Part shown: positions 1-64,000 of the stretch, one piece after another | Position numbering within the stretch: the stretch's first letter is position 1 | Layout of the letters: every line of letters starts with the position of its first letter | DNA from: Escherichia phage ECO71P1 | Strand: one strand, 5' to 3' | Sequence record: OP172789 | Length of the DNA: 64,000 nt | Translations under genes and position numbers: made by a program | Notes under the pieces: model-generated | Database searches by the model: none | What the model was told of the DNA's origin: nothing | The model's input: only the letters and a program-made list of their open reading frames with translations

Positions 1-110
1 TCGTCGAGTAGCTCTACCAGTGCCTTTGCATCGTCGAGTGTTAACACCACTGGCCGCGACCCATTAACGGCTTGTCGAAGCTTCCGCGCGGCAACGGCCA
101 ACTTAGTCAT
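1..110 (-). CDS. hypothetical protein, 5' part only (gene continues beyond the left edge of the window)
   Basis: ATG at 108-110 on minus strand with upstream AAGGG; open frame runs to window edge. Confidence 0.3.
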   Translation of the reverse strand, partial: MTKLAVAARKLRQAVNGSRPVVLTLDDAKALVELLD

Positions 111-121
111 CGGACCCTTGT

Positions 122-514
122 TCACGGCAACTCCTTATTCATTGGCGTAATGGAAAGCACCTTCACTTCAGTGATGTCACGGTTATATTCGCGCTTGATT
201 TGTAGAATCTGGGATTGGATGCGCGCGATAAAGTGCCACGTTATGCCTTCCTTAACGTTAATCCAGGCCGCAAGCTGCATCGAGTCAATGTCACTTCTCA
301 ATGTCATCGGTCTGTAAACAGCACTTGGTGCACCACTAGCACCGTAAGCCAGTTGCGCGTCATAAGCTGAATACTTGAATGACACCAGGAACATTCTTTC
401 TTCAAGTTGACTCTCGCTATTAGGATTCTTATCACAATTAGCCATATGCTGCACGAACTCTTCATGCGGAAGATGCATCACATCGTGGCAATACGGACAA
501 CGTTTCATTCTCAT
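122..514 (-). CDS. hypothetical early protein with Cys/His cluster (CPYCH...H..C), possible zinc-binding
   Basis: ORF track 130 aa; start overlaps stop of upstream gene (ATGA). Confidence 0.45.
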   Translation of the reverse strand: MRMKRCPYCHDVMHLPHEEFVQHMANCDKNPNSESQLEERMFLVSFKYSAYDAQLAYGASGAPSAVYRPMTLRSDIDSMQLAAWINVKEGITWHFIARIQSQILQIKREYNRDITEVKVLSITPMNKELP

Positions 515-747
515 TTTGCATACTCCATAGCATATTGCTGCAGCTTAAACGCAGCCTTTTGTAATTGTTTGTGGCGTTCAAATAACGTCTCACGCTTTTC
601 AGCATGGCAATCGGCGCGAAGCATTGTTATGGCAACGCTTGACATAGCATTCAATAAAAACTGAAAACGAGACACCATGCGCAGCTCATTGCGCTTGTTG
701 AAAGACAGCTTACCCAGCGCGGCATTCATAATTGCACCTCGACACAC
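511..747 (-). CDS. hypothetical protein
   Basis: 78 aa ORF in tight minus-strand array; 4-nt overlap with neighbour. Confidence 0.4.
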   Translation of the reverse strand: MCRGAIMNAALGKLSFNKRNELRMVSRFQFLLNAMSSVAITMLRADCHAEKRETLFERHKQLQKAAFKLQQYAMEYAK

Positions 748-1043
748 GATTCACTAGCCTTGAATCCCCAGCCTTCCAGACCGACTTCGCCGCAGCAGCG
801 CACCTTTGCCCAACCAGTCATGAGCCATTGGCGATACTTTTCGAAGTATGTTGGCTTTTCTGAATAACAATGAACAAGGCCGTCGTCATCAATGGCCACG
901 TAACGCGTCCAAGGCGCAACGGGTACAACTACGTCGGGGTGCGACTCTGGCCAAGGCTTGATGTGTACAGCTGTGTTCAAGTCTACGTTTAACACGCTGC
1001 CTAACCGCTCGTCTTGTTCCTGGTCAATGCCTAAGTAAATCAT
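726..1043 (-). CDS. hypothetical protein
   Basis: 105 aa ORF, co-oriented with neighbours. Confidence 0.4.
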   Translation of the reverse strand: MIYLGIDQEQDERLGSVLNVDLNTAVHIKPWPESHPDVVVPVAPWTRYVAIDDDGLVHCYSEKPTYFEKYRQWLMTGWAKVRCCGEVGLEGWGFKASESCVEVQL

Positions 1044-1127
1044 AATTCACCTCGCTTGTTAGTCTTGATGAACAGAGTATAAGTATTGATAAAAGAAAAG
1101 GCAAGCATTTAGCTCACCTTTTGATAT

Positions 1128-1460
1128 TCATTTTACATAGTGGAGTAGGTCAATCTCTATCTCGTGCCTTGTCCTTGTTATCTTTGTATCGCCCGTCCGG
1201 TGGGTGACTTGAGAGAAGAAAGAGTCTTTGTGAGCACATCTTTCAAACATCACGCTGGCAAATCTGCAGCCGCATATTGCATCAAGTTTTGCTCCGTTAG
1301 ACAAAAGGTTGAATGTCAATACAGTGTTATCCATCCTTGCATTTTGCTTGATGCAGGACTTTAAGAAGGCGTAAGAATCGGCAAATGATTTGTGCCTTTT
1401 ACAAATATCTTTAACCTTTTCACGTTCATACGCGGCGAGTATCTGATCACGGGTCATCAC
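1128..1460 (-). CDS. hypothetical protein
   Basis: 110 aa ORF. Confidence 0.45.
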   Translation of the reverse strand: MMTRDQILAAYEREKVKDICKRHKSFADSYAFLKSCIKQNARMDNTVLTFNLLSNGAKLDAICGCRFASVMFERCAHKDSFFSQVTHRTGDTKITRTRHEIEIDLLHYVK

Positions 1461-1696
1461 TGCACCTCTGTTATTCCGGTTATACGAACGATGACTGTGT
1501 CATCCAAATTAAACTGCTGCCGCGCAACGCGCTTGATGTCGTCCTTAAGGTCCGCAATCAACTCCCTTGTTAACACTGTACGCTCTGAGACGCCATATTG
1601 CACGTCAAAGGTATACTCGCCATAAAACACCGCGCCATTGGGAAGTTGCACGACATAGAATGCCATATACATGGCGTTGATATAATCTTCCATTAT
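1457..1696 (-). CDS. hypothetical protein (start trimmed to internal Met MEDYINAM)
   Basis: Longest ORF 1457-1807 overlaps next gene by 115 nt; internal ATG gives 4-nt ATGA overlap. Confidence 0.35.
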   Translation of the reverse strand: MMEDYINAMYMAFYVVQLPNGAVFYGEYTFDVQYGVSERTVLTRELIADLKDDIKRVARQQFNLDDTVIVRITGITEVQ

Positions 1697-2040
1697 ACAT
1701 TCTCCACGGGTCGACGAATGAGTTTGCGTAATCCTTCGGGCCAGACCTTCTTGATGACGGCCTTTGCTGGGCTGGATGAAAGCTTCTTCAGCTTCAATAG
1801 GACACAACCTTCATCATCGTTCGGTTGCACCTGGATAACGACTCGCGCTTGTCGGTCAATGACCATGACATCCCCAACGCGAATGTCTTTCACCAACACG
1901 CCCATCTCCTTCGTGCCGGATACGCCAATCACGTGGTCGCAACGGACTCGCGACGGTAGCAACGTGCCGCCTTCAGCCATCTCACGCACACGCTTCTTAA
2001 TCTCTGCGCCATACAGCGTTTCATCTTTAACATGAGCCAT
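1693..2040 (-). CDS. hypothetical protein (start trimmed to MAHVKDE)
   Basis: Internal ATG preceded by AAGG; avoids overlap with upstream gene. Confidence 0.4.
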   Translation of the reverse strand: MAHVKDETLYGAEIKKRVREMAEGGTLLPSRVRCDHVIGVSGTKEMGVLVKDIRVGDVMVIDRQARVVIQVQPNDDEGCVLLKLKKLSSSPAKAVIKKVWPEGLRKLIRRPVENV

Positions 2041-2521
2041 GTTCAAGTACCTTATAGAATTTAGTGGTGAATCGCTCGTCGCCATAGTAGCGATAATTTC
2101 CGCCACCTGTGTGATCAAACCTTACCCATTGAATTAAAGTCTGGTCAGCGTCATGCGACACGTGAATCACTCGGCCATTAACAGGAATTGCACCCTCTTC
2201 CGCGTCCTTGCTTATGATTGAGTCGCCGTTCTTTATGTCAAATATGTCAATTGGCTTAAGGCGCGGCTTGTTATCAGCATAAGTTTTAATAGGTAAGGCA
2301 ATGCAGCGAGAATTTGAATGATACACAGGTCTTGTTGCACCCTTGACGTTGCGCTTCAGCAATTCATCAATGGCATAGTCAACATCATCACTTTCAAACT
2401 CCTTCATGATGAAGTCTCTTACCCTTACACGAAGGTTGACATCTGCTTCTGCACGTCTCAATGCGTGTAAAATTTCTTTAGCTTCTTCTTTGTTTAACAT
2501 TAAAGGGCGATGAATGATCAT
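2027..2521 (-). CDS. hypothetical protein
   Basis: 164 aa ORF. Confidence 0.45.
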   Translation of the reverse strand: MIIHRPLMLNKEEAKEILHALRRAEADVNLRVRVRDFIMKEFESDDVDYAIDELLKRNVKGATRPVYHSNSRCIALPIKTYADNKPRLKPIDIFDIKNGDSIISKDAEEGAIPVNGRVIHVSHDADQTLIQWVRFDHTGGGNYRYYGDERFTTKFYKVLEHGSC

Positions 2522-2675
2522 AATTAACCTCTGATTTGTGACACAAAACGTTTATAATGTTCTTTGGCTAAGACGCGTGCACGCTCTTTCGTATGGCCAC
2601 TGGCTTCGAGTACGCGACGAAGCTGCTTGATTGCGTCCGCTTTACTAATCTTGTTATCGCTAAATTGATATTTAT

Positions 2676-2897
2676 TCATGCTTCACAAGCCGCCTTAATT
2701 TGACGTGGAGTAACGATGACCACTTCACCAACCAGTGACTTGTCGTCTTCTTTTACCGTGTCGATTCGAACGCGGTAATGATTGCGACCGCGCGAATCAG
2801 TAAGGTATTGATCCAGCTCAAGGATGGTGCCTGCGCGCATATTCTGTCCTGACATCCAACGGATGCGGTCCCCAGCCTTAAGAGTTTTCTTTCTCAT
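2676..2897 (-). CDS. hypothetical small protein (start trimmed to MRKKTLKAGD)
   Basis: Longest ORF would overlap the next gene extensively; internal start fits gene packing. Confidence 0.35.
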   Translation of the reverse strand: MRKKTLKAGDRIRWMSGQNMRAGTILELDQYLTDSRGRNHYRVRIDTVKEDDKSLVGEVVIVTPRQIKAACEA

Positions 2898-2904
2898 CTT
2901 CAAC

Positions 2905-3183
2905 TCACTTATAGTATTTAAACATAGCCGCGCAAAAGTCTTGCATGGCATTCTTAATCTGCTTCTTGAACAACGGGTCATGCATCGTTTCAACATTCGT
3001 CTTAATCCGAACGTGACCGATAACATCAAACGCAGTCGCTGGCATCGGCTCATAGATTTCATGATCGTTCAAGATTATATCTAGTTTTGACTCAGAAATC
3101 ACGGGATAATTCTTTCCAGCAGTAAACTGGTCATCAATCGATGACGTGCACTTGACAAAGAACACTTTGTATGTAGTAATCAT
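2905..3183 (-). CDS. hypothetical protein
   Basis: 92 aa ORF. Confidence 0.4.
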   Translation of the reverse strand: MITTYKVFFVKCTSSIDDQFTAGKNYPVISESKLDIILNDHEIYEPMPATAFDVIGHVRIKTNVETMHDPLFKKQIKNAMQDFCAAMFKYYK

Positions 3184-3389
3184 AGTGAGTCCTTCGGGCC
3201 GCAGTAGCGCCCGTCCAGGTAGCGGTCATATTGGATTAAGGCGAACGTTTTCAACGAAAGGTTACGGCGCTTAAACAGGTGACCCGTTGATGGATTCTGC
3301 TCGTGCGCCGTTGGATAAAGGCGTGACAGGTAGTGGATGAGGACTTGTAAAGCTCTACGTTGCTTTGTTATTCTCCCTTGTGTATTCAT
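3180..3389 (-). CDS. hypothetical protein
   Basis: 69 aa ORF, ATGA overlap with downstream gene. Confidence 0.3.
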   Translation of the reverse strand: MNTQGRITKQRRALQVLIHYLSRLYPTAHEQNPSTGHLFKRRNLSLKTFALIQYDRYLDGRYCGPKDSL

Positions 3390-3618
3390 GGCTGAATCTA
3401 CCCTCTGTCAATATCCGGTCGTGGATGACTATACCAGTGCAGCGCAGTCGGTTGGCATTGCTTCGCGCCTTTGCTGCTTGATGAGGATTGAACAAGCCAA
3501 ACAAACTAGCCTTAAAAGCAAACTGGTAATATTTGATTAAGGTACTAAGTGCTAACTCAATCCTGTCTAAATTAATCATAATATCACCTCGTCAGAAAAG
3601 CAAATATTTTGATGATAA

Positions 3619-4266
3619 TTATCCTGTGGCCTGCATATTGCGTACATACTTCTGCTCTAATGAATAGATGAAGTCGGCGACCGTCAATCCTTTGGTGTGC
3701 CACTCATACATTGTGTAGCCTGTATTCAGGAAATAGCCGCGCACCTTGTCCATTGCTTCAGATTCCTCCATGGAAGCCATCAGCGCGGCGACGTTATCAT
3801 AAGAAGGCACAAATCCCTTCTTGCGTAGCGCATTGCGCAAATCTTTAGTTCTGAATCCAATCTTGCACAGGTCATCACGGCCCGTTGAAGATGCAACCTT
3901 CGGCAGCGCAAGGAACTCTTTGAGGAACATTGAGATGTTCAAGTCGCCTGCGTCATCAAGCTTCTGGAGTCGGTTGCGACCGCGACCCTTGAATTCACTC
4001 GCACGAGGGTGAGCACCAAAGCAGTGCGCCCCTTCCAGTTTTGGGTCGATGATCATCAAATCTTTGCCTACGCGCAATTCAACATAGTAAAGGTATGTCT
4101 CATCGATAAGCTTCGTGCGCTTACAGTTGATGGAGTCCTTATCGTAACCAAAACCACGCAACACGGTTGAAATCATCCGGTTCATTTCTTCTCCGTGAAC
4201 GTCACTCTCTTTGTTCAGTTCACCAAGATGTTGAAAGAATTTAGCGATGTTGATTGCTTTATTCAT
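3619..4266 (-). CDS. hypothetical protein
   Basis: 215 aa ORF immediately upstream of the helicase gene, stop/start adjacent. Confidence 0.5.
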   Translation of the reverse strand: MNKAINIAKFFQHLGELNKESDVHGEEMNRMISTVLRGFGYDKDSINCKRTKLIDETYLYYVELRVGKDLMIIDPKLEGAHCFGAHPRASEFKGRGRNRLQKLDDAGDLNISMFLKEFLALPKVASSTGRDDLCKIGFRTKDLRNALRKKGFVPSYDNVAALMASMEESEAMDKVRGYFLNTGYTMYEWHTKGLTVADFIYSLEQKYVRNMQATG

Positions 4267-5936
4267 CAGAATTCATCCTTATCTCTTCCTAAAGAACGTT
4301 TGCGTTCAATAACCTTCTTCAAGAATTCAATATCTTCAGGGTCAGATTCATCGCGGATAAGATACGCCAAAATAGTCATCAGGTCAGAAATGTATTCCCC
4401 TGCTTCATTCTTAATCAGCGGCGTAAAGTAACCACGCTGGTTGCGATAGGTTGCAGGCTCAAATCCAAGCTTCGACATGTGCGGCGCAAGGGTACGTGAG
4501 AAAGGCGACTTGCCGCACTTAGCTCTGAAGCCCATAGCGATTGCACCACTAGTGATGTGCCAGCGTCCGCTGTGATGTCGGTCATAAGGCGCGGTGATGA
4601 CGACTTCAACAAGGTCGTTGTCGACCATCTCGTCACGGATAACGCCGCGAGCACGTTCCATTTCGTTCTTGCTGAACTCAGTAAGCATGCGAGACGTTTC
4701 ACCAACAAAAGCGTTGTAACCTGCTTCGCCGTGCTTCTCCATCCACGCAGCACACTCAGCCATCAACTGCCAAACATCTTCTTTCAAAGTGGAAAGGTCA
4801 GCTTGGAAGTCTTTCGACCAGTTCGGTTGCCCGTCCTTGTCTGCGAGTTGGCCAACAAAGATAGGATACACACGACGGTTGCCCGTATCGTCACGCTGCA
4901 TGCCTGCGTATTCGTTGCCGTCCATGATAGCAATCCACTGGCGCGGTTTAACCTGCGTATCTTCAAATTTGAAGTCCAGGTCATCTTCCGTCTTAGTCAG
5001 GAATGCTTTCATGTTTTCGATGTCGGCCTTTTTAAAGCCTGTCATCTCGCCAACGTTCGCGATAATTGAGCGACCCGTAATAGCTCGCAAGAACGGGTTG
5101 AAGTTCTGCGCGGCCAAGTTCAACGGAATCGGTGTTGCGTGGCGGTCGTTCATAATAGCTTCGCAAAGCAGCTTACTGAAATAACTCTTCCCTGCGTTCT
5201 GGCCGCCGATGAGCGCAATGGAGATTGGCGCTTGACAGCCAGGGTTGGTCAGGCGGTTATAGAGCGATAGCCAAAAATACACACCGATTTGTCGGTTTAA
5301 CTCTGTATCGAACGGTCGGAATAGCTCGATAAGGTATTTCTCAATGCGCGCAGTACCGTCCCATTCAGGCAGCTTCTTGTAGAAGAAGTCCATCAGGTCG
5401 TCGCGCTGATAACGCATGGCCCATTCCTTATAGGATTGAGCGACCTGACGTGAGTTTGGGTTGGACAGGCCTGCTGCGTCGACAGCGGCAACTATCTCTG
5501 TGACTTCCAACGTCCGGTCGGTGAATGTTTCTCCGCGATGGTCGACTAAGCGTCCACGAAAAGTATCTTTGTGAGGGAATGGGACAATGCCGCTTCCCTT
5601 ATCAAACAACGCGTCGAAAACCGCATAACGGTTCATGTCACTCGTCCGGTCCGCCTGAAGAACAAAATCATCTTTCGTCGGTTTGTAGTGAGGGAACTTG
5701 ATTACCTGAAGTGAGGCGAGCAAACGTGCTCTTTCAACCAAGTCTTCTTCACCGTAGCACTCCATGCGCTCTGCATCTTTCTCAACAGCCTTATGCTGGA
5801 GGCTGATTTTAGCTCTGGTGCCTTGCTGCTCTGCCGCTTGCATCTCTTCTGAAACACCAGCGTCTTGAATTTCGTCAAAGGTTGCACCAAATTCATCACC
5901 TGTATCCTCTGGAAGATTGTCATGTTCAATTGACAT
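4266..5936 (-). CDS. P-loop NTPase, putative replicative helicase (D5 / primase-C-terminal-like)
   Basis: Walker A-like IALIGGQNAGKSYFSKLL in 556 aa protein; strong AGGAGG RBS before ATG at 5936. Confidence 0.55.
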   Translation of the reverse strand: MSIEHDNLPEDTGDEFGATFDEIQDAGVSEEMQAAEQQGTRAKISLQHKAVEKDAERMECYGEEDLVERARLLASLQVIKFPHYKPTKDDFVLQADRTSDMNRYAVFDALFDKGSGIVPFPHKDTFRGRLVDHRGETFTDRTLEVTEIVAAVDAAGLSNPNSRQVAQSYKEWAMRYQRDDLMDFFYKKLPEWDGTARIEKYLIELFRPFDTELNRQIGVYFWLSLYNRLTNPGCQAPISIALIGGQNAGKSYFSKLLCEAIMNDRHATPIPLNLAAQNFNPFLRAITGRSIIANVGEMTGFKKADIENMKAFLTKTEDDLDFKFEDTQVKPRQWIAIMDGNEYAGMQRDDTGNRRVYPIFVGQLADKDGQPNWSKDFQADLSTLKEDVWQLMAECAAWMEKHGEAGYNAFVGETSRMLTEFSKNEMERARGVIRDEMVDNDLVEVVITAPYDRHHSGRWHITSGAIAMGFRAKCGKSPFSRTLAPHMSKLGFEPATYRNQRGYFTPLIKNEAGEYISDLMTILAYLIRDESDPEDIEFLKKVIERKRSLGRDKDEF

Positions 5937-6002
5937 TTAATCCTCCTGATACGGCTTTGTTATATTGTTGCATGGATATATCCTTTCAGGGTGCGGTAAA
6001 TA

Positions 6003-6022
6003 AACGCCAGAAATCTGGCGTT
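6003..6022 (-). terminator. putative rho-independent terminator for the minus-strand unit
   Basis: Hairpin AACGCCAGAAATCTGGCGTT; T-rich run follows on minus strand. Confidence 0.4.
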
Positions 6023-6072
6023 GTATATTAATATAGTAAAACTCAGTTTAAAGCAATATAACTGGTGAACTA

Positions 6073-6363
6073 TCAGCAAGGAAATTGGTCAGCGTATGCC
6101 TTTCTCAATTTGTTTACTGACTGAACAGAATGAAGGTATTGGCAATCGGTGAAGATGCGGCGCAAACAATCCATAGAAGACAGGTCATCGTTAGTAACCA
6201 CCAGAATCTCTTCCGAAGGGCAACCAGCTTCTTTGGCAATCTCATTAAGATTTGAGCCATTAATTTCTTCAACACGTTTCACCTCATCGATACCGTAAAC
6301 ATCAACGGCAACTTCGATGTCGTCATCGCTGATATTCTCACCATAAAGAATTACAATATTCAT
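6073..6363 (-). CDS. hypothetical acidic protein
   Basis: 96 aa ORF. Confidence 0.45.
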   Translation of the reverse strand: MNIVILYGENISDDDIEVAVDVYGIDEVKRVEEINGSNLNEIAKEAGCPSEEILVVTNDDLSSMDCLRRIFTDCQYLHSVQSVNKLRKAYADQFPC

Positions 6364-6464
6364 TTACTCACCCCTGCCAAATAATATGCCATATCCAATA
6401 CATATAATAGCCCCAGGATGATAACAAGGGAAATGATTAATGTGTATTTCTTTACGGCTTTCAT
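6360..6464 (-). CDS. small hydrophobic protein (about 34 aa, one predicted TM helix)
   Basis: Hand translation MKAVKKYTLIISLVIILGLLYVLDMAYYLAGVSK; stop overlaps next start (ATGA); below ORF-track size cut-off. Confidence 0.3.
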   Translation of the reverse strand: MKAVKKYTLIISLVIILGLLYVLDMAYYLAGVSK

Positions 6465-6482
6465 ATGTATCTATACCTAAAT

Positions 6483-6746
6483 TTACTGTTGAGGATCACC
6501 GATGGAGCCTGTCGCATCCCATTCAACGCGTGCTGAACGGTCTGCTGGTGGACAACCTTCTCCGGCGTAAAGCTCCACCACGCCTTCGTGAGAGCAGCAC
6601 TGGCACTCTACAAGGTCGCCGTCCTCCCAGGCACCTTCCTCTGCATTGCGATGCTGCCGCACCTTGATCACATCGCTTGCACAGTTAGGACAAGTCGAAA
6701 GACTGCTTGTGACGTTCCAAACAAACTCGTTGCGGAAAGCACCCAT
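6483..6746 (-). CDS. hypothetical protein with zinc-ribbon-like Cys pairs (CPNC...CQCC)
   Basis: Start trimmed to MGAFRNEF to abut upstream gene. Confidence 0.4.
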   Translation of the reverse strand: MGAFRNEFVWNVTSSLSTCPNCASDVIKVRQHRNAEEGAWEDGDLVECQCCSHEGVVELYAGEGCPPADRSARVEWDATGSIGDPQQ

Positions 6747-6747
6747 G

Positions 6748-7038
6748 CTACACCTCTTGATCTCGCTGTTGTTGAATCGCGGCTGCAGCTTCTTCAAAAT
6801 TCACTGGCTCAACGGTAAACGTTGCACTGACAGTGAAGTTGTTAATCGTCAGCAAAGTATTGAAACGCTCTGCATTCAGATTCATCGCCACGTGAGTCGA
6901 AACATTAAGGATTGCGCCAACAACTTCTTCAACCGCATAGCCTTTAAACAGAGGAAGAATTTCATTGACAAGCTTCAGCTCGTTCTCCACGCGAAGTTTT
7001 TGCGCTTCTTCAGTGGTCATCATTTTTGGTTCGTTCAT
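6748..7038 (-). CDS. hypothetical protein
   Basis: 96 aa ORF. Confidence 0.45.
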   Translation of the reverse strand: MNEPKMMTTEEAQKLRVENELKLVNEILPLFKGYAVEEVVGAILNVSTHVAMNLNAERFNTLLTINNFTVSATFTVEPVNFEEAAAAIQQQRDQEV

Positions 7039-7040
7039 TT

Positions 7041-7187
7041 TTATTCCTTAACAAATTCAGAGTAGTGTTTGGCCGCAGCCGATTGGTGGTGAGCCATAAC
7101 ACCTTCAAGGGTGGGAAGCTCTACGTGCTTAGGTTCTGACGAATTTAACAGACCTTCAAGCTCGATGTTCAATTCTTCGCTTTGCAT
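7041..7187 (-). CDS. small hypothetical protein (48 aa)
   Basis: Hand translation MQSEELNIELEGLL...; GAGGTG RBS before ATG; below ORF-track cut-off. Confidence 0.35.
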   Translation of the reverse strand: MQSEELNIELEGLLNSSEPKHVELPTLEGVMAHHQSAAAKHYSEFVKE

Positions 7188-7245
7188 AAATCACCTCTGC
7201 TTCAGTTCATAAAATGATTATAGTTGCTAGAAAAATAAAAGCAAA

Positions 7246-8328
7246 CTATTTTATGCCACCTGCGCGACGATTTATCATATCAAGTTGATTCTCAATATAA
7301 GGCATTACTACTGCTTCGACAAAAGCGGTCCATCCTTTCTTGCCTTCCCCTTTCCGGTGACAGTCGTGAGCGCAACCGAAAACGAATTCATGTTCAGCGC
7401 CAGGGATTGGGCCGCGAAAATAAGCGCCGTATGGGTCGCCGTTGGTGTGCTCTTCACCCCAAGGACAGATGATGCGGCATTTACCTGACATGTTTTCAAC
7501 CACATCGCCATCGGACCCTTCGCCCATCTTATTGCGCGCAAGGATTTGCTGGGCTATCTTATACCAAACAGCGTCATATTTGTATTCGTCAACGTCGATT
7601 TGAATTTCACGCTTTTGCGGCATAACGACGTGGAAACCGAAGGCTTGGCAAATCTCTTCGATTGTGTAGCGCAAAGAATAGTCTGCATGAACAAGTCGGC
7701 AGCGGAACGGGTCGCCGTTCTCATCGACATATTTATAGGGGCCGTCGTGAGTCACACGCTTATTGTTGATGCACCCAGGAACACGACCCACGCGTGTCAC
7801 ATCTTTAATCGTATTGTCGCCGCCCTTCTTGAGTACCATGTTTACGAAAGACCCAAGGAATGCTTTGAACTGAATAAGATGGTCAATCGGTTCTTTAAAG
7901 AAGTACCACAGCTGATGGTTGTTCGGTGAAGTCTCAACAATGACGGTGGGCTTCAGGCGCTCGAAAAAGAATTCCAAATCTAAATCGCCCTTTGACCCTT
8001 TACCGTGTCCGATGTCGTCGACCATCATCGCCATGCCATGACCGAAAGCCGATTCCGTGCGCCAGTATCGCATCTCGCCTGTCTTTGGGTTGGGAGACTT
8101 ACGCATTGAACTTATGCAGGCGTAACCGTTCTGATGTTGCATCAGCGGCTTGCCAAGCTTCCAAGGCTTAGGCCAGAAGCTGCTGTTAATCTTTTTGCCG
8201 CGCTCGTCGGTCTGCACCGTTGCTTCAGGCGCAAACACTGTCATGACGCGTTCATCTTCTGGAATGCCTCTTTGGAGTTCCGTCAAAAACTCTTCGATTA
8301 TTTTTGCTTCTTCTCTTAAACTAGCCAT
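7246..8328 (-). CDS. putative primase-like replication protein (AEP/prim-pol-like DxD motif plus C-terminal Cys/His cluster)
   Basis: MMVDDIGHG acidic motif, C-terminal CPWGEEH...GCAHDCH; GAAGGAAAG RBS; sits beside helicase gene. Confidence 0.4.
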   Translation of the reverse strand: MASLREEAKIIEEFLTELQRGIPEDERVMTVFAPEATVQTDERGKKINSSFWPKPWKLGKPLMQHQNGYACISSMRKSPNPKTGEMRYWRTESAFGHGMAMMVDDIGHGKGSKGDLDLEFFFERLKPTVIVETSPNNHQLWYFFKEPIDHLIQFKAFLGSFVNMVLKKGGDNTIKDVTRVGRVPGCINNKRVTHDGPYKYVDENGDPFRCRLVHADYSLRYTIEEICQAFGFHVVMPQKREIQIDVDEYKYDAVWYKIAQQILARNKMGEGSDGDVVENMSGKCRIICPWGEEHTNGDPYGAYFRGPIPGAEHEFVFGCAHDCHRKGEGKKGWTAFVEAVVMPYIENQLDMINRRAGGIK

Positions 8329-8488
8329 CTTTCTTTCCTTCGGTGATCAATACCTGCAGTATAATATTGAGTGATACAAAGTCAACAATATTTACCATTT
8401 AGTTCACAATTTCGATTTACTTTGCTTTATACTATATCTGCAATTATACTATCAGAAAATATTTCCGCACTAACAAAGGTCGCCTGAA
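8329..8488. promoter_or_regulatory. divergent intergenic region with three TGC-N-TATA(A/C)TAT boxes, candidate host-RNAP promoters
   Basis: Switch point between minus-strand and plus-strand gene blocks; repeated -10-like hexamers. Confidence 0.3.
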
Positions 8489-8815
8489 ATGAACGAAAAA
8501 GATACGAAGCAACGAGAACGTGCAACACACGTCGGCATCGTTGAGTCCTTCCTTAATACAAGACTGAATTCAAGTCTTACAATTATGCGATTCCTGGGTC
8601 AACCAGACAGAATCAAATTCATCTTTGCCGCAAATCCGGTATCGCTTTACATCCCTGTTGAATCCATGGCGTACCTGGTGCGCGACGAGCAAGGGTGGAA
8701 GATACCAAACACGACTGTTTTCTTCAGTCACGTTGACGGTGAGATGTTTGAACGAAAAGAAGATTGCCATTTTATTCCAGTATATCTGGACCTTGAAAGC
8801 GTAGTGGAGTTATAA
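8489..8815 (+). CDS. hypothetical protein
   Basis: 108 aa ORF, first gene of plus-strand block. Confidence 0.45.
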   Translation: MNEKDTKQRERATHVGIVESFLNTRLNSSLTIMRFLGQPDRIKFIFAANPVSLYIPVESMAYLVRDEQGWKIPNTTVFFSHVDGEMFERKEDCHFIPVYLDLESVVEL

Positions 8816-9999
8816 TGAACATTCCAGAATTTAATAATGAGCCAGTGATTCAGTTCAACGCGCAACAGATTGATGCCATCGAAAAGGCCGTTGCATGGTA
8901 CAAGCGATTGCAGGACGGTAAAACGACGAAGCGCGTGTTTTTCATCGCTGGCTATGCAGGAACAGGTAAAACCTCTATTGCGCGTGAGATTGTGCGCCGT
9001 TGTGTCGGTGAGTACGGTGCCATTTATATTGCGCCGACCGGAAAGGCAGCCAGCCGATTGAAGCAGAAAGGGTGTCGTGGCGCGAAGACACTTCACCAGT
9101 TCATCTATAACGTGCGCGGCGTAAATGACGACAATGAGCCAATATTTTCGAGAAAGTCAAAGCTGGACGAAAAGCCGCATCTTGTAGTCCTTGATGAAGC
9201 TTCAATGGTTGGCGAGTGGGATACAGAGCGCCTTCTTGATCACCGCATCCCTGTGCTGGCATTAGGCGACATTGGACAAGTCCCTCCGGTAAAAGCCGCC
9301 GCCTACTTTACTGAAGATGCCGTTGACGTACTGTTAACCGAAATCATGCGGCAAGGGAAAGAGTCCAACATAATCCGCGCTTCCTTCTTCGTGCGACAGG
9401 GCAACCGACTTCCTCCGCGTGAATACGATGACGTCAAGGTGTTGGCTGAATCGCCGCGCGTTACCGCACTGAAGAAATTCATGGGCGAAGATGATCAGAT
9501 TATTTGTTCATATAACAGCACCAAAGATAAATGGAATTCATTATTGCGGCAAGTGAGCGGACGTATAACGCCAATGCCAGGAATCGGTGAGAAAGTTATT
9601 TGCACATTCAACCAACACGGTCCAGGATTCTGTAATGGCGAGCAAGGGATTGTTATTAGTTATGAGCCAGTACCGGACTTTGAAAGGGATGAAGATGAGT
9701 CCAATGAAATAATGTATGTAAATTTGCGCTCGCTTACCGATGGCAAAGATATAAAGGTCAAGATAAATCCTCTTTCCTTCTCTACTGATCAGGAAGTGCG
9801 CAAAGAGGCTCAACGCGCTGTTGGAGGAATGGACTATGGCTATGTCATAACGGTGCACAAATCGCAAGGCAGCGAGTGGGATAATGTGTGCGTTCTGGAA
9901 GAAATCTTGCGCGGCGTTCCGTATGCCAAGATGATGTACACAGCCATCACCCGTGCTAAGAAGAATCTGACTGTGTACCGTGATTTGAAAGCGCGTTAA
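8815..9999 (+). CDS. Dda/RecD-like superfamily 1 DNA helicase
   Basis: Walker A GYAGTGKTS, Walker B VLDEASMV, C-terminal YVITVHKSQGSEWD motif. Confidence 0.75.
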   Translation: MNIPEFNNEPVIQFNAQQIDAIEKAVAWYKRLQDGKTTKRVFFIAGYAGTGKTSIAREIVRRCVGEYGAIYIAPTGKAASRLKQKGCRGAKTLHQFIYNVRGVNDDNEPIFSRKSKLDEKPHLVVLDEASMVGEWDTERLLDHRIPVLALGDIGQVPPVKAAAYFTEDAVDVLLTEIMRQGKESNIIRASFFVRQGNRLPPREYDDVKVLAESPRVTALKKFMGEDDQIICSYNSTKDKWNSLLRQVSGRITPMPGIGEKVICTFNQHGPGFCNGEQGIVISYEPVPDFERDEDESNEIMYVNLRSLTDGKDIKVKINPLSFSTDQEVRKEAQRAVGGMDYGYVITVHKSQGSEWDNVCVLEEILRGVPYAKMMYTAITRAKKNLTVYRDLKAR

Positions 10000-10152
10000 T
10001 GTTGACGTAAATTTACGAAAAATAAAACTGAAAATCAGTTTAATTAAAGTGGCATTGCCGCCAGAGTTTTTAGTTGCTACTGGCGGCGACTGAAGGCATA
10101 ATTAAGTTATCCCAAACGGGGAATATAAAATAAACTAATTTATTTAAGGACT

Positions 10153-10998
10153 GTGAATATGGCCGAAGCAATCAAAGTATTATCTAAAGAAGAAAAACAA
10201 GCAGCTGCAGCAGAACGTCGTCGCGTGGCTGAAGAAAAACGCCTGGCTAAAAAGAAAGAAGCCGAAGAAAAACGCCAGAAGCGTGAGCAGGAAAAACAAG
10301 CCAAGCGTGAAGAAGCTGCACTGAAACGCAAGCAGGCCGCTGATGAGAAAGCACAGAAACGTGCTGAAGAAGCAGCGAAGAAAGCCAAAGAGCGTGCAGA
10401 AAAAGCTGCTGCTAAGAAAGCAGAGCGTGAAGCCGCTAAAGCAGCAAAAGAAATCGAAAAGGCAAAGGCTAAAGAAGAAGCCAAGCGCCTGAAAGCTGAA
10501 CAAGCTGCTGCTAAGAAAGCAGAGCGTGATCAAGCCCGTGCTGCAGCGAAGGCCGAAAAAGAGAAGGCCAAAGAAGAAGCTAAAGCGAAACGCAAGGCAG
10601 AGCGTGAAGCTGCTAAGATTGCGGCTAAAGAAGCTGCAGAAAAGCAGAAAGAACAGCGTAAGAAAGAAGCTGAAGAACGTCGCAAAGCCATCGCAGAACG
10701 TAAGGCTGCTAAAAAGGCAAACGGTCAGCGTCGTGCAAAAGCAACCCACTTCATCTACACTGGCAATGGCCTGAGCCAGCCGCAAGAGCATTCCACCCGT
10801 GGACGCGTTCTGGCGGCGATCAAAGAAGGCGAAGTTGGCGTGGCGCAGTCTATCGATGAGCTGGGCGAAAAAGTTAAAGATCAACTGTTTGGCGCTTCCG
10901 TTCGCTCCTACCTGAGCAAGCTGGAAGAGATGGGCCACATCGAGTTTGTCGATGTTGAATCCAACGAAGATGCCGAAGACGGTGATCAAGCGGAATAA
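10153..10998 (+). CDS. Lys/Ala/Glu-rich charged repeat protein with C-terminal globular domain
   Basis: About 180 aa of KAE low-complexity repeats (AAKKAERE-type), then about 90 aa non-repetitive tail; AAGGA RBS. Confidence 0.6.
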   Translation: MNMAEAIKVLSKEEKQAAAAERRRVAEEKRLAKKKEAEEKRQKREQEKQAKREEAALKRKQAADEKAQKRAEEAAKKAKERAEKAAAKKAEREAAKAAKEIEKAKAKEEAKRLKAEQAAAKKAERDQARAAAKAEKEKAKEEAKAKRKAEREAAKIAAKEAAEKQKEQRKKEAEERRKAIAERKAAKKANGQRRAKATHFIYTGNGLSQPQEHSTRGRVLAAIKEGEVGVAQSIDELGEKVKDQLFGASVRSYLSKLEEMGHIEFVDVESNEDAEDGDQAE

Positions 10999-11025
10999 CC
11001 TTAGGACGGTTATGCAGCGGTAATT

Positions 11026-11052
11026 GACCCACACTTGTTGTGGGTCTTTTTT
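11026..11052 (+). terminator. rho-independent terminator
   Basis: GACCCACACTTGTTGTGGGTC hairpin followed by TTTTTT. Confidence 0.65.
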
Positions 11053-11130
11053 CATCTGTACTAAATAAAATGACTTGTTGCTGTAAAATAATTTAGCTAT
11101 TATACTTATCATATCACCCACAAAGGACAA

Positions 11131-12126
11131 ATGAACATGAAACAACCTGTAATGATTATCGGCGGCGGACTGGCAGGACTTATCACCGCTTGTCACTTCC
11201 CGAACTCTGTTGTGTACGAAGCAGGGGAACGAGCGCAACAGCACAAGGCGCTGCTACGCTTTCGCAGCGAAGAAGTAAGCCGTATTACCGGAATCCCTTT
11301 TAAGGCTGTGACAGTTGACAAGGCTGTGTATTTTCGCGGCCACTACTACCACGACCATTGCCCAATCAACCTTGCCAATATGTATTCCATGAAGGTCACC
11401 AATCAATTTGGCAGCCGTTCAATCATGAAGCTTAAGACTGCAACGCGTTATATTGCGCCTGATGACTTTTATGATCAGCTTGTCGACAAACTGGGTGACC
11501 GAATATTCTTTAATACTCCGGTTGATACTCTTTGCGGCTATAGCGAGACGCCAATCATCAACACGTCGCCGCTGCCAGTCATGATGAAGCTGGCTGGGAT
11601 TGATCAAAAGCTTGATTTCTCATTTGATAAAGCAAACATTCGTGTTTACCGCTTTAAGATTAAACGTAAGTGTGATTTGTATCAGACAATTTACTTCCCT
11701 GACTACTCCGTCAGAACTTACCGCGCATCAATTACTGGTGACACGCTTATCATTGAAACAATTCCTTTGGTCAGCGTGAGTGAAGCTGCAGTTGAAGCCG
11801 CTGGCGGCATCACTCGTTACCGTGACATGAAGCTGCGCGCAGAAGTCGACGAAGTGTTGACAGCCTTTGGCCTCTCATGGAGCGACATCGCTCTTGAAGA
11901 AGTTGAAAAGGTCGACCAGAAATATGGCAAGATTGTCGACATTCCGAAAGACTTGCGACACGCCCTACTCCTGCAGCTGACTATGGATTTGAACGTGTTC
12001 AGTGTCGGTCGATTTGCTACCTGGCGCAACATTTTGCTTGATGACGTTGCCCATGACCTTGTTGAAGTTGAAAAACTCATCAAAGCAAATAACTATCAAA
12101 AATTTGCTTATATTGCTAATAAATAA
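11131..12126 (+). CDS. FAD/NAD(P)-binding Rossmann-fold protein, function unknown
   Basis: N-terminal VMIIGGGLAGL dinucleotide-binding motif. Confidence 0.5.
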   Translation: MNMKQPVMIIGGGLAGLITACHFPNSVVYEAGERAQQHKALLRFRSEEVSRITGIPFKAVTVDKAVYFRGHYYHDHCPINLANMYSMKVTNQFGSRSIMKLKTATRYIAPDDFYDQLVDKLGDRIFFNTPVDTLCGYSETPIINTSPLPVMMKLAGIDQKLDFSFDKANIRVYRFKIKRKCDLYQTIYFPDYSVRTYRASITGDTLIIETIPLVSVSEAAVEAAGGITRYRDMKLRAEVDEVLTAFGLSWSDIALEEVEKVDQKYGKIVDIPKDLRHALLLQLTMDLNVFSVGRFATWRNILLDDVAHDLVEVEKLIKANNYQKFAYIANK

Positions 12127-12191
12127 TTTGCTTTCTGCTTCAATGGGCGTATACTTTAATCATTGAAGCAGAACTCATAGAGGAAACGAAA

Positions 12192-12638
12192 ATGAAACGA
12201 ATCACTGGAATCGCGCTTGCCGCTACTGCTATTCTCGGCACCATGTATATGGAAGCAACTGAAGCTGCCATCCGCACTTCCGATTCAGTCGCTGTTTACG
12301 ATTGCGAAGCGATGGACGGTAAGACCGCAGCAACGACTGGTGCGAAGATTACCACTTACATCGGTGTGAATGAGCAAGAAGGTCTGAATATTCAGATTCA
12401 GGGATTCACAGGGAAAGGTGCCAACCGTACTCCGTGGATGCAACGTTTCACTTTCGTCCAGCCTCGTTCAACTGGCGGCTTTATCAATCTGATTGGTGAA
12501 AACCGTTCTGGTGCAGAAATCTTTACATCAATGAGTTCTAATAATGAACCAAAGAAAAGTTTTCAGTTGCTTTATAACGCACAATTCGTTTATCATTGCA
12601 CCTTCTCTGGTGATCAGCAACTAGTGAATTACCGTTAA
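12192..12638 (+). CDS. secreted protein (signal peptide), function unknown
   Basis: MKRITGIALAATAILG hydrophobic leader; GAGGA RBS. Confidence 0.5.
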   Translation: MKRITGIALAATAILGTMYMEATEAAIRTSDSVAVYDCEAMDGKTAATTGAKITTYIGVNEQEGLNIQIQGFTGKGANRTPWMQRFTFVQPRSTGGFINLIGENRSGAEIFTSMSSNNEPKKSFQLLYNAQFVYHCTFSGDQQLVNYR

Positions 12639-12651
12639 TAGGACAATTAAA

Positions 12652-13425
12652 ATGAAAGTTGAATTAATTCGATACACCCAAGATGCACTTGACCTTTTGC
12701 TGGAAACAAAGAACACGCGCATGACTGGTAAGCCTGTCTCTGAGATGACGGAATCAGAGAAGCAAGAGCATTGGCGCTACATGCTTGATACAATCAAGTC
12801 ACCTTTTGACTTTGTGGACTATATCTTTGACATAACCGTTGTTTCAAAGAATATGACTCATCAGATGGTCCGAACACGCGCAGGCGCATATCAAGAACGC
12901 ACCAGTCGCGCTCAGGAATCTTCTGCATTTGATGCGATTCGCCCTAAAGCATTTGAGCACCCTGACGGCTCCACAAGCGAGCTTGGCGAGAAGTGGGATG
13001 ATGCGATGGCGACTATTGATGCCATATATCAAGAGCTTCGCGCGGCTGGCGCAGAGATTCAGGATGCGCGTGCCGTGTTGCCTTCTAATATGCAAACGCA
13101 TATCATGGCAAAGTTCAACTTGCGCACGCTGCAGCAGATGGCGTCAAACCGCTTGTGCACGCGCACTCAAGGCGAGTATCAAGAAGTATTCCGCGCAATG
13201 GTTGCGGAAGTCCTCAAGGTGCACCCGTGGGCTAATCCTTTGCTGCAGCCGCAATGCATCGGTATGGGTAAGTGTGCGTTTCCTCGTCACGGTAAAGCCC
13301 ATTGCCCTTGGTATCGTGATTGGATGGATACCACTGCACAGCAGGAAGAGTTGCGCATTCAGTTTTGGGATGCCGCGCCAATCACCAACAATCCAGTTGC
13401 TAAAGATGGAGTATCAAAAGGATGA
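12652..13425 (+). CDS. ThyX-like (flavin-dependent thymidylate synthase family) protein with variant signature
   Basis: HQMVRTRAGAYQERTSR resembles ThyX RHR-X7-S region but with RTR in place of RHR. Confidence 0.45.
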   Translation: MKVELIRYTQDALDLLLETKNTRMTGKPVSEMTESEKQEHWRYMLDTIKSPFDFVDYIFDITVVSKNMTHQMVRTRAGAYQERTSRAQESSAFDAIRPKAFEHPDGSTSELGEKWDDAMATIDAIYQELRAAGAEIQDARAVLPSNMQTHIMAKFNLRTLQQMASNRLCTRTQGEYQEVFRAMVAEVLKVHPWANPLLQPQCIGMGKCAFPRHGKAHCPWYRDWMDTTAQQEELRIQFWDAAPITNNPVAKDGVSKG

Positions 13426-14294
13426 GTTTTAAAAATAACCAAATCTTGAACGTATTCGACCTTGACGGAACTCTGTTTGATGACCGTTGGCGCTTAGACC
13501 GCATCAAGATTGCAGGTCCGTTGTCAGACTATGATGACTATCACAGCGGTATTGGTTATGATCAGTTCTATCCTCACATTGCAGCAGCAGTAGAGTCAGC
13601 ATCTCTTCGCGGTGAGGCGGTTGAATATTGGACTGCAAGGCCAGAAAAATACAGACAAGTGACTTTTGAACGTCTGGACAATGTTTTTCCTTTTGATGAA
13701 TTTACAATCAAGATGAGAGACTCTGGCGACAAACGTCCATCAACTATTATGAAATCTGAATGGCTATCGCACGCTTTGCGGCACGGCGATTATCGAATCA
13801 TCAATATATTCGACGACCGACAAGACGTACTCGCGCGGATGCAAGATGAAGCCTTGTATTATAATTCCGTTGCTCAAAATAAAATCGCTTTTACGTTTAA
13901 TCTTTGCAAGGCAGGTGAAGTGGTGCAACAATTAGCAATTGATCCAAGCGCAACGGGGCAAGAAGAGACTAAGGCTGTGGAAATTGAACAATCTCCGGCA
14001 ACCGCCGCCGATATTCTTGATGCGATGGCAGCAACCTTCCGTGAGCGCAACGCTGTCTATGGCGATAACGCTGTGATGGTAGGCCAGGTTATGCAGGTGC
14101 TTTTCCCTAATGGCGTAACGTTGAAAACGCCGGAAGACTACCACATGTGGCATCTGTTCGAGCTTAAGATTGTCAAGCTTACACGCTTTGCAATCAGCGG
14201 CCTGAAGCACGAAGACTCTATACACGACGATGGTGTTTACAGCGCCATGTGTGAACGTCTTGTCAACACCCATAATATTAATTTCAATAAATAG
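13422..14294 (+). CDS. HAD-superfamily phosphatase domain protein with extra C-terminal domain
   Basis: N-terminal VFDLDGTLFDD (DxDGT) motif; 290 aa. Confidence 0.5.
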   Translation: MSFKNNQILNVFDLDGTLFDDRWRLDRIKIAGPLSDYDDYHSGIGYDQFYPHIAAAVESASLRGEAVEYWTARPEKYRQVTFERLDNVFPFDEFTIKMRDSGDKRPSTIMKSEWLSHALRHGDYRIINIFDDRQDVLARMQDEALYYNSVAQNKIAFTFNLCKAGEVVQQLAIDPSATGQEETKAVEIEQSPATAADILDAMAATFRERNAVYGDNAVMVGQVMQVLFPNGVTLKTPEDYHMWHLFELKIVKLTRFAISGLKHEDSIHDDGVYSAMCERLVNTHNINFNK

Positions 14295-14359
14295 TTTACT
14301 TGTGCGTTTCGATGAGTTATATTTATCTCATCGAAACGAAGTCCAAAAAGGATAAATAA

Positions 14360-15043
14360 ATGAAAAAAGTAATTGTTGTAACTGGCTGCAATTCCGGTCT
14401 TGGTAAATCCATTTTTGACACCCTTGGCGCTTACGGTCACGAAGTTGTCGGTATTGATTTGGACAACGGTTATGACATCCGTAACGCGAAACAGATGAAA
14501 GAGCTTCTCTCTCAATACGACGTAGAGGGCTTGATCAACTGCGCTGGCGTCAACTCCAACAACTGGTTTGAAGACGTTAACTACGAAGAGTTTAATCGCG
14601 TTATGCACACCAACGCCTTCTCTTTCGTTAACACGACTCAGGCCGCGCTGAAAAGTCTTATTGACAACAAAGGTTTTGTGATCAACATCGTTTCCAACGC
14701 TGCGCATATTCCTATGACGTCCAGCTTGTGTTATAATGCTTCCAAGGCCGCTGCGCTTATGATTAGCAAGCAGATGGCTCACGAGCTTACGCCTAAATAC
14801 GGGATCACGGTCTTCTCTATTAGTCCTAACAAGTTGCGTGGCACTGGTATGTCTAAACAGATTGAAGATGCTGTTTGCGCGACTCGCGGCTGGACTCCTG
14901 AGTATGCTGCTGAATACCAGAAAAAGGCGTTGATGAATGGATTGGAGACTGAGCCGCAAGTAATTGCTGACTTCATTCGCCATATCTTAATTACGGGCGC
15001 ATGGCGCTTTATGTCTGGTACTGATATTCCATTTGGGAAATAA
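14360..15043 (+). CDS. short-chain dehydrogenase/reductase (SDR) family oxidoreductase
   Basis: VTGCNSGLGKS cofactor motif and YNASKAA catalytic YxxxK. Confidence 0.65.
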   Translation: MKKVIVVTGCNSGLGKSIFDTLGAYGHEVVGIDLDNGYDIRNAKQMKELLSQYDVEGLINCAGVNSNNWFEDVNYEEFNRVMHTNAFSFVNTTQAALKSLIDNKGFVINIVSNAAHIPMTSSLCYNASKAAALMISKQMAHELTPKYGITVFSISPNKLRGTGMSKQIEDAVCATRGWTPEYAAEYQKKALMNGLETEPQVIADFIRHILITGAWRFMSGTDIPFGK

Positions 15044-15046
15044 ATC

Positions 15047-15262
15047 ATGAACAAAGCCTGGGTAGCGGTAATCGGTTTAGTGCTTCTTGTTGTATTAGGA
15101 TACACAATCAAATTTGAAGTTCCAAATCCTGTTGAGCCTGACAAAAAGATTGTCGTTGAAGTCCCAGGCGCTAAAGGTGAATTACCAAAACCTAAATTTG
15201 AAGTTGTCACACCCGCTCCTGAAAAGCAACAGGACGAAGACAACACAGTAATTAATCAATAA
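15047..15262 (+). CDS. small membrane-anchored protein
   Basis: N-terminal VAVIGLVLLVVLGY hydrophobic segment; 71 aa. Confidence 0.4.
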   Translation: MNKAWVAVIGLVLLVVLGYTIKFEVPNPVEPDKKIVVEVPGAKGELPKPKFEVVTPAPEKQQDEDNTVINQ

Positions 15263-15282
15263 TATTTAATTAAGGAAACAAA

Positions 15283-15834
15283 ATGCCACACTTTAAAATT
15301 GAACAAATCGCCCTGTCAATTCCAGATGCTCAGCGTGCACAGGATTTTCTGGCTAAAATCGGCCTGACAGAATGGTTCCATGATCATGTTGTTGCTACTG
15401 GTCGCGTATTTGAAAATGACGAGTTTAAAGGTCGTCGCGACGATTGCACCAACGAAGCTGACTTGCGATTCAACTATCAGGCTGGCAACGGCACCGATGG
15501 CGGCGCTGGTAAGCCTCTTGAGCTTGAAATCCTTGACTACACAATGGGTTGCAACTGGATCAACGAAAACATCGACATGCTTGATGCGCACGATAATCAG
15601 GTCAGCCATCTTGGCATGCATGTGACTGCCGCTGAACTTGCTGAATGGCGTAAGTTCTTTAAAGAAGAAGGCATTCAGGTTGCGCAGGAAGTCGTAACTG
15701 ACTCTCACACCAACCCAAATATTGCTGGTCAGCGTCGTTACAACTATGTGATCTTTGATACGCGTGAAATCATCGGTGTCGACCTTAAGTTCATTGTGCG
15801 GTTGAATCAAGACGGTACTCCGTACACTGCATAA
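15283..15834 (+). CDS. hypothetical protein, possibly glyoxalase/VOC-like fold
   Basis: 183 aa; weak resemblance only; AAGGAAA RBS. Confidence 0.35.
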   Translation: MPHFKIEQIALSIPDAQRAQDFLAKIGLTEWFHDHVVATGRVFENDEFKGRRDDCTNEADLRFNYQAGNGTDGGAGKPLELEILDYTMGCNWINENIDMLDAHDNQVSHLGMHVTAAELAEWRKFFKEEGIQVAQEVVTDSHTNPNIAGQRRYNYVIFDTREIIGVDLKFIVRLNQDGTPYTA

Positions 15835-15849
15835 CGAATCGTGAATCTG

Positions 15850-15875
15850 TGGCCGTCCTAATGGGCGGCCTTTTT
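15850..15875 (+). terminator. rho-independent terminator
   Basis: GGCCGTCCTAATGGGCGGCC hairpin followed by TTTTT. Confidence 0.65.
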
Positions 15876-15888
15876 GTAGGAGGCCAAT

Positions 15889-16431
15889 GTGTTATTTCTT
15901 CCTTATGACTTCGAAACAACCGGATTAACCGTGCACCCGAAAGCGCCGCTTGGGATGCAGCCGCGCCCTATTGAATTTGCAGGCCTGTTGACGGACGGCA
16001 AAGAGATTCTTGAAACGTTCGAGTTCATAATCAACCCTGAAATCGTGATTGAAGAAATCATCACAAAGATTACCGGATTAACAAATGAAGACCTTGAGTG
16101 CAATCCGCCATTCATCAATTTTGTTCCGCAGCTAAAAGAAATCTTCAAGAAGACTGATGCCACTATCGCGCACAACCATGCGTTCGATAAGAACATTCTT
16201 GATTATGCACTACAGCGCGAAGGACTTACACTTGATGATGTTAATTTCCCAGAAATAAACATCTGTACAGTTGAGCAAACCTTGCCTATTTTTGGCCGAA
16301 GAGTTAAGCTTCAAGAGCTGTATGAATTATATTTCGGAAAATATGAACAGAAGCACCGTGCATTAGACGACGTAATATTACTGCACAAAGTCTGCCAACA
16401 AATTGGCGTATATGACATCTGGAGTAAATAA
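15889..16431 (+). CDS. DnaQ-like 3'-5' proofreading exonuclease
   Basis: Exo motifs DFETTG, HNHAFD, HRALDD; GTG start after AGGAGG. Confidence 0.8.
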   Translation: MLFLPYDFETTGLTVHPKAPLGMQPRPIEFAGLLTDGKEILETFEFIINPEIVIEEIITKITGLTNEDLECNPPFINFVPQLKEIFKKTDATIAHNHAFDKNILDYALQREGLTLDDVNFPEINICTVEQTLPIFGRRVKLQELYELYFGKYEQKHRALDDVILLHKVCQQIGVYDIWSK

Positions 16432-19328
16432 TGTTTCCACAATTGAGAGTTCGCAGCGGTTACACGTTCAAAGAAGTATATGGACGGCATCCTGAAATTA
16501 TAGCACGGCTCAAAGAGTTGGGCTGCGAAGTCGCGGCATTAGTTGATAACAATACATGGGGTCACGTTCGCTGGGAAAAGGAATGTCAGAAGAATGATAT
16601 CAAGCCTATGTTCGGCATGGAAATTCCAATCATCGACCCTGATGCGGACCCGAAAAAGGGATTCAAACCGAAGGCTTGGATATTGGCGCTTGACCTGAAA
16701 TCTTTTTACAACGCTACGACACTTGCAACACAGCGCGGCGGACTGACCCGTGCAGAGTTCGGGGCGCTGGATGGCGTCGTTAAATTCTGTGGCGGGGCTG
16801 TGGAGTTGCTGCGACCAGAGGACTACGATTATATAGACGTCAACCCATCATCGTTCCTTTTGGCCAAGCGCCAGGTATTGGCTCACCGCAACAACGGAAG
16901 GCCGCTGGTTTTAACCGGATACAACCACATGCCTTCACCTGAGCACGTTGACTTTGCTTATGCTTGGGAAGTGCGCGACACGGTCAAGCCGCACTGCATC
17001 GTTGACGCGGAAGACTTGTGCAAACAGCTTAAAGGAATCCTGACCGAAGATGAGTTGAATCAAGCAACGGCCAATGCGGTTGATATTGCAAACGGAATCG
17101 TTGGGCTTGGCCTGAAGCTGCGCAAGGCACCGATTATCCACCTTGCTGGTGACATGGTAAAGCTTGCTCGTGAGGGTATGGAGTACCGCCTTAAGGCAGG
17201 TCACATCAAAGAATGGACTCAGGAATACGAGGACCGATTCAACGAAGAGATTCACCAGATTCAGCTGAAAGACTTTGACTCATACTTTCTGGTGGTAGCG
17301 GACCTTGTACGATTCGCAAAAACAAAAATGCTTGTCGGACCCGCTCGCGGCTCATCGGCTGGTTCACTGGTTTGTTATTGCCTCGGCATCACGGAAGTTG
17401 ACCCAATCCCGTATAAGCTGCTGTTCGCCCGATTCATCGACGTAAGCCGCGCCGACCTTCCTGATATTGATATTGACTTTGAGGATACCAAACGCTATAT
17501 GGTGTTTGATTACCTTAAAGAAAAATACGGCGAAATGAACGTTGCAAAGCTTGGCAACATCAACACTCTTAAGGCCAACTCAGTAATGGCTCAGGTTGGT
17601 AAGAAATTCAACATTGGATATCACGAAACGGCCAACATTAAAAACGCATTGCTTGAATACTCATCTGGTGACGCCCGTTATGGTCACGGCCTGGAGGATA
17701 CCTTTGCAACAACTACCACGGGTCAAGAGTTTGTGGCGAAATATCCTGACGCCGCGCGTTGCATGGGTGACCTTGAGATTCACCCGTCCCACACAGGTGT
17801 TCACGCAGCGGGAATCATCGTGTGTAATGATCCAATCTCTGATTACTGTACTGTAACGGCGGAAGGGATTGCGCAAATTGATAAGCCTGACAGCGAATAC
17901 CTTAACCTTTTGAAGCTTGATGCATTGGGTCTTCGCACCCTCGGAATCATTTCTGATACTGGCGTGATAGACGCTGAAACGCTGTACGGAATCAAGCTTG
18001 ATGATCAAAGCGTCCTTGACATCCTTAACGAAAACAAGATGTCAGGAATATTCCAGTTTGAAGGCGACGCTGTACGCTCAGTAACCAACTTTGTGCACGT
18101 TGATAACTTTAACAAAATCGATAACCTGACAGCACTTGGCAGACCTGGCCCGTTGTCATCCGGTATGGCCCAGAAATACATCGAACGCGCGGCAGGACGT
18201 GCGCCGATTGAGTACGACGTGCCGCAGCTTGAGCCGTACTTAAAAGAGACTTACGGCGTGTTTCTTTACCAAGAGCAAATCATGGCCGTGGTTAAAGAGA
18301 TTGGTTCATTCGACTGGGCGAAAACATCAGCTGTACGTAAGGCAATGTCAGGTCGTAAGGGTGAAGAATACTTTAACAAGCTTGGCGAAGACTTCGTTGC
18401 AGGCGCAATAAATAACGGCGTACCGGAAGCGGATGCAAGAAAGCTTTGGCAGGCGATGGCGACGTTCGGGTCATGGGGCTTTAACAAGTCACACTCCGTG
18501 TCATACGCGGTCGTGACTTACTGGACCTTGTGGCTTAAACGACACTACCCGCTGGAATTTGCCGCTGCTTGCTTACGCGCTGCTAAGGACGAAGACCAGA
18601 CGATTGCGATATTACGTGAACTTGCAAAGGAAGGCGTGGATTATGTGCCAATCGACCCTGATCACTCTTCAATGAACTGGACCATCGCTAACGGAAAGCT
18701 AATCGGCGGCATCATGAACGCTAAAGGGTACGGAATGGTAAAAGCGATGAAGTACATCGAAGCACGTGAAGCCGGAACCTTAACGCAAAAACAAAAGGAC
18801 GCATTGGCCAATGCTGAAGTCAAATACGGCGACCTTACAGAGATGCACACCAAGTTCGGTTGGGCGTATAATGACCCCTATCTGATTGGCGTTACTTCCG
18901 GTGCTTCAATACGCCAGATGAAGGAAGTCGGTGATGACGAGCGTGCAATAGTGATCGGCAAGCTGACCAAGAAAGTGCTGGCTGACGAGAACGAAGCAAC
19001 ACGCATCCGTAAACGTCTTGAGCGCGGCATTTATACAAAGCACGGCAAACTTAAAAAGGGTCTTCAAGCTGATGGTCGCTACGCAGAGTTTGACCAGTAT
19101 GGAAACAAGCTTGAGACTCAGTTCATTGACCTTATGTGCAAGGACGATTCGACCGACTCGCCAATGCGCTTCAGGATTCGCCCAGAGAAGTTCCAGAAAT
19201 ACGGTAAATACATTGCAGAGAACGTCGGGAACGGCGCATTCTTCCTGATGAAAGGCCGCAAGCTTGAAGGTATTGACATGTTTATCGTCGACGTGATCAA
19301 ACAGGTGTATCCAGATGGCAACAAATAA
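16431..19328 (+). CDS. DnaE-type (Pol III alpha / family C) DNA polymerase catalytic subunit
   Basis: PARGSSAGSLVCYCLGITEVDP...PDIDIDF and GFNKSHSVSYAVVTYWTLWLK match hallmark DnaE segments. Confidence 0.85.
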   Translation: MFPQLRVRSGYTFKEVYGRHPEIIARLKELGCEVAALVDNNTWGHVRWEKECQKNDIKPMFGMEIPIIDPDADPKKGFKPKAWILALDLKSFYNATTLATQRGGLTRAEFGALDGVVKFCGGAVELLRPEDYDYIDVNPSSFLLAKRQVLAHRNNGRPLVLTGYNHMPSPEHVDFAYAWEVRDTVKPHCIVDAEDLCKQLKGILTEDELNQATANAVDIANGIVGLGLKLRKAPIIHLAGDMVKLAREGMEYRLKAGHIKEWTQEYEDRFNEEIHQIQLKDFDSYFLVVADLVRFAKTKMLVGPARGSSAGSLVCYCLGITEVDPIPYKLLFARFIDVSRADLPDIDIDFEDTKRYMVFDYLKEKYGEMNVAKLGNINTLKANSVMAQVGKKFNIGYHETANIKNALLEYSSGDARYGHGLEDTFATTTTGQEFVAKYPDAARCMGDLEIHPSHTGVHAAGIIVCNDPISDYCTVTAEGIAQIDKPDSEYLNLLKLDALGLRTLGIISDTGVIDAETLYGIKLDDQSVLDILNENKMSGIFQFEGDAVRSVTNFVHVDNFNKIDNLTALGRPGPLSSGMAQKYIERAAGRAPIEYDVPQLEPYLKETYGVFLYQEQIMAVVKEIGSFDWAKTSAVRKAMSGRKGEEYFNKLGEDFVAGAINNGVPEADARKLWQAMATFGSWGFNKSHSVSYAVVTYWTLWLKRHYPLEFAAACLRAAKDEDQTIAILRELAKEGVDYVPIDPDHSSMNWTIANGKLIGGIMNAKGYGMVKAMKYIEAREAGTLTQKQKDALANAEVKYGDLTEMHTKFGWAYNDPYLIGVTSGASIRQMKEVGDDERAIVIGKLTKKVLADENEATRIRKRLERGIYTKHGKLKKGLQADGRYAEFDQYGNKLETQFIDLMCKDDSTDSPMRFRIRPEKFQKYGKYIAENVGNGAFFLMKGRKLEGIDMFIVDVIKQVYPDGNK

Positions 19329-19737
19329 CCGTGAACAGAAATACATATTCGTGCCTTTGAAGAAGCATTCAGAATCAATATTGAAGCTTCAACGAATCGA
19401 ATCGATGACTGGTGATGGCGTGCCGGACGTAATCGGCACCAACCGGAAAGGTCGCGGCTTTTGGCTTGAAATGAAGTTCTTTGAATCGTGGCCTGCAAGG
19501 GCCAACACTGCACCTTTCAGAAATGCATTTGAGAAAGGTCAGTGCAGCTTTCTTTCTTCGTGGAATGATTGGAAATACCCATCATTTGTTTTGCTTAAAG
19601 TCGATTCTGAGAAGATGTTTTATTTAGTCCACCCTTCGATTGAATTAAAGCGTTATAATATTGCAGACGTTCAACGTGAGATAATCGTGAAGGGAACTAT
19701 TCATCACATCATCAAGTATTTAGAGGAATTGTCATGA
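19315..19737 (+). CDS. VRR-NUC family (PD-(D/E)xK) nuclease
   Basis: GVPDV...EMK motif; directly upstream of SNF2 ATPase. Confidence 0.5.
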   Translation: MATNNREQKYIFVPLKKHSESILKLQRIESMTGDGVPDVIGTNRKGRGFWLEMKFFESWPARANTAPFRNAFEKGQCSFLSSWNDWKYPSFVLLKVDSEKMFYLVHPSIELKRYNIADVQREIIVKGTIHHIIKYLEELS

Positions 19738-21257
19738 AAACACAAGGGATGCGCCACCAGCTTCTGGCGCTTGATAAAGCAGGCCGCAGAAAATACTTTG
19801 CCTATTTCATGGAACAGGGTCTTGGTAAAACTTGGACCGCTTTGGCAGAGTTTGAAAAGCACTTCGCCGCTGGCGCGTTCGATGCCATGGTCGTCATCGC
19901 TCCAAACGGTGTCCACTCAAACTGGATTCGTCGTGAAGCACCAGAACACCTTTCCATCAAGTGGATTGGGCACTACTGGCGCGGCAATGACAAGATGAAG
20001 ACTAAAAAGGGCAAGGCGCTTTGGGAGAAGATGTTTGCTGATCACTACCCTGAAGGCGAAGTGCCTGCGCGCATCTTCTCATTCAACATTGATACCGTCA
20101 ACACACCAGTCGGTTATCAACACATAGAGTCGGTCTTGAAGAAATACCGCTGCCTGATGATCATCGACGAATCAACGCGCATCAAGAATAACACAGCCAA
20201 ACGCTCCATCAAGGTTGTGGAATTGGGACGGCTGGCAAAGGCCCGTCGAATCCTTTCCGGTACGCCGTTGCCGCGCTCGCCTGCGGATATTTACATGCAA
20301 TACCACTTCCTTGAAGCAGGATTGCTCGGCACCAAATCATTCCGTGCCTTTAACTCTGAATTCACGGTGCTACTTGAAGCGCACGACCCAGAGATGCAAG
20401 CCATCCTCAAGAAAATCGGCGGCAATGGCTATGGGATTCCGCAAGTGCCGCGCAAAGACCAGTTTGGCCGACCGATGTACAAGAACCTTGACAAGCTTAT
20501 CCGGCTGATGGAACCGCACTATTTTCGTGCAACAAAAGCAGAATACTTGCCTGACCTTCCAGAGAAGGTGTATAAGTTTATCGACTTCGAGTTGTCGCCT
20601 AAACAACGCGATGTTTACGATGAACTCAAGAATGAGTACAACTATTTGATGGAATACAAGGGCGAAGAAGAAAACGTCAAGTTTGAGATGATCGCATCGC
20701 GCACCAAGATGAAGCAGGTTACATCCGGCTTTGTCAAGGTGTATGATGAGATGGTCTACATGGAAGACAACCCACGCTTCACGGCCTTTAAGGATTATGT
20801 GGAAGGGGTGTTGGAAGACGACCCAGAGCGCAAATTCATCGTTTGGGCCATCTTTAAGGAAGAGATGAACCAGATTAAGGAATGGCTTGAGTCTGAAGGC
20901 GTGGTCACTGGTGTATACAACGGTGAAACATCAAAAGAGCAGCGCGAGTTCTTGATTGATGACTTCCAGAAAAACACAGTCGCGAATGGTGGAACACAGG
21001 TATTGGTTTGCCACGCTGCAGCGGCAGGCATCGGCATCACACTTACCGCCGCTGACTTGGCAATCTATTATTCTTGCAACTATGACAATGAGTTGCGCAA
21101 GCAATCCGAAGACCGAAATCACCGCATCGGCACCAAATCAAGCGTGTTGTATGTTGATTTTATTGGTGTTGATACCATCGACGAAGAAATTCAGCGTTCA
21201 CTCAGTATGAAGTCAATGCTTGCTGATCACATCCTCGACGGCAAAAAGATGAATTAA
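19734..21257 (+). CDS. SNF2-family helicase-like ATPase
   Basis: GLGKT Walker A, IIDEST DExx box, C-terminal helicase-like region. Confidence 0.8.
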   Translation: MKTQGMRHQLLALDKAGRRKYFAYFMEQGLGKTWTALAEFEKHFAAGAFDAMVVIAPNGVHSNWIRREAPEHLSIKWIGHYWRGNDKMKTKKGKALWEKMFADHYPEGEVPARIFSFNIDTVNTPVGYQHIESVLKKYRCLMIIDESTRIKNNTAKRSIKVVELGRLAKARRILSGTPLPRSPADIYMQYHFLEAGLLGTKSFRAFNSEFTVLLEAHDPEMQAILKKIGGNGYGIPQVPRKDQFGRPMYKNLDKLIRLMEPHYFRATKAEYLPDLPEKVYKFIDFELSPKQRDVYDELKNEYNYLMEYKGEEENVKFEMIASRTKMKQVTSGFVKVYDEMVYMEDNPRFTAFKDYVEGVLEDDPERKFIVWAIFKEEMNQIKEWLESEGVVTGVYNGETSKEQREFLIDDFQKNTVANGGTQVLVCHAAAAGIGITLTAADLAIYYSCNYDNELRKQSEDRNHRIGTKSSVLYVDFIGVDTIDEEIQRSLSMKSMLADHILDGKKMN

Positions 21258-21331
21258 TATCAAAAATAATTTGACTTGTCAGGTAAGATGAGTCATAATT
21301 ATTTCATCGAAACGAAACAGAGGAATACAAA

Positions 21332-21595
21332 ATGGTACGCATCCTTGAACGTTACAAAAATGAAGCTACTGGCGCAATCGCGTTCAAACGTCTTTTGGTC
21401 AAAGAAATTGACGGCATGTTCCGCGTTGTAAAAGAGTTTGATTATGGAAACGGTGCTGGGGTGAATACCGTCATTATGCCTGGCATCAAGGCATATAAAA
21501 CTTTGAAAGGCGCTGAGAAGGCTTTGGCGGCTTGGAAACCTGAACGTTATCAAATGACCCGTGTTGAAGGGCTAATGCAAGAAGGTAAAATATGA
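21332..21595 (+). CDS. hypothetical protein
   Basis: 87 aa ORF with GAGGAA RBS. Confidence 0.45.
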   Translation: MVRILERYKNEATGAIAFKRLLVKEIDGMFRVVKEFDYGNGAGVNTVIMPGIKAYKTLKGAEKALAAWKPERYQMTRVEGLMQEGKI

Positions 21596-22149
21596 GCAAT
21601 ATTAATTGGGAAGATGATTTGCCGCAGGTCGCTCCTGAGAGCATCCAAGAGCGCCTTGCGCGCTTAGTATCGGAATTGGCAGAACGCCAAGAAGCTTTGA
21701 CAGAGCTTGAAGATGAAGCTGATATGCAAAAGCAGCGCATCAGTGAAATCAAAACTGTTTTGCTTCCTGGCGTTATGGATGAGCTTGGCGTGTCCGAAAT
21801 CAAGCTTGAAGACAAGACCAAGATCAAGGTCGAGTCAAAAGTTAATGCTTCAATTAAGAAAGAAAATGAATTGAAGGTATTCGATTGGCTTGTCAACAAC
21901 GGTTACGGCGGCTTGATCAAGTCCAGCGTCACGGCTGAGTTCGGTCGCGAAGAAATCGAACAAGCGCAAGAGATTGTTGCCGCGCTGCGTGAAGACGGTG
22001 TTGAAGCCACGTTGAAACAAGGTGTTCATTCTGCTACACTGAAGTCATTTGTAAAAGAACAGCTGGAAGCGGGTAATCCAGTTAGTGAAGATATTAGCGT
22101 TTTTGAGTATAAAGAAGCTAAAATAACCTTGCCTAAAAGCAAAAAGTAA
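21592..22149 (+). CDS. hypothetical acidic protein, possibly recombination-associated
   Basis: 185 aa, coiled-coil-like N-terminus; position next to SSB-like gene. Confidence 0.4.
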   Translation: MSNINWEDDLPQVAPESIQERLARLVSELAERQEALTELEDEADMQKQRISEIKTVLLPGVMDELGVSEIKLEDKTKIKVESKVNASIKKENELKVFDWLVNNGYGGLIKSSVTAEFGREEIEQAQEIVAALREDGVEATLKQGVHSATLKSFVKEQLEAGNPVSEDISVFEYKEAKITLPKSKK

Positions 22150-22208
22150 TTTAACCTTTATCTTGAAATCAGGTTGCCACGAAACTTGATACTATAGGAA
22201 AACATCAA

Positions 22209-23069
22209 ATGTCTAAGAAAGAAACTACCGAAGTTGCAGTGAAAAACACCCAGATGTCCGCTATGGCTGATTTTGTCGATATGACCGATTTTGGCGCTGG
22301 TTTTGAAGGTGCCGATGCCGACGCTTATGCCATTCCTTTTATCGTCGTACTGCAAAAGATGTCTCCGATGGTCGACGAAGATGATCCAAAACACGTTCCT
22401 GGCGCAAAAGCTGGCATGTTGTACAACACCGTTACTGGTGAGTTGTATGACGGCAAGAAAGGCGTGCAGATCATCCCTTGCGCATTCAAACGCACCTTCA
22501 TCCTTTGGGGCGGTCGCGAGTCCGACGATAAAGGCTTTAAAGGTGAATTCACCAAAGAGCACGTTGATGCAGAAGTCGCGGCAGGCCGCGCTGTTGAAAT
22601 CAACGGTAAGGTATTCGTGCCAGACGAAAACGGCAAAGTGCACGAGAAGAAATCACCTTACTACGCAGATACACGTAACCACTTTGTGATCCTGTTAAAC
22701 GAAGAGACTGGTGAATTTGGTAGCGCAATGCTGTCTCTGACTTCTTCCATGATCAAGCCGTCTCGCATGCTGATGACCGCTCTGCAGCAGAAGAAAGTTC
22801 AGACTCCGCAGGGCCTGAAAACTCCGCCGACCTTCATGAACATCGTTCGCATGGGTACTGCGTCTCAGTCCAAAGATGGCAACACCTGGTCAGTTCTGAA
22901 GTTTGAGCTGGAAGGTCTGGTGCAGGATAAAGGTCTGTATGAAGTCGCCAAAGCATTCCACAACGACGTAGTTGGCGGCAACGTTAACATCGACCGCAGC
23001 AAGCAGGAAGAAGCAAGCGGTGCCGCTGGTCCTGTCAATGAAACTCCGACCGACGCAGAAGAGTTTTAA
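22209..23069 (+). CDS. putative single-stranded DNA-binding protein (acidic C-terminal tail ending in Phe)
   Basis: C-terminus ...TDAEEF resembles the acidic tails of T7 gp2.5 and bacterial SSB; inference only. Confidence 0.3.
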   Translation: MSKKETTEVAVKNTQMSAMADFVDMTDFGAGFEGADADAYAIPFIVVLQKMSPMVDEDDPKHVPGAKAGMLYNTVTGELYDGKKGVQIIPCAFKRTFILWGGRESDDKGFKGEFTKEHVDAEVAAGRAVEINGKVFVPDENGKVHEKKSPYYADTRNHFVILLNEETGEFGSAMLSLTSSMIKPSRMLMTALQQKKVQTPQGLKTPPTFMNIVRMGTASQSKDGNTWSVLKFELEGLVQDKGLYEVAKAFHNDVVGGNVNIDRSKQEEASGAAGPVNETPTDAEEF

Positions 23070-23087
23070 TCGACAATCAAATCAACA

Positions 23088-23112
23088 AGGCTGCCGATTG
23101 GCGGCCTTTTAT
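23088..23112 (+). terminator. putative terminator
   Basis: AAGGCTGCC-loop-GGCGGCCTT imperfect hairpin followed by TTTATTT. Confidence 0.4.
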
Positions 23113-23126
23113 TTATCTGGTGCATC

Positions 23127-23645
23127 ATGATAGAAAGAATTGTACCGTTACTGAAGATTCTTGCCCTTGTTGGCGCGTTCGCCGCTGGGTCATACGTTGA
23201 AGACCTTAAGCAAACCAACGCATCACTGGCCAAGGATAATCAATATCTTACATCGCTTAATGAGCGTAAGGACAAGATAAATGTACTCGAAGAGCAAATT
23301 GCATCTTTACAGGTTGAATCGGCATCGGCATATGAGAAGGGTCGCCAGGAAGCGCAACTGGTTGCTGATGACACTATTGCTCGTTACAAGTCTGGGAATA
23401 TCAAGCTGCGCGAGCAACTCAGCTGCTCCCGTGAATTACTCAGGAGTGTGCCCGACTCTGCGACCACTGGACGCCTCTCTATCCCAGAAGGAAACTGTGG
23501 ACTATCAGAAGAGGATGTCAGATTTCTTGTTCAGTTCGCCGCAGAAACAAACCGATTAAAAGAGAAGGTTAATAGCTTGATTGATACTTATAATCAGGCT
23601 AAAATTAAAATCGACCAATTCAACGCATCAAAGGAAAATAAATGA
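23127..23645 (+). CDS. putative i-spanin (Rz-like): N-terminal TM anchor plus coiled coil
   Basis: IVPLLKILALVGAFAAGSYV TM then heptad-like region; contains an embedded +1 frame lipoprotein ORF. Confidence 0.4.
   Translation: MIERIVPLLKILALVGAFAAGSYVEDLKQTNASLAKDNQYLTSLNERKDKINVLEEQIASLQVESASAYEKGRQEAQLVADDTIARYKSGNIKLREQLSCSRELLRSVPDSATTGRLSIPEGNCGLSEEDVRFLVQFAAETNRLKEKVNSLIDTYNQAKIKIDQFNASKENK
23332..23559 (+). CDS. putative o-spanin (Rz1-like) lipoprotein embedded in the i-spanin gene
   Basis: Embedded ORF with LLLVTSLGISSC lipobox-like signal; start codon uncertain. Confidence 0.35.
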   Translation: MRRVARKRNWLLMTLLLVTSLGISSCASNSAAPVNYSGVCPTLRPLDASLSQKETVDYQKRMSDFLFSSPQKQTD

Positions 23646-24235
23646 ACCAGATTTATGCAAACATTCGCCAGTGGGCTTCTGACCGTAACATCATCAAAGG
23701 TTGCGACCTTAAGGACCAATACCCGAAGCTTATTAGCGAGTTTGGGGAGTTGACCGACCACGTGGATCAACTCCATGACCTTGTGTTCTTTGACCCTGAA
23801 ATCGGATATACAGAGCAGGCCATCTGTGATTTACAAGCCGCAATCAAGGACGACATCGGCGATTGCCTTGTTGTGTTAACTATCCTTGCCGCGCAAAATG
23901 GTGCAAAAATCGAAGACATCAACGGCGGCGGTTGCGCCGACAAAGGTGCCCACCCTCACTCGTTTATCCTTCGCTTGGCAAAGACTCTCGGACGGCTTGG
24001 TGATGCCATTGCTAAAAATCAGAGTATGGATATTGATGTCACCATCATGGCCGCAGTCGATTACCTTTCCGGCGTAGCACATGATTATGGACTTCGACTG
24101 TCTGATTGCGCTCAGGCCGCCTATGAAGACATCAAGGACCGTAAAGGCGTGATGTACAACGGAACGTTCATCAAATCGACTGATCAGGCTTACGCCTATG
24201 CGCTGGAACAAGTGATGAATAAGGAGTTTGAGTGA
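23642..24235 (+). CDS. MazG-like nucleoside triphosphate pyrophosphohydrolase (all-alpha NTP-PPase)
   Basis: ISEFGELTDHV and DDIGDCLVVLTILA resemble MazG EExGEL / DxL motifs. Confidence 0.45.
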   Translation: MNQIYANIRQWASDRNIIKGCDLKDQYPKLISEFGELTDHVDQLHDLVFFDPEIGYTEQAICDLQAAIKDDIGDCLVVLTILAAQNGAKIEDINGGGCADKGAHPHSFILRLAKTLGRLGDAIAKNQSMDIDVTIMAAVDYLSGVAHDYGLRLSDCAQAAYEDIKDRKGVMYNGTFIKSTDQAYAYALEQVMNKEFE

Positions 24236-25209
24236 TGGCAGGAGAAATCAAAGCACTAAAACCGATGAAAGGTTGCCAGCGTAAACAAATCATTGAGCGC
24301 GGCGAAGACGTGCCGCTGCCTTGCGGGTTGTCATTCAAGGTCGATGGCATACGCGCGATGGCGTATGACAACTTGCCAATGGGTACGTCCGGCATGGCGT
24401 TGCGAAACGTTCAGATTAAAAAAGAGTTCCTCTTTTTGGGTGAATTGATTCACGGCCTTGATGGAGAGCTTATTGACGGCAATCCGAATGATAAGAACGT
24501 CATGCAGCAAGCCTATACCGCATGCATGAATACCGATGCTATAACAAACTTCACATGGTGGGTGTTTGATGACTTTAGCGACCCTGATTTGCCTTTCTCG
24601 GCACGTTATGAGCAATACAATCGACGCGTTGCTGAGGTCAATCAATACCTCATTGACCATGGCCGACGTCCATTCCTTCGCGCTCTCGAATATCGCAACA
24701 TCGAAAATATGGAACAGTACGCGGCAATGCAAATCGAAGCAGACCAGCTTGGCTATGAAGGCTTGTATGGCAAGTCTTGGACGGGCAAATACAAGCATGG
24801 CCGCGCGACGCCAAAGTCACGTGATGTGTGGAAGGACAAGCCGTGGACCGATGAAGAAGGACTGATCATAGACTTCGTTGAGATGATGGAGAACAACAAC
24901 GAAGCGTTCATTGATGAGTTGGGTCGCACTAAGCGTTCAAAAGAGGCTGAAGGCTTAGTCGCAAAAGGATACCTTGGCTCATTCGTAGTTGTCAATCCAA
25001 AGTATGTGGATGAGAAAGGTGAAATGATTCCTTTCCGCGTCTCCGCTGGTTCAATGCCTATGGCAGAGAGAAAAATGCTTTGGGAGAATCGCGAGAATTA
25101 TCGCAACAAATATCTGACATATAAATTCTTTAACTTTGGCATCGTTGACGTGCCGCGCTCTGCCTTGTATAAGTGCTTCCGTGATATTACCGATATGGAG
25201 TATTTTTAA
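24235..25209 (+). CDS. ATP-dependent DNA ligase
   Basis: Adenylation motif I FKVDGIRA (KxDGxR); size similar to small phage ligases. Confidence 0.6.
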   Translation: MAGEIKALKPMKGCQRKQIIERGEDVPLPCGLSFKVDGIRAMAYDNLPMGTSGMALRNVQIKKEFLFLGELIHGLDGELIDGNPNDKNVMQQAYTACMNTDAITNFTWWVFDDFSDPDLPFSARYEQYNRRVAEVNQYLIDHGRRPFLRALEYRNIENMEQYAAMQIEADQLGYEGLYGKSWTGKYKHGRATPKSRDVWKDKPWTDEEGLIIDFVEMMENNNEAFIDELGRTKRSKEAEGLVAKGYLGSFVVVNPKYVDEKGEMIPFRVSAGSMPMAERKMLWENRENYRNKYLTYKFFNFGIVDVPRSALYKCFRDITDMEYF

Positions 25210-25282
25210 CACACTGGATAAATAATTGGTGCGTATAATCTATCGCGCCGTTTTCTAGAATTTAATATACAGTGTATACATA

Positions 25283-25305
25283 AAGCCGGAAATTTCCGGC
25301 TTTTC
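25283..25305 (+). terminator. rho-independent terminator
   Basis: AGCCGGAAATTTCCGGCT hairpin followed by TTTTCTTTT. Confidence 0.65.
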
Positions 25306-25384
25306 TTTTATTTACTTTCGGCGTATTTACTTTCAAAACCTTGAGCCTATACTATTAATATTCATAATCAAAAGGTGAATTATA

Positions 25385-25927
25385 ATGAAAGCGAACAAAT
25401 TAAAGATTGTTTTGATCATCATCATGGCTATGCTGACAGTTATATTCTTCACCAAGACTGCATCGGCTGAAAATATGTTTGCGCCGCCGAATGGAAGTGC
25501 AAAAGTTTTGACAAGATATTTCAACAATGGGCAATCCTTTGAGTTCTGCTGGAGCAAATACGACGTAATAAAAGAAAGATTTGACAAAGAAAAGATGTGC
25601 GTAATGAATGATCGCGGTCGACAAGTCGTGTCGTTTGTGTTCGGAATGTCAATGGCAAAAGTTGATGCCCCTGAAATCGTTGTCAGGTATAATACATTGG
25701 ACAGCGGCCTTGTCGACAAGACATACCCTGTTGCAGTAGACAGCAGGACAGGCGGCGCACTAATACTCACTCCAGAAGATAAATCAGATGTCGTTAACAT
25801 GCTCATCAACAGCAAAGACGTAATCGTGTTTTATCACATTGAAGGCGTATCAGACTACCAAATGGCCTACTATCCACTGCCCTTGAGAGATGCTTCAGGT
25901 AATGTTAAGACACAGGAAGTGCGTTGA
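25385..25927 (+). CDS. secreted or periplasmic protein (signal peptide)
   Basis: KIVLIIIMAMLTVIFFTKTASA leader; 180 aa. Confidence 0.5.
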   Translation: MKANKLKIVLIIIMAMLTVIFFTKTASAENMFAPPNGSAKVLTRYFNNGQSFEFCWSKYDVIKERFDKEKMCVMNDRGRQVVSFVFGMSMAKVDAPEIVVRYNTLDSGLVDKTYPVAVDSRTGGALILTPEDKSDVVNMLINSKDVIVFYHIEGVSDYQMAYYPLPLRDASGNVKTQEVR

Positions 25928-25941
25928 CATGGGTGGTAGTT

Positions 25942-26154
25942 ATGCAGAAAGATTTGGAAGAAAACAAAAGGCTGAAAAAGGCTTTGACGTCTCAAATCTT
26001 ATCCCTGTTGGTAAAGCTTATTGGGGAGTCAATTAGCAGCAAGGTGGCACGGGCCGCGATTGTAGGCGTGATTGGCATGGCGGGGTATTACTTCGACTTG
26101 CCAGACATTGATACAAGTTCCGCTCCGCCCGTCCAAGTTGAAGCCGTAAAATAA
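25942..26154 (+). CDS. small single-TM membrane protein, holin candidate
   Basis: AAIVGVIGMAGYYF TM; start moved to ATG after GGGTGG (track used TTG at 25924). Confidence 0.3.
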   Translation: MQKDLEENKRLKKALTSQILSLLVKLIGESISSKVARAAIVGVIGMAGYYFDLPDIDTSSAPPVQVEAVK

Positions 26155-26157
26155 ACA

Positions 26158-26179
26158 AAGGCCCATATGGGCCTTTTTC
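26158..26179. terminator. bidirectional terminator between converging units
   Basis: AAAGGCCCATATGGGCCTTTTT perfect palindromic hairpin flanked by A and T runs. Confidence 0.7.
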
Positions 26180-26824
26180 TTACATAACTGCTAATGCATC
26201 CTTGTAACGCTTTCTTCGCAACTCACCGTGGTTTGCTGCGTTCGGCGCGGCCCCGTTAATCCGCTTAACGGTTGAATCAAAATTACCTGCGTCAGCAAGA
26301 GGAATACATCCGCTATTCTTGAAGAACCATGCCGCGCTGTCTGCAATATATTTTGGTTCAGTCAGAATATCAGGGTTGTTCAATGCGTCATAGCCTGATT
26401 GGCGTGTATATTCCGCATAGTTTGCCTTGCCAGTCAGCTGAATGGCACCACGGCCACGGTACTTCCAACCGTCGCCAGATGCTACCGAACCGTTGCCCAT
26501 GCGGTTTGCATATGTATTATTGGCGATTTCCATAGGTTTACGTGCAATCGACAGGGCCAATGAGTTCGGGGCGCTTCCAGAACGACCGTTGACGCTGTAA
26601 CGACTAGGCCATGTATTGGCAAGACCTTGAGCAGAGTAGTTGAGATTTTCCACAAATGTTTTCAAGCTGCCTGTCTCCACTCCTACGTTTGCAAGGAATG
26701 CCGCGATGGCATTCTTGCTTTTGATTCCGTAGTGCTCACACGCCTGCTTGAAAGGGTCCACCCATTTCTCTGCGACATCCATGCTGCATCCGGTCCCTTT
26801 AGATATTACGTTTGCGTTAATCAT
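26180..26824 (-). CDS. endolysin, glycoside hydrolase family 19 (chitinase-like lysozyme)
   Basis: FLANVGVETG...GDGWKYRGRGAIQLTGKANY matches GH19 catalytic core. Confidence 0.75.
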   Translation of the reverse strand: MINANVISKGTGCSMDVAEKWVDPFKQACEHYGIKSKNAIAAFLANVGVETGSLKTFVENLNYSAQGLANTWPSRYSVNGRSGSAPNSLALSIARKPMEIANNTYANRMGNGSVASGDGWKYRGRGAIQLTGKANYAEYTRQSGYDALNNPDILTEPKYIADSAAWFFKNSGCIPLADAGNFDSTVKRINGAAPNAANHGELRRKRYKDALAVM

Positions 26825-26832
26825 AAATCACC

Positions 26833-28620
26833 TTATGCGCTTCTGTACCAGCCATTCAAAACAACGTATCGCGGCAAAGTCGCAACAGCCGTTGGCACCG
26901 ACTGCCCTGCGTTGCCAGTGTTACCGACCACATCGTGAGTGTGAGCGGGAAGGGTATAACTGTGGCTGTGATTGCCAGCGTAATTTATATTCAACCCATG
27001 GGTGTGTGATCCAGAAGATTGAATATTATGTACGTGATTGCCATTAGTTGAAGTGTTGTATTTGTAGTTATCCCAGTCGCCGCCTTTGCGACTTCCGAAG
27101 TTGTTGTGTGTCCCATCATAAACGCCGTACCGCGCATCACTAATATTGGATTCACCCCAGCTGCTGTCATGGTGGTGGTTGCCTGCCGTGCTCATTCCGT
27201 GCACGTGAGCGCCGTTTTGGCTGGTATCGCCTGTGTGGTTGTGGTTGCCTGCGTCTCCAGTGGTATTGGACCATGGACCGCTTTGTCGCGTGGTAATGTT
27301 CACGCTGTGATTGTGGAGAGGAAGCATAGCGGCGGTAAGAGTAACAGAGTCCGCGCCACCAGTGGCAAGACCGTTTCGTGCCGTGCCGGACGTGCGAATA
27401 ACCATGTTATCAGGCAGCCGTGTCCAAACCTGACCGTAAGCACCCAGCTTGGTATTTGGGTTGGTCCCGTTTGTCAAGAATCGAGTCTCACCTACTTCGA
27501 ATACATCACCCATAGTGATCAACTTCGCAGCCAAAGCATCGAGTTGGCGCTTTGTAACAAAATGTTGCGGCTCAGTAGCGTCAACGCCGATTTGCGCCGC
27601 GCCAAACGCCTGAAGGAGACGCCAAACAGTGCCGTCATAAATGATGGTGAATGGCAACAAGCCTACGATAGCGCCAGCTGGTAACTCGCCGCCGTCGAAT
27701 CCAAGAACGGCAACTTTGTTTACACCAATGGTCACGGTGACAGGTCCGGTAGTAGTCAAGTCATTGACGATTGTCAAACGACTACCCGCAGAAGGTGGCC
27801 ATGAATACCCTGCTGGAACGGTAAGGATTATATCTTGCGCTCCTTTACCAGATGCAAGGTTTGGAGTTCCGATTTGCACGTCTTGAACAGTGGCATTTTG
27901 AATCCAAGCACTCCAAGCACCAGAAGTGTAAGAGCGAGTAAACAAATAGCCATTCATTGATGTATATTGCTGCAGCGCAAACGTTTGTGCATCGACCTGC
28001 CAAGCGCAAACCTGAAGGCGACCTGCAACCTTCGTCGCGCCAACCGCATTCGGGATGTTAGAACACAGAGCGGCGACGGCATCGGACTGGATGACGATAG
28101 TTGTGGAAGTCGTAATATTATCGAAGTCCACAAAGCTTGAAATCAATCCGCGAACGAAGTACGGGTTTTGCGCATCGCCGCCAGCAGGCATTGGAATGTA
28201 TTTTCGCGCTTCGCTGGGCAGTGTTAATTCCTGCCAAGATTCCGTTTCTCCGTTGGCTGGCACGGCACTTGTGTTGCCGTCGACCACGCTTTGAAAAATG
28301 CGCCACTCAGGCGCTGAAGGCGTTCCAGAGTTGCTGACAACAATGGCGTTTTTCGGGTATCCATCCGGCTTCAAGTCAGAAGAGAAATATTGTTGAGCGC
28401 CATGATCTTGAATAAACATAAGGTTGTCTGTAATCAAATTCAGCAACCAGTTCATTGATTCGCGCTCAACAGCTTTCGCGGCGACGTTTCCGGCCTCCAG
28501 AGCAAGCGCATAGTCAGGAGTGTAGCCGCGCTGGAAGTTCACATAACCGCTTGGGCTTGCATCCGGCACCACGGATACATCACCGCTTTGCGCGAAAGGT
28601 CTGTTAATAAGTGTTGGCAT
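26833..28620 (-). CDS. tail fibre protein, T4 gp12-like, with His-rich HxH repeats in the C-terminal region
   Basis: VVPDAS N-terminal motif and GSRKGGDWDN plus HNH/HVH/HHH/HTH/HSH repeats; start trimmed to MPTLIN after GAGGAA. Confidence 0.6.
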   Translation of the reverse strand: MPTLINRPFAQSGDVSVVPDASPSGYVNFQRGYTPDYALALEAGNVAAKAVERESMNWLLNLITDNLMFIQDHGAQQYFSSDLKPDGYPKNAIVVSNSGTPSAPEWRIFQSVVDGNTSAVPANGETESWQELTLPSEARKYIPMPAGGDAQNPYFVRGLISSFVDFDNITTSTTIVIQSDAVAALCSNIPNAVGATKVAGRLQVCAWQVDAQTFALQQYTSMNGYLFTRSYTSGAWSAWIQNATVQDVQIGTPNLASGKGAQDIILTVPAGYSWPPSAGSRLTIVNDLTTTGPVTVTIGVNKVAVLGFDGGELPAGAIVGLLPFTIIYDGTVWRLLQAFGAAQIGVDATEPQHFVTKRQLDALAAKLITMGDVFEVGETRFLTNGTNPNTKLGAYGQVWTRLPDNMVIRTSGTARNGLATGGADSVTLTAAMLPLHNHSVNITTRQSGPWSNTTGDAGNHNHTGDTSQNGAHVHGMSTAGNHHHDSSWGESNISDARYGVYDGTHNNFGSRKGGDWDNYKYNTSTNGNHVHNIQSSGSHTHGLNINYAGNHSHSYTLPAHTHDVVGNTGNAGQSVPTAVATLPRYVVLNGWYRSA

Positions 28621-28630
28621 TGCCGTTCCT

Positions 28631-31369
28631 CTACACGATGTATTTAATTTTTGATAAAAGGGTTGATGCCCAATCACCAGTTAAGTCAGTTATATTCATG
28701 CTTGAAACATAACCACCAGCAGCACTTCTTGGAAAGTTTACTGTCGCTACAACATCCCCATTCGAAGCTATCAATTGAACTCCAGTAGCCAGTGACCCTG
28801 GGTTTTTGATGTATATAGAAGTTGCAGTTTTCTTTGCAAAATCTTCGCTTGTTGAAATAGCAAGCGCATTCATCGTATCACCAGACACAAGCATCAAGCT
28901 TAAAATGTCAAGTTCAAGAGTTGTGCCAACTTCGGTCGGCAAGTCTTTCCCTGATATCAAGCCAATACTGATTCCACCTGTCGACCCGTCCCAAGTCGCT
29001 CCTTCAACAATCTCAGCGGCAAGGTCAATTTCGATACGCTGCAAATCGCCTACGCCTATGTTGTAGAATTTAGGAATATAGCCGCCCATCCCATCCGGTA
29101 CAGTCACAAAAAGTTTTTGACCGTTAACCGTGTTGTTTTTGACTATTGCGATAAACGACAAAGGGCCAGTCAGGGTGCCAGTGTATTTAGTGGCCAGTAC
29201 GGCGCGTGCATAACCGGATGCTGGCACAGTCCCTATTGTAGCGGAAAGCTTGAATGATGGGAACTGGTTGGGAACACCGCTGATTGGCGTTGCCGTTACC
29301 GTGTTAGCTCCGTCCTTGACGATATTGCCAAAAGATGTGCCGTCATTGGGCTGTGTGTATCGCCAGTAGTTTGTGATTGCGGCACGTGGGATTTCACGAC
29401 CAAAGTCATCTCTTGATGCTTTTGAGATTGAATAATCGTTGACAAGTGCGCCGTCGATGACTTGGTTTACACCTTTCAAAGATTCAAGCTGTCTTATGAC
29501 ACCGTTAAAGTTGTTCAACGGCCACTCGTTAATGCCGCCAACTCTGATTATCCCGTCAGTGTTAATCCATGCAACACCTTCCGTTTCAAATCCGATTCTG
29601 GTGTCTGTGATGTCGCTTACTGTCAAGTCAATATCTGAAAGGTCTGCTTCTTCCTGGTAAAGTTGCCAACGTATCCCAGCGTTTGCTGGCAAGAATCCTT
29701 CACTCCTGTCGCCAACTAGCGTCTTAAAGTTATCAGACAAGTTGTTGGCAAAATAAGGCCCGATGACATATTCCATGTAATAGGCAGCGGTCGGCGGCGG
29801 CGGTACTCCGTCCAATCGGCTAACGTTCCATGAGCGTCTGATGCCGTCTGTTTCTGCGATCAGAGTGGCGTTGCCTGGGTACGGATAGCCGCCGATTGAA
29901 CCAGAGTACGCAAGCGATGAGCCAGGCTGCATGAATGACTCGCCTACCACGCCATCTCTTGTTGTCAACGGCCCGTTCGCGCAAGAGATGTTGTTGAGCG
30001 TTCCTGCCGTAACAGACAAGATTGCCGTTCCATCTGCAGGAGGATTTTGAGTCCCATAGAAATAAGGCTCAGGCCCATTAGGATTCTGAACAGGGTCGCA
30101 AACGCAAATGGAGTATCCAAAAAGAAGTGCATCAGACCCTTCAGGCAATTCGCGAGTCTGGGTTGATCCAGCGGCAGTTGCTTTCAACTCAATTGAAAAG
30201 CTTGTTTTCACCCCAGCTGTCGCGTTTGCAGTTTGCTCTACAATCCAGATTCTGTACCAATCGCCGCCGATGGCCTTGATGCCACCACGGCTTGATTCCC
30301 TTCTCACACCGTCGAACTTTCCTGTGATGAAATAACTCAAAGAAGGGTCAAGGTTGAATTGACCAGTAACTGGGTCGAAAAGCTTGCCATTACTCGATGC
30401 ATCACTGTTCTCTGTTACGGAAACAGAAGCCACGTTTTCAGAAAGCACTTTTATGTAGAAGCTATAGCAAACGTTGACACCAGCCTGAGAAGGAAGCGCA
30501 ATAGATTGGGCGCTTGGATTATTGGCCAAAGAATACACAGGCTCGCCGCTGGAAGCGGTCTTGATGACCCGTACTGCGTTGGCGAAATTCTCTATGGCCT
30601 CTCCTGGGTAATCACCGCACAGTTGGCCGTAATAGTCAGGGCCGCCATATTGTCGTGTATCACCGCCGACAATGCCAGCGTCGGAACCATTGCCCCATGA
30701 ATACCAGTCTGGGTGTGCCATTCGCGAAACGGTCCCTGCCACCCCACTTATGGTAAGTCCTGCGTTGTTGCCGTGACTCAAAAGAACTTGTTTATAATCG
30801 TGCTGAATCTCAGTTGACCCCTGCCAGTCGTACAGAAGGAATGAACCGTTTGTTGATTCAGAAGAAGACACTGCGCCTTGAGTATTGTCTGTCACGTATG
30901 CGTAGCGCGATGAAGAGTAATCCCAATCTTCTCCACGGTTAAAAATCCACTTAAGCATACGGTTGATGCTTTCTATGCGGCCATCGCTTGTGAGCGTCAA
31001 ATAACGAAGCTTAAGAAGGATTCGCGCTTCTTCAATGTTTTTCACAACCTTTCCGCCAGCACCAAAGAAGTTGCCGCCGATGTTGTCCGGCCCTTCGAAG
31101 TTGTCGCGTGTGGGTCCAAATGCCCAGTTGTGCTCATAGTTGCTTAAGTCAACAAAATCCCTTGGTATGCATAGGATGTCACACCAAATATAGATGCCCA
31201 TTGCATCGCAAGTATCAATGTTGAATATGTTTTTGTACCAGTCAATCCAAAACTGATCTTGATATCGCTCATACCAGTCACTTTTCTTTTGAACCAAAGA
31301 TGTGATGTTTGGCGCGTTGTTCTGCATCCACTTAAGGTTTTGCAACAGGTTTGTGTCAAACTTTTGCAT
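28631..31369 (-). CDS. large tail fibre or baseplate wedge structural protein
   Basis: 912 aa Gly/Ser/Thr/Asn-rich protein between baseplate genes and fibre; GAGGAA RBS. Confidence 0.5.
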   Translation of the reverse strand: MQKFDTNLLQNLKWMQNNAPNITSLVQKKSDWYERYQDQFWIDWYKNIFNIDTCDAMGIYIWCDILCIPRDFVDLSNYEHNWAFGPTRDNFEGPDNIGGNFFGAGGKVVKNIEEARILLKLRYLTLTSDGRIESINRMLKWIFNRGEDWDYSSSRYAYVTDNTQGAVSSSESTNGSFLLYDWQGSTEIQHDYKQVLLSHGNNAGLTISGVAGTVSRMAHPDWYSWGNGSDAGIVGGDTRQYGGPDYYGQLCGDYPGEAIENFANAVRVIKTASSGEPVYSLANNPSAQSIALPSQAGVNVCYSFYIKVLSENVASVSVTENSDASSNGKLFDPVTGQFNLDPSLSYFITGKFDGVRRESSRGGIKAIGGDWYRIWIVEQTANATAGVKTSFSIELKATAAGSTQTRELPEGSDALLFGYSICVCDPVQNPNGPEPYFYGTQNPPADGTAILSVTAGTLNNISCANGPLTTRDGVVGESFMQPGSSLAYSGSIGGYPYPGNATLIAETDGIRRSWNVSRLDGVPPPPTAAYYMEYVIGPYFANNLSDNFKTLVGDRSEGFLPANAGIRWQLYQEEADLSDIDLTVSDITDTRIGFETEGVAWINTDGIIRVGGINEWPLNNFNGVIRQLESLKGVNQVIDGALVNDYSISKASRDDFGREIPRAAITNYWRYTQPNDGTSFGNIVKDGANTVTATPISGVPNQFPSFKLSATIGTVPASGYARAVLATKYTGTLTGPLSFIAIVKNNTVNGQKLFVTVPDGMGGYIPKFYNIGVGDLQRIEIDLAAEIVEGATWDGSTGGISIGLISGKDLPTEVGTTLELDILSLMLVSGDTMNALAISTSEDFAKKTATSIYIKNPGSLATGVQLIASNGDVVATVNFPRSAAGGYVSSMNITDLTGDWASTLLSKIKYIV

Positions 31370-31375
31370 AGTTCC

Positions 31376-32647
31376 TCACACAAATTTAACGTTGATGAAG
31401 CCGCGCATGGTATTGGCCTTATCCCAAGGATTTGCAATCCACTCGCTGCCATAATCGGAAGGATAAGTTGGCGCTGCCTGTCCGCTTTTAACTGCTGCAA
31501 TTTTGCAATCTTTGATATAAAGTCCTGGATATTCGCATGATACTGCTGAAGCAATTTCAAAAGAAGATTGAGATTGACCTACTGCATACCCCTGCTCACC
31601 GTTGAAATTGCCATTGCCGTAATTCAGTACAGCGGCAATAATAGACTCTGCATCAGCGGTCGCCGTTCCTCTTGAAACGGTTATGTCAACATACAAATCA
31701 TATATCACTGCAGTGTTAAATTTGACGAAATAAGACAGTTGTGATTCTGAATCAACCACTTCGATTCCATCAGGCGAGTTTACCGGATTGCCTTGATTAG
31801 TAGCGCCAAAGTCCCAAGGTTGACCGCCCATCTTCGCCTTGAATATCGTCTCCGCAAACACTTGCTTGTCAAATGTTCCGCTTGCGCATACCCAAACACC
31901 GTTAGGCGTTGAGAAGGTGATGCCGCGCACCGTTCCAGGGACTCCCGTGTCATTCTCCACGACCATCACAGACTCTACACCGTCGACCGACATGGCGCGA
32001 GCGCGTATGGCACCAAGCGATGCGATGCCCTGCTGGTAAAGACGCTTAACGCGAGCGGCCTTTAATGCTCCGTCGCCCATGTATTGTGTTCCTGGCACGG
32101 TTGTCGTTGCCGACGTTGAATAAGTTCTTGACCATCCGATGACGTCATAACCTTGCACCACTGTGAACTCTTCATCAGGTGCAACAGTGAATGATCCATA
32201 GTCTTTTGACGCAAGAGTCATGTTGCTTGTCTTGCCAGTCGAAGTGATTTGAACGTCTTCCAGCACATACCAGTATGTGCCATTTGAATCAGTAAGAAGA
32301 CTTCCAGCAGGAATTTCCAACAGCGGCGTTCCCTCTGCAGTCACACCTTTCAGCATCGTGCTTACGTTCTTTGTTCGCTCGATACCAAGAAGCGCCGCGA
32401 TTGCATCAAGATATACTCCATATGAGTAGTTAGGGTTGATGAGGCTTCCCAATTCGGCATTGTTCTTCATCACTGAAGTTCTTGCCAACGTCTCTGTTGC
32501 GATTAGCGTGCCTTGCGGCGTCGAAGCATCAACATCAAGCCCGACCCCTAAAGACTCAATCCATTCACCTTGAACATCAGCCAATAAATCTGCCGTGTCA
32601 ATGGTGATCACACCAGTGCTTACTATGTAAGAATATTGTGCACTCAT
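31376..32647 (-). CDS. baseplate wedge protein (baseplate J-like)
   Basis: 423 aa; position and size in baseplate module. Confidence 0.4.
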   Translation of the reverse strand: MSAQYSYIVSTGVITIDTADLLADVQGEWIESLGVGLDVDASTPQGTLIATETLARTSVMKNNAELGSLINPNYSYGVYLDAIAALLGIERTKNVSTMLKGVTAEGTPLLEIPAGSLLTDSNGTYWYVLEDVQITSTGKTSNMTLASKDYGSFTVAPDEEFTVVQGYDVIGWSRTYSTSATTTVPGTQYMGDGALKAARVKRLYQQGIASLGAIRARAMSVDGVESVMVVENDTGVPGTVRGITFSTPNGVWVCASGTFDKQVFAETIFKAKMGGQPWDFGATNQGNPVNSPDGIEVVDSESQLSYFVKFNTAVIYDLYVDITVSRGTATADAESIIAAVLNYGNGNFNGEQGYAVGQSQSSFEIASAVSCEYPGLYIKDCKIAAVKSGQAAPTYPSDYGSEWIANPWDKANTMRGFINVKFV

Positions 32648-33396
32648 TCTATCATATTCCCAGTTCTGTTTCCAGGCCCGTTACCGATATGCCCGTGAGT
32701 GGATACATCAATGCCGCCGACCGTTGTGCCAGTCGGAAGCGTTGCCGTCGTTCCTTCTTTGCCTTCTATCCCGCCATTGAATGTTGCCTTTCCATTTACT
32801 ATCAATTGTTGATCGATAGTGGTTATCGGGGTCTTGACGTTTACTCCAGCAGATGCAGTAATGTTTATTGAGTCATCACTTAGTGCAATTCTCACAGCGC
32901 CGCTGAGGGACTGGATTACCATTGACCCTGCATCCTCTCCGCTTATGGTGTATTTTCGGAATACATCCGGTATGAACAGCCCATCAGCGAAAGTTTTTAC
33001 ACGGCCATTGGTAGGCGCTGTCGGCTTCAATTCTTCAAGGAATGTCGACAACTCGCGGTCGCCAGCGAATATCCAGCCCAAGTCGCCTTCCTTCAAAGGG
33101 AAGTTGATCACGAATCCGCCGCCGCCGATTGCCAATACCGGAATTGACACCAAAGGTTGACGCTCCACTGGCTTATCATCAAGACTTACGAAATGAATAA
33201 CAGGTTTTATGACTGCTAAATTTTTCTTGCGGTCATAAGATATTACTTGCGCAGGAATCATGCCATCAGTGGTATACTTGCCACGGTCCAGCATTCCCTG
33301 AAGCGCGGCAAACATACTTGATTTGTCAGTTTGGTTGGGGCTTGTAAGTTGGGTTAACTTTTCTGCCATCATAGACTCCTTATATCTGATCAACAA
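32644..33396 (-). CDS. baseplate central spike or assembly protein (gpV-like)
   Basis: 250 aa with Gly-rich beta-like segment; synteny. Confidence 0.35.
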   Translation of the reverse strand: MLIRYKESMMAEKLTQLTSPNQTDKSSMFAALQGMLDRGKYTTDGMIPAQVISYDRKKNLAVIKPVIHFVSLDDKPVERQPLVSIPVLAIGGGGFVINFPLKEGDLGWIFAGDRELSTFLEELKPTAPTNGRVKTFADGLFIPDVFRKYTISGEDAGSMVIQSLSGAVRIALSDDSINITASAGVNVKTPITTIDQQLIVNGKATFNGGIEGKEGTTATLPTGTTVGGIDVSTHGHIGNGPGNRTGNMIE

Positions 33397-33429
33397 ATTA
33401 TAATCTATAAGGAGTCTATAAGCAATATT

Positions 33430-33951
33430 TTAGCGATTTGACTTTGATTCTTTAATGGCAGCTTCGTTTGAGTAGGCTTCATTAAGTGATTTTGCTATTA
33501 AACCATCAAACATAGCAAATGCATCACGCAGTGAATAGTATTCTTCCAACTCCTTTAAAGATGCAAGGCCGTTATTTATTAGACTTGCAACCATTGGCTC
33601 AAGATAATTAGGCTCTACTGTCGGTGCATCCGCCAAGAATCTATTTGGAATTTTGGTGCTTTTCCAATCGCTAAGGAATCCAAAGTTGTGCTTTTTAACG
33701 GCTTCCATTAACACTTTCAACACAAGATTAGGCGGCAAGTGATTAGGAATACTTTTCACTTCTTCACTAATTACTTTTTCAGAATTAAGCCTTACTTTGG
33801 ACCCGTCGTATTTTATTACATAACATTCACTCAATAATTCAAGTGGGGTTAATATACTTATGTCATCGACCATTTCAAATGCATCTATTGCGCTGAATTG
33901 ATGAATTTCATAAGTTACGCCAAACAAGTCGATTATTTTATTCTTTCTCAT
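33430..33951 (-). CDS. hypothetical tail/baseplate protein
   Basis: 173 aa ORF in baseplate module. Confidence 0.4.
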   Translation of the reverse strand: MRKNKIIDLFGVTYEIHQFSAIDAFEMVDDISILTPLELLSECYVIKYDGSKVRLNSEKVISEEVKSIPNHLPPNLVLKVLMEAVKKHNFGFLSDWKSTKIPNRFLADAPTVEPNYLEPMVASLINNGLASLKELEEYYSLRDAFAMFDGLIAKSLNEAYSNEAAIKESKSNR

Positions 33952-33953
33952 AT

Positions 33954-34826
33954 TTATGCCGATGGTGCAACGCCGCCCGTCACCGTAAATATGTCATCAC
34001 GACTCGCTAAATCATATTCAAGTTGCATGATGACAAATGTGGTGTCGTTCAAGCTTGGGTTTAAGACTGATTTGAATTTAACACCTTGTGCAAGCTTCAA
34101 ATCTGCGTTATACATACAAGTGAAGTCTGCACCCCACTCGTTCCACATCGGTATTCCGACAAATTCCTCAATGACCGTAATCTGGTCTGGATTTAGAATT
34201 TTGTCTTTATCCTTAACAATTAACGTATCGTCATCAATGTATGCCGCGATGGAGTTGCGTTGATAGTTCTGGATCTCAAGCAGCAGCGCAGCAGCAACAT
34301 ATGTCGTTCTTCCTGGGTTTACAAGGCGCTGATTGTTAATCGACGTGTCGCAAATAACAGTATCAATGTCCATTTGCTTTGCAGACCATTCCACAAACTC
34401 TTTGAAAGTCGGGTTGGATGGCGCGGCTTGAGTTATGAACTTCGTTCTGTTTATTTGGTTTGTATAACACGTGATTCTGATGACGATATTCGGCGGCGGC
34501 GCTGTTATCTCCACCGTAGTCACCTGTCCCTTGTATACCAAGTTGCTGCTGATTACGCTCCCCTCTCTGTATCCAGCTTCAATAGTCACGTTAACGTAGT
34601 TCGCCGCCAACTGACCTTGGTCACGCAGACGTTTGTTGAATGCCGTGAAGTTGGAAAGCAGATACTCTCTCAAGTACCCTGTCAATCCTGCGACTTCAAT
34701 CGTGGCCTTATTCTGAACGGAAAGTGCTGCCTTTTTGATTCGGCATCTGAGCATCAATCCTTCATCAAGAACTTGGCTTGTGCCATCCGGCATAGATAAG
34801 GTGACCTTAAGGATTCTCTTTTTCAA
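33954..34826 (-). CDS. baseplate hub / tail-associated protein
   Basis: 290 aa, immediately downstream of tape measure gene. Confidence 0.4.
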   Translation of the reverse strand: MKKRILKVTLSMPDGTSQVLDEGLMLRCRIKKAALSVQNKATIEVAGLTGYLREYLLSNFTAFNKRLRDQGQLAANYVNVTIEAGYREGSVISSNLVYKGQVTTVEITAPPPNIVIRITCYTNQINRTKFITQAAPSNPTFKEFVEWSAKQMDIDTVICDTSINNQRLVNPGRTTYVAAALLLEIQNYQRNSIAAYIDDDTLIVKDKDKILNPDQITVIEEFVGIPMWNEWGADFTCMYNADLKLAQGVKFKSVLNPSLNDTTFVIMQLEYDLASRDDIFTVTGGVAPSA

Positions 34827-34830
34827 ATTA

Positions 34831-37011
34831 TCACCACTTCAAAGGTGTAGCAGTAAGGTTGTTTATGTCGTTGATATCATCTTGTTCAAGCACACGCTTA
34901 GTCTCAATCGCCGTGCTTCTTGGGTCTTGAGCGCCGTTGACGTTGATGACAACGTTTTTCTGACCCATAGTAATATCACGCCCACCAGGTCGACTATTCG
35001 CGGAAAGGTCGCCGCCGTATTTCTGGAATGCTTCAAGCTGGAATGCCGCAAGACGAGCATTCTTCATGGCTTCGGCCTGAATGTTCGGCCTTACACCTGG
35101 AGTTGAAGCCAGCTGCATGTTTTTAATATAATCCCTTTGCGTTCCAAGTTTAAGGTAAGTTTGAGCAAAGTCAATATCACCTTTGTTGACTTGTCCTTGC
35201 ATCAGCTGCTCAACTGGCACGTTGAGGTATCCTGCAATAGCTTCTTGCAGCTGTCTATATTGCACCGTTTGGCGGGATTGGCCCTGTACTGGAGCGTAGC
35301 TGCCTTTTGGCGCTTCTACTCCGCTACCGCTAAGCACTGGAGTAACTGGTGCACCTTGCGGCGCTCCCGTGGCGTATTCTCCATTCGCCTGTCGTTCGAG
35401 AGCGGCCATCACCTTGCCAGGGTATGCACGGGTGTTCTTTCCCCATCCGCTGCGGTCATATCCGCCGTGATACATAGTCAGTGCAAGATTCCAATCGCCA
35501 TTGGCAGCAGTTAAATATTCCTTGAGAAGTTGAGCGCCGCCCATAATGTTTTGTCTTGGGTCATTACCGTCTGTGATACCAAGTCCCTTGAAGTTGGAAG
35601 GCATTATTTGCATCAGTCCGGTCGCGCCTGCTCCGCTTACGGCATTAGGGTTGAATCCAGATTCGACTTCTGTGACGGCCTTCATCATCGCAACAGGGAT
35701 TCCATAACGCTTGGAGGCTTCCTCATAGATTGAGTCATATGCAGTCGGATTTCCTGACCCCAAGTTGTTGCCTACGGTCGCACCAGTGCTTAGTGCTGGC
35801 GTGCCAGGCATTGCGGATTGGCCTGCGCTTCGTCCTATCTCACCAGCCCATGCAGCCCACGCTTGTCGCTCATCAATAACACCAGCAAAGGTTGAAACGG
35901 CGCTTGAAAACAGGTTTATATCGCGAGTGAAAAGTGCTTGCGCAGAACGTTGTTCAGCCGCGTTTTGCTCCTGATTCCTCTGGCGTTTCACATCGCCGTC
36001 AGCCATCTGGGTGATCCATCTATCAACGGCACGCTCGTGGCGCTCGTTGACAGCCGCCTGTTTATCAAACGGGTGCTTCAAGTCAGCAATGAAATTGTCG
36101 ACAAATTCGGACCATCCATCAGACATTCTTTGGAACATCATCTGGAATCCTTCGACTGTATCGGCGGTTTTGCTGACAAGCGTCGAGAATGCAGGCATCA
36201 CGTTCTCACCGATTACCAGTTCAATGCGTCGCCAGTCTTCTTGAATTTGGCCCATGCTGTTTCGTATCGTTTCAAGAGCGGCCTGCTGTCTTTGCAGCTT
36301 CGCGGTTTCTTCGTCGCTTATACGGGTGCTTTCTTTGACTGATTGATTTCGCTCACGAAGCGCACGGACTTCATCGGCGGTAAAACCTGCCAGAGCACCA
36401 ATAGCACGAGCGGTTTGCTCATTCACACTTCTCAGCTTTGTGCCAATTTCATCAAGAAGCTGGTTTGTGTCTTTGATGCCGCCGTTACTGTTGAAAGGAC
36501 TAGTGCCCATCTTGTTCAGCAACAAGTTGTCCTTGTTCATCACATCTGGGTTGGTGTATGCGTTGAATGCGAGATTAGAAGCTTTGCTGATCAAATCCCT
36601 TGACCCCTGCGCACCAAGAATGCCACCTGAACTTTCATTCAATTGTCGCTGTAATTGCTCCACGCCAATTGGTGAAAGACCTGCTTCAAATCCCAGCTTC
36701 CTTTGCGCTTCATATTCTTTTCGAACATCAACAATGGATTTGACGACGACGGCCAATCCTGCGACAACAGGAACGAGCGCGGCAAAGCGGTAAGTAAGCC
36801 GCGCAAGGATTCCGTCAATGGACCCCAGTTCAGCTGTGAGAGGCTTCAGCTCACCAAACACATCTTTGAATGCTCCGGTGAAGTCCTTACCAGCGGCCTT
36901 TGCCTTTTTGTTTGTCTGATCAACCTTATCTTGCAATTGCTCAAGACGATTGATGGACTCTTTCAAGTCCACCGTATATTGAAGAACAAATTTTTCTAAT
37001 GAGTCAGACAC
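34831..37011 (-). CDS. tail tape measure protein with lytic transglycosylase (SLT) domain
   Basis: 726 aa, coiled-coil-rich, SGAGATGLMQIMPSNF motif; GTG start after AAGGGG. Confidence 0.7.
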   Translation of the reverse strand: MSDSLEKFVLQYTVDLKESINRLEQLQDKVDQTNKKAKAAGKDFTGAFKDVFGELKPLTAELGSIDGILARLTYRFAALVPVVAGLAVVVKSIVDVRKEYEAQRKLGFEAGLSPIGVEQLQRQLNESSGGILGAQGSRDLISKASNLAFNAYTNPDVMNKDNLLLNKMGTSPFNSNGGIKDTNQLLDEIGTKLRSVNEQTARAIGALAGFTADEVRALRERNQSVKESTRISDEETAKLQRQQAALETIRNSMGQIQEDWRRIELVIGENVMPAFSTLVSKTADTVEGFQMMFQRMSDGWSEFVDNFIADLKHPFDKQAAVNERHERAVDRWITQMADGDVKRQRNQEQNAAEQRSAQALFTRDINLFSSAVSTFAGVIDERQAWAAWAGEIGRSAGQSAMPGTPALSTGATVGNNLGSGNPTAYDSIYEEASKRYGIPVAMMKAVTEVESGFNPNAVSGAGATGLMQIMPSNFKGLGITDGNDPRQNIMGGAQLLKEYLTAANGDWNLALTMYHGGYDRSGWGKNTRAYPGKVMAALERQANGEYATGAPQGAPVTPVLSGSGVEAPKGSYAPVQGQSRQTVQYRQLQEAIAGYLNVPVEQLMQGQVNKGDIDFAQTYLKLGTQRDYIKNMQLASTPGVRPNIQAEAMKNARLAAFQLEAFQKYGGDLSANSRPGGRDITMGQKNVVINVNGAQDPRSTAIETKRVLEQDDINDINNLTATPLKW

Positions 37012-37014
37012 AGT

Positions 37015-37431
37015 TTACCCCTTGTTTGGAGTCTCGCCGCTGAGGAATGGCGCGATTAATCGCATCGATTCGCCAATAAATGCTGCAGCCATTTCGCCGC
37101 CAGCTTGTTCCCAGTATCCTTCACGTTCAGCGTGAGTCTCTGGGTTTATTCCGTTTTCCATCAACACTGCTTCGAAAACCAATTTTAAGTTTTCCCAGTC
37201 GCCAAGATGGTTGTCAATAAGTGCGCCAGTGCTCAGAGGAATTTCTTGCCCGACATCAAGTTCAACCTTCGCAAAGCTTAATACTTCCATTGTGTATTCT
37301 GAACGAAAGGCAGGGTCTTTTGACATCGCAAATTCGATGAATCGGCGCTGTATGTTCCAACCTTCCATCGCAGTCATTTTGCTGATTTTAATTTCTACTT
37401 TACGACCAGTTTGTTTATTGGTGATCTTCAT
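37015..37431 (-). CDS. putative tail assembly chaperone
   Basis: 138 aa acidic protein immediately upstream of tape measure. Confidence 0.35.
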   Translation of the reverse strand: MKITNKQTGRKVEIKISKMTAMEGWNIQRRFIEFAMSKDPAFRSEYTMEVLSFAKVELDVGQEIPLSTGALIDNHLGDWENLKLVFEAVLMENGINPETHAEREGYWEQAGGEMAAAFIGESMRLIAPFLSGETPNKG

Positions 37432-37432
37432 T

Positions 37433-37993
37433 TTATATTCCTACTGTTGATTTTATTTTATTATATAACGAACTCACAGTTGTAGTCAAACTGACTGGCT
37501 CTTTAATAGCCACGCCATTTGACGATTCATCTGCGGACTGTTTAGGGTCAAAGCTTCCCTGAATACTAAATGACGTCTGTTCAAATGTTATTACAATTGA
37601 GACTCCATTCAGGTTTTCTTCTGACTGAGTTATTTCGACATCAGACATCGACATTTTGCTTGCAATTATGCTTCGAGAAGTTATTGAAAATGTAACTTCA
37701 TCATTGTCGAATGTATTAATTATGTTTTCAATAGTCGATTGGTCGTTGCAAATTACGTTTAGCGCCATGTGCGCTGGCATTATTACTTTTGCCGCCTGTA
37801 GATTGCTTACTGAGGATGTGCTTGATACTTCCACCACCTGCATCGCCGTTCCAGCAAGTGGAAATTGAGTAGTTTCTGCTGGTGATGTTATTTCTGCAGA
37901 TACTGGAGAAAGCTTTGTCCATACAGGAATCCCTGTTGACTCATTCGTTATGGTCAGAGATTGACCAGAGAGCAGAATCGAAACAAAGTCCAT
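37433..37993 (-). CDS. hypothetical tail protein
   Basis: 186 aa ORF in tail module. Confidence 0.4.
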   Translation of the reverse strand: MDFVSILLSGQSLTITNESTGIPVWTKLSPVSAEITSPAETTQFPLAGTAMQVVEVSSTSSVSNLQAAKVIMPAHMALNVICNDQSTIENIINTFDNDEVTFSITSRSIIASKMSMSDVEITQSEENLNGVSIVITFEQTSFSIQGSFDPKQSADESSNGVAIKEPVSLTTTVSSLYNKIKSTVGI

Positions 37994-38526
37994 CAGAACA
38001 TCCCCTTGATGCCATTCATCACCTTTGTTGCAACGCCAGTGACGCTGGCAGTAGTCTCTTTTATATAAGCGATGCCGCGCTCAATGACAGTGGAGTCGGC
38101 TGCTTGCGCTGTTTGAATAGACACATCCTGCTGTGTTAATATCTCATGGAAGACCAGTTGTATGGGTTGTGAGGTTATATTGTCAGCATCTTGGCTGAAA
38201 TTGTTATTTTGCAGCACCATACGTTCAAAGATTAGCCCACGAGAATTTATTGTGTATATCGTGGACCTGTTCTGCAACATCTTTGCGATTGCGTCGGACG
38301 CGCTTTTTGTCTGTGCTATTACAGTCACAGTCAATATTCTAGGCATTTTGACTCTGCCATCGACGATATAGCTTCCGTCTTCCCTTTGGTTTTTGAATAT
38401 CTTTGCTTGGAGTCTTATTTTTACGTTAACAATAGCCCAACCAAGCGTTGACACTTCCCCAAGGTTGAAGCTTCTTATTTTGAAGCTTCTGTTTGAAAGA
38501 CTATATGACAATAAATCGATAGCCAT
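37993..38526 (-). CDS. hypothetical tail protein
   Basis: 177 aa ORF. Confidence 0.4.
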   Translation of the reverse strand: MAIDLLSYSLSNRSFKIRSFNLGEVSTLGWAIVNVKIRLQAKIFKNQREDGSYIVDGRVKMPRILTVTVIAQTKSASDAIAKMLQNRSTIYTINSRGLIFERMVLQNNNFSQDADNITSQPIQLVFHEILTQQDVSIQTAQAADSTVIERGIAYIKETTASVTGVATKVMNGIKGMF

Positions 38527-39023
38527 TAAATTGACCCCAATATGCTCTGCACCACGCCTTTTGCAATTTGCGATGTGCTCTGTGCGCCGCCGTAGCTGGC
38601 AAACACGAATGTGTATCTGTTTGTCTTGCGACGACCTGATTGCTCAATGGAGTCGCCAAGCGGACCGCTGATGATGGTCCCGTTCGAAAATGCTACTCTG
38701 CCGCCGTCAGGATATGTAATAAGCATTGATGTGACATCCTGGATAGGAAGCCACTTGAATCCGCCTTTACGAGCGGAAAGCAAAAGCTTTAGGTTTATGT
38801 CGTCTTCAGTGTTTGGGATCACTGCAATGGATACGCGAACGACGGCGGCCTTGTCATAAATACAAATGCCGCCGTCGTAAGTAAGTTGATAGCCTACTGA
38901 TTCAACTTCCTCAATAATTAGCGAATCCTGGTCATCAGACAAAGAACTGATATTCAGCCCAACAGGAAAAGATTGGAGAGCGACAATTCTAATGCTTGTG
39001 CCAAATCCACTAATATTGACCAT
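38526..39023 (-). CDS. tail tube-family protein, paralogue A
   Basis: MVNISGFGTSIRIVALQSFP... paralogous to the 39974-40441 product. Confidence 0.45.
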   Translation of the reverse strand: MVNISGFGTSIRIVALQSFPVGLNISSLSDDQDSLIIEEVESVGYQLTYDGGICIYDKAAVVRVSIAVIPNTEDDINLKLLLSARKGGFKWLPIQDVTSMLITYPDGGRVAFSNGTIISGPLGDSIEQSGRRKTNRYTFVFASYGGAQSTSQIAKGVVQSILGSI

Positions 39024-39025
39024 GT

Positions 39026-39292
39026 TTACTCCGCAGATGCAGATTTAACTGCTGCAAGAATTTCATCCTTATAAGAAAGACCTTTGATGTCAATCTCATG
39101 TTCCTTTGCATAAGCCTTCAATGCAGAGACGCTCATTGAATCAAAATCAACTTTCGATTCTACTGCCCTCTCTTCAACCTGTTCTTTCTTCTCCGCAACA
39201 GGGTTTGAAGTCTTTTTGAATAATTCCGATGCGTCTTCAAATTTTTCGCCAAATTTCATGACGCCATTAGCAAAATGAATTACTTGTGCCAT
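39026..39292 (-). CDS. hypothetical protein
   Basis: 88 aa ORF. Confidence 0.4.
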   Translation of the reverse strand: MAQVIHFANGVMKFGEKFEDASELFKKTSNPVAEKKEQVEERAVESKVDFDSMSVSALKAYAKEHEIDIKGLSYKDEILAAVKSASAE

Positions 39293-39648
39293 TATTGATT
39301 ACTCACCTTTATACGTTCGCCATAAATAGTCACCACTTCAGCGGTGAATCCAAGAATACCGTTTTGGATGGTGACAGTCAATGAGTCGATTCCGGCAACG
39401 TCTGCTTTCTTCAGAATAGCATCTGCAATCGACTTTCTCGCACCGTCTTCATCAACGGGCGATTTGAAAACAGTGCCTAAATAATCGACTCCGTTTTCAA
39501 CATCGTACAAGTCTTCACCAAGTCGCATTTGATGCGCTGCCTTGATAACTTGTACCATGGCCTTTTCTCCTGACAGAATATTCAAATTTCTTCCATCAGG
39601 CAGAAACAGGTCGTTGTTATCATTAACTTCAATCGTTAGAGTTGTCAA
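39292..39648 (-). CDS. hypothetical tail protein
   Basis: 118 aa ORF. Confidence 0.4.
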   Translation of the reverse strand: MTTLTIEVNDNNDLFLPDGRNLNILSGEKAMVQVIKAAHQMRLGEDLYDVENGVDYLGTVFKSPVDEDGARKSIADAILKKADVAGIDSLTVTIQNGILGFTAEVVTIYGERIKVSNQ

Positions 39649-39974
39649 ATTGCAAACTCCGCTTCAGCAGTTTTCTGGAATTCAGCCAACTCAGATTCTG
39701 ACATGTAATATAAATTACAGCCACCAGAGTTAAAATTCTCATAATCGGGTGCGCTGTCAAAAATAAAATTGCCGTACCCAATCATGAGATATTTATAAGG
39801 CACCATTGGTATACCACCAAAACAGCGCACCCCTTGAATCAACAATTCGCCATTGCGGTAAACATCTGCGCACATGTGCTCAATTGCGGCGAATATGTGC
39901 AGCTGCCAATAAGCCCCGTCAACGTTAAAGCTGATATTCTGGTTAGGTACGCTGTCAAGTGGTATTTGATACAT
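39645..39974 (-). CDS. hypothetical protein
   Basis: 109 aa ORF. Confidence 0.4.
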   Translation of the reverse strand: MYQIPLDSVPNQNISFNVDGAYWQLHIFAAIEHMCADVYRNGELLIQGVRCFGGIPMVPYKYLMIGYGNFIFDSAPDYENFNSGGCNLYYMSESELAEFQKTAEAEFAI

Positions 39975-40441
39975 TATAAAATCTCTTGGTTGCTCACGCC
40001 AGTTTTGACTACGTTCTCAAACTTAAAGCGATATTGACGTGTTTTTACACGACCCTGAGACTGGATGCCAGGAATTACTGAACCAGTCGTCAAAGTGCCC
40101 TTGTTCAGTGTAATGACCATGCCAGAAGGGTAGGTCAGAATAAGGGTGATCACGTCTTTCGCAGAGTTCTTGCGCTTGCCTACACGGTTAGCCGCAGCCA
40201 GAACATCTAAGTTCACATCGCTTTCAGAAGTAGGGATGATGTTGACGCCTACTTCAAGAGGGTTGGCACGGTTCCAGACTACCAGGTCACCGTTCAATCC
40301 CATTGCCGCTTCAGAGATTTGAAGATCAGGCGCGTCAATCGGATCAGCATCATCTGCGAAATCAGAAAGAGTTACACCATTTGGAAAAGTGCTTGATGCC
40401 ACTAAACGAATCGAAGCGCCAAAACCGGAAACGTTAATCAT
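39974..40441 (-). CDS. tail tube protein, paralogue B (likely the main tube, adjacent to sheath)
   Basis: MINVSGFGASIRLVASSTFP...; directly downstream of sheath gene. Confidence 0.45.
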   Translation of the reverse strand: MINVSGFGASIRLVASSTFPNGVTLSDFADDADPIDAPDLQISEAAMGLNGDLVVWNRANPLEVGVNIIPTSESDVNLDVLAAANRVGKRKNSAKDVITLILTYPSGMVITLNKGTLTTGSVIPGIQSQGRVKTRQYRFKFENVVKTGVSNQEIL

Positions 40442-40488
40442 TACAGATTCCTCTCAGAGAGATGGCCGCCAGTTACGGCGGCAATTAT

Positions 40489-42027
40489 TTAGATAAGAAC
40501 GTCACGACCTTCAACGCGACGCACAGCATCATCTTTAGAGTAGATTAGCGTGTATGTTGCATAGTATTCGGTGCGCCCATCGGAAGTGGTTTCAGTATCA
40601 AAATCTACAGTCAGCCAGTAACCGATAGTTTCAACCTGCCGCCAAGCGGTGTTGTCACCGGAAGTTTGCGTGATGTATTGTTTCTGAATCTCAGTCAGCG
40701 CCTTGCCAACAGAGATGGTGCCGTTAACCTTCGCATTGTCAACAGCAACTTGAATCATGGCTTGTACAGTCGCTTTACCTTCTTCGTTTGCAGGCACGCG
40801 ACCAAGATTCAAGAACATGCTGAACAGCTGAGAAGTGATAGCAGATTTAAGCCACATCTCGTTGGCATAAGTGTTCATGTCAACTGCTGCGGTAGACCCG
40901 CCCATCAATACGCCGCGCTGGAAGAATGCCAAGGTTTGTCCGGCCTGCTGAGTAGCACCGATGTAGTTCGCACGGTTTTGATCAGCAGTATCTGCGCGAG
41001 AGTCAGTTGAAACAGTCACGTTGCGAGTATCAAACTGATAATACATGTAGTTTTGAGTCGCATTCACAGTATTATAGTTTGTTGCCGCGAGGATTTCAGC
41101 AGGTGCTTGGTCGATGTAATCGTTTGCAAGGTTAGTTGCGCGAATCATCATGCCAACGCCTGAGTACCCTTTCAGAGCGGTGTAGTATGACCCGATATTA
41201 GCGAACGAAGTCGAGAATAAATACATGTACATATTATTCTGCGAATGAGTCCACGCTGCCACAGCGGTAATTTCTTCCAGAGTTCGGTCAGCCCCAGCAA
41301 AAAGGAATGAGCCAAAGTTGTTGGAGATTTCCACAGATGCCGCGATGGCTTCTACCGGACTTGAAACGCCCTGGCCTGCAACGGTTACGGTGCCAGTGGT
41401 GGTCCAACCCAATGCCTGAGACGGGTCGGTCGGTTGGCCTGTGACGTTGATAGACAGATTGCCTGCACCAGCGGTCGACGGCGCTGCTTCCAGCGTGAAC
41501 TGCTGAGTATTAGCGTTCCAATACACTTCTGCATCAGCAAGTGCAGGCACCGACGTGCCACCTTCTGCTGCAAATTTAGTATTGATTGCCGTTTCCAGAA
41601 GTTCAGCCACATTTGCCAGGCTTGTTGCCGCTGAAAGGTTAATTGCGTCAGTCAGGTAGTCTGTGCCATCATAAGTGATGCTTAAGATAGCGCCAGTGAA
41701 TGCTTGAAACGTAGCAAGCACTTTAGGCTCAGTATCACCGATGACCATTGCTGGAATCGCAGTTGAAACAATACGCGAGAAGCTGATTGAATCAGGCGAG
41801 TTAATTTGCTTGCTGATGAATCCAAAATATAATGCTGCGCGCTTATATTCTTCGGAAGAATAACCGAAATATGATCCAACAGCATCAGCCGTTGAAAATT
41901 CTGCTACAATGCCTGGCGGCAGAACTGTATTAGAAGTCATGACGCGAAGCGACAGTTTGCGAACTGCAACAGCCGCGCCTGCTCCGACCCCTGATACAAT
42001 TTTAATATAACGAGATTGACTGATCAC
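40489..42027 (-). CDS. tail sheath protein
   Basis: 512 aa, position before the tube gene, size typical of contractile sheath. Confidence 0.5.
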   Translation of the reverse strand: MISQSRYIKIVSGVGAGAAVAVRKLSLRVMTSNTVLPPGIVAEFSTADAVGSYFGYSSEEYKRAALYFGFISKQINSPDSISFSRIVSTAIPAMVIGDTEPKVLATFQAFTGAILSITYDGTDYLTDAINLSAATSLANVAELLETAINTKFAAEGGTSVPALADAEVYWNANTQQFTLEAAPSTAGAGNLSINVTGQPTDPSQALGWTTTGTVTVAGQGVSSPVEAIAASVEISNNFGSFLFAGADRTLEEITAVAAWTHSQNNMYMYLFSTSFANIGSYYTALKGYSGVGMMIRATNLANDYIDQAPAEILAATNYNTVNATQNYMYYQFDTRNVTVSTDSRADTADQNRANYIGATQQAGQTLAFFQRGVLMGGSTAAVDMNTYANEMWLKSAITSQLFSMFLNLGRVPANEEGKATVQAMIQVAVDNAKVNGTISVGKALTEIQKQYITQTSGDNTAWRQVETIGYWLTVDFDTETTSDGRTEYYATYTLIYSKDDAVRRVEGRDVLI

Positions 42028-42039
42028 GTCGGTGTCCTC

Positions 42040-42525
42040 TTATTTAATGACTTGGCTGCTGACAGATTGCCACATGAGGCTAGTGTGAATCAAAGGCTTG
42101 TCGAATCCCTTCACACGTACAGTATATCTGGCGTTTGGTTGCCACGGTCCGTTTTTAATTGATTCGACAATCTTTGCTTCCATCGCAAGCCCAATTTGAC
42201 CCAATGCCTGTCTAGCGTCTATTTTACCGGAAAAAATCTTTTTAGCAATTTTATTCTCTATTTCACTGCGCTCACTAACGAATAATTCATAGGCATATCT
42301 CATGAATGGTCTGGGTGGCACTTCTACCCTGACTGGGCCTTGTCCAAAGTTCAAAACGGCTATGTGACCAAACTCGTTAAGCCGCGCGACTTCTGACACC
42401 AGCATGCCTTCTCCACCAGTTTCTGAAGGGTATCTGGTAGAATCAAACCATCCTGCCTCAACAGTAAGACCCTTCATAGATTGAAGTGCCTTAATCTGTT
42501 TTTCTATCATTTTTGATTTTGTCAT
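42040..42525 (-). CDS. head-tail joining / tail completion protein
   Basis: Start trimmed to MTKSKMIEK; synteny between head and tail modules. Confidence 0.35.
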   Translation of the reverse strand: MTKSKMIEKQIKALQSMKGLTVEAGWFDSTRYPSETGGEGMLVSEVARLNEFGHIAVLNFGQGPVRVEVPPRPFMRYAYELFVSERSEIENKIAKKIFSGKIDARQALGQIGLAMEAKIVESIKNGPWQPNARYTVRVKGFDKPLIHTSLMWQSVSSQVIK

Positions 42526-42526
42526 A

Positions 42527-43102
42527 TTACACCGGAACGTCACCCAAATCATTATTAACAGCTCTTGCCACTGCAGGAGTATCAATTGAAATTGCGTTTC
42601 TGTGAAGTATTACTAAATCAAAAGAAGGGAATGATTCGAATTGTGACATGTCATCATAAAACTTTTCATTATTATTCATGTCGATTCGATATACTGATGC
42701 CTGATGCTTTTTGAACCAATCTCTCAGATTAGCTTTATGAGTTATGAATCTTGCCAAATAAGTCAATACGTCATTAGCAGTAGGCTTTTCTGGGTCGCCA
42801 GGGACTTCTGGAAATAAGCCACTAATTTGAAAACGTGTTGCGTATATCTGATCTTCAATGTCTTTAAATTTGCCGTTTACAAATTGAGACTCATCATTGA
42901 CAAATTCACTTTTCCTCATGGACCATCCAAAAGGAACTGAGAATAAAAGGTTAAACCAAATTTGATCACCAGTCGGAATGCCCTGTTGAGTCGGTTGATA
43001 CTTTTTCTGGACCGGAACAGCAGAAAGGTCTGCACGACTATACGCCGCCAGACCTTCTTCAATTCGCGTTGCCAGCATGTCAATCAGGTCGACATCTGTC
43101 AT
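42527..43102 (-). CDS. hypothetical head-tail connector protein
   Basis: About 191 aa; GAGGTG RBS before internal ATG. Confidence 0.35.
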   Translation of the reverse strand: MTDVDLIDMLATRIEEGLAAYSRADLSAVPVQKKYQPTQQGIPTGDQIWFNLLFSVPFGWSMRKSEFVNDESQFVNGKFKDIEDQIYATRFQISGLFPEVPGDPEKPTANDVLTYLARFITHKANLRDWFKKHQASVYRIDMNNNEKFYDDMSQFESFPSFDLVILHRNAISIDTPAVARAVNNDLGDVPV

Positions 43103-43109
43103 ATACACC

Positions 43110-43496
43110 TCAAGTAGACACTGGAAAGCTTTGTTTTACTTCCACGGCAAGGCAAGACGTCCAACCATCTTGGTCAAACCATGTCGTTTCATCTTCCATT
43201 TTATACGTTTTCCCACCAAACACAAAATAGTCGCCGGAAGCGTCGCGGTCAAGGTCAACAATGTCTTTGTCTACCCAGATTTTGACATAGTTCTTTTGAA
43301 GCTCTAATCCAAGCTCGACGTATTGATTTCGAAGAACAGCCTGCACCGAAGCAAGTAGCGTGATTGGTTCTTCATAAGTGGTAACGTAGTTGCGCATTTT
43401 ATCAAGAGTGCGCCCCTTGTACATGTAATATTGAATCGGTTGGCGACCGATGACCTTTGTCGCAACTCGATATAAGTTTACGCCAGGAATCCTCAC
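43110..43496 (-). CDS. hypothetical head-tail protein
   Basis: 128 aa ORF. Confidence 0.4.
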   Translation of the reverse strand: MRIPGVNLYRVATKVIGRQPIQYYMYKGRTLDKMRNYVTTYEEPITLLASVQAVLRNQYVELGLELQKNYVKIWVDKDIVDLDRDASGDYFVFGGKTYKMEDETTWFDQDGWTSCLAVEVKQSFPVST

Positions 43497-43957
43497 CAGA
43501 ATACCCCACCAATTTTACGAAATCCTTCGCGCTCTGGAAGCCCACCGAATGACAAGCCGCCAACGGCCAGTGCTTGAAGAAGCGCCCACAGCGCCATGCC
43601 ATAAGGAGTGCTTGACAGCCAGTATTCCCAACCATCACTCGCAGGCGGCGCTACCTTATTCACAGTGATGTCACCGATTGTTGCACCAGTTACGAAGCCG
43701 CCTTGTTCAACTCCGTCACCAGAAGACACAGACACCTGTTGGTCTGCGGCTATGCATAAAAGATGAGCCGTCATATATTCCAATGCCAGCTCCAATTTAC
43801 TGCCATTCAAAACACGACAAGGACTGTCTTGTGATTCAATAAATTCACATGCCATGTCATAGAATACTTGAAGCGTTGTGTCAGGGAATTTTACCTGATC
43901 GGCAAACTGTGGAAATTTTATTCTGAACTTTTCGTAATCTAATGACATGGCATTCAC
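43493..43957 (-). CDS. hypothetical head completion protein
   Basis: 154 aa ORF. Confidence 0.4.
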   Translation of the reverse strand: MNAMSLDYEKFRIKFPQFADQVKFPDTTLQVFYDMACEFIESQDSPCRVLNGSKLELALEYMTAHLLCIAADQQVSVSSGDGVEQGGFVTGATIGDITVNKVAPPASDGWEYWLSSTPYGMALWALLQALAVGGLSFGGLPEREGFRKIGGVFW

Positions 43958-43962
43958 CTTAT

Positions 43963-44427
43963 TTAAACGCGGAACAAATCATCTTCTTGTTCGCCGCTCA
44001 ATTTAACCTTGATGCGCTTGTCAGCCGTCTCACGCGTCATAGGTGCGAACGGGTCATCTGACATGCCGCGCACCTCTTTAGCGACAGCTTTGTGATTGCC
44101 AACAATGTCGTGGTTTACGACTTTAACCAGACCTTTTTCAAGGTGTTGCTTGAATACGTGATGATCTTTTAAATGTTCAAAATCAGCATCGCTTACAACG
44201 GTGACGATTCCTTCAGGAGTCCACAAAGGTGCACCATCAGCGCCTTTTGCCATTTCACCAAAGCCGGAAGTTGCAGAAGTAAGACCCGCGCCGCCCTTAA
44301 TCAGAATCTGTTTGCGAATATTTGGAAGAGCGCCTGAACCAGCTTTTGCGTTCGGGTTTTCTTTCACTTCCGTATAGAAAGTGTAGTTGACTGACATAGA
44401 CATAGTTGAAACGATGTATTTTGGCAT
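43963..44427 (-). CDS. hypothetical structural protein
   Basis: 154 aa; AGGA RBS. Confidence 0.4.
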   Translation of the reverse strand: MPKYIVSTMSMSVNYTFYTEVKENPNAKAGSGALPNIRKQILIKGGAGLTSATSGFGEMAKGADGAPLWTPEGIVTVVSDADFEHLKDHHVFKQHLEKGLVKVVNHDIVGNHKAVAKEVRGMSDDPFAPMTRETADKRIKVKLSGEQEDDLFRV

Positions 44428-44487
44428 TTTGTAGTCCTATTTATATAAGCCTCAGATAAGCCCCTACAGCCCTTGAGGTCTATTGAT

Positions 44488-44517
44488 ATGGGGCGAAGCC
44501 TTTCGACCACGCCCCAT
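44488..44517 (-). terminator. stem-loop immediately downstream of the putative capsid gene
   Basis: ATGGGGCG ... CGCCCCAT 8-bp stem with long loop. Confidence 0.3.
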
Positions 44518-44542
44518 GTGTTTTACTGTGTAATCACAGCAA

Positions 44543-45682
44543 TTAGATACCAGTCATACGGACGACTGCGAAAGGACGCTTAAGCAGAACGCCTGCTGTT
44601 GCGTTTGCGTAGTCTTCAACGTAGCTCTTAGCACGTTTCTCAACGCCCAGAGTCATGAACTTAGTCTGAACCAGCTGGCTGAATACGGAACCATCATCGC
44701 TTGAGCCATCAATTGAGGAATCGATGTGATCAGCGTACAGATATGCCACGTTCAGGAAAGTCGGGTCACTGCCAAGTGCGCCGTTGAGTTCCGGTGCAGA
44801 TTTGATCTTCATCTTCGGATAAGTCTGGGTGATCCAGTCACGTACAGAAATACCGAAGTCGGTGGTGTTTGACAGCCAATCAATAGAGTTGGTCGGCAGC
44901 GCCAGAGTCATATCAACCTTCTCTGGATCAATCTGGTCCTGAGAGTTGACACGGATTTGACGAACCATCAAACGGATGTCTGCAGTCACCTGTTGGAAGG
45001 TCGCAGTAGCCCAGCCGGAAGTGGTGTTTGAAGTCATTGCCGCTGGCAGGTTTGGATCATTCAGGAAGCCGAACGTGCGGTTGTTCCCGTTATACCAACC
45101 ATAGAAGCCGATTGCGTTACGCATGATTTCCAGAGATACAGCAGCCTGCTGGCGCTTGGTCTCTGCAGAGTTCAGACGCATCGCAGACGCGCGGCCTTCT
45201 TCCAGCATGCCGACTGCCATGCCCATTTCACCGCGAACGATGGAACGGCGTTCAAAGTTCACGTTCCAGCTTGCCAGAGGAATAGAGGTGAAATCACCAT
45301 ATTCAACTGCGGTGCCAGCTGGTTCAACGATGCCCTGAACGATTTCTGCATCTTCCCACTGACCAACGGTGTCAATACCAACCAGCTCGTCAATTTTACG
45401 GGCAGCGGTCATGATTTTGACGAAGCCAGGCAGCCACTGTTGCAGGAACTGCAGCGGGGTCGGGATTGATGGCGTGGTCTGCGGCGCAGTAAATGCGGCG
45501 TCACCTACGCGGAAAGCGCCTGCACGGTTTAAGTGCTCAATCTGATCACGCACAATCGCGGAATCAAACACAATACCGATACGCGCAAGCTGGGAAACAG
45601 CCGCGTCGGTCACGGATTGCATATCAAAAGGGCGCACCTTGCTCGCTGGGAGGCGAGAGTGTGTTTGGCTAATGCGAGTCAT
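44543..45682 (-). CDS. putative major capsid protein
   Basis: 379 aa; position after scaffold gene; downstream hairpin. Confidence 0.45.
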
Positions 45683-45696
45683 TATTCACCTGCCTA

Positions 45697-46314
45697 TTAA
45701 CGAGTCAATTGTACAATGGTATAAGTGGAAGACTGGACGCTTGGGCCGGAAAGGGCAATAGTCGTCGGGTCAATCACAATACCGCCTGGGATGGCAACCA
45801 TGCCAGTTGGCAATGAGCCAGTATAGGCGATAATTGCACCAATAGGCAAGTTGTTCGGGTTGTTACCGCTGGAAATGCCTTTAGGTACATAAGCAAGCAG
45901 GTCGCCATAGTTAAGCGTCTGCGGACTGGTGCTTGGGTTGAATACTTCAACTACGAGGCCCGTGCACATATCATAGAACTCGCCTTCGCTATATTGAGGC
46001 AGAACCATGCTGGCACCCAAAGGACCAGTAGAGTTGCCATACAGCGCGTAACGCTTGCTATTGCCGAGGATGCCGTAGTAGTTAGTGCCGCCCAGCTCAA
46101 CTTCAAAGTCCTGCGCGCCCAAAGTTTTGGTTTGACCAGTACCCATTAAGGATACGTCAGTCTTAAAACCGAACACACGGCTGATGGCGTTTACGTTTGC
46201 GCCTTCGTTAGCGTTGGCAATTCGGCCTGGCTTCCCACGCTGTGGGCCGTCGCGAACGATGTCGCCAGGAAAGCCAGTTGTATATTGACGGCCTACACTA
46301 GTTTGGAAAGTCAT
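45697..46314 (-). CDS. hypothetical head protein (decoration or accessory)
   Basis: Start trimmed to MTFQTSVG to abut scaffold gene. Confidence 0.35.
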   Translation of the reverse strand: MTFQTSVGRQYTTGFPGDIVRDGPQRGKPGRIANANEGANVNAISRVFGFKTDVSLMGTGQTKTLGAQDFEVELGGTNYYGILGNSKRYALYGNSTGPLGASMVLPQYSEGEFYDMCTGLVVEVFNPSTSPQTLNYGDLLAYVPKGISSGNNPNNLPIGAIIAYTGSLPTGMVAIPGGIVIDPTTIALSGPSVQSSTYTIVQLTR

Positions 46315-46316
46315 GT

Positions 46317-47735
46317 TTATTCCCCTTTCAACCAAGCTTCAAATGCTTCGTCAGTTGCTGCAGAATCCGCAGCGGCCTTTTGTTTTGCGACTACACGCTG
46401 TTTTTGACCGTGTTCAACGCCGCGCAGATAATTATCCACCACGTCAAACTCAGCACCATCAACGCACTTCAAGCCTAACTTTTTAGCGCCATATTTCGCT
46501 ACGGACTTGGAGTCCATAGTTGCATGATCAAAGGCACCAACAACTTTAGACAGGCGCTGGTAGAGGCTATTCTTACGAGCAGAATCAGCGTAGAAAGCAG
46601 CAACTGCTGAATCAGATGCCATTGAGTGTTCCCCTTTTGCTGGACCTGGCGACGCTTTCGCCGCTTTTGTCGGTTTGTCATCTTTTTCGACCGAAGCCCC
46701 CTTTACGTTGCTGTTTTGCAGGCCGCTAACCACATCTTCAGCTTTGTCGCAAGGTGATACATCTTCAGCCTTGACTTCAACTTCTTCGTCTTTGACTTCG
46801 GCTTCAACTTCTTCTTCATCACCTACCGCGCCACCTTTAAGTTTTGCAATAAGTGCTTCGATTTGGCTGATCAGTTGCGGAAGCTCGCCGCCAGCGTGAG
46901 ATTCAGTTTCAACTTCAAACTTCTCTTCACCTTCTGGAGTCTCTTCAGCTTCTGCTTTAACTTCTGGATCAACCATCACTTCTTCACGTTCTTCGGTTGA
47001 ATCCTTCTCTTCTGCTTTCACTTCAACTTCGTCCTGATGAGCAGCTTCGGTGCTCTCTTCATTCAGAAATTGTTCGAGCGCAGGGATCAGTGATTTCAGC
47101 TGTTCAACAGCATTATCACGCGCTTTACCTTTTAACGGTTTTGGCATGTCTAAATCCTCGTTGGATGGTGTTACAGTCGTCAAACAAAGATGGTCAAAGC
47201 AACGACCATCCAGCACCCGTGCACCTGGTACTCGACCAACGTCCACGAGAGCAATGTGGTTGCCGCGAAGAGTTGTCTGTACCACTTCATACGGCTGCCC
47301 GTCAAACTCTCCAGACTGTATGATGAATTCACAGTCATAGCCCAAAGACAAGTCAACCTTTCCAGAATCGATGGCCTTCTTCAGACGACGGCTAAAAACT
47401 TTAAGGTCGCCGCGCATCCATGGCTTGTCATAATAAACATTGCCAGTTAGAACGCCATCAACGCCATACTCTTCGGGTGCTGTGTTATCCTCATCACCTT
47501 CGAATCCAGAAAGCATTTCGTGATTGTCGATGAAAGGGATATTTTTGAATGAATCTATCGCTTCGGGGTCTTTCACCGCTGACTCTGGGCGATAAACTTT
47601 TACGATGCGATTCGGATCACCATCAAGTCCAACCTGACCTGCAGAATAATCAAAAATGCCAAATGACGAAATGGGACAACCCACAATCGTCAAGAATCCA
47701 TTTTTGTCAATTTCGCGTGCCGTTTGCATTCGCAT
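46317..47735 (-). CDS. prohead scaffold/protease-like protein with long acidic Glu-rich linker
   Basis: 472 aa, central EEVEAEVKDEEVEVKAED-type acidic region; GAGGGTGG RBS. Confidence 0.45.
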   Translation of the reverse strand: MRMQTAREIDKNGFLTIVGCPISSFGIFDYSAGQVGLDGDPNRIVKVYRPESAVKDPEAIDSFKNIPFIDNHEMLSGFEGDEDNTAPEEYGVDGVLTGNVYYDKPWMRGDLKVFSRRLKKAIDSGKVDLSLGYDCEFIIQSGEFDGQPYEVVQTTLRGNHIALVDVGRVPGARVLDGRCFDHLCLTTVTPSNEDLDMPKPLKGKARDNAVEQLKSLIPALEQFLNEESTEAAHQDEVEVKAEEKDSTEEREEVMVDPEVKAEAEETPEGEEKFEVETESHAGGELPQLISQIEALIAKLKGGAVGDEEEVEAEVKDEEVEVKAEDVSPCDKAEDVVSGLQNSNVKGASVEKDDKPTKAAKASPGPAKGEHSMASDSAVAAFYADSARKNSLYQRLSKVVGAFDHATMDSKSVAKYGAKKLGLKCVDGAEFDVVDNYLRGVEHGQKQRVVAKQKAAADSAATDEAFEAWLKGE

Positions 47736-47845
47736 CCACCCTCAAATAAGTATTGTGTATTATATCTAATGAAAAAAACTTAGGCAAACAATAATTATGG
47801 TTTGAATATGTATAACAACCGATATAGCCGCGCCTTAATTAGTGT

Positions 47846-48107
47846 GATACGGATGATACGGATAAAATGAGGCGTATTTTTATCCGTATCGGTGTATAAG
47901 CCGCGCTATCACTGGTGTGCTACGGATGATACGGATGATACGGATACTTTTCATATATAAGAGTTTATAAAAAAATAAAATTAAATTAGATATATAATTT
48001 TAAATTAATTTATTTGAATTCCTATAAAGTATCGCGGCAACGCGTATCATCCGTATCATCCGTAAGATTCTTTTGAAAACAACTACTTACTTGATACGGA
48101 TGATACG
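47846..48107. repeat. iteron cluster: direct and inverted copies of TACGGATGATACG flanking an AT-rich core
   Basis: 47846-47863, 47921-47947 (triple), inverted copy 48043-48064, 48093-48107; AT-rich 47948-48030. Confidence 0.7.
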
Positions 48108-48151
48108 TCATTATACGCGTAAAATCCTGCGGCAATCCATTGCCAGGCGAT

Positions 48152-48289
48152 TCAGTGAATATTAAAAAGCACTCCAGCAACTAAAACGCCAATCAGCATC
48201 GAGTCGTAAACAGCCCATTTCCAAGAAAGCAAAGAGTTGCAATTAATATTTCGCACTTTAACGTAACGTGACTGAATAATCTTTTGCAT
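48152..48289 (-). CDS. small hydrophobic protein (45 aa)
   Basis: Hand translation MQKIIQSRYVKVRNINCNSLLSWKWAVYDSMLIGVLVAGVLFNIH; AAAGAGGAAG RBS. Confidence 0.3.
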   Translation of the reverse strand: MQKIIQSRYVKVRNINCNSLLSWKWAVYDSMLIGVLVAGVLFNIH

Positions 48290-48299
48290 AACTTCCTCT

Positions 48300-49220
48300 T
48301 TAGTTCAACTTAATTGCGGTGATCTGTCCGTAAACGGTAGATGTCAATTCGTCTGTGCATTGATAGTTTAGATACACGTTGCCAGGCGCGGCAAGAGTAA
48401 TTATCTTTGTTGGAATATTGCCGCCGAAACGACCTGCAGCCCGAATGCCAGCAGACATCGTGAATGCATCATCCGTAATATCTGAATTACTTGTTGACAA
48501 TTTTACTGTAATTCCGGTATTCGCTTGAACTCCTTCTGTTGCGACAGTCAACTGACTTGCTGTCACAAGCCATTTCCCTGCAGGCAGGTTTAATGTTGCC
48601 AGATTCACCAGAGTTGTCGGAGGATTGCTTACACTATTGCTTGTGTTTTGCACATTGCTTGCAGCAGCATTAAGAACTCCAGAACCATCAATTGATAGTG
48701 TCGCTCCTACTTTTACGCCACCCAAGGTTGATGCTGATGCAATCGGTAACGAGTATTGAGTAACACTAATTGTACCGTCACCTGCAACACTTATGCCACT
48801 TCCTATCTTGACGCCGCCGAGAACAGAAGCCGTTGCCGCTGGTAACGTGTATTGGTTGCCGCTGGATTTGACTACCTTAACGGCGACAGCATTCTTGGAC
48901 CCTCCAGACTCCATGCCTATAATCACCGCTTCTCCAAAAGCGATGGTGATTGTAGATGCAGTTAAACCAGTCTGCACGTCTGTTATGTCCATTTTGGGAA
49001 CTGAAAGTGTCAGATTCGGCTTGCTGGTAGAATCGCCATCATTACCGATCATAAAGAATTGGCCGACTGAATTGTATCCAGATGCCAATGGCGGACTCAA
49101 TGGAACAATCAAATTTTTATCGGATGTAAATTCTGAAACAATCGCCAAACCGTTCGCATATACAGCAGGTAATACTGGCGTTTGTCCAGATATAGGAAAC
49201 GTGCTGATTGGTATCGTCAT
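48300..49220 (-). CDS. fibre-repeat protein in the head module (LPxAxASxLGGVKxG repeats)
   Basis: QYTLPAATASVLGGVKIG and QYSLPIASASTLGGVKVG tandem motifs; GAGG RBS before internal ATG. Confidence 0.4.
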   Translation of the reverse strand: MTIPISTFPISGQTPVLPAVYANGLAIVSEFTSDKNLIVPLSPPLASGYNSVGQFFMIGNDGDSTSKPNLTLSVPKMDITDVQTGLTASTITIAFGEAVIIGMESGGSKNAVAVKVVKSSGNQYTLPAATASVLGGVKIGSGISVAGDGTISVTQYSLPIASASTLGGVKVGATLSIDGSGVLNAAASNVQNTSNSVSNPPTTLVNLATLNLPAGKWLVTASQLTVATEGVQANTGITVKLSTSNSDITDDAFTMSAGIRAAGRFGGNIPTKIITLAAPGNVYLNYQCTDELTSTVYGQITAIKLN

Positions 49221-49227
49221 AATGACC

Positions 49228-50079
49228 TCAAATGATTGGTATTTTCCTGCACTTGCAGTGTATTGCCCATCCAGGAGGACCGATGTCACCCTTTTTGAAC
49301 TTCAATTCTCCGCCAACTTCCCATAGGCGCTTGTCATCAAGTTTAAATCTCATTCCGTCGACGTGTTCATGAGAGATTCGCGGCTCCTTTCCTGCTCCTG
49401 AGTGCGCCCATTCAAATTCTTCAACTCCATTCTGGCGCATCCTTTCATCGCTTAGAACGCAATACAATTTGCTTGTCTGGTCTTTAGCGATTAAGTCGAC
49501 TCTCTTTGCAGAGAAGTGTTTTACGTTTCGCAGCGCCGCCTGAATGCCTGACGTGCCTTGCTGGGCTGGGTCGGGCGAAGTCAGCGAAAGCATTACTGCT
49601 TCGTACACTCTGTTGTGAATATCCTCGCCGACCTTAGTCACTAGAGTCGTGTTAAACGTCTCGCTTGTTCTAAGAGTGTTCTCAACGAATTTGTTATATG
49701 TGGCCTTTGGCGCTTCTATGCCTGCGGACTTAAGGCTGGCGAATGTAGCAGAAGTAGCACCCTTTTCGACCGATTTGATAAAATCAGCGGCAATCTTTGA
49801 CCCAACACGAGCAAACGCCCTTGCCCATTTCAGCTGCAGACGTTTCATAAGAGTTTGGAATGTTGAATCAGCAGAGTCTTGCGCAAAGAACTTCTGCACC
49901 TGCTTCTTTTCAAGCCACTCTGAAATTCCTGCCTGATAGTCATCAATCATCGCATAGCAAAGACCTTTCATCTCACGACGGTAGGCCATTGCAATAGCGT
50001 TTGATGGGATTATCGGACTGCCGCGCCCGATTCTATCGGGTGAGCGGCGTTCACGTTTTTTCGAAGCTTTAAAAGCCAT
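49228..50079 (-). CDS. head morphogenesis protein (Mu F / SPP1 gp7-like)
   Basis: Position directly after portal; start trimmed to MAFKASKK. Confidence 0.45.
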   Translation of the reverse strand: MAFKASKKRERRSPDRIGRGSPIIPSNAIAMAYRREMKGLCYAMIDDYQAGISEWLEKKQVQKFFAQDSADSTFQTLMKRLQLKWARAFARVGSKIAADFIKSVEKGATSATFASLKSAGIEAPKATYNKFVENTLRTSETFNTTLVTKVGEDIHNRVYEAVMLSLTSPDPAQQGTSGIQAALRNVKHFSAKRVDLIAKDQTSKLYCVLSDERMRQNGVEEFEWAHSGAGKEPRISHEHVDGMRFKLDDKRLWEVGGELKFKKGDIGPPGWAIHCKCRKIPII

Positions 50080-50080
50080 A

Positions 50081-52456
50081 TCAACCTTGCTTCGGTGAAT
50101 TAGTAGGATTATTGAGTGCTCCGTATGCTTGAGAGCAATCACCCTTCAACCACTCCTTGAATGAGTTCACATCTAATTCGTGGATTGAGTCGAATCCATT
50201 CCAACCGTTACCAAATGATGCTTGATAAGCTTCTTTCGCTTCTTCTGCTGAATCGAATCCAAGCATACACTTGTGTTCATCAAACTCGCCAGAGTAGTTA
50301 TCGTTTTGGTTCACGATAAAGACTTTCGGCGACTTCAGATTTGGACCCACAAAGCAGTCTACTTCATCACCGTCTGCACCCTTGGTGCCCTTGATGAATC
50401 CGTAGTGGTGCGGCATCTTCACGGCCCATTCACCGTCAAGGCTGTTTCCTCTACGAATGCTGTTGCGCGGATTCTCAATGCCAAGAATCATTCCGTGCAA
50501 CTTCATCTTAGGTAATGATGCTGCGTCCATTTTACCAACGTTGTGGCGTAAGTTGACGACGTGTCCTTTAACGCTTGGAAGGGTAGACGGTTGCACCGAC
50601 CGTGAATCTTTTTGAGGGTCAAAATCCACATCCTGACCTTCTTTCAGGTAGTAATCCGCAATACCCTCCAGACCTTCTTTCAACTGCGTTAGGACATCAA
50701 CCTGATGGCTTGATTCATCATCGGTGTCGTCCATGTTGATTTCGACAGGTGCTCTGTCAGGGTTTTCTGCCAACTCACCACGCGCGGCACCCTCTGGCAT
50801 AATACCTGTTTCGCTATAGAACTGGCCGCCCATCTTGACAACATCAGCTTTCGCCTGTTCAATATCGGCCTTACCTTGCAGGACTTCACCAGCAGACTTG
50901 CCAAGCAATGCCATATTCTCTGGAGACATCCCTGGGGTTTCTTCTGCTGCGTCTTCCGGCAGACGGTTGTAGCCGCTGTTTTTGTCGTCTTTGATGCGGT
51001 CGCGCTCTTCATCAGGAGAAATGACGCCAGCATCAATAAGAGTTTTGCCAGTGTTGGCTCGCTTATCATTGATTTCTGCAAGTTGAGTAGCAGTAAGTGA
51101 GCCAACTGGTTCCCATGCAACCTTAACATCGACATCCACCCCTTCTGATTTGAGAAGGATTTTGTAATGGCGGTCGAGAATTTTTGTCAGGTCATGCTGC
51201 TGGCACGTTTCCAACTCTTCGTGATAGCTGACCATCTCGAATTCACCAGTAGCGTTAAAGCCTTTCGGCGAAGTCCCAAGTAGTTTGGTTGACGGAACTT
51301 TTGCGATTGCGGCCACCAGCTGGTACTGGTTCATGATGATGCTGTCGAAGTCTGACAAGTTGATGTCGAACTGGTCCATCTCTTCTTTTTGGCCAAGCAC
51401 TTTGACTGCATAGTTATCGCGGTACTTGATCCACATCATCAGACGTTCTGCAAAAGACCGCTCATTGGCAATCGCCTTGTCAACGTCGGTCCGCAGCGTG
51501 GTTGTACGCTTGGACATCGCCAGCAATGGCGCTTCGTTAGCGGTACGTTCAGCGGCATAGATGCGTTCATAAATCTGCTGAGTCAGAGGAATGCCGCCGT
51601 AAATATAAGTTGGCTTGAGAATATCAGCTGGCTCATCATTGCGCAAGATGATGAGGTGACTGCGATGATAACGTTGTCCGCTGATCACCCAGTATTCTGG
51701 ATCATAGAAGTGCTGTGATGCAGGGTCGGCGGTGTTTTCAGACGTTAAAAATGGCATCATCCAATAAGGGTCAACCTGAATGATTCCCTTATAAGACCCC
51801 TTTGTCACACCATCAATGTTAAAAGGCTTGCTGTAATATTCTGGATCATCGCTACGCACATCAAATATGATGACGCGGATACCAAAAATATTTTTGAATC
51901 GTTCGGCTTCAACTAAGTGCTCTTTGATATTAAATTCTTTATCAATTTGCTTTAGGCGTTCGCTTGCCTGCACTGACAATTCTGACTCAGAACTGGATTT
52001 GACTTCCCAACCTTTACGGACCGCATCGCGTCCTACCATGGAACACGCCTTGTTCACCAGCCAATGCTGTGCGATGATGGCACAAGCTTGATAGCCGATG
52101 AATGACTGTGACAAATACCAGTTTTGAAGTTGAATAGGTACTGTGTATGGGTTGACCTGCCCTTCTGAACTGATGTTCTTCAAGGCATTATCCATGACTT
52201 TTTTGGATACTGTTGCGGAATCGACTGAACGGCCTTTTATGATAGCAACACCGTCGCCATTAATATCAGGCTCATATAAAGGGAAGTCATCAACCGTTTT
52301 AAAGGTCGGTCGATTGCTTTCAGTCTTTTCCCAGCGTTGACCGCTGCCGCGCCTTTCAAGGCGTTCAAACGGTGCCAATGGGTCGCCTGGCGGCATCTCC
52401 GCTGGTTCGGCTTCTGGTTGCGTCTTCTCCCAGAGTTTTATGCCAAGAATTTTCAT
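50081..52456 (-). CDS. portal protein with C-terminal extension domain
   Basis: About 790 aa, between terminase and head morphogenesis genes; AGGTGG RBS before MKILGIK. Confidence 0.55.
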   Translation of the reverse strand: MKILGIKLWEKTQPEAEPAEMPPGDPLAPFERLERRGSGQRWEKTESNRPTFKTVDDFPLYEPDINGDGVAIIKGRSVDSATVSKKVMDNALKNISSEGQVNPYTVPIQLQNWYLSQSFIGYQACAIIAQHWLVNKACSMVGRDAVRKGWEVKSSSESELSVQASERLKQIDKEFNIKEHLVEAERFKNIFGIRVIIFDVRSDDPEYYSKPFNIDGVTKGSYKGIIQVDPYWMMPFLTSENTADPASQHFYDPEYWVISGQRYHRSHLIILRNDEPADILKPTYIYGGIPLTQQIYERIYAAERTANEAPLLAMSKRTTTLRTDVDKAIANERSFAERLMMWIKYRDNYAVKVLGQKEEMDQFDINLSDFDSIIMNQYQLVAAIAKVPSTKLLGTSPKGFNATGEFEMVSYHEELETCQQHDLTKILDRHYKILLKSEGVDVDVKVAWEPVGSLTATQLAEINDKRANTGKTLIDAGVISPDEERDRIKDDKNSGYNRLPEDAAEETPGMSPENMALLGKSAGEVLQGKADIEQAKADVVKMGGQFYSETGIMPEGAARGELAENPDRAPVEINMDDTDDESSHQVDVLTQLKEGLEGIADYYLKEGQDVDFDPQKDSRSVQPSTLPSVKGHVVNLRHNVGKMDAASLPKMKLHGMILGIENPRNSIRRGNSLDGEWAVKMPHHYGFIKGTKGADGDEVDCFVGPNLKSPKVFIVNQNDNYSGEFDEHKCMLGFDSAEEAKEAYQASFGNGWNGFDSIHELDVNSFKEWLKGDCSQAYGALNNPTNSPKQG

Positions 52457-52618
52457 TGTTAACGCCACCTGACAGTGAAAGGGAATCAATCTATATTATA
52501 AATATTCATGTGTTTGTAAGCAAATGATATGTATGGTGATCATAAATAGTTCATAAAATATTTTGCTTTTGTATCATTTTGAGTTATATTTTAGTTAACC
52601 AAACGAAAGGAGATTGAA

Positions 52619-53035
52619 ATGAGCACAACAATTGTATTTGTCGTCCTGCACAACGGCGAAGTCGTTAACGTATGTGAATGTGAAGAACTGGCAAAGGCCA
52701 CTGCCGCGCGATACGAAGGTGCTACTATTGACCCGTGGATTTTAGATGCGCGAAACGTCTTGCAGGCGACTTTGGATGAGTGGCTGTTGGGTCGCAAAGT
52801 CTATCCAGTAGACAATATCGACTCCATTCAAGGTGAAACAGTATACTTTGAAGATGAATGCGTTCGCGGAATCGGCAAATTCATGGGATTGTGCCCATCT
52901 TCATCCAAAAACAAATTTTATCGTATTCAAGTTGAAGAAAACGATATGTTTGACAAAGTCACGCGCTCGATTGTTCCTGGCGGCGGCACTCCAATTTTTA
53001 TGGCAGAATCAGACATCAAGGGGATTATCAAATGA
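52619..53035 (+). CDS. hypothetical protein
   Basis: 138 aa; AAGGAGA RBS. Confidence 0.45.
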   Translation: MSTTIVFVVLHNGEVVNVCECEELAKATAARYEGATIDPWILDARNVLQATLDEWLLGRKVYPVDNIDSIQGETVYFEDECVRGIGKFMGLCPSSSKNKFYRIQVEENDMFDKVTRSIVPGGGTPIFMAESDIKGIIK

Positions 53036-53271
53036 GAACTTTAACCGAACTCGATGTTCTGAAAGATGTTGCAGCCGCGCTGGGCGTTGAAGTCTCCGAA
53101 AAGTCGACACTGGGCGCGCTGCGTCGCGATTTACTCGAAGCCGTCGACCGCAACGATTTTGACCGTAAGTGTTTGCAAAAGAAGATTCGACAGGCAGTAA
53201 GGGCGGGTAAGCGATTCCGTGCCAGGTCGTTTGCCGCGAGAAAACTCGACCTTCAGCACGGAATGCTTTAA
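53032..53271 (+). CDS. hypothetical protein
   Basis: 79 aa; ATGA overlap with upstream gene. Confidence 0.4.
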   Translation: MRTLTELDVLKDVAAALGVEVSEKSTLGALRRDLLEAVDRNDFDRKCLQKKIRQAVRAGKRFRARSFAARKLDLQHGML

Positions 53272-53274
53272 TTG

Positions 53275-54735
53275 TTAAAGGTTAGAGAAGAAGCCGGATG
53301 CTGCAACAATTGGTTTCATCAATGCCATGATTGCTGCGTCCGCTTTGTTAGGCGATTTGACTCCACGCTTTGCCATATCCTTTTTCGATTCAACTTTGAA
53401 CTTGCCAAGTACAGACGTGTCTTTGCGCGGCGCTGACATTTCAAAAAGAAACGTCTCAATTTCTTCCGCAGACCAAGCAGGAATCCCAAGTTCTGGGATG
53501 CCGTCTGTGTCGATGGAAATCAACTCATCAGTCGGGTATACGGCCTGCCCTGTTGCATACTCATATGTCTTCCTGAATCGTTCGGCAATCTCAGTCCATT
53601 TTTGCGCTTTTATGTTTGCGAAATGGTCTTTATTGAGTATTTCAACGTGTGGTAACTCAAGGAAAACGTCATCAGGATCATCAACAGCACCTTGCGCGTT
53701 GAACGCATTAAATTCGATTCTTGGGAATGTTGGATTTTCATGGATTGCATACTCATTGAGCTCATCAAATTTTGAACCAGCAAATGCACCAACACCGATT
53801 GCGTCATAGGTAATTGATGCGCCGAATGTCAATGCGTCTTTCCAAACTCCGCTTGCGGACTTAAGCAATTCATCTTCCAGACCTTCCCATGTCTTGATGC
53901 CGCGCAATACGTTGCCCGTGACAAATGCTGTGGCGTTTAAGTCGTCGCCGTCGTCCGCCACGTCAAAGCCTATACGGTTAGACCCTGACAAGCTCCATCC
54001 CAGCGTAGGGTGTTTGTGGAGGTTTAGCGCGGCCTTGACGAATGCACGGTTAATGACCGACTTGTCGCCGCCTGTCTTCGGTACTCCGCCATAAACGTGC
54101 TCTGCCTTTTTCGGGTCGCGCTCATACATGCCAGCAATAACGTCCAGCATTGTTTGCGACAAGAATGGGTTGTCTTGCCAGTTGATCTTCTTAACGATGG
54201 CATTCTTCGGCGGTCGCATGACAAAGTTCTGGTAAACGAAATCGGCCTCTTCATCAGGGTTAAATATGATCCATATTTCGGACCCTTCCTTACGAATTGT
54301 CGGCTCAATAATGTCCCACTGCTCTTCAGTCAGTGCGTGCGCTTCCTCAAGCCAAAGAACATCAACGCCTTCGGTTGATTTGATTTCGTCAACGTTGCGT
54401 GCGATACCGTAAAATAAGAATTCAGATTTTGTTCTTTTATGCTCAATGGAGTTTTTTAATAAGTTGAACTCGTCTTTAAAATCAGAAATCTCTATCTTAT
54501 CTTTTAATAGCGTATATACTGATTCAGAAATCTTGTTCTGGAATTGTCGAACGCAAAGGAATTTTAATTTAAAGTTTGCCGCCAAATAAATAGCAAAACC
54601 AGCGGCATCATGCGATTTGGAAGATGCACGACCGCCGTATATAACTTTGTATCGCGCTTTCGTCTTCCAGACTTCTCTTAAAGCAGGATTCAACTGGTAC
54701 ATGACTTTCCAATTATGTGTTAATATTTTATTCAT
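53275..54735 (-). CDS. terminase large subunit
   Basis: N-terminal Walker A VIYGGRASSKS; 486 aa with C-terminal nuclease-like acidic residues. Confidence 0.75.
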   Translation of the reverse strand: MNKILTHNWKVMYQLNPALREVWKTKARYKVIYGGRASSKSHDAAGFAIYLAANFKLKFLCVRQFQNKISESVYTLLKDKIEISDFKDEFNLLKNSIEHKRTKSEFLFYGIARNVDEIKSTEGVDVLWLEEAHALTEEQWDIIEPTIRKEGSEIWIIFNPDEEADFVYQNFVMRPPKNAIVKKINWQDNPFLSQTMLDVIAGMYERDPKKAEHVYGGVPKTGGDKSVINRAFVKAALNLHKHPTLGWSLSGSNRIGFDVADDGDDLNATAFVTGNVLRGIKTWEGLEDELLKSASGVWKDALTFGASITYDAIGVGAFAGSKFDELNEYAIHENPTFPRIEFNAFNAQGAVDDPDDVFLELPHVEILNKDHFANIKAQKWTEIAERFRKTYEYATGQAVYPTDELISIDTDGIPELGIPAWSAEEIETFLFEMSAPRKDTSVLGKFKVESKKDMAKRGVKSPNKADAAIMALMKPIVAASGFFSNL

Positions 54736-54812
54736 ATTATAGTTTGCTTGAGACAGCTATATCAAGTAAAATTATGATTCCAGCTTAGTAGTGGATAAAG
54801 GGTGATCTTTTT

Positions 54813-54840
54813 GGCCAGATTATTTCTGGCCATTTTTTTA
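54813..54840. terminator. hairpin terminator / insulator at a strand switch
   Basis: GGCCAGATTATTTCTGGCC flanked by T runs on both sides. Confidence 0.5.
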
Positions 54841-54913
54841 ATTTAAATTCACAAAAAGTTTGCCTTTCTGAAATTCTGCATTATAATCATATTAACTCAA
54901 AACCGGAGGTAAT

Positions 54914-55129
54914 ATGAAACTCATCGACCGTGCCATCAAAGCCATTGATAACCACTCCACCGCGCTTGCTTTCGTGATGGGATTTTGTTTTACTGCTGCG
55001 TTTGGCGACGTTCACACATTCAAGTCTGTCATCTTGTGCTGGTCCATTTGGTCACTTATTTCTCTGGTTTTGATTCTTCCGATGACGTGGCTTGTTCTTA
55101 CTTGTCTGGAATCTCAAGGTGAAGACTGA
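54914..55129 (+). CDS. small membrane protein (two hydrophobic segments)
   Basis: 71 aa; GGAGG RBS. Confidence 0.4.
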   Translation: MKLIDRAIKAIDNHSTALAFVMGFCFTAAFGDVHTFKSVILCWSIWSLISLVLILPMTWLVLTCLESQGED

Positions 55130-55350
55130 TGAGACTATCAATCAAAGAGCGGGCGAAGCGGCCCAAAAGGAGTGAGCCAAAGGCCAAATACGCATGCATC
55201 GGCGGACCATTCGACGGTCAAGCGATGTGGCTTTCAAAATCTAATCCATCGACGGTTGAGTTTAGCCTTCATGGAATGCGCGGCAGATACCTGCTAAATA
55301 GAGAAACAAGTGGCAGTACATTTGTGGAGTGGAAAGAAAATGGCAAATGA
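55129..55350 (+). CDS. hypothetical small basic protein
   Basis: 73 aa ORF. Confidence 0.35.
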   Translation: MRLSIKERAKRPKRSEPKAKYACIGGPFDGQAMWLSKSNPSTVEFSLHGMRGRYLLNRETSGSTFVEWKENGK

Positions 55351-55573
55351 ATTGACTTTAACAGTACCAAAAGAAGTGCTAGACAAGGCATATGCAGATT
55401 CTGTAAAAGAATTAGCTGGAGTGCTTGGAATTGAAAATGAATTCAACGTTCAGCTGCAATTCCTTAAGGATACTCTTCAAATCAAAGAGAATAGAGAAGC
55501 TGGAAGTGGTGCGCCTTTAGCTTTAGCAATCCTCTATGCGGGACTTGTTTTGCAATCTGGAGATGAACTGTGA
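55340..55573 (+). CDS. hypothetical small protein (start trimmed to MANELTL)
   Basis: Internal ATG with GGAAAG RBS. Confidence 0.35.
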   Translation: MANELTLTVPKEVLDKAYADSVKELAGVLGIENEFNVQLQFLKDTLQIKENREAGSGAPLALAILYAGLVLQSGDEL

Positions 55574-55768
55574 ATCGTTGGTGCAGTTGGAAGCTTAAAC
55601 GACTCGCCTGGGCCAATGCCGCCAATTCTGCTGGACCAATCGCTGCTGGTGTTGGGTCGATATGGGATGGTGAGGGCCGTTGGGACTCGCTGTGTGGCAC
55701 GCGCCTATTCTTTCGCGTAAAATAATATTTGCCCTTCCCGATATGGGAAGGGAATTAAAGAGGTTATC

Positions 55769-56110
55769 ATGAACAACACTTTATCACAACTGCTAATCTG
55801 GACAATCGCTGCTATCATTGGCACCGTTATTATGATGTCAAGCGCAAAGGCTGAAACGGATATTTGCGGCAGGCTTATTTCTGAGAATGGCGAGATTTAT
55901 TATGGCAACTCAAAAGGCGATTATATATCACCTGAAGTCTGCGCTCAGAAGAAAGCAGAAATGCAAAAGCAGTATCATGAAGATCAATCCATATCTCAAG
56001 CCGCGCTGATTGAATTAAGTATATCAGCCATCATCTTTCTAATCGTTTTTATGCTCATTATTAAACCAAATAATGACAGCAACCGTCATATTCCTCTCAA
56101 AAGAAATTAA
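55769..56110 (+). CDS. membrane protein (N-terminal signal/anchor and C-terminal TM)
   Basis: 113 aa; preceded by hairpin 55732-55752. Confidence 0.45.
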   Translation: MNNTLSQLLIWTIAAIIGTVIMMSSAKAETDICGRLISENGEIYYGNSKGDYISPEVCAQKKAEMQKQYHEDQSISQAALIELSISAIIFLIVFMLIIKPNNDSNRHIPLKRN

Positions 56111-56148
56111 GGTTATAATACGGTTGTCGACAAAACGAGGACCGTAAA

Positions 56149-58464
56149 ATGCCAAGGCTAATATTCAAAAACAACTTTGAGGTCGCGCTGGCTCAACCAA
56201 CGACGACTTCAGACACCACAATCACAATTCGCTCAGGGTCGGGCTTTCCGACCTTGGGCGCAAACGAGCGTGTAGTGGCGACAATCGTCGATGCTGCAAC
56301 AGGCCTCCAATTCGAAATCGTCACAGTAACAGCCGTTGTTGGAAACGTCCTGACCGTGCAGCGTGCACAAGAAGGAACTGCAGCGCGTGCGTGGTCGGCT
56401 GGTGACATGCTTTCCATTCGAACTACTGCTGCGACACTGACAAATTCTTTTCGAAACTTCGGGGAAATTCCTAGCGGAATAAATCTTAATGCTTTGACTG
56501 GCACTTGGTTTGGCATATATTATCAAACTCAAGATTCAAACGCATCAACGACTCTAAATTACCCCATTGCAGTTGGTGGATCACTTGAGGTGTTTACAAG
56601 TGGTGCAGGGCAAGAAGGTTGCATCCAAGTTTATAAAGTAAGGAACTCGGCCAGGTCTTATACCAGGACTTACAATCCACAATCAGGATGGACTAGTTGG
56701 AATTCATACAGGATGACTGATGACACCGTGCCTATTCAATTTGGCGGAACGGGGCAAACCACAATTCAGGGAATGAAAACAGCTTTTGGATTCGGAACGG
56801 TTGCTGATCAGAACATCGTTCCAACTTCAATGGGCGGCACCGGATCAGGGGATAATGCTCAGGCTTGGCTAAACATCCGTCCACAAGGATCAACACCGCT
56901 GGCTGGTGACCCAGTAAACGATTATGATGCCGCGACTAAGCGTTGGGTTGAGAACTTGGTGAATACAGGCACCGTTGGTCCAAGTATGAACGGTGTTATG
57001 AACTATGGCGTCGGTGATTTCCACTTACGGGACAGCCGTGCTTATATTCAACCTTATGAAGTCGTTTCTGACGGACAATTGTTAAATCGTGCAGACTGGC
57101 CTGAGCTTTGGGCTTATGCGCAAATGCTTACCCCTATTGCTGATGCTGACTGGCTTGCCGATGCATCCAAGCGCGGCAAATATTCTTTGGGCAACGGAAC
57201 GACAACATTCCGCGTGCCAGACCGTAACGGCGTCCAAGCAGGGTCCATTCCTGGCCTATTTGGTCGAGGTGATGGTGGAGTGTCTTCTTTTGACGGTCGC
57301 GTAAGACAAAACGCAGCGCCAAACATAACCGGTTCAGTTGGCACTTCAATATCAACGCAATATAACACGGCAGGTAACACAGGGACAGGGGCAATAGTTC
57401 CAGCACCTGTTGTTATTCCAGGCCTAAGAGTTGGTCCAGAAGGAGGTACAACAAGCCTTAACTATAGGAACGGATTGAACATTGATGCAAGCCTTTCCAA
57501 TGCTGCTTATGGTCGAGATGGCTCCGCAGAGGTTCGACCTAATGCTTTTGAAGGCGTTTGGGTGATTCGTGCATCTGGTGGATTTGTCGCGGCGAATACG
57601 CAGTGGAGTGTAATTACTGGTGACTCATCCCGTCCATCAACAGGGGTGACAACGGATGGCGGTGAAATAATTTCAAGATACAATATTGGAACGGCACAGG
57701 AAGCCCAAATGAGCTGGCGCGTTCGCGCTTTAATTGGAGGTACATATTATGCTCGCCTTAATGTGTCAAACGCCACAAAAGGCACAACTACTGTATTTGA
57801 TTTTGATGATACTGGTGCAATGGCTGCTCCTGGCCCAATTTCTGCTGGTGCTGCTGGTTCAAATTTCAAAAGCACAATAGAAGTAAATAATGTCTCTTAT
57901 CCAGGACTTTTGTTCAAGCCTACGTACACCAATGGAAACGTGATACCTGATACTGTTGTTGGAGGGAATACATTCTTTGAGTGCTCATTCATCCAGGGGC
58001 AGATATCAGGTGTTCAATTGTATCGTAGGAGGAAAGACGGAAATGCCACAGGACAAATAGCGATTTCCTTCCCGACTACTGCCGGAACGATTGCGCTTCA
58101 AGGTACATCAGGCATTGAATATAAAAAGGACGTTGTAGATGCAGATGCCAAGGAAGCGATGGATAGAATCAATTCACAGCGCCTTGTCAATTTCGTTTAT
58201 AAGGATGATGAGCAAGAGCGTGTGAGATTTGGTATAATCGCTGAAGAAGCGGAATTGATTGCGCCACAATATATCAAGCACAATCAAGAAAACATTTCTG
58301 ACATTCTTGATGAAGAAGGAAACAAGATAGGTGAAGAGACTCGTGACAGACCTTCAGTTGACACAAACCCAATCGTCATGGACTTGATGGGCTGTGTGCA
58401 GTATCTCAATAAGCAAATTGAAGATTTGAAGGCAGAGATAGCCGCGCTAAAGGCAGCAAAATAA
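56149..58464 (+). CDS. tail fibre/spike protein with C-terminal intramolecular chaperone (S74-like) domain
   Basis: C-terminal GTSGIEYKKDVVDADAKEAMDRINS...IEDLKAEIAALKAAK typical of auto-cleaving chaperone. Confidence 0.6.
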   Translation: MPRLIFKNNFEVALAQPTTTSDTTITIRSGSGFPTLGANERVVATIVDAATGLQFEIVTVTAVVGNVLTVQRAQEGTAARAWSAGDMLSIRTTAATLTNSFRNFGEIPSGINLNALTGTWFGIYYQTQDSNASTTLNYPIAVGGSLEVFTSGAGQEGCIQVYKVRNSARSYTRTYNPQSGWTSWNSYRMTDDTVPIQFGGTGQTTIQGMKTAFGFGTVADQNIVPTSMGGTGSGDNAQAWLNIRPQGSTPLAGDPVNDYDAATKRWVENLVNTGTVGPSMNGVMNYGVGDFHLRDSRAYIQPYEVVSDGQLLNRADWPELWAYAQMLTPIADADWLADASKRGKYSLGNGTTTFRVPDRNGVQAGSIPGLFGRGDGGVSSFDGRVRQNAAPNITGSVGTSISTQYNTAGNTGTGAIVPAPVVIPGLRVGPEGGTTSLNYRNGLNIDASLSNAAYGRDGSAEVRPNAFEGVWVIRASGGFVAANTQWSVITGDSSRPSTGVTTDGGEIISRYNIGTAQEAQMSWRVRALIGGTYYARLNVSNATKGTTTVFDFDDTGAMAAPGPISAGAAGSNFKSTIEVNNVSYPGLLFKPTYTNGNVIPDTVVGGNTFFECSFIQGQISGVQLYRRRKDGNATGQIAISFPTTAGTIALQGTSGIEYKKDVVDADAKEAMDRINSQRLVNFVYKDDEQERVRFGIIAEEAELIAPQYIKHNQENISDILDEEGNKIGEETRDRPSVDTNPIVMDLMGCVQYLNKQIEDLKAEIAALKAAK

Positions 58465-58471
58465 TTCACTC

Positions 58472-58499
58472 AAGGCGCTGAAAAGCGCCTTTACTTTAT
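58472..58499 (+). terminator. rho-independent terminator
   Basis: AAGGCGCTGAAAAGCGCCTT hairpin followed by T-rich tract. Confidence 0.55.
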
Positions 58500-58533
58500 G
58501 CGCTATTAAGTTATACTCATTATACGTTAACAA

Positions 58534-58755
58534 GTGAGGTGTATTATGGAAATTAAATTGTTGTCCGATTTCGTAAAAAGTATTGAAGCCAAAGGCATGA
58601 CAATCAAGGCTAAGAAAGGCGGCATTGTCTGCATTGACAAACAACAAAGCGATCAAGGCATATCACTTGATGATATCAAAACTATGCAAAAGCTTAATAA
58701 GAAAGGCGACTTGCACAAGTTCTTGAAGGATATTGGGGCGGTGGACAATGGATAA
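58534..58755 (+). CDS. hypothetical protein
   Basis: 73 aa; GAGGTG RBS. Confidence 0.4.
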   Translation: MRCIMEIKLLSDFVKSIEAKGMTIKAKKGGIVCIDKQQSDQGISLDDIKTMQKLNKKGDLHKFLKDIGAVDNG

Positions 58756-58848
58756 AGAGTCACGACGCTTTGCATTTTGGGGCACGGTATGCATTGCCGC
58801 GCTGTTTGGAATTGCTTATGCAATTGTTTACGCTGCAGCGGCATAATT

Positions 58849-59244
58849 ATGATCATCGATATTGAAAAGGCACTCAAGCGAGAATTGACGCCAGGTGCGA
58901 CTCCTGGCGAAGAAGCCTACTACCGACCGAAAGCGCAGCGCACCAATGAGATTCCGGTCGTTAAGCGGACAGTGAATAAGAACGGTCAGCGGTCGCGACT
59001 GCGCTCTATCCGGTCCGGTGAAAGGATTAAAACGATTCGCCAGTGTCTACAACGACTCGAAATCATGGGTTGTCGCGCTTATATCGACCCTGATGGAAAG
59101 GTCATGGTGAGAATTGGCAATAGTACACAACTACAAGACGGATTGCCTTGCGGAGAATCCAGACCCATAGCAAAGACCGACCGTGTGGCTACTGGCCGCG
59201 AGGTTGAGGAAAGTTGGTTGGGTGCTTTCTTATTAAAATATTGA
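58849..59244 (+). CDS. hypothetical basic protein (start trimmed to MIIDIEKAL)
   Basis: Longest ORF has implausible Cys-rich N-terminal extension. Confidence 0.35.
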   Translation: MIIDIEKALKRELTPGATPGEEAYYRPKAQRTNEIPVVKRTVNKNGQRSRLRSIRSGERIKTIRQCLQRLEIMGCRAYIDPDGKVMVRIGNSTQLQDGLPCGESRPIAKTDRVATGREVEESWLGAFLLKY

Positions 59245-59251
59245 GGTTAAT

Positions 59252-59446
59252 ATGAATAAAAATGAATCAGTAGCATTCTTACAATGGCTGGAAGGTGTGG
59301 TGGAGTATCGCGCGGCAAGCGACCGTTTCATCTTTCAAGGCAAAAGCTTCAAGCGCAAAGGACAAGCCCAGAAAGCAGCCCGTAAATACTGGAAGGAAGT
59401 TTATTCAGAGTTCTTTCAGCACATCGGCTCAGTTGGTATCGATTGA
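59252..59446 (+). CDS. hypothetical protein
   Basis: 64 aa; GAGG RBS. Confidence 0.4.
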   Translation: MNKNESVAFLQWLEGVVEYRAASDRFIFQGKSFKRKGQAQKAARKYWKEVYSEFFQHIGSVGID

Positions 59447-59483
59447 TGAATCCAATCGTTACAATTAACAAACCGATTTGAAT

Positions 59484-59505
59484 GCCGCGCTATGCGGCTT
59501 TATTA
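59484..59505 (+). terminator. putative terminator
   Basis: GCCGCGCTATGCGGC hairpin followed by TTTATTAT. Confidence 0.45.
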
Positions 59506-59543
59506 TAGTTATTGTTAATCACCCAAATATTGAAGGTAATGAT

Positions 59544-59957
59544 ATGCCAAATAAAAATGATTCTATTCACAATACATATACTAAAGGCAGCGGAATGGCC
59601 TTTGGTGGCAGCATCAAAATTGACGCTCCTGGGATTCACATCCATAATGTTGATGCAAGTTCTGATGTAAGCAGTCGTGATTTGTCCTTGGTCCTCAAGA
59701 ATCAACTCGCTTTGGAATCGCGGTTGGATAGCATCGAGAAATCTCTCGAAAGTCTGCGCGACCAGCTTTATGGGCCTTGCCCCGTTGCGGATGAGTCTAA
59801 GACTGTTAATGTCAACTACGGTCTGATTGACAATATGCTTGGTGCTACATCACGCTCTGCCGTTAAGGCGTATAACATCGAGAATCTGATTGGGCAGATT
59901 TCTGATGGATTTGGCACATCTTGTGTTGCAGGTCGTGAAAGCGATTGTGGTGAGTAG
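59544..59957 (+). CDS. hypothetical protein (start trimmed to MPNKNDS)
   Basis: GAAGG RBS before internal ATG. Confidence 0.4.
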   Translation: MPNKNDSIHNTYTKGSGMAFGGSIKIDAPGIHIHNVDASSDVSSRDLSLVLKNQLALESRLDSIEKSLESLRDQLYGPCPVADESKTVNVNYGLIDNMLGATSRSAVKAYNIENLIGQISDGFGTSCVAGRESDCGE

Positions 59958-59988
59958 ATTTGATCGTTAGTCTTGGATAGTGAATCGT

Positions 59989-60015
59989 GGGTCGCTGTTG
60001 GCGGCCCTTTCTTTT
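59989..60015 (+). terminator. rho-independent terminator closing the plus-strand late unit
   Basis: GGGTCGC-TGTTG-GCGGCCC stem (one G-U pair) followed by TTTCTTTT. Confidence 0.5.
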
Positions 60016-60605
60016 GCCTGCCGCGCAGGAGTGTACTGAAAATTTACTGTGGGTACAAAATAGTACGGTACTGTCTGGGACTTTTTCTTTGAAAAGTTAG
60101 TGGACCAAATGTGTCGTATTTTGATTAGTGTACTGCAAATTTCATCAAGTACCAAAACGCACCAAAAGACCCATGCCCTAAAAACCACACGAACGCAATA
60201 ATCAATCGCCGTTACAGTTTCCAGCGTTACAATTCGAAAGAGAATGATTCGACGCATAATAACATGAAGCATAATGATTCAAAAGCGAATGATTGCGTGT
60301 AGGATAATATCGGTGGGGATTATTCTAGATGTCGGTAATTTCGCATGCGTACTATTTTCGGGCGAAGGGTCGGCATATTTCTCGTTTTAGTTCGGAACGA
60401 AGGGAAAGTTTTGCGCCTTTATAAAACAACGACTTACGCGACCCTCCCTAACGGTCCGATATAGGTGTCTATATAAAACAACGACTTACGCGATGTTCTC
60501 CATTTAACGTAATACCTGTTATGCGAACTAAGGCGCATCTAGACGAAGATTATGCGACGACGAAGGGAAGGATAAAGGAGTTTTCTCGTAGGAGCGCATC
60601 GAGAT

Positions 60606-60637
60606 AGGGACGAAGAAAAGCCGCGACTAAGCGCGGC
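60606..60637 (-). terminator. rho-independent terminator downstream of the 60658-60948 gene
   Basis: GCCGCG-ACTAA-GCGCGGC hairpin; TTTTCTT follows on minus strand. Confidence 0.5.
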
Positions 60638-60657
60638 CTATTAGTAACGGAAGGGTA

Positions 60658-60948
60658 TTATAAGGAGGCGATTTTAAAATAAGTTACTTCGCCGCCGAGT
60701 TGCGGTACAGCGATATATTCGCCGCCGATTTCGGTAATCGTATAGACGAAGCCGTTAATCGTTACGCGGTAGGATACTACGTCCTCGTCGCGATACTTGT
60801 AAAGGTCGAGGAAGTTGATCGGTTCATAAATAGACTCGATAGTTGCGTCTACGTTAGAGAGATAAACGCTCTCTAAAGTCTCGCCAAATACGTTAGAGTT
60901 TTCGGAAGTCTCGACGCGAGCGGAACGGATAGCGGCTAAAGTAATCAT
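60658..60948 (-). CDS. small acidic protein, island paralogue 1
   Basis: 96 aa; paralogous to 61758-62042 product; AGGAG RBS; CG-rich codon usage. Confidence 0.5.
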   Translation of the reverse strand: MITLAAIRSARVETSENSNVFGETLESVYLSNVDATIESIYEPINFLDLYKYRDEDVVSYRVTINGFVYTITEIGGEYIAVPQLGGEVTYFKIASL

Positions 60949-61054
60949 AATATTCTCCTAGTTAGTCGGGAGGGTAGCGACCTATTCGCTACCTCACCCC
61001 TCTCGATATAAATAAGTATAATCTTAGTGTACGGATAAGTAAAGCACTTTTTTT
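60949..61054 (-). promoter_or_regulatory. promoter-leader cassette copy 1 (TTTACT / TATACT sigma70-like boxes, leader stem-loop, anti-SD CTCCC)
   Basis: Aligns with copies at 61537-61618 and 61654-61757. Confidence 0.5.
60973..60993 (-). ncRNA. 5' leader stem-loop (transcript GGTAGCG-AATAGGT-CGCTACC)
   Basis: Covaries with 61713-61733 stem while loop AATAGGT is conserved. Confidence 0.45.
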
Positions 61055-61063
61055 CGTTTTTTT

Positions 61064-61216
61064 CTATTTATTTAAAGCGCGTCTTCCAAGTTCGACGACC
61101 CAAGCGGCGGCATCTTCCGCCTTATTAAATTCGTATAGATGCTTCTTATCTTCGAAGACGTAAAATAAAATACGTCCGAACTTATTAGCCTTCGCGCTTA
61201 ACTCGATAGTTTTCAT
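61064..61216 (-). CDS. small hypothetical protein (50 aa)
   Basis: Hand translation MKTIELSAKANKFGRILFYVFEDKKHLYEFNKAEDAAAWVVELGRRALNK; AAGGAG RBS. Confidence 0.3.
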   Translation of the reverse strand: MKTIELSAKANKFGRILFYVFEDKKHLYEFNKAEDAAAWVVELGRRALNK

Positions 61217-61233
61217 CTTCTACTCCTTTTTCG

Positions 61234-61536
61234 TTATTTTGCGATAAAATATTTATAAGCCTTATCGCCTTCTACGTCGATATACTCGACGATAATTAAC
61301 GCTTCGCCGCGCGGCGTAACCGACTCGATAAGGGTAACGGCTTCGTCGTCGGTCTTCGCGAAGCGGATGGCGCTACGTTCGGCGTACTTTATATCGTCGA
61401 AGGATAATCCGACGAAGGCGACGGCGCGCGCTTTAATAATTCCCTTTTCGAGTTCCGCGTTAACGGCGGCGATAAGAGAGCGAACGGTTAAGCGGTCTTC
61501 GTCGTAAGTAAGAATAGAAGAAATTAAAGTAGCCAT
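61234..61536 (-). CDS. small acidic hypothetical protein
   Basis: 100 aa; AGGAG RBS; leader shares cassette with the paralogue genes. Confidence 0.45.
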   Translation of the reverse strand: MATLISSILTYDEDRLTVRSLIAAVNAELEKGIIKARAVAFVGLSFDDIKYAERSAIRFAKTDDEAVTLIESVTPRGEALIIVEYIDVEGDKAYKYFIAK

Positions 61537-61618
61537 AATAAAACTCCTAATGCTAGTAAGGGAGAACGCCTCCCGTCTCGATATAAATAAGTATACGCGA
61601 GTGTACGAAGAAGTAAAG
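61537..61618 (-). promoter_or_regulatory. promoter-leader cassette copy 2 (drives the 61234-61536 gene)
   Basis: Imperfect inverted repeat with copy 3 around a 35-bp spacer. Confidence 0.45.
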
Positions 61619-61653
61619 AAAAAAGATAAAATAATTTATCGCATTTTTATCGA

Positions 61654-61757
61654 AAAAGTGCTTTACTTTTTTCTACACTATATTATAATGTACTCATATC
61701 GGGACGGGATGAGTTAACGAATAGGTCGTTAACGCCTCTCCCAACTAGGAGTTTAAA
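61654..61757 (+). promoter_or_regulatory. promoter-leader cassette copy 3 (TTTACT-N17-TATTATAAT, leader stem-loop, anti-SD, AGGAG)
   Basis: Strong -10 at 61681-61689; hairpin 61713-61733; SD 61747-61751. Confidence 0.5.
61713..61733 (+). ncRNA. 5' leader stem-loop (GTTAACG-AATAGGT-CGTTAAC)
   Basis: Compensatory stem changes relative to the 60973-60993 hairpin. Confidence 0.45.
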
Positions 61758-62042
61758 ATGGCTATTCTTAACGTTTCTTCTATCCGTAACGCTATCGTCG
61801 AGAACTACGGCGTAAAACAAAATTTATCCGAAGTCTACGCCGCGAACGTAGACCAAACTATCGAAGCGGGTGGGGTAACGGTCGCCGAGGCTTTTAAACT
61901 TTACGCGGCGTTACCGGAATCGGACCGCGAAGCCTTCGAAGTAAACGTTAACGGATACTTCTTCGAAGCGGTCGAAATCGGTAATATTTTACTCGTTATG
62001 GGCGAAGAAGAATTTGAGACCTTCTCCCTCGTCGAAGCGTAA
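61758..62042 (+). CDS. small acidic protein, island paralogue 2
   Basis: 94 aa; shared MxxLxxxSIRxAxVExxxxxxxLxxVYxxNVDxTIE pattern with paralogue 1. Confidence 0.5.
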   Translation: MAILNVSSIRNAIVENYGVKQNLSEVYAANVDQTIEAGGVTVAEAFKLYAALPESDREAFEVNVNGYFFEAVEIGNILLVMGEEEFETFSLVEA

Positions 62043-62122
62043 GAGAGGATTTTTAGAGCGTCGTGCGCGGCGCTTTAATAAAATTCTTTCGCGCCTAGCG
62101 CCCTAACAAATAGGAGTTTATT

Positions 62123-62749
62123 ATGGTTAGCTTAAATCGCTTCTCGACTAGCGGCGACGTTATCGCAACTAAGACCGCCGACCTCGTTGCATTCTATAAT
62201 GCAAATTCCGGCTCAAAACCGATTAAGAAGTTTGCGGACCGCCGGACCGCCGAGACTCGCGTAATCGCGTTAATCGAGTCCTTAAACGCGCTCGATGAGC
62301 CGTCCAACGAATCGCCCATCCCCGACGCGAAGCCGCGCGAGGAAGTGCCCAGCGATGTAAAAACGCATAAGGCGCGTGCGGTCGTTAAAAAGGCCGAGCC
62401 GACTCAGGAAGAACTCGACGCGATGACCGACGAAGAGTATGAAGCCTTCGTTAAAAGCGGCCTAAACGATAGTGCAAATTGCGTAGTGCAAAATGGAACT
62501 CCTTCTCATCGCCGTTCGAATAGCGAAGGTATTGCAAAAAGTTGGGATAACAAGGAAGTAGCGCAAAAGCGTCTCACCCGTAACGCCGTTATGGTCGAGG
62601 GTGTAGGAGAGTTCAAATCGGTCCGCGTAGCGTTCGCCGCGCTGGGCTTACCGGATAGCAAGCACATTCGCTTCCGTATGAAGCTCAAGGAAGCTGGGCG
62701 CTTGAACTTTGAGTTCGGCAACAAGTCCTACACCTTCCAGATCATCTAA
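62123..62749 (+). CDS. hypothetical protein (contains two in-frame copies of the TAGTGCAAA repeat)
   Basis: 208 aa; AGGAG RBS; CG-rich codon usage. Confidence 0.45.
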   Translation: MVSLNRFSTSGDVIATKTADLVAFYNANSGSKPIKKFADRRTAETRVIALIESLNALDEPSNESPIPDAKPREEVPSDVKTHKARAVVKKAEPTQEELDAMTDEEYEAFVKSGLNDSANCVVQNGTPSHRRSNSEGIAKSWDNKEVAQKRLTRNAVMVEGVGEFKSVRVAFAALGLPDSKHIRFRMKLKEAGRLNFEFGNKSYTFQII

Positions 62750-62755
62750 TCGAAT

Positions 62756-62778
62756 GGCGGCCCTTCGGGGTCGCTTTT
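62756..62778 (+). terminator. rho-independent terminator with UUCG tetraloop
   Basis: GCGGCCC-TTCG-GGGTCGC followed by TTTTC. Confidence 0.55.
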
Positions 62779-62799
62779 CATAGTGCAAATTGGTGGCTT

Positions 62800-63063
62800 A
62801 TGAATACGCTTATTCTCATCGCTACGTTGTCCATCGGAAGTGGTCGCACCTTATCCCTTTATGATCATAGTGCAAATTGCGCTTACCCAACGCGAGTTGC
62901 GGCGATAGTTAATAGTGCAAATCGAATGCTATTCGAGACTTGTTGGCGGGTTGATAACGAGAAAGGGCGCATCGTCTTAGGTTATAGTGCAAATCTGCTG
63001 GTGGAGTCGTTCGACTGGACGGCGGAAGGTCGTAAATTGTTACGTAAAGTGACTAAAAGATGA
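62800..63063 (+). CDS. questionable ORF spanning three repeat copies
   Basis: 87 aa ORF whose SAN tripeptides are encoded by the repeat; may be non-coding. Confidence 0.2.
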   Translation: MNTLILIATLSIGSGRTLSLYDHSANCAYPTRVAAIVNSANRMLFETCWRVDNEKGRIVLGYSANLLVESFDWTAEGRKLLRKVTKR

Positions 63064-63124
63064 CTTATAATAATACACTTTCTAACGCGTTTATGGTTGT
63101 AACCTTCCCCGTCGTATTACCGAT

Positions 63125-63165
63125 GGCCCTAGAAGTGGAGAAAATGTGTTCTAGGGCCGTTTTAT
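63125..63165. terminator. hairpin between converging transcription units
   Basis: GGCCCTAG ... CTAGGGCC 8-bp perfect stem, followed by GTTTTA. Confidence 0.4.
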
Positions 63166-63177
63166 AGTGCAAATTGG

Positions 63178-63650
63178 CTAGTGGCGGGAGAATTGCTCAC
63201 CCTCTTTGGCAGCCTCTCCAAAATCCTTGTAGAAATCGTCCATGGAACGGCCCATTTTACTATTGCCGTTTTCATCAATCATCGTGATGCCGTAGATGAT
63301 ATTCAGTTCACGAATGGCATTAAGCTTGGCTGAAGCCGCGACTTCTGGATCACGCACAAGCTTCACTAAATTGTGGATGGAACTCTTTACGCTCCACAAT
63401 TCCTTCAATGGCATCTCTTCCATACGCTTCTTGTAGCGCATCTTGTAGTACGGATTGCGTTGCGTGCACAGGATTCGCTGGCCAGTGTAGTTATCGGTCG
63501 CAACCTCCATGCCAAATACTAGTGCAAAAGCTGCGCGCATGTCATGGCCCTGAATAACAAGGTCAATGAACTCATCGAATAATGCCTGATTATGCTCTGC
63601 AAATCGTGGGTCTTCAAAGTCTTCAGGCATTGCTACATAATCTTGACTCA
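63178..63650 (-). CDS. hypothetical protein (start set to MSQDYVAMPEDF; start codon lies inside a repeat copy)
   Basis: ORF track extends via TTG through the repeat array; ATG start favoured. Confidence 0.4.
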
Positions 63651-64000
63651 TAGTGCAAATCCCATAGTGCAAATTAATAGTGTGAATTATACAATGATTG
63701 AACATTATATTCAAGTGCAGATTGATGTTCAAATTGGCTGTAAACGTACACAAATCATAGTGCTAAATGAATATCGGACCGTGGTGCGTGGTGTACTGTT
63801 TGATACGTATAAAAGAAATCCATCCCTTTCGCCGCTTGTTATGCAAATCAATGACTTAGCCGCTGCTGGCTGGTTGAAGCGTATCATGACGTATCATCCG
63901 TATTGCCGCAAGTCTTTGTTTTTACTTATATCTTACGGATAATACGTATAAATATAAGTTTAGTATAAGTATGAGGATGTAGAAAAAATTAATTTAAATT

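Follow-up and report, generated by a model that had tools for sequence, protein, structure and literature searches.

What kind of tail fibre is encoded at this locus, and do the His-x-His (HxH) motifs clustered near its C-terminus form a metal-stabilised receptor-binding tip? An earlier note, made from the DNA letters, had proposed such a tip and compared it to the fibre tips of phage T4. We compared the protein with fibres of known structure, with its orthologues, and with the wider family to which its C-terminus belongs.

The gene and its surroundings

Judged from its nucleotide identity of 87-95% to published genomes, the window (the whole 64-kb stretch of DNA analysed here) is the genome sequence of a Wifcevirus myophage of E. 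coli. The fibre CDS itself matches 28 Wifcevirus phage records at 87-95% nucleotide identity with a coverage of at least 80%; these records label the orthologous CDS variously as tail fiber, tail protein or hypothetical. The features first needed are the following:

26833..28620, minus strand: tail-fibre CDS, complete (595 aa plus the stop codon at 26833-26835)
27505..28617, minus strand: baseplate-attachment and proximal shaft region, aa 2-372, by homology to the Pbunavirus gp47 tail fibre
28626..28631, minus strand: ribosome-binding site GAGGAA, read directly from the sequence, 6 nt upstream of the ATG
28631..31369, minus strand: baseplate wedge-2 protein of 912 aa, the upstream gene; matches Pa193 gp46 and Pfam DUF2612

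The ORF, with its ATG start codon at 28620, has exactly the limits given in the earlier note. The ribosome-binding site overlaps the TAG stop of the wedge-2 gene and is annotated at the same site in the Mansfield record. The fibre gene comes after two baseplate wedge genes (a Baseplate_J wedge, then wedge-2) and is followed by an endolysin gene, and it has the same neighbours in Bas99, Bas100 and Mansfield. Sequence and synteny therefore agree in making the protein an orthologue of the conserved Wifcevirus tail fibre. Beside it we noticed no chaperone gene resembling gp38 or gp57A; in the case of gp38 this is a difference from T4 gp37. The second fibre of the phage, T-shaped and highly variable, is encoded elsewhere in the window (56149-58464).

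Residues 2-372 match residues 4-368 of Pa193 gp47 (PDB 9b45 chain 2; phmmer E 2e-31), so that the N-terminal ca. 370 residues are homologous to the fibres of Pa193, a Pseudomonas phage, and E217 (Pbunavirus). The order of wedge-1 (Baseplate_J) and wedge-2 is shared with Pa193 as well, and the N-terminus of wedge-2 (aa 4-185) matches Pa193 gp46, "Baseplate wedge 2" (9b45; E 1e-42), and also E217 gp45. Unlike the present fibre, Pa193 gp47 has 962 aa, and its distal two thirds have no similarity to the HxH tip. With this match, the PHROG tail families (phrog_5717 tail protein, E 3e-176) and the wedge-gene neighbours, the designation as a tail fibre in the earlier note is well founded.

The histidine motifs

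Eight HxH motifs occur in the protein, in the context G-x-H-x-H that is also found in T4 gp37. They lie four and four on two segments that would, after gp37, be the strands of a needle:

27169..27315, minus strand: ascending needle strand, aa 436-484, with HNH at aa 436 (27307-27315), HNH at aa 460 (27235-27243), HVH at aa 472 (27199-27207) and HHH at aa 482 (27169-27177)
26935..27036, minus strand: descending needle strand, aa 529-562, with HVH at aa 529 (27028-27036), HTH at aa 539 (26998-27006), HSH at aa 551 (26962-26970) and HTH at aa 560 (26935-26943)

The last 160 residues contain all eight, and with them 18 of the 20 histidines of the protein. The C-terminal clustering that had first drawn attention to the gene is thus real; the count of at least seven motifs in the last 120 residues is not, since that stretch contains five. 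The cluster is far above chance: 20,000 shuffles of the whole protein gave a mean of 0.64 motifs and a maximum of 5, and when the His-rich last 170 residues alone were shuffled (mean 1.8) eight motifs were reached in a fraction of 5e-5. Elsewhere in the window, no ORF of at least 100 aa has more than two. With 33,387 cluster representatives, the family to which the tip belongs is very large. Eight motifs are not an unusual density within it, as the best 150 representatives have a median of 9 HxH (range 3-21).

A tip of the T4 gp37 type

Profile homology identifies residues 368-595 as a receptor-binding tip of the T4 gp37 type. An alignment of the wider C-terminal family (A1), whose 23 distant members also served to assess the HxH columns, was the source of the family profile. 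Against the PDB this profile matched 2XGF with E 1.1e-23 over chain positions 17-239 of 242, that is, over collar, needle and head. A control profile, from which the window sequence and the gp37-like family member P0024 had been left out, found the C-terminus of the window protein at E 8e-40 and the gp37 tip at E 2e-12 (PDB scale), and pairwise BLASTP of the tip against gp37 gave E 3e-6. The wider family is needed for this link because gp37 was missed both by full-length phmmer against the PDB, where 9b45 was the sole match and 2XGF was absent, and, at PDB scale, by a profile from the Wifcevirus orthologues only. Single-sequence phmmer of the fibre against gp37 was likewise not significant at PDB scale and lost its significance after bias correction; the composition of the tip is biased (His, Gly, Ser, Thr, Asn).

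In the profile-anchored alignment, the motifs at aa 436, 472, 482, 529, 539, 551 and 560 correspond one-to-one to gp37 H883, H915, H929, H966, H980, H989 and H998. The motif at aa 460-462 is extra, gp37 having FDYG at this place, so that this protein has eight motifs and gp37 seven. In the crystal structure of gp37 its seven motifs are reported to coordinate seven Fe ions (PMC12609058, PMC6116203, PMC11705849). By homology, the tip follows the domain order of gp37 (2XGF), with a putative collar in two parts, one at either end, needle strands that run out and back, and a head where the chain turns:

27316..27519, minus strand: N-terminal half of the collar, aa 368-435, from the A1 alignment; it ends with TLTAAMLPL just before the first HxH
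27037..27168, minus strand: gp12-type head domain at the chain reversal, aa 485-528, from BLASTP, shuffles, hhalign and the head profile
26836..26934, minus strand: C-terminal half of the collar, aa 563-595 (…LPRYVVLNGWYRSA), aligned with the C-terminal strand of T4 gp10

The head of gp37 is, in contrast, unrelated to that of this fibre. The two proteins also differ in what carries the tip, which here sits directly on a 370-aa proximal fibre of the Pbunavirus type, whereas that of gp37 ends a four-protein, 1026-aa distal half-fibre.

The putative collar has relatives beyond gp37. Residues 563-595 can be aligned both to the family consensus PPYxTVYxWRRTA and to T4 gp10, at its C-terminal strand (…IQPYITVYRWIRIA), and the family profiles match both halves of the gp10 C-terminal domain as well as the gp37 collar. 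Most family homologues carry PF21939 or PF07484. On the fibre protein itself the Pfam families Collar, Gp10_C and S_tail_recep_bd all stayed below threshold, and nothing else rose above it in searches with the full protein and the C-terminus (DUF6059 and PF14928 were at noise level). An AF2 monomer of aa 368-595, made from a 23-sequence alignment, had a mean pLDDT of 53, with 78-86 at the start of the aa 368-435 segment, about 88 at the C-terminus, and values below 50 throughout needle and head, which makes it unusable as a judge of histidine geometry. Foldseek of this model against the PDB returned T4 gp10 matches only, none of them significant (E at least 0.58). The axial placement of the histidines is accordingly a prediction from homology.

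The head and its relation to T4 gp12

The segment GSRKGGDWDN (aa 509-518, nt 27067-27096) lies in the head. Its likeness to gp12, which the earlier note had pointed out, was confirmed by BLASTP of aa 482-523 against gp12 445-484 (39% identity over 44 aa, E 7e-4), by a Smith-Waterman score of the head against gp12 that none of 2000 shuffles reached, by hhalign of the head alignment (E 3.6e-5), and by a 44-residue head profile that in the whole PDB matched gp12 chains alone (E 2.7e-4 to 5.7e-4). These comparisons establish a sequence relationship of the head, together with H482/H484, to T4 gp12 445-485, around the axial metal site of gp12. Here H482 and H484 align with the ligands H445 and H447, which in gp12 coordinate an axial metal (PMC3004832); the Zn of gp12 may be a purification artefact (PMC6116203).

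The relationship is confined to the head and becomes visible with a head-specific alignment (A2) only. With the whole-tip alignment A1, hhalign against gp12 found only a 24-column collar match at 3% probability, and PF14928 on the fibre protein gave E 0.93 and 10.3 bits (cut-off 23.8) over aa 481-530 only. What is shared with T4 gp12 (1OCY, 1PDI, 5IV5) is the metal-binding HxH and the motif G[ST]RKGxDWDN; gp12 itself has a single HxH without a long needle, and the rest of its head is unmatched here. The analogy with T4-type fibre tips therefore stands for the gp12-like head segment, but the scaffold with its many HxH is that of the long fibre protein gp37. As a whole, the tip gives the impression of a collar and needle of the gp37 type that end in a head of the gp12 type.

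Conservation and head alleles in Wifcevirus

A search for homologous proteins with the C-terminus brought up distant relatives only (at most 39% identity) and no near-identical Wifcevirus proteins. The orthologue set was therefore a separate one, of 10 Wifcevirus proteins from the phage collection. Their amino acid identity is 95.5-98.5% at a dS of 0.2-0.7, and the overall dN/dS is 0.03-0.09. All eight HxH are kept in all 10, the 16 predicted liganding histidines being invariant, and two phages have Tyr in place of the central His of HHH (aa 483).

Variation is concentrated in the head, with 36% variable columns among the 10 orthologues compared to 1-15% elsewhere; aa 1-130 have a single variable column. 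Two deeply diverged head alleles exist, one with GGDWDN and the other with -TDYDN or -SDYDN, and dS between them is saturated. Compared to ECML-117, dS is mosaic: 0.08-0.14 in aa 1-367 and about 2 in the ascending needle and head. The dN/dS of the head is below 0.1 wherever it is measurable. Heads evidently move between needles, because P0024 pairs a near-T4 gp37 needle with a gp12-type head.

The published orthologue and other relatives

The tip feature is real but ordinary, and already known from a 95%-identical protein. Humolli et al. (2025, PLoS Biol) described for the ManiWeber orthologue a gp37-like tip with conserved HxH, reported an AF3 trimer (ipTM 0.64) with His6 metal sites on the three-fold axis, and suggested for this conserved fibre "a more mechanical role" (PMC11990801). 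The gp12-type head of this fibre and the count of eight motifs are not mentioned in that paper. We infer that its "Gp32" is Bas99_0031 (XPK42359.1), as GenBank numbers this gene 0031 and gives 0032 to the endolysin, and as the protein sequence was not found in the BASEL supplements. The ManiWeber/Bas99 protein has the same locus between wedge-2 and endolysin, a length of 594-595 aa, and the same eight HxH at 95.5% amino acid identity. The differences are allelic only, the head of the window protein being of the GGDWDN class and that of ManiWeber of the -TDYDN class.

By description, the fibres of the Felixounavirus Bas63 are alike too: cryo-EM found the same tip of collar, needle and head, the long and short tail fibres have gp37-type tips with 6-7 di-histidine motifs, and one of these motifs carries an additional His close to the head (HHxH), which recalls the HHH of the present fibre (PMC12609058). 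The N-terminal parts and the phage lineage differ. According to the Mansfield record, the orthologue is similar to Felix O1 p44 by BLASTp.

Proposed structure and mechanism

Taken together, the protein is very likely, on the homologies described, a conserved Wifcevirus tail fibre with a Pa193-type proximal part, a gp37-type metal-holding needle tip and a gp12-related head. The fibre is almost certainly a homotrimer. In Pa193, loop 80-113 of gp46 binds the gp47 fibre, and gp47 has three "beads" in the matching region (PMC11456595). By analogy, wedge-2 is the probable docking partner, on which residues 1 to ca. 370 would dock with an N-terminal anchor that continues into a beaded shaft.

If the gp37 structure is followed further, the chain would leave the collar along a thin needle, turn in the head (aa 485-528) and return to complete the collar. 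The needle would consist of two strands from each of three chains, because the chain runs out and back. Each G-x-H-x-H would aim two imidazoles at the three-fold axis, and three chains would form an octahedral His6 site; in gp37 seven such sites are reported to hold Fe(II) (PMC12609058, PMC6116203, PMC11705849). With four motifs on the ascending strand and four on the descending one, a fibre is therefore predicted to bury as many as eight metal ions (ca. 8 per trimer, 2.7 per chain). Fe(II) is the probable metal, with Zn(II) as a possible alternative. The ions may set the register in which the trimer folds, and may stiffen the needle by stapling its strands together. The metal-stabilised receptor-binding tip put forward in the earlier note accordingly finds support in homology, from the control profile and from the seven motifs that fall on the Fe-binding seven of gp37. 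With less confidence, we regard the head as the surface that contacts a conserved surface glycan such as LPS, in which case the conserved fibre would be the invariant partner of the variable T-shaped one.

A closely related possibility, which we consider open to serious argument though short of probable, is that the fibre acts like a short tail fibre: through its gp12-type head it would attach to the conserved core of LPS and so lock the baseplate for good, whereas the first contact, specific for the O-antigen, would be left to the T-shaped fibre. The proposal is one about role rather than structure, and fits with the structure favoured above. It agrees with the homology to gp12 445-485, with the very high identity across the genus (95.5-98.5%) despite a dS of 0.2-0.7, with the shortness of the fibre (595 aa versus 962 aa in Pa193 gp47), and with the mechanical role suggested by the BASEL authors (PMC11990801). 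However, the match to the gp12 head extends over no more than about 40 residues, PF14928 remains at 10.3 bits versus 23.8, the N-terminus is homologous to a single lateral Pbunavirus fibre and not to a folded-under short fibre, and Wifcevirus isolates are totally dependent on the O16 O-antigen (PMC11990801). Phages isolated on one K-12 O16 host carry both head allele classes (Bas100 versus Bas99), the dN/dS of the head is low, and its divergence is small compared to the receptor-binding domains of the second fibre (PMC11990801); it is therefore unlikely that the head is a host-range cassette, i.e. that the fibre, far from being an invariant element, is an ordinary receptor-binding protein that determines specificity and swaps its tip by recombination, even if the variability of the head (36% of columns, 1% in the N-terminus), its two alleles with a mosaic dS against ECML-117, and the composite tip of P0024 would suit such a role.

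Other readings dispense with the structural metal or give it another task. The biased composition, and the loss of significance of single-sequence gp37 searches after bias correction, could mean that the HxH cluster holds no metal and is a polar or low-complexity repeat packing by hydrogen bonds, or an artefact of composition. This is very improbable: among the 10 orthologues neither histidine changes in any of the eight motifs, whereas the x position and His483 do, the HxH columns are invariant or nearly so in the 23 distant members, and the solved trimeric HxH fibres and spikes discussed in PMC6116203 (gp37, R-pyocin, P2 gpV, the phi92 spike, gp12) all hold axial metal. Hardly credible at all is a "Ferrojan horse", in which the iron of the tip is bait for a siderophore receptor of the host. 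The hypothesis has been published for HxH-bearing fibres (PMC11705849), but the metal of gp37-type needles is buried on the axis and not exposed (PMC6116203, PMC12609058), and Wifcevirus isolates need the O16 O-antigen, no siderophore receptor having been reported for them (PMC11990801).

Significance

The analysis adds little to what was known, although the reading of the raw sequence did catch a genuine, predicted metal-binding fibre tip. It refines the published description of the fibre, in that the tip is mosaic, has eight motifs, seven of them in gp37 register, and carries a gp12-type head. Fast replication and the ability to attack O157 and ESBL E. coli give the Wifcevirus phages some applied interest. 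Head swaps to retarget the fibre, and also studies of metal-assisted trimer folding with HxH mutants, would profit from known limits of collar, needle and head. A tentative and rather doubtful extension, not spelled out in print, is that of a hybrid tip in which an eight-site gp37-type needle bears a gp12-type head as an exchangeable cassette, present in Wifcevirus as two diverged alleles. If true, the "invariant, mechanical" fibre would in reality serve the phage as a second receptor-binding protein, with the LPS core as its probable target, and its specificity module would recombine independently of the needle.

Genomic setting of the fibre gene

The window is a near-complete genome of a Wifcevirus, a group of E. 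coli and Shigella myophages of about 68 kb. The tail fibre is encoded at 26833-28620 on the minus strand, exactly where the earlier note had placed it, by an ORF of 595 amino acids (aa) that starts with ATG behind a GAGGAA ribosome-binding site. This site and the stop codon of the preceding gene overlap, and a longer ORF from a GTG, to 28677, would intrude on that gene. Full-length matches at 87-95% nucleotide identity are found in 28 phage records, including AV128, Mansfield, ECML-117, WFH, and the BASEL phages Bas98-101, and are variously annotated as tail fiber, tail protein, or hypothetical protein. The records that were compared all show one gene order: baseplate hub; spike; Baseplate_J wedge; 912-aa protein; fibre; and GH19 endolysin. 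The features referred to here are:

25385-26154, plus strand: two small convergent ORFs past the endolysin
26180-26824, minus strand: GH19-type endolysin, directly after the fibre gene
28631-31369, minus strand: baseplate wedge-2 homologue, 912 aa (Pa193 gp46 / E217 gp45; Pfam DUF2612), annotated 'hypothetical protein'
56149-58464, plus strand: second fibre, 771 aa (phrog_6921), with a Peptidase_S74 intramolecular chaperone at aa 656-707

No gene for a chaperone resembling gp38, gp57A or Tfa was noticed adjoining the fibre gene; chaperones of these types are needed for the folding of T4 gp37. In the 802-aa portal or minor head protein elsewhere in the window (50081-52489, minus strand), a C-terminal domain spanning some 125 aa (aa 660-790) is shared with polyvalent proteins of very large size from phages (DarB-like, 'endolysin', and unknown PHROGs).

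Humolli et al. (2025, PLoS Biol) characterised four Wifcevirus isolates with two fibres per phage, one of them variable and T-shaped; its RBD1 is gp12-like, and its RBD2, which has an intramolecular chaperone, is T5-like (PMC11990801). The second fibre of the window, far from the tail locus and on the opposite strand to it, corresponds to this T-shaped dual-RBD fibre, Gp114 of phage ManiWeber (Bas99). The other ManiWeber fibre, Gp32, is described there with a gp37-like tip carrying conserved HxH motifs, is highly conserved genus-wide, was suggested to have 'a more mechanical role', and was modelled as a trimer by AF3 with an ipTM of 0.64 (PMC11990801). In GenBank the ManiWeber orthologue of our fibre gene is Bas99_0031, followed by the endolysin (0032). 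Being the only HxH-rich ORF, positioned in the tail locus and highly conserved, Bas99_0031 is almost certainly the published Gp32; the fibre sequence was not found in the supplements of PMC11990801.

Probable attachment to the baseplate

The proximal part of the fibre (aa 2-372) is similar to residues 4-368 of the Pbunavirus Pa193 tail fibre gp47 (PDB 9b45, E 2e-31), which in the virion form three trimeric 'beads'; a loop of gp46, the baseplate wedge-2 protein, is the docking site of the first bead (PMC11456595). The 912-aa protein encoded immediately upstream of the fibre matches gp46 over only its first ca. 185 aa (E 1e-42); its Pseudomonas homologues have about 500 aa in all, whereas here there is a C-terminal extension of some 720 aa, which could be a further surface-exposed baseplate module. 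Since the fibre N-terminus and the upstream wedge-2 are both homologous to their Pa193 counterparts, the fibre very likely attaches to the baseplate as in that phage. Over its aa 1-130, ten orthologues show next to no variation.

Histidine motifs and the gp37-type tip

The fibre carries eight HxH motifs, starting at aa 436, 460, 472, 482 (HHH), 529, 539, 551, and 560, and 18 of its 20 histidines lie within the last 160 residues. In 20,000 shuffles of the whole protein the mean was 0.64 motifs and the maximum five, and shuffles of the His-rich C-terminus alone reached eight in 5e-5 of trials; none of the window's other ORFs of at least 100 aa has more than two. The HxH-rich C-terminus noticed earlier is thus confirmed far above the shuffles, although the density claimed, at least seven motifs in the last 120 residues, was too high: five lie there, and it takes the last 160 to include all eight.

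Pfam gave no match on the fibre protein, and in PHROGs its C-terminus groups with tail-collar and tail-fibre families. A database search with the tip (aa 368-595) returned 34 distant relatives, most with Pfam Gp10_C or Collar domains. This search, word-indexed and covering 5.8 billion proteins, found no close Wifcevirus orthologue (best match 39% identity), which is not to be read as novelty, as the phage collection holds 28 near-identical genes. The whole-tip family alignment of 23 sequences has a common plan: a conserved segment at the N-terminus, whose last residues are G-G-x-x-x-T-L-x-x-x-x-L/M-P-x-H-x-H; G-x-H-x-H repeats in variable number; a hypervariable centre; further G-x-H-x-H repeats; and a conserved C-terminal strand ending in P-x-Y-x-x-x-x-x-W-x-R-T-A.

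The family profile matches the T4 gp37 receptor-binding tip (2XGF) over the whole construct (E 1.1e-23), and its match to the C-terminal domain of T4 gp10 is limited to two collar segments. As the alignment includes P0024, a database protein that is itself a close gp37 relative, the test was repeated without P0024 and the window sequence; this profile still found the window C-terminus (E 8e-40) and gp37 (E 2e-12, PDB-scaled). Neither the window sequence alone nor a profile of Wifcevirus orthologues only reached gp37 significantly, so the link depends on intermediate sequences, and the region is compositionally biased. In the profile-anchored alignment the motifs at 436, 472, 482, 529, 539, 551, and 560 fall on gp37 883, 915, 929, 966, 980, 989, and 998, and the local context G-x-H-x-H is identical in both proteins. 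The eighth motif (460-462) is extra compared to T4 gp37, which has FDYG there. Published accounts of the gp37 crystal structure report that these seven di-histidine motifs coordinate seven Fe ions, lined up along the axis of the needle (PMC12609058, PMC6116203, PMC11705849). In gp37-type tips the chain reverses its course at the head, and a six-stranded needle results (PMC12609058); the arrangement of four plus four motifs around a 44-residue centre agrees with this topology. The scaffold with its multiple HxH motifs is therefore assigned by profile homology to the gp37 type, and we infer that the histidines would cluster on the fibre axis. A single-chain AF2 model of aa 368-595 had a mean pLDDT of 53; confidence was high in the collar segments only, needle and head scored below 50, and a Foldseek search with it gave T4 gp10 matches only, none significant. 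The metal-stabilised receptor-binding tip proposed earlier is supported, as a prediction through homology.

The head and its resemblance to gp12

The head (aa 485-528) has no significant similarity to that of gp37. Its alignment with T4 gp12 445-485 spans 44 residues with 39% identity (pairwise E 7e-4), and the alignment score was reached by none of 2000 shuffles, and by one in 2000 when the HxH was removed. With hhalign, a head alignment of seven sequences matches gp12 with E 3.6e-5, and the three matches of the head profile among all PDB sequences are all gp12 (1PDI, 1OCY, 5IV5; E 2.7e-4 to 5.7e-4). H482 and H484 align with gp12 His445 and His447, which coordinate a metal on the three-fold axis (PMC3004832), Zn in crystals and possibly a purification artefact (PMC6116203). 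The Pfam gp12 receptor-binding model scores 10.3 bits on the fibre, far below its cut-off of 23.8, and the whole-tip profile finds nothing in gp12 beyond a weak collar match. The gp12 likeness first seen in the GSRKGGDWDN segment, indeed present at aa 509-518, accordingly holds for the head but not for the multi-HxH scaffold.

Variation and spread of the tip

All eight motifs are kept in ten orthologues with both outer histidines invariant; the x position differs between phages, with Tyr in place of the central histidine of HHH in ECML-117 and RCIP0319. The orthologues share 95.5-98.5% aa identity (dS 0.2-0.7; dN/dS 0.03-0.09), and variable columns make up 36% of the head, 1% of the anchor, and 6-15% of the other segments. 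Two head allele classes, saturated in their synonymous divergence, are found: GGDWDN (window, AV128, Mansfield, Bas100); and -TDYDN/-SDYDN (Bas99, WFH, CWP003, ECML-117, SP13, RCIP0319). Compared to ECML-117, dS is 0.08-0.14 over aa 1-367, 0.66 in the collar, about 2 in ascending needle and head, then 0.27 and 0.08, a mosaic profile that points to recombination of the tip (aa 368-562; window 26935-27519, minus strand). As both classes occur in phages isolated on one K-12 O16 host, head class does not obviously determine host range.

When 1.84 billion cluster representatives were scanned in full by HMMER, the family profile matched 33,387 proteins at E ≤ 1e-3, of which 16,086 also passed E ≤ 1e-10. 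The best 150 representatives, a sample that favours long needles, carry 3-21 HxH motifs (median 9; 65% with at least eight), and eight per tip is clearly not exceptional in the family. The gp12-type head also occurs in the members P0024, P0099, and P0130. P0024 (372 aa; Phage_tail_fib N-terminus and Collar domain) joins a needle that is nearly that of T4 gp37, ending in NIAFNYIVRLA, to a gp12-type head (HNHDSGWGE...DWDN), which shows directly that heads are swapped between gp37-type needles. In the Felixounavirus Bas63 both fibres have the same tip architecture by cryo-EM (PMC12609058). The HxH tip is already described for the orthologue (PMC11990801) and belongs to a very large and well understood family, and our additions are modest: seven motifs in gp37 register plus one extra; a head of gp12 type; and a mosaic tip with two alleles.

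What the first reader, a model, noticed from the sequence alone, without database searches (positions are those of the whole stretch)
47846..48107. Inverted-repeat iteron locus (TACGGATGATACG units) around an 80-bp AT-rich core inside the structural module
Direct copies of GATACGGATGATACGGAT and a triple TACGGATGATACGGATGATACGGATAC lie left of an AT-rich core (47948-48030). A 22-bp inverted copy (48043-48064) and another direct copy (48093-48107) lie to the right, with flanking GCCGCG/CGCGGC dyads. Iterons plus an AT-rich unwinding element in dyad symmetry is the classic architecture of a replication origin; a packaging site or strong operator is also possible. It sits between two minus-strand structural genes and next to an unannotated 45 aa membrane ORF.
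Basis: seen in the sequence. Interest (0 to 1): 0.6.

Follow-up and report, generated by a model that had tools for sequence, protein, structure and literature searches.

The report
Origin-like iteron element, twin of pac
The repeats are real and mark one of two sister DNA elements kept by a whole family of phages (including the therapy-relevant Pseudomonas PB1-like phages); it is built like a replication origin, and its sister copy beside the small-terminase gene is where the DNA packaged into the phage head begins.

Summary
Observation confirmed. The window is a Wifcevirus (E. coli myophage). The 416-bp gap 47736-48151 carries about 10 copies of a 9-bp unit (GATACGGAT) in inverted clusters. 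They flank an 84-bp, 89% A+T core, together with GCCGC(left)/GCGGC(right) dyads.

The locus has a sister copy immediately upstream of terS; its inner half lies at window 63831-64000. In Wifcevirus, Myosmarvirus and Pbunavirus the published physical left end or pac start falls inside the core of that sister copy.

Four genera keep both loci with the same layout. Each genus has its own 9-mer, identical at both loci, while GCCGC is universal. In all three complete genomes examined, the two cores are the two most AT-rich 80-nt segments.

The phage encodes a helicase whose best structural match is the SaPI1 Rep initiator, with a variable winged-helix-like C-terminal domain, and a conserved RepB-type primase. 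SaPI origins have this layout: short iterons in opposite orientation on both sides of a central AT-rich region.

Best reading (about 0.5): an origin-like element served by these proteins, whose twin doubles as the packaging start. Rivals are an uncut terminase-binding pac paralogue and an operator for the head operon. Nothing has been tested experimentally. I rate it a new variant of a known kind.

The parts
47736..48151 (.). Whole non-coding gap that holds the element. It interrupts an otherwise tightly packed, co-oriented late operon: portal, MuF-like, head fibre and 45-aa ORF on one side; protease, decoration protein and major capsid protein on the other.
   Evidence: ORF map; WFH annotation. 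The gap is 94.6-100% identical in 28 Wifcevirus records, against 92-99.5% for the surrounding 4 kb.
47759..47787 (-). Sigma-70-like promoter TTGCCT-17-TATAAT, about 25 nt upstream of the protease start codon and downstream of the iteron element.
   Evidence: 10 of 12 matches. A TATAAT box lies a few tens of nt upstream of the protease ATG in PA1, SMP and LMA2 as well, read from the sequences printed. The stretch is invariant in the 5-genome alignment.
47827..47831 (+). Outer left GCCGC pentanucleotide (AGCCGCGCC).
   Evidence: It is mutated to GTCGC in WFH.
47846..47863 (+). Two tandem 9-bp iterons, GATACGGAT GATACGGAT.
47855..47890 (.). 13-bp-stem hairpin-type inverted repeat (GATACGGATAAAA / TTTTATCCGTATC). 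Each arm contains one iteron; the right arm is an inverted single unit.
   Evidence: I10; the hairpin is also formed in the ssDNA fold.
47900..47904 (+). Inner left GCCGC pentanucleotide.
   Evidence: It is mutated to GTCGC in Bas101.
47921..47946 (+). Three tandem 9-bp iterons abutting the core.
47947..48030 (.). AT-rich core (84 bp, 89% A+T), the putative DNA-unwinding element. It is the most AT-rich 80-nt segment of the window.
   Evidence: It is invariant among 5 Wifcevirus genomes up to about 48026.
48034..48038 (+). Inner right GCGGC (an inverted GCCGC), part of GCGGCAACGCG.
   Evidence: It is retained as GGCGGC in Bas101, Eco4M-7 and WFC.
48043..48064 (-). About 2.5 inverted iterons, a perfect 22-nt inverted repeat of 47921-47942.
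   Evidence: I1. Bas101 lacks exactly one 9-bp unit here.
48093..48107 (+). Outer right iteron pair (1.5 units, direct orientation).
   Evidence: It carries a G-to-T change in Eco4M-7 and WFC.
48129..48133 (+). Outer right GCGGC, inside GGCAAT-cc-ATTGCC.
63831..64000 (.). Inner arm of the sister (terS-proximal) element, the half that lies inside the terminal repeat. It holds three GCCGC (63831, 63859, 63905), iterons at 63880-63903 and 63932-63946, and the start of its AT-rich core (63947-64000). The window stops about 10 nt short of the position that is the physical left end in WFH and Mansfield.
63175..63651 (-). terS (small terminase, 158 aa), immediately downstream of the sister element.
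   Evidence: The sequence matches PDB 7UXE (E217 small terminase) at E = 9e-33. It is 100% identical to the WFH protein and is annotated as terS in Mansfield.
4266..5936 (-). Candidate trans-acting initiator: a 556-aa VapE-like, D5-family SF3 helicase with a winged-helix-like C-terminal domain.
   Evidence: Pfam PF05272. PDB 7PDS (SaPI1 Rep1) matches by sequence at E = 4e-11 and by fold at E = 8e-17. The C-terminal domain is the least conserved structured part.
7246..8328 (-). RepB-type primase (360 aa), a candidate reader of the invariant GCCGC motif. That assignment is inference only.
   Evidence: Pfam PF16793 at E = 1.6e-36. It is 64-70% identical across genera.

Best explanation
The locus is one of two paralogous, dyad-symmetric, origin-like elements that this phage family keeps.

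Each element has three parts:
- an easily melted 80-120 bp AT-rich core;
- lineage-specific 9-bp iterons in inverted clusters on both sides of the core;
- invariant GCCGC pentanucleotides that point in opposite directions on the two sides.

Proposed mechanism (inferred, not shown):
- The phage's SaPI-Rep1-like SF3 helicase recognises the repeats through its variable winged-helix C-terminal domain.
- It loads on both sides of the core and melts it.
- The conserved RepB-type primase then primes on the exposed strands, possibly at the GCCGC sites.

The sister copy sits immediately upstream of terS, and directly downstream of the helicase gene in Pbunavirus and Myosmarvirus. It additionally serves as the packaging start: the left end of virion DNA lies in its core.

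The copy under study sits upstream of the head protease operon. It is a second origin-like site and is not detectably cut.

Shown here: the anatomy, the paralogy, the cross-genus conservation and co-variation, the mapping of the physical end to the sister copy, and the identity of the encoded proteins.
Inferred: who binds what, and that replication starts here.
For: 1. Repeat statistics and anatomy.
2. A paralogue exists at the terminal-repeat boundary. In WFH the 13-mer occurs only at 16051-16310 and around 67455-67715 (also at 72-127 in the repeat copy), and the two loci share 46 nt at 95.7% identity.
3. The same two-locus layout occurs with a different 9-mer in each genus, identical at both loci: Wifcevirus GATACGGAT, Kylevirus PA1 TAACCGTTA, Myosmarvirus ACTTTTCG, Pbunavirus GGTAATT-type. 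A metagenomic relative has ATCCGCAAGA. An unbiased k-mer test recovers these as the words shared by both loci.
4. GCCGC sits only left of the core and GCGGC only right, in every element counted (WFH, PA1 and LMA2) or read from the printed sequences (SMP, JG024, MTx and L020). No site has the wrong orientation.
5. The two cores are the first and second most AT-rich 80-nt windows in WFH, PA1 and LMA2.
6. The encoded helicase is VapE-like. It hits SaPI1 Rep1 (7PDS) by sequence at E = 4e-11 and by fold at E = 8e-17 over about 480 columns. Its C-terminal helix-strand-helix-helix-strand-strand module is the least conserved structured part, at 24% against 59% for the ATPase core. SaPI Rep proteins likewise recognise their iterons through a winged helix in the C-terminal domain (PMC9371898).
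7. SaPI origins are described as penta- or hexanucleotide iterons immediately downstream of rep, half on each side of a central AT-rich region and pointing in opposite directions, with one hexamer loaded on each side (PMC9371898).
8. In LMA2, JG024 and MTx the sister element lies directly downstream of this helicase gene.
9. The RepB-type primase is 64-70% identical across genera, while the helicase is 45-48% and TerS 39-40%. This parallels an invariant GCCGC beside variable 9-mers.
10. There is strong purifying selection. The stretch 47700-48026 is nearly invariant among genomes whose flanking genes differ by 4-8%, and one genome has lost exactly one 9-bp unit.
Against: - No replication data exist for any member of the family.
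- The copy under study is not next to the helicase gene. In Wifcevirus neither copy is, because about 7.7 kb of small genes intervene.
- The sister copy is demonstrably the packaging start, so the shared repeats could be terminase signals and not replication signals.
- GCCGC spacing is irregular (about 23-124 bp). Single GCCGC sites are lost in individual genomes. GCCGC is not rare genome-wide, at about 2-2.6 per kb per orientation, so the arms are enriched only 5-8 fold.
- There are two repeat classes, where SaPI origins have one.
- Cumulative GC skew shows no inflection at the locus, although skew here simply follows gene orientation.
- The assignment of the 9-mers to the helicase and of GCCGC to the primase rests only on parallel conservation levels.
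Confidence: 0.5

Rival explanations
1. An uncut pac paralogue. The 9-mers and/or GCCGC are recognition sites of the small terminase, as in SPP1 pacL/pacR or the P1 pac hexamers. The terS-proximal copy is the real pac. The head-operon copy binds the TerS decamer without being cleaved. Its role could be to feed back on head-gene expression, or to pair with pac in the way proposed for the T4 gene 16 and gene 19 sites.
For: - The physical left end or pac start maps in the core of the sister copy in three genera. WFH has an exact terminal repeat of 3,701 bp. Mansfield has a PhageTerm repeat of 3,673 bp. MTx has a PhageTerm repeat of 3,566 bp. Ab27 position 1 equals JG024 59,376.
- The sister copy always abuts terS.
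- TerS divergence (39-50%) is compatible with lineage-specific 9-mers.
- Repeats flanking a cleavage region are a known pac layout (my own knowledge of SPP1 and P1).
- The E217 TerS C-terminal helix has been proposed to stack rings (PMC9611059).
Against: - E217 TerS showed no appreciable DNA binding in vitro (PMC9611059).
- Only one fixed end is reported in Pbunavirus, so binding without cutting must be assumed.
- A second high-affinity terminase site inside a genome with precise ends would be risky unless it has a function.
- This reading does not explain why both cores are the two most meltable segments of each genome.
- It does not explain why the layout copies that of the origin of the helicase's closest solved relative.
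Confidence: 0.2
2. A transcription control region. The repeats are operators or enhancer-like sites for a phage regulator that times two late transcription units, terS and the protease-decoration-capsid operon. Both units are driven by a nearby sigma-70 promoter.
For: - Both copies lie upstream of a late gene and in the same orientation relative to it.
- Near-consensus promoters follow each element: TTGCCT-17-TATAAT at 47787..47759, and TTGAAC/TTGAAT-17-TATAAT at WFH 280-326 before terS. TATAAT boxes also precede the protease gene in PA1, SMP and LMA2.
- The LMA2 record annotates a predicted sigma-70 promoter inside the core.
- Near-consensus sigma-70 promoters in front of late genes imply some timing control.
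- Pbunavirus 14-1 has phage-specific promoters that need extra factors (PMC10914365).
Against: - A 260-300 bp dyad element with about 10 iterons and an ~85-bp, 89% A+T spacer is far larger than known operators.
- No candidate regulator was identified.
- This reading does not explain the packaging cut in the sister core or the SaPI-origin layout.
- The 14-1 start-site tables could not be read.
Confidence: 0.15
3. No function of its own: a duplicated piece of the pac/origin region kept similar by gene conversion, or a cruciform-prone recombination hot spot.
For: There is a 46-nt near-identical block between the two copies in Wifcevirus and 79 nt at 82% in LMA2. Cruciform potential is strong.
Against: The position and layout are retained in four genera that share only 44-58% protease identity. 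The element is more conserved than the flanking coding DNA. The iterons co-vary at both loci, which requires selection through a common binding factor.
Confidence: 0.05

Closest known systems
SaPI (staphylococcal pathogenicity island) Rep/ori system: a self-loading D5-family helicase with a winged-helix C-terminal domain and its iteron origin
   Same: Short repeats sit on both sides of a central AT-rich region and point in opposite directions. The encoded helicase is the closest solved relative of the one here, by sequence and by fold, and has a variable winged-helix-like C-terminal domain. In Pbunavirus and Myosmarvirus the sister element lies immediately downstream of the helicase gene, as in SaPIs.
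   Different: There are two copies per genome, and this one is 16 kb away in the head module. There are two repeat classes (an invariant pentanucleotide and lineage-specific 9-mers). The repeats are widely and irregularly spaced. One copy coincides with the packaging start. No binding or replication assay exists.
pac sites with flanking repeats (SPP1 pacL-pacC-pacR; P1 pac with 4+3 hexamers)
   Same: Repeated short motifs lie on both sides of the region that is cut, next to the terminase small-subunit gene. This holds for the sister copy. The description of the SPP1 and P1 sites is from my own knowledge.
   Different: The locus under study is not next to terS, and no end has been reported there. 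E217 TerS did not bind DNA in vitro.
Two-locus initiator-binding systems: P4 ori plus crr (alpha primase-helicase), and SPP1 oriL plus oriR (G38P)
   Same: The same repeats occur at two distant loci of one phage genome, and one locus lies outside the replication module. In P4 the binding protein is a primase-helicase that I recall as belonging to the same broad superfamily (own knowledge, not tested here).
   Different: There is no sequence relationship. Here both copies have a full dyad layout with an AT-rich core. Whether both are required is unknown.
RSF1010 oriV (RepC iterons, an AT-rich region, and the inverted ssiA/ssiB sites primed by RepB' primase)
   Same: The phage encodes a RepB-family primase. 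The element combines iterons, an AT-rich region and a motif present in opposite orientation on the two strands. The RSF1010 description is from my own knowledge.
   Different: GCCGC is only 5 nt long. Hairpins around it are inconsistent between genera. PDB RepB' matched only marginally by sequence (E = 0.39-0.76). No RepC-like initiator was found.
T4 gene 16 / gene 19 homologous pac-like sites (terminase synapsis model of L. Black)
   Same: Two homologous sites a few to many kb apart, proposed to be bound by small-terminase rings.
   Different: This is recalled from memory only; the one paper I checked did not discuss it. The T4 sites are 24-bp sequences inside genes and are not dyad elements with AT-rich cores.

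Membership tests
SaPI-type Rep/ori (self-loading SF3 helicase origin) | The genome encodes a Rep-like D5/VapE-family helicase with a C-terminal winged-helix DNA-binding domain | tested here: met
   Pfam PF05272. 7PDS matches by sequence at E = 4e-11. The AF2 model has pLDDT 86.7, with helix-strand-helix-helix-strand-strand at residues 436-504. 7PDS is the top fold match at E = 8e-17.
SaPI-type Rep/ori (self-loading SF3 helicase origin) | At least two short iterons on each side of a central AT-rich region, pointing in opposite directions | tested here: met
   GCCGC twice on the left and GCGGC twice on the right of the 84-bp, 89% A+T core. The 9-mer clusters next to the core (47921-47946 and 48043-48064) are inverted relative to each other.
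SaPI-type Rep/ori (self-loading SF3 helicase origin) | The origin lies immediately downstream of the rep gene | tested here: not met
   This locus is about 42 kb from the helicase gene in the window. The sister copy meets the criterion in Pbunavirus and Myosmarvirus but not in Wifcevirus.
SaPI-type Rep/ori (self-loading SF3 helicase origin) | Rep binds the iterons specifically and melts the AT-rich region; the element supports replication | not testable with these tools
   This needs EMSA or footprinting, a plasmid origin assay, or marker-frequency sequencing.
Phage pac site / terminal-repeat boundary | Virion DNA ends, or the packaging series starts, at this site | tested here: not met
   Judged from public records and papers only; no reads were re-analysed here. 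Records opened at experimentally inferred ends start at the sister copy. Pbunavirus studies report one fixed end, at JG024 59,376 = Ab27 position 1. A minor cut at this locus cannot be excluded.
Phage pac site / terminal-repeat boundary | Adjacent to or inside the small terminase gene | tested here: not met
   terS is at 63175-63651, about 15 kb away. The sister copy meets this feature.
Phage pac site / terminal-repeat boundary | Bound specifically by the small terminase | not testable with these tools
   The only published hint is negative: E217 TerS showed no appreciable DNA binding in vitro.
Classical iteron theta origins (plasmid Rep, lambda O) | [quoted passage not shown] | tested here: not met
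   The units are 9 bp with 9-bp phasing, in inverted clusters on both sides of the core. No Rep/O-type initiator appeared among the nine window proteins screened with Pfam; the rest of the window was not screened.
RSF1010-type oriV with ssi sites | RepB'-family primase plus two inverted single-strand initiation hairpins | tested here: inconclusive
   The primase family is present. The GCCGC dyads are inverted. Hairpins around them are inconsistent across genera (read).
Known structured RNA | Match to an Rfam family at its gathering score | tested here: not met
   Only sub-threshold matches to hairpin-shaped miRNA and sRNA models, caused by the inverted repeat.

The most novel reading that the evidence does not exclude
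In this phage family the replication origin and the packaging start are the same physical element. Terminase would cut the melted AT-rich core of a helicase-loaded origin next to terS, coupling origin firing to the creation of the left end and, in Wifcevirus and Myosmarvirus, to duplication of the 3.6-3.7 kb terminal repeat. The second, head-operon origin (this locus) fires but is protected from cutting.
Probability: 0.2. Interest if true: 0.8.

Novelty: new variant of a known kind. Interest (0 to 1): 0.6.

Why it matters
Pbunavirus (PB1-like) phages are among the Pseudomonas phages most used for therapy. Wifcevirus phages are being developed against E. coli O157.

I found no description of a replication origin for either group in the library searched. 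Reports on their genome ends have been contradictory.

This analysis gives a concrete, conserved pair of cis elements. One coincides exactly with every published end or pac coordinate. It also names the likely trans factors: a SaPI-Rep-like helicase, a RepB-type primase and TerS.

That makes origin mapping, pac definition and rational genome engineering directly testable. Engineering questions include where a genome can be opened, what must be kept in synthetic rebooting, and which fragments might confer origin-based interference.

If origin and pac are really one element, it would be an unusual coupling of replication initiation and packaging.

Tried and rejected
- Pfam on TerS candidates and on the 45-aa ORF found nothing. 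PHROGs only showed that the three terS-position ORFs are one family of unknown function. The PDB sequence search settled terS.
- The E217 terminase paper (PMC10026623) is not held.
- The supplementary start-site tables for Pbunavirus 14-1 are not held. Whether a transcription start lies in the core could therefore not be checked.
- Composition and GC-skew profiles show no feature at the locus beyond AT richness, because skew follows gene orientation.
- The Rfam search found nothing real.
- I looked for T4 pac-synapsis statements in PMC4872099 and found none. That comparison rests on memory.
- DnaA-box resemblance (TTATCCGTA against TTATCCACA, 7 of 9) was considered and dropped. The 9-mer changes completely between genera that infect related hosts.
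- A promoter for a T7-type phage RNA polymerase was considered, because of the TATAGG box after the inner GCCGC. It was dropped because no phage RNA polymerase is annotated in WFH or LMA2, and Essoh et al. report none in Ab27.
- Xylella phage MATE2 and Burkholderia phage BCSR129 did not show an obvious element upstream of their protease genes. The feature may be diverged or absent there; this was not pursued.
- I did not obtain the head-operon copy of the metagenomic relative L020, because the locus ended too early.

Full report
WHAT THE WINDOW IS. The 4-kb region around the finding is 92-99.5% identical to 28 Wifcevirus records (E. coli and Shigella myophages such as WFH, WFC, ECML-117, FEC19, Mansfield and Bas98-101). 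The window runs antiparallel to the WFH reference, NC_048194. In that record the finding lies in the gap between gp024 (a 45-aa ORF) and gp025 (head maturation protease). All neighbouring genes are co-oriented late structural genes: portal, MuF-like, head fibre and the 45-aa ORF on one side of the gap; protease, decoration protein and major capsid protein on the other.

THE OBSERVATION.
- The repeat unit is 9 bp (GATACGGAT). There are two tandem units at 47846-47863, one inverted unit at 47878-47890, and three units at 47921-47946.
- The core follows at 47947-48030 (84 bp, 89% A+T).
- To its right are about 2.5 inverted units at 48043-48064, a perfect 22-nt inverted repeat of the left inner cluster, and about 1.5 direct units at 48093-48107.
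- GCCGC lies at 47827 and 47900. Its complement GCGGC lies at 48034 and 48129.
- The 13-mer TACGGATGATACG occurs 7 times exactly (8 with one mismatch) against 0.06 expected.
- The core is the most AT-rich 80-nt segment of the whole window.
- As single-stranded DNA the element forms a ~30-bp stem closing the core (z = -6.4 against shuffles).
- No Rfam family matches it.

A SISTER COPY AT THE GENOME END. The motif occurs in one other place in the window, at 63890-63946, at the very end. In the complete WFH genome the 13-mer is found only at the focal locus (16051-16310) and around 67455-67715. The terminal repeat of WFH is exactly 3,701 bp (1-3701 = 67583-71283), in line with the 'about 3.7 kb' published for it (PMC6563267).

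The repeat boundary, which is the physical left end, falls inside the AT-rich core of the second element. It lies about 42 nt past a GCCGC and about 45 nt past a tandem iteron pair. Inverted iterons and GCGGC lie on the other side. The two loci share a 46-nt block at 95.7% identity: iterons, then CGCGT(T/C)GCCGC, then ATACTTTATA.

Phage Mansfield was opened independently at a PhageTerm-predicted 3,673-bp repeat (PMC6753283). Its terS has the same coordinates as in WFH, WFC and Ro157lw to within 1 nt. The gene directly downstream of this element is terS. It matches the solved E217 small terminase (7UXE) at E = 9e-33. In the window it is 63175-63651 on the minus strand.

CONSERVATION WITHIN THE GENUS. 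The 416-bp gap is 94.6-100% identical in all 28 records, whereas the surrounding genes drop to 92%. In a five-genome alignment the stretch from the protease start to the right edge of the core is almost invariant. The few changes are instructive:
- one GCCGC changed to GTCGC in WFH, and a different one in Bas101;
- one G-to-T change in the outer iteron;
- loss of exactly one 9-bp unit in Bas101.

CONSERVATION ACROSS GENERA, WITH CO-VARIATION. The same large gap upstream of the protease gene exists in Pantoea phage PA1 (Kylevirus), Serratia phage SMP (Myosmarvirus) and Pseudomonas phage LMA2 (Pbunavirus). Each has an AT-rich centre flanked by inverted clusters of its own 9-bp repeat:
- TAACCGTTA in PA1;
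- ACTTTTCG-type in SMP;
- GGTAATT-type in LMA2.

In PA1 and LMA2 the same lineage-specific repeat recurs at exactly one other locus, immediately upstream of the terS orthologue (PA1 42612-42854, LMA2 58950-59320). In Myosmarvirus the terS-proximal element of phage MTx carries the repeat seen in the SMP head-operon copy. A metagenomic relative, L020, shows yet another variant (ATCCGCAAGA) in the same layout upstream of its terS. An unbiased search for words present at least twice in both loci returns just these iterons; most of their genome-wide occurrences lie in the two loci.

One motif is universal, in contrast. GCCGC occurs 2-4 times left of every core and GCGGC 2-4 times right of it. (SMP is an exception, with none on the left and 4 on the right.) No site has the opposite orientation, either in the elements counted or in those read from the printed sequences. 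In WFH, PA1 and LMA2 the two cores are the first and second most AT-rich 80-nt windows of the genome.

THE SISTER COPY IS THE PACKAGING START IN THREE GENERA.
- Wifcevirus: shown above.
- Myosmarvirus: the PhageTerm repeat boundary of MTx (3,566 bp) lies in the core, between three GCCGC with iterons on one side and four GCGGC on the other.
- Pbunavirus: Essoh et al. placed nucleotide 1 of Ab27 at a fixed read end and found no terminal repeat (PMC4482731). Ipoutcha et al. found 36 of 161 long reads of JG024 starting at 59,376, together with a matching pac fragment (PMC10913387). Ab27 position 1 is exactly JG024 59,376. That position lies in the core, between GCCGC at 59250 and 59300 and GCGGC at 59487-59605.

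Both studies report a single such site. The head-operon copy is therefore not detectably cut.

WHO COULD ACT ON THE ELEMENT. The window encodes a 556-aa VapE-like helicase (4266-5936, minus strand) and a RepB-family primase (7246-8328, minus strand).
- The helicase's only significant PDB sequence match is 7PDS (E = 4e-11). That entry is SaPI1 Rep1 bound to DNA.
- An AlphaFold model (pLDDT 86.7) has 7PDS as its top fold match (E = 8e-17, about 480 aligned columns). Phage NrS-1 helicase and poxvirus D5/E5 follow.
- Residues 436-504 form a helix-strand-helix-helix-strand-strand module, typical of a winged helix. It is the least conserved structured part of the protein: 24% mean identity against 59% for the ATPase core.

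According to Qiao et al. (PMC9371898), SaPI Rep proteins recognise penta- or hexanucleotide iterons through a C-terminal winged helix. The iterons lie immediately downstream of rep, half on each side of a central AT-rich region. At least two on each side point in opposite directions, and one hexamer is thought to load on each side. That is the layout seen here. In LMA2, JG024 and MTx the terS-proximal element does lie immediately downstream of this helicase gene. In Wifcevirus about 7.7 kb of small genes separates them.

Across genera the primase is 64-70% identical, the helicase 45-48% and TerS 39-40%. This parallels an invariant GCCGC beside variable 9-mers. It is only a correlation.

INTERPRETATION. 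I commit to the reading that the focal locus is an origin-like element of the SaPI Rep type and one of a conserved pair, whose twin doubles as the packaging start (confidence about 0.5).

Shown: the anatomy, the paralogy, selection, co-variation, the coincidence of the sister core with every published end, and the nature of the encoded proteins.

Inferred: that the helicase binds the repeats and melts the core, that the primase uses GCCGC, and that replication starts here.

The main rival (0.2) is that the shared repeats are terminase signals and that this copy is a non-cleaved TerS landing site, with a regulatory or pairing role. E217 TerS did not bind DNA in vitro. This rival also leaves the origin-like design unexplained. 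Even so, the firm link of the twin to packaging keeps it alive.

A transcription-control role (0.15) is suggested by near-consensus sigma-70 promoters just downstream of both copies. It is not exclusive of the others. A functionless duplicate (0.05) is contradicted by the conservation.

COMPARISON WITH KNOWN SYSTEMS. The element works like a SaPI origin but fails one membership criterion, its position next to rep, and cannot be tested on the biochemical ones. It resembles SPP1 and P1 pac sites only through its twin. The two-locus arrangement recalls P4 ori/crr and SPP1 oriL/oriR (my own knowledge). I found no paper describing these elements, or any origin, for Wifcevirus or Pbunavirus. The Banzai paper infers 'a bidirectional component' from GC skew only.

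VERDICT. This is a real, strongly selected, family-wide cis element. The packaging alternative applies to the sister copy. Novelty: a new variant of a known kind. Interest: 0.6.

Noticed in passing
window 63831-64000: The window ends inside the AT-rich core of the terS-proximal sister element, about 10 nt before the position that is the physical left end (start of the terminal repeat) in WFH and Mansfield. The outer half of that element is therefore not in the window.
   Followed up: yes
window 63175-63651 (-): This 158-aa ORF is the small terminase (PDB 7UXE, E = 9e-33). It is labelled 'hypothetical protein' in most Wifcevirus records and lies far from the large terminase gene (about 9 kb away in WFH).
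   Followed up: yes
L002 (WFH) 3560-3860; terminal repeat ends at 3701: The right boundary of the 3.7-kb terminal repeat has no iterons, no GCCGC dyad and no AT-rich core. What defines the second end is unexplained.
   Followed up: partly
window 48043-48064 and L021 (Bas101): Bas101 lacks exactly one 9-bp iteron unit. WFH and Bas101 have each lost a different GCCGC (changed to GTCGC). Copy number is therefore somewhat flexible.
   Followed up: yes
window 48152-48289 (-): A 45-aa hydrophobic ORF sits directly upstream of the gap. A small ORF of similar size occupies the same position in LMA2 (gp20), SMP and MTx-like phages. The Eco4M-7 record notes a transmembrane domain. Its function is unknown.
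   Followed up: no
window 47947-47975 and the equivalent sites in PA1, LMA2 and MTx: A TATA(T/A)AGG-like box lies 10-20 nt inside the inner left GCCGC (in WFH/gene orientation) in several genera: TTTATAGGAAT, TATATAGGAGT, TATATAGGTAT, GCTATAAGGAAAT. In LMA2 it is followed by CTGGG, the core of the phage-specific promoter motif reported for 14-1. It might be a start site within the core.
   Followed up: partly
L020 12700-13250 (ENA metagenome contig, 67.8 kb): An uncultivated relative has the same element upstream of terS, with a further iteron variant (ATCCGCAAGA). The helicase search returned 189 homologues; among the 120 listed, many lie on 67-72 kb contigs, so the family is large.
   Followed up: partly
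L009 (Xylella phage MATE2) and L011 (Burkholderia phage BCSR129), upstream of the protease gene: These more distant relatives also have a long gap there, but no obvious iteron/GCCGC dyad element was seen.
   Followed up: no
L016 (JG024) 59205-59786: The annotated ORF F358_gp77 overlaps the whole terS-proximal element and is probably not a gene. The MTx ORF gp103 overlaps the left arm of its element in the same way.
   Followed up: no
window 8329-8488: A divergent gap lies between the RepB-type primase (minus strand) and the 108-aa ORF plus Dda-like helicase (plus strand). It contains one of the more AT-rich 80-nt windows (start 8384, 77.5% A+T). It is another conceivable origin site; no repeats were examined.
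   Followed up: no

Follow-up and report, generated by a model that had tools for sequence, protein, structure and literature searches.

The gene at positions 48300..49220 (minus strand) of Escherichia phage ECO71P1 encodes a virion protein with a modular build: an N-terminal domain, two tandem repeats, and a C-terminal domain. (Coordinates refer to the 64-kb stretch of sequence record OP172789 that we analyzed, which we call the window.) This protein is probably a short, three-part fiber on the surface of the particle, with the role of an accessory adhesin. The best-supported location for the fiber is the capsid: from comparisons of sequences and of gene neighborhoods, we put the probability that it attaches there at about one half. 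We favor the capsid because the putative anchor is tied to head modules and is missing from the tail fibers of this phage, because the tail has been accounted for with two kinds of fibers, and because there is a precedent for a head fiber that is a dispensable adhesin.

The gene, its repeats, and its neighbors

The 2.5-kb stretch around the gene shares 99.2% identity with Escherichia phage vB_EcoM-Ro157lw; for 27 further records, the identity is 90-99%. All of these matching records are myophages of E. coli or Shigella from the genus Wifcevirus, with genomes of ~67-72 kb.

The coordinates given in an earlier reading of the letters alone (the sequence-only reading) are exactly those of the ATG-initiated coding sequence, which runs on the minus strand from the ATG at 49220 to the stop codon at 48300-48302 and encodes 306 amino acids (30.86 kDa). 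The same boundaries are annotated in the phages Mansfield, vB_Eco4M-7, ECML-117, WFH, and Bas99. From the sequence, we identified a Shine-Dalgarno motif (GAGG, 49226..49229, minus strand) that lies 5 nt upstream of the ATG and overlaps the TGA stop codon of the upstream gene (49228-49230); in Mansfield, a ribosome binding site is annotated at the equivalent place. A longer form with a GTG start (48300-49289, 329 amino acids), which would overlap the upstream gene by 62 nt, is unlikely to be in use.

The sequence-only reading had described tandem fiber-type repeats, and both of the peptides that it quoted are present. Repeat 1 (amino acids 123-154; 48759..48854, minus strand) is QYTLPAATASVLGGVKIGSGISVAGDGTISVT, and repeat 2 (amino acids 155-186; 48663..48758, minus strand) is QYSLPIASASTLGGVKVGATLSIDGSGVLNAA. 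These tandem 32-residue units are identical at 16 of 32 amino acids and at 54 of 96 nucleotides. The best 32-residue self-match in the whole protein has 17 identities, while 30 shuffled versions of the sequence reached at most 11 (mean, 9.4). Furthermore, the number of copies of the unit varies among distant full-length homologs, with two in P0004, three in P0003, and about four in P0002, and the N- and C-terminal domains are retained regardless. This variation in copy number indicates that the unit is a true repeat module.

The fiber gene is the second-to-last gene of the transcription unit that contains the portal and MuF genes. Upstream of it, and also on the minus strand, are the large terminase subunit (TerL, 53275-54735), a portal protein that carries an InPase domain fused to its C-terminus (50081-52489), and a Mu-F-like head-morphogenesis gene (MuF, 49228..50082; Pfam PF04233 and phrog_324), which is translationally adjacent to the fiber gene. 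Downstream, the last gene of the unit is an open reading frame of 45 amino acids that is predicted to be a transmembrane protein (48152..48289, minus strand). A repeat-rich intergenic region of 415 nt separates it from a DUF2213 maturation protease/scaffold (46317-47735), a cement protein of the E217 gp24 type (45697-46335), and the major capsid protein (MCP, 44543-45682), which are all on the minus strand as well. So, the order proposed from the sequence alone, with the gene in the head module between the head-morphogenesis and scaffold genes, holds with two corrections. The upstream neighbor is a head-morphogenesis gene of the Mu-F-like kind. What was called the scaffold is a head-maturation protease/scaffold with DUF2213, and it is set apart from the fiber gene by the 45-residue reading frame and the 415 nt.

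The 45-residue reading frame is also annotated in Mansfield, vB_Eco4M-7 (as "transmembrane domain found with Phobius"), ECML-117, WFH, and Bas99. In the Pbunavirus JG024 and in Serratia phage MTx, its place is filled by reading frames of similar size.

Presence in virions and previous annotations

Orthologs of the protein had already been detected in purified particles, which agrees with the virion role that the sequence-only reading proposed. Necel et al. analyzed CsCl-purified particles of vB_Eco4M-7 and ECML-117 by LC-MS/MS (PMC7048862). In vB_Eco4M-7, the "unknown protein" vB_Eco4M-7_38 (30.9 kDa) ranked third by score and was identified from 8 peptides, which gave 72.9% coverage; in ECML-117, gp36 (30.8 kDa) was identified from 3 peptides (PMC7048862). 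We verified that these proteins (vBEco4M7_38 and PI34_gp36) are orthologs of the fiber gene, and the published masses agree with the 30.86 kDa that we computed. The same preparations also contained some nonstructural proteins, among them a helicase and a member of the glyoxalase family, so detection by mass spectrometry does not by itself prove a structural role (PMC7048862). Also, the scores of MCP and of the sheath protein were below those of low-copy proteins (PMC7048862). Because the scores are unrelated to copy number, they do not indicate the stoichiometry of the fiber.

GenBank labels for the orthologs vary: hypothetical protein, "head fiber," "tail fiber," "tail connector," or "tail protein." The orthologs in WFH (gp023) and in phage CWP003 are labeled "head fiber protein," so the idea of a head fiber is already present as a database annotation and is not new. 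The orthologs in Bas98-101 are labeled "tail fiber" (Bas99_0006 in Bas99), the one in F13 is labeled as a tail protein, and those in AV128 and EC150 are labeled as tail connectors.

In the BASEL study, the structural genes of Wifcevirus were annotated by reference to the cryo-EM structure of E217, and two sets of tail fibers were described, represented in Bas99 by Gp32 and the T-shaped Gp114 (PMC11990801). Bas99_0006 is neither of these and does not appear in the discussion in the text of that paper (PMC11990801). Descriptions of Wifcevirus particles by transmission electron microscopy do not mention head or neck fibers. This silence is uninformative, since negative staining would hardly reveal a spike of ~10 nm.

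Three modules and their relatives

We examined the predicted structure of the monomer in an AF2 model that was built from 14 sequences (mean pLDDT of 74.2); a model from 5 sequences (mean of 52.8) was set aside. The model contains no helix of at least four residues. The N-terminal domain (amino acids 1-120; 48861..49220, minus strand), which is the presumed virion anchor, is predicted to be all-beta with ~10 strands, and the pLDDT is above 90 over most of amino acids 1-100. The repeat region is modeled as short beta strands, with a pLDDT of only 55-69, which does not confirm the beta-helical character that the sequence-only reading had suggested for the repeats. The C-terminal domain (amino acids 187-306; 48303..48662, minus strand) is modeled with moderate confidence (pLDDT of 42-88 by 10-residue block) as a beta sandwich of ~8 strands and would be the distal knob.

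The predicted fold of the C-terminal domain may resemble the knobs of TNF/C1q-type fibers. A Foldseek search with the AF2 model found the lectin BC2L-C (E = 3e-4), a match that is not assigned to any one domain of the query, and matches from BFVD were co-linear with C1q-domain, BclB-C-terminal, and collagen-like fiber proteins. Sequence identity to proteins with trimeric TNF/C1q knobs (the PRD1 spike P5, Bacillus BclA/ExsFA, and the TNF-like lectins BC2L-C-Nt and PLTL) is just 9-18%, and unlike in those fibers, the shaft of the Wifcevirus protein has neither a collagen-like nor a coiled-coil build. Among 131 related proteins that we checked, the C-terminal domain is confined to P0001-P0004.

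The N-terminal domain represents a previously undescribed family. The dissection of the protein into three modules and the link to the proteomics data are also new. A profile search for the N-terminal domain had just 14 matches among 1.84 billion representative proteins, and 3 of these are long repetitive proteins that matched in several short stretches, which we took to be spurious. In the remaining relatives, which have total lengths of 182-647 amino acids, the domain is always N-terminal and is followed by unrelated distal regions. Conserved motifs in the domain include Y-x-N, N-x-x-D, [KQ]-P-x-[LI]-T, and G-E-T. The domain has no sequence match in Pfam, PHROG, or the PDB, including the anchors of neck fibers in the PDB, and none of its relatives contain a Pfam domain. 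At the level of the modeled fold, the domain may resemble the N-terminal regions of tailspikes.

We recovered the genomic context of the N-terminal domain in seven cases, including the window, and all seven are in the head or packaging modules of PB1-like phages; none are in tail modules. In two Wifcevirus-like contigs of ~72 kb (L003 and L004), the fiber gene lies between the MuF and protease genes. In a 68.9-kb viral contig (L008), the relative P0124 (599 amino acids) directly follows MuF, and in L020, the order is portal, MuF, and then P0128 (427 amino acids). In L009, P0127 (405 amino acids) lies between a 640-residue reading frame with YadA-head repeats and a 402-residue reading frame, directly upstream of the protease, cement, and MCP genes. 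Finally, in L007, P0106 (182 amino acids), which comprises the N-terminal domain and two repeats, is directly upstream of TerL. A search of IMG/VR did not recover three other relatives (P0126, P0121, and P0130), and for P0124 and P0128, no relative was found among isolated phages. Each locus has a single copy of the domain, and a profile search found no further copy in the 64-kb window. The conserved synteny may merely reflect the common descent of PB1-like phages.

The repeats are a different matter, as they belong to a widespread motif that is shared with the head fiber of phi29, gp8.5. PF11133 (Phage_head_fibr) matches the protein at 33.1 bits, above the cutoff of 24.6, but only across profile positions 213-252 of 277. 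Similarly, phmmer against the sequences in the PDB found gp8.5 (6QVK and 3QC7; E of ~6e-4), and hhalign of our family alignment against full-length gp8.5 aligned 23 residues (~230-252 of gp8.5; E = 1e-5). Repeat 1 corresponds both to this segment of gp8.5 and to the matched part of the PF11133 profile. These residues are the core of the repeat, YSLPAATxxxLGGVK.G, which is present once in gp8.5 and twice in the Wifcevirus protein; the two proteins align as Y[TS]LP.A[ST]...LGGVK.G. The motif is found in over 1,000 metagenomic fiber-like proteins and in proteins that are annotated as tail fibers, from phiRSL1 and a Synechococcus phage. The PHROGs that match it carry both labels, "head fiber" and "tail fiber." We also sampled the contexts of three relatives that have the repeats only: two (in L010 and L011) are at the end of tail-like runs of genes, and the third (in L012) is between the MCP and adaptor genes of a podovirus-like contig. 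Since the motif occurs in proteins with either label, it is a generic building block of fibers that does not, alone, distinguish heads from tails. It is equally common in proteins that are annotated or placed as tail fibers (phiRSL1, cyanophages, L010, and L011).

Beyond this motif, gp8.5 and the Wifcevirus protein are alike in broad plan: both have an N-terminal all-beta base of ~110-120 amino acids followed by a fibrous part (gp8.5: PDB 3QC7, 6QVK, and 6QYY), and both are encoded in the head module. The base of gp8.5 (residues 1-110) is a pseudo-hexagonal beta-tulip that binds the Ig-like domain of the MCP, and it is followed by a helix-turn-helix supercoil (PMC6542822, PMC7602432). Neither has a counterpart in the Wifcevirus protein, where the shaft is modeled as short strands. 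Conversely, gp8.5 lacks a C-terminal jelly-roll knob. We considered whether the Wifcevirus protein as a whole is a homolog of gp8.5 and rejected this, as the sequence likeness amounts to one 23-residue motif.

Attachment of the fiber and its likely role

The sequence-only reading had suggested a head fiber or a capsid-attached adhesin rather than a tail component, and this was borne out in part. The protein is fiber-like, it is encoded in the head module, it is found in virions, and its score for PF11133 is above the cutoff. On the other hand, the likeness to phi29 comes down to a motif that also occurs in tail fibers, and the capsid-binding base and shaft of gp8.5 are absent.

We propose that the protein forms a homotrimeric short fiber or spike on the surface of the virion. 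The N-terminal beta domain of 120 amino acids would anchor the fiber to the particle, the two beta-rich 32-residue repeats would form a short shaft, and the C-terminal jelly-roll knob would bind a ligand, probably a glycan, so that the protein may function like a lectin. If the anchor docks at the capsid shell, then the protein would be a head fiber. Such a fiber would be an accessory adhesin that holds reversibly to a conserved glycan on the cell surface or in the environment, rather than the receptor-binding protein that determines the host range. There is precedent for this role, as gp8.5 is a dispensable trimeric decoration of the adhesin type (PMC7602432).

The conservation of the protein bears on this role. 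Identity of the protein is 93-98.5% across 28 Wifcevirus records, with hosts that range from O157 and ESBL E. coli to Shigella and K-12, and among four close Wifcevirus orthologs, the substitutions are scattered over all three modules. In contrast, the T-shaped tail fiber is reported to have receptor-binding domains that "vary a lot" (PMC11990801). High identity across different hosts argues that the protein does not determine the host range. At greater distance, the fiber protein diverges faster than its neighbors: between L004 and the window, it is 56% identical, while the neighboring proteins are 70-91% identical. This pattern fits that of an exposed accessory protein.

Relatives without the gene also suggest that it is an accessory. 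In Pbunavirus (PB1, E217, and JG024) and in the Myosmarvirus MTx, the head genes are in the same order as in Wifcevirus, with protein identities of 40-68%: TerL, portal-InPase, MuF, a slot, a small transmembrane reading frame, a long intergenic region, the DUF2213 protease, the cement protein, and MCP. In JG024 and MTx, the slot after MuF contains an unrelated reading frame of 68-69 amino acids and no fiber gene. This implies that the fiber was added, as an accessory, in the Wifcevirus-like branch and in some uncultured relatives. (We considered whether the 68-residue reading frame of Pbunavirus might be a degenerate homolog of the fiber, but on comparison, the two are unrelated.) Among the genomes that we compared, no insertion or deletion in MCP or in the cement protein co-segregates with the fiber gene, as might hint at a docking site.

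The other explanations for these observations seem less probable, to differing degrees. It is very improbable that the protein is not a virion fiber at all, that is, that the gene is nonstructural with a chance low-complexity repeat or encodes an assembly factor that leaves the particle. The nonstructural proteins in the preparations of Necel et al. would allow for this, but the high coverage and score in vB_Eco4M-7 and the independent detection in ECML-117 argue against it, as do the highly significant repeats, which are homologous to known fiber proteins, and the anchor-shaft-knob build, which is conserved across homologs. A third short fiber of the tail or baseplate, or an adaptor on a known tail fiber, whose gene just happens to be in the head module, is a more serious alternative but still rather unlikely. 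In that case, the N-terminal domain would dock on a baseplate or fiber protein, and the target of the knob would be a secondary receptor that is conserved, for example the LPS core. PHROG-based pipelines do give the protein the tail fiber, tail protein, and tail connector labels mentioned above (in Bas98-101, F13, and AV128 and EC150, respectively), and three tail-fiber families (phrog_10588, phrog_27381, and phrog_11393) have matches to its repeats and C-terminal domain. Similarly, the distal region of relatives of the N-terminal domain, with YLRLGGGEW or SYRxIGFGY, recurs in many phage proteins that lack the domain. In structural comparisons, the short tail fiber gp33 of cyanophage A-1(L) (stem-CBD, 8KE9) and the tail fiber of cyanophage A4 (9K09) align with the protein over 148-165 residues, which exceeds one domain and so probably covers both the shaft and the knob. 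However, these tail fibers have other N-terminal domains, attach to the baseplate or tail, and are encoded among tail genes. Also, another fiber of the genus is encoded away from the tail module: the gene for the T-shaped tail fiber (56149-58464, plus strand) is near TerL, so little weight can be placed on the position of a gene in this genus. Against a tail fiber, none of the seven contexts of the N-terminal domain are in a tail module, and hhalign finds no relation between this domain and the three large tail-fiber-like proteins of the same phage (probability of ~0.1%). In addition, the annotation guided by E217 accounts for two sets of tail fibers, the baseplate of Pbunavirus works without this protein, and the protein lacks the sequence variability that is typical of the receptor-binding proteins of tails.

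The fiber might instead be attached at the neck or collar, as a whisker near the portal vertex like T4 fibritin or gp82 of A-1(L), which we consider to be quite unlikely. In favor of the neck, the gene is cotranscribed with, and right after, the portal and MuF genes, and in L007, the N-terminal domain is encoded beside TerL. Also, the three-fold sites of the capsid are already taken in this group of phages: in the structure of E217, the gp24-type cement protein sits at these sites, and we found a match to its family in the window. In A-1(L), which is also a myophage, a trimeric N-terminal domain of 125 residues in gp82 hooks onto a neck protein (PMC10966104). But as noted above, the N-terminal domain of the Wifcevirus protein matches no solved protein in sequence, neck-fiber anchors included, and Pbunavirus, which does not have the fiber protein, shares the neck genes that resemble E217 gp27/28/29.

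To return to attachment at the head, we suggest, tentatively, that the N-terminal domain is a capsid-docking (or neck-docking) module peculiar to PB1-like myophages and that the slot after MuF exchanges the adhesin modules that are grafted onto it. The result would be a swappable adhesion device that is borne on the head, beside the tail fibers.

The location of the fiber matters because Wifceviruses serve as agents against E. coli O157, and their relatives include therapeutic Pbunaviruses of Pseudomonas. Inconsistent labels for an abundant surface protein affect the modeling and the engineering of host recognition. If the protein is a third tail fiber, then the model of Wifcevirus adsorption with two fibers is incomplete. 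If it is a head fiber, then it would provide a second type of capsid anchor, beside the base of gp8.5, which is the only head-fiber base whose structure is known, and it would point to a conserved slot for exchanging adhesins in the head modules of PB1-like phages.

The intergenic iteron array

Next after the fibre gene on the minus strand comes an ORF of 45 aa (48152-48289) that is predicted to encode a transmembrane segment, and a terminator-like hairpin (48190-48168) lies inside its 3' part. ORFs of similar size occupy this position in the Pbunavirus JG024 (46 aa) and the Serratia phage MTx (49 aa), which both lack the fibre gene.

Between the 45-aa ORF and the gene for the maturation protease, the intergenic region (47736-48150) has a core that is very rich in AT, flanked by an array of 9-bp iterons, GATACGGAT (as TGATACGGATGATACG), that occur in both orientations. 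Of the seven iteron matches in the 64-kb window, six fall within this region, where the chance expectation is 0. A sigma-70-like promoter (TTGCCT-17-TATAAT, minus strand, 47787-47759) lies 5' of the protease gene. In the counterpart regions of relatives (L003:9410-9690, L004:9340-9615, L005:6257-6546, and L006:6274-6535), the layout is kept, with inverted arms about 100-210 nt apart and an AT-rich center, and the sequences of the arms differ: the arm in L003, a Wifcevirus-like contig, is GCGGATAAGCGGATA, and the arms are 49 nt long in JG024 and 26 nt in MTx. This pattern suggests that the iterons and arms are putative binding sites of a phage-specific DNA-binding protein. Such a protein might regulate the protease-major capsid protein (MCP) operon, or the iteron region might be an origin.

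The portal gene and a probable tail fibre gene

The portal protein (50081-52489, minus strand) has a C-terminal InPase domain fused to it (amino acids 660-782; PF18823, E = 3e-46). Four PB1-like contigs (L003, L004, L007, and L008) share this fusion. Outside the tail module, a divergent 771-aa ORF (56149-58464, plus strand) lies upstream of TerL. From its size and position alone, this ORF probably encodes the genus's T-shaped, dual-RBD tail fibre; the proposed counterparts are vB_Eco4M-7_27 (82.7 kDa) and Gp114 of Bas99.

Relatives of the fibre N-domain

In L009, from an uncultured PB1-like phage, the gene for the N-domain fibre (the N-domain being the presumed virion anchor) lies between an ORF of 640 aa that carries YadA-head repeats (28-1950; PF05658, E = 4e-16) and a 402-aa ORF that was not assigned to a family (3193-4401). 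All three genes are directly upstream of the protease-cement-MCP genes, which places a predicted cluster of adhesin-like genes within the head module.

In several relatives (P0121, P0123, and P0124, the last at L008:9974-11800), an extension of 15-30 residues, hydrophobic and resembling a signal peptide, precedes the N-domain (MKRLYLFFILIAFSVFFSPIHGNVFAQ, for example). These extensions could reflect mis-called start codons or genuine leader peptides. The central region of the longer relatives is marked by the motifs YLRLGGGEW and SYRxIGFGY, and some 25 further metagenomic loci without a detectable N-domain contain this region as well: across L016-L041, the N-domain HMM matched in L020 only. 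Thus, judging from these sequences, distal fibre modules appear to be shuffled between the N-domain anchor and other proteins.
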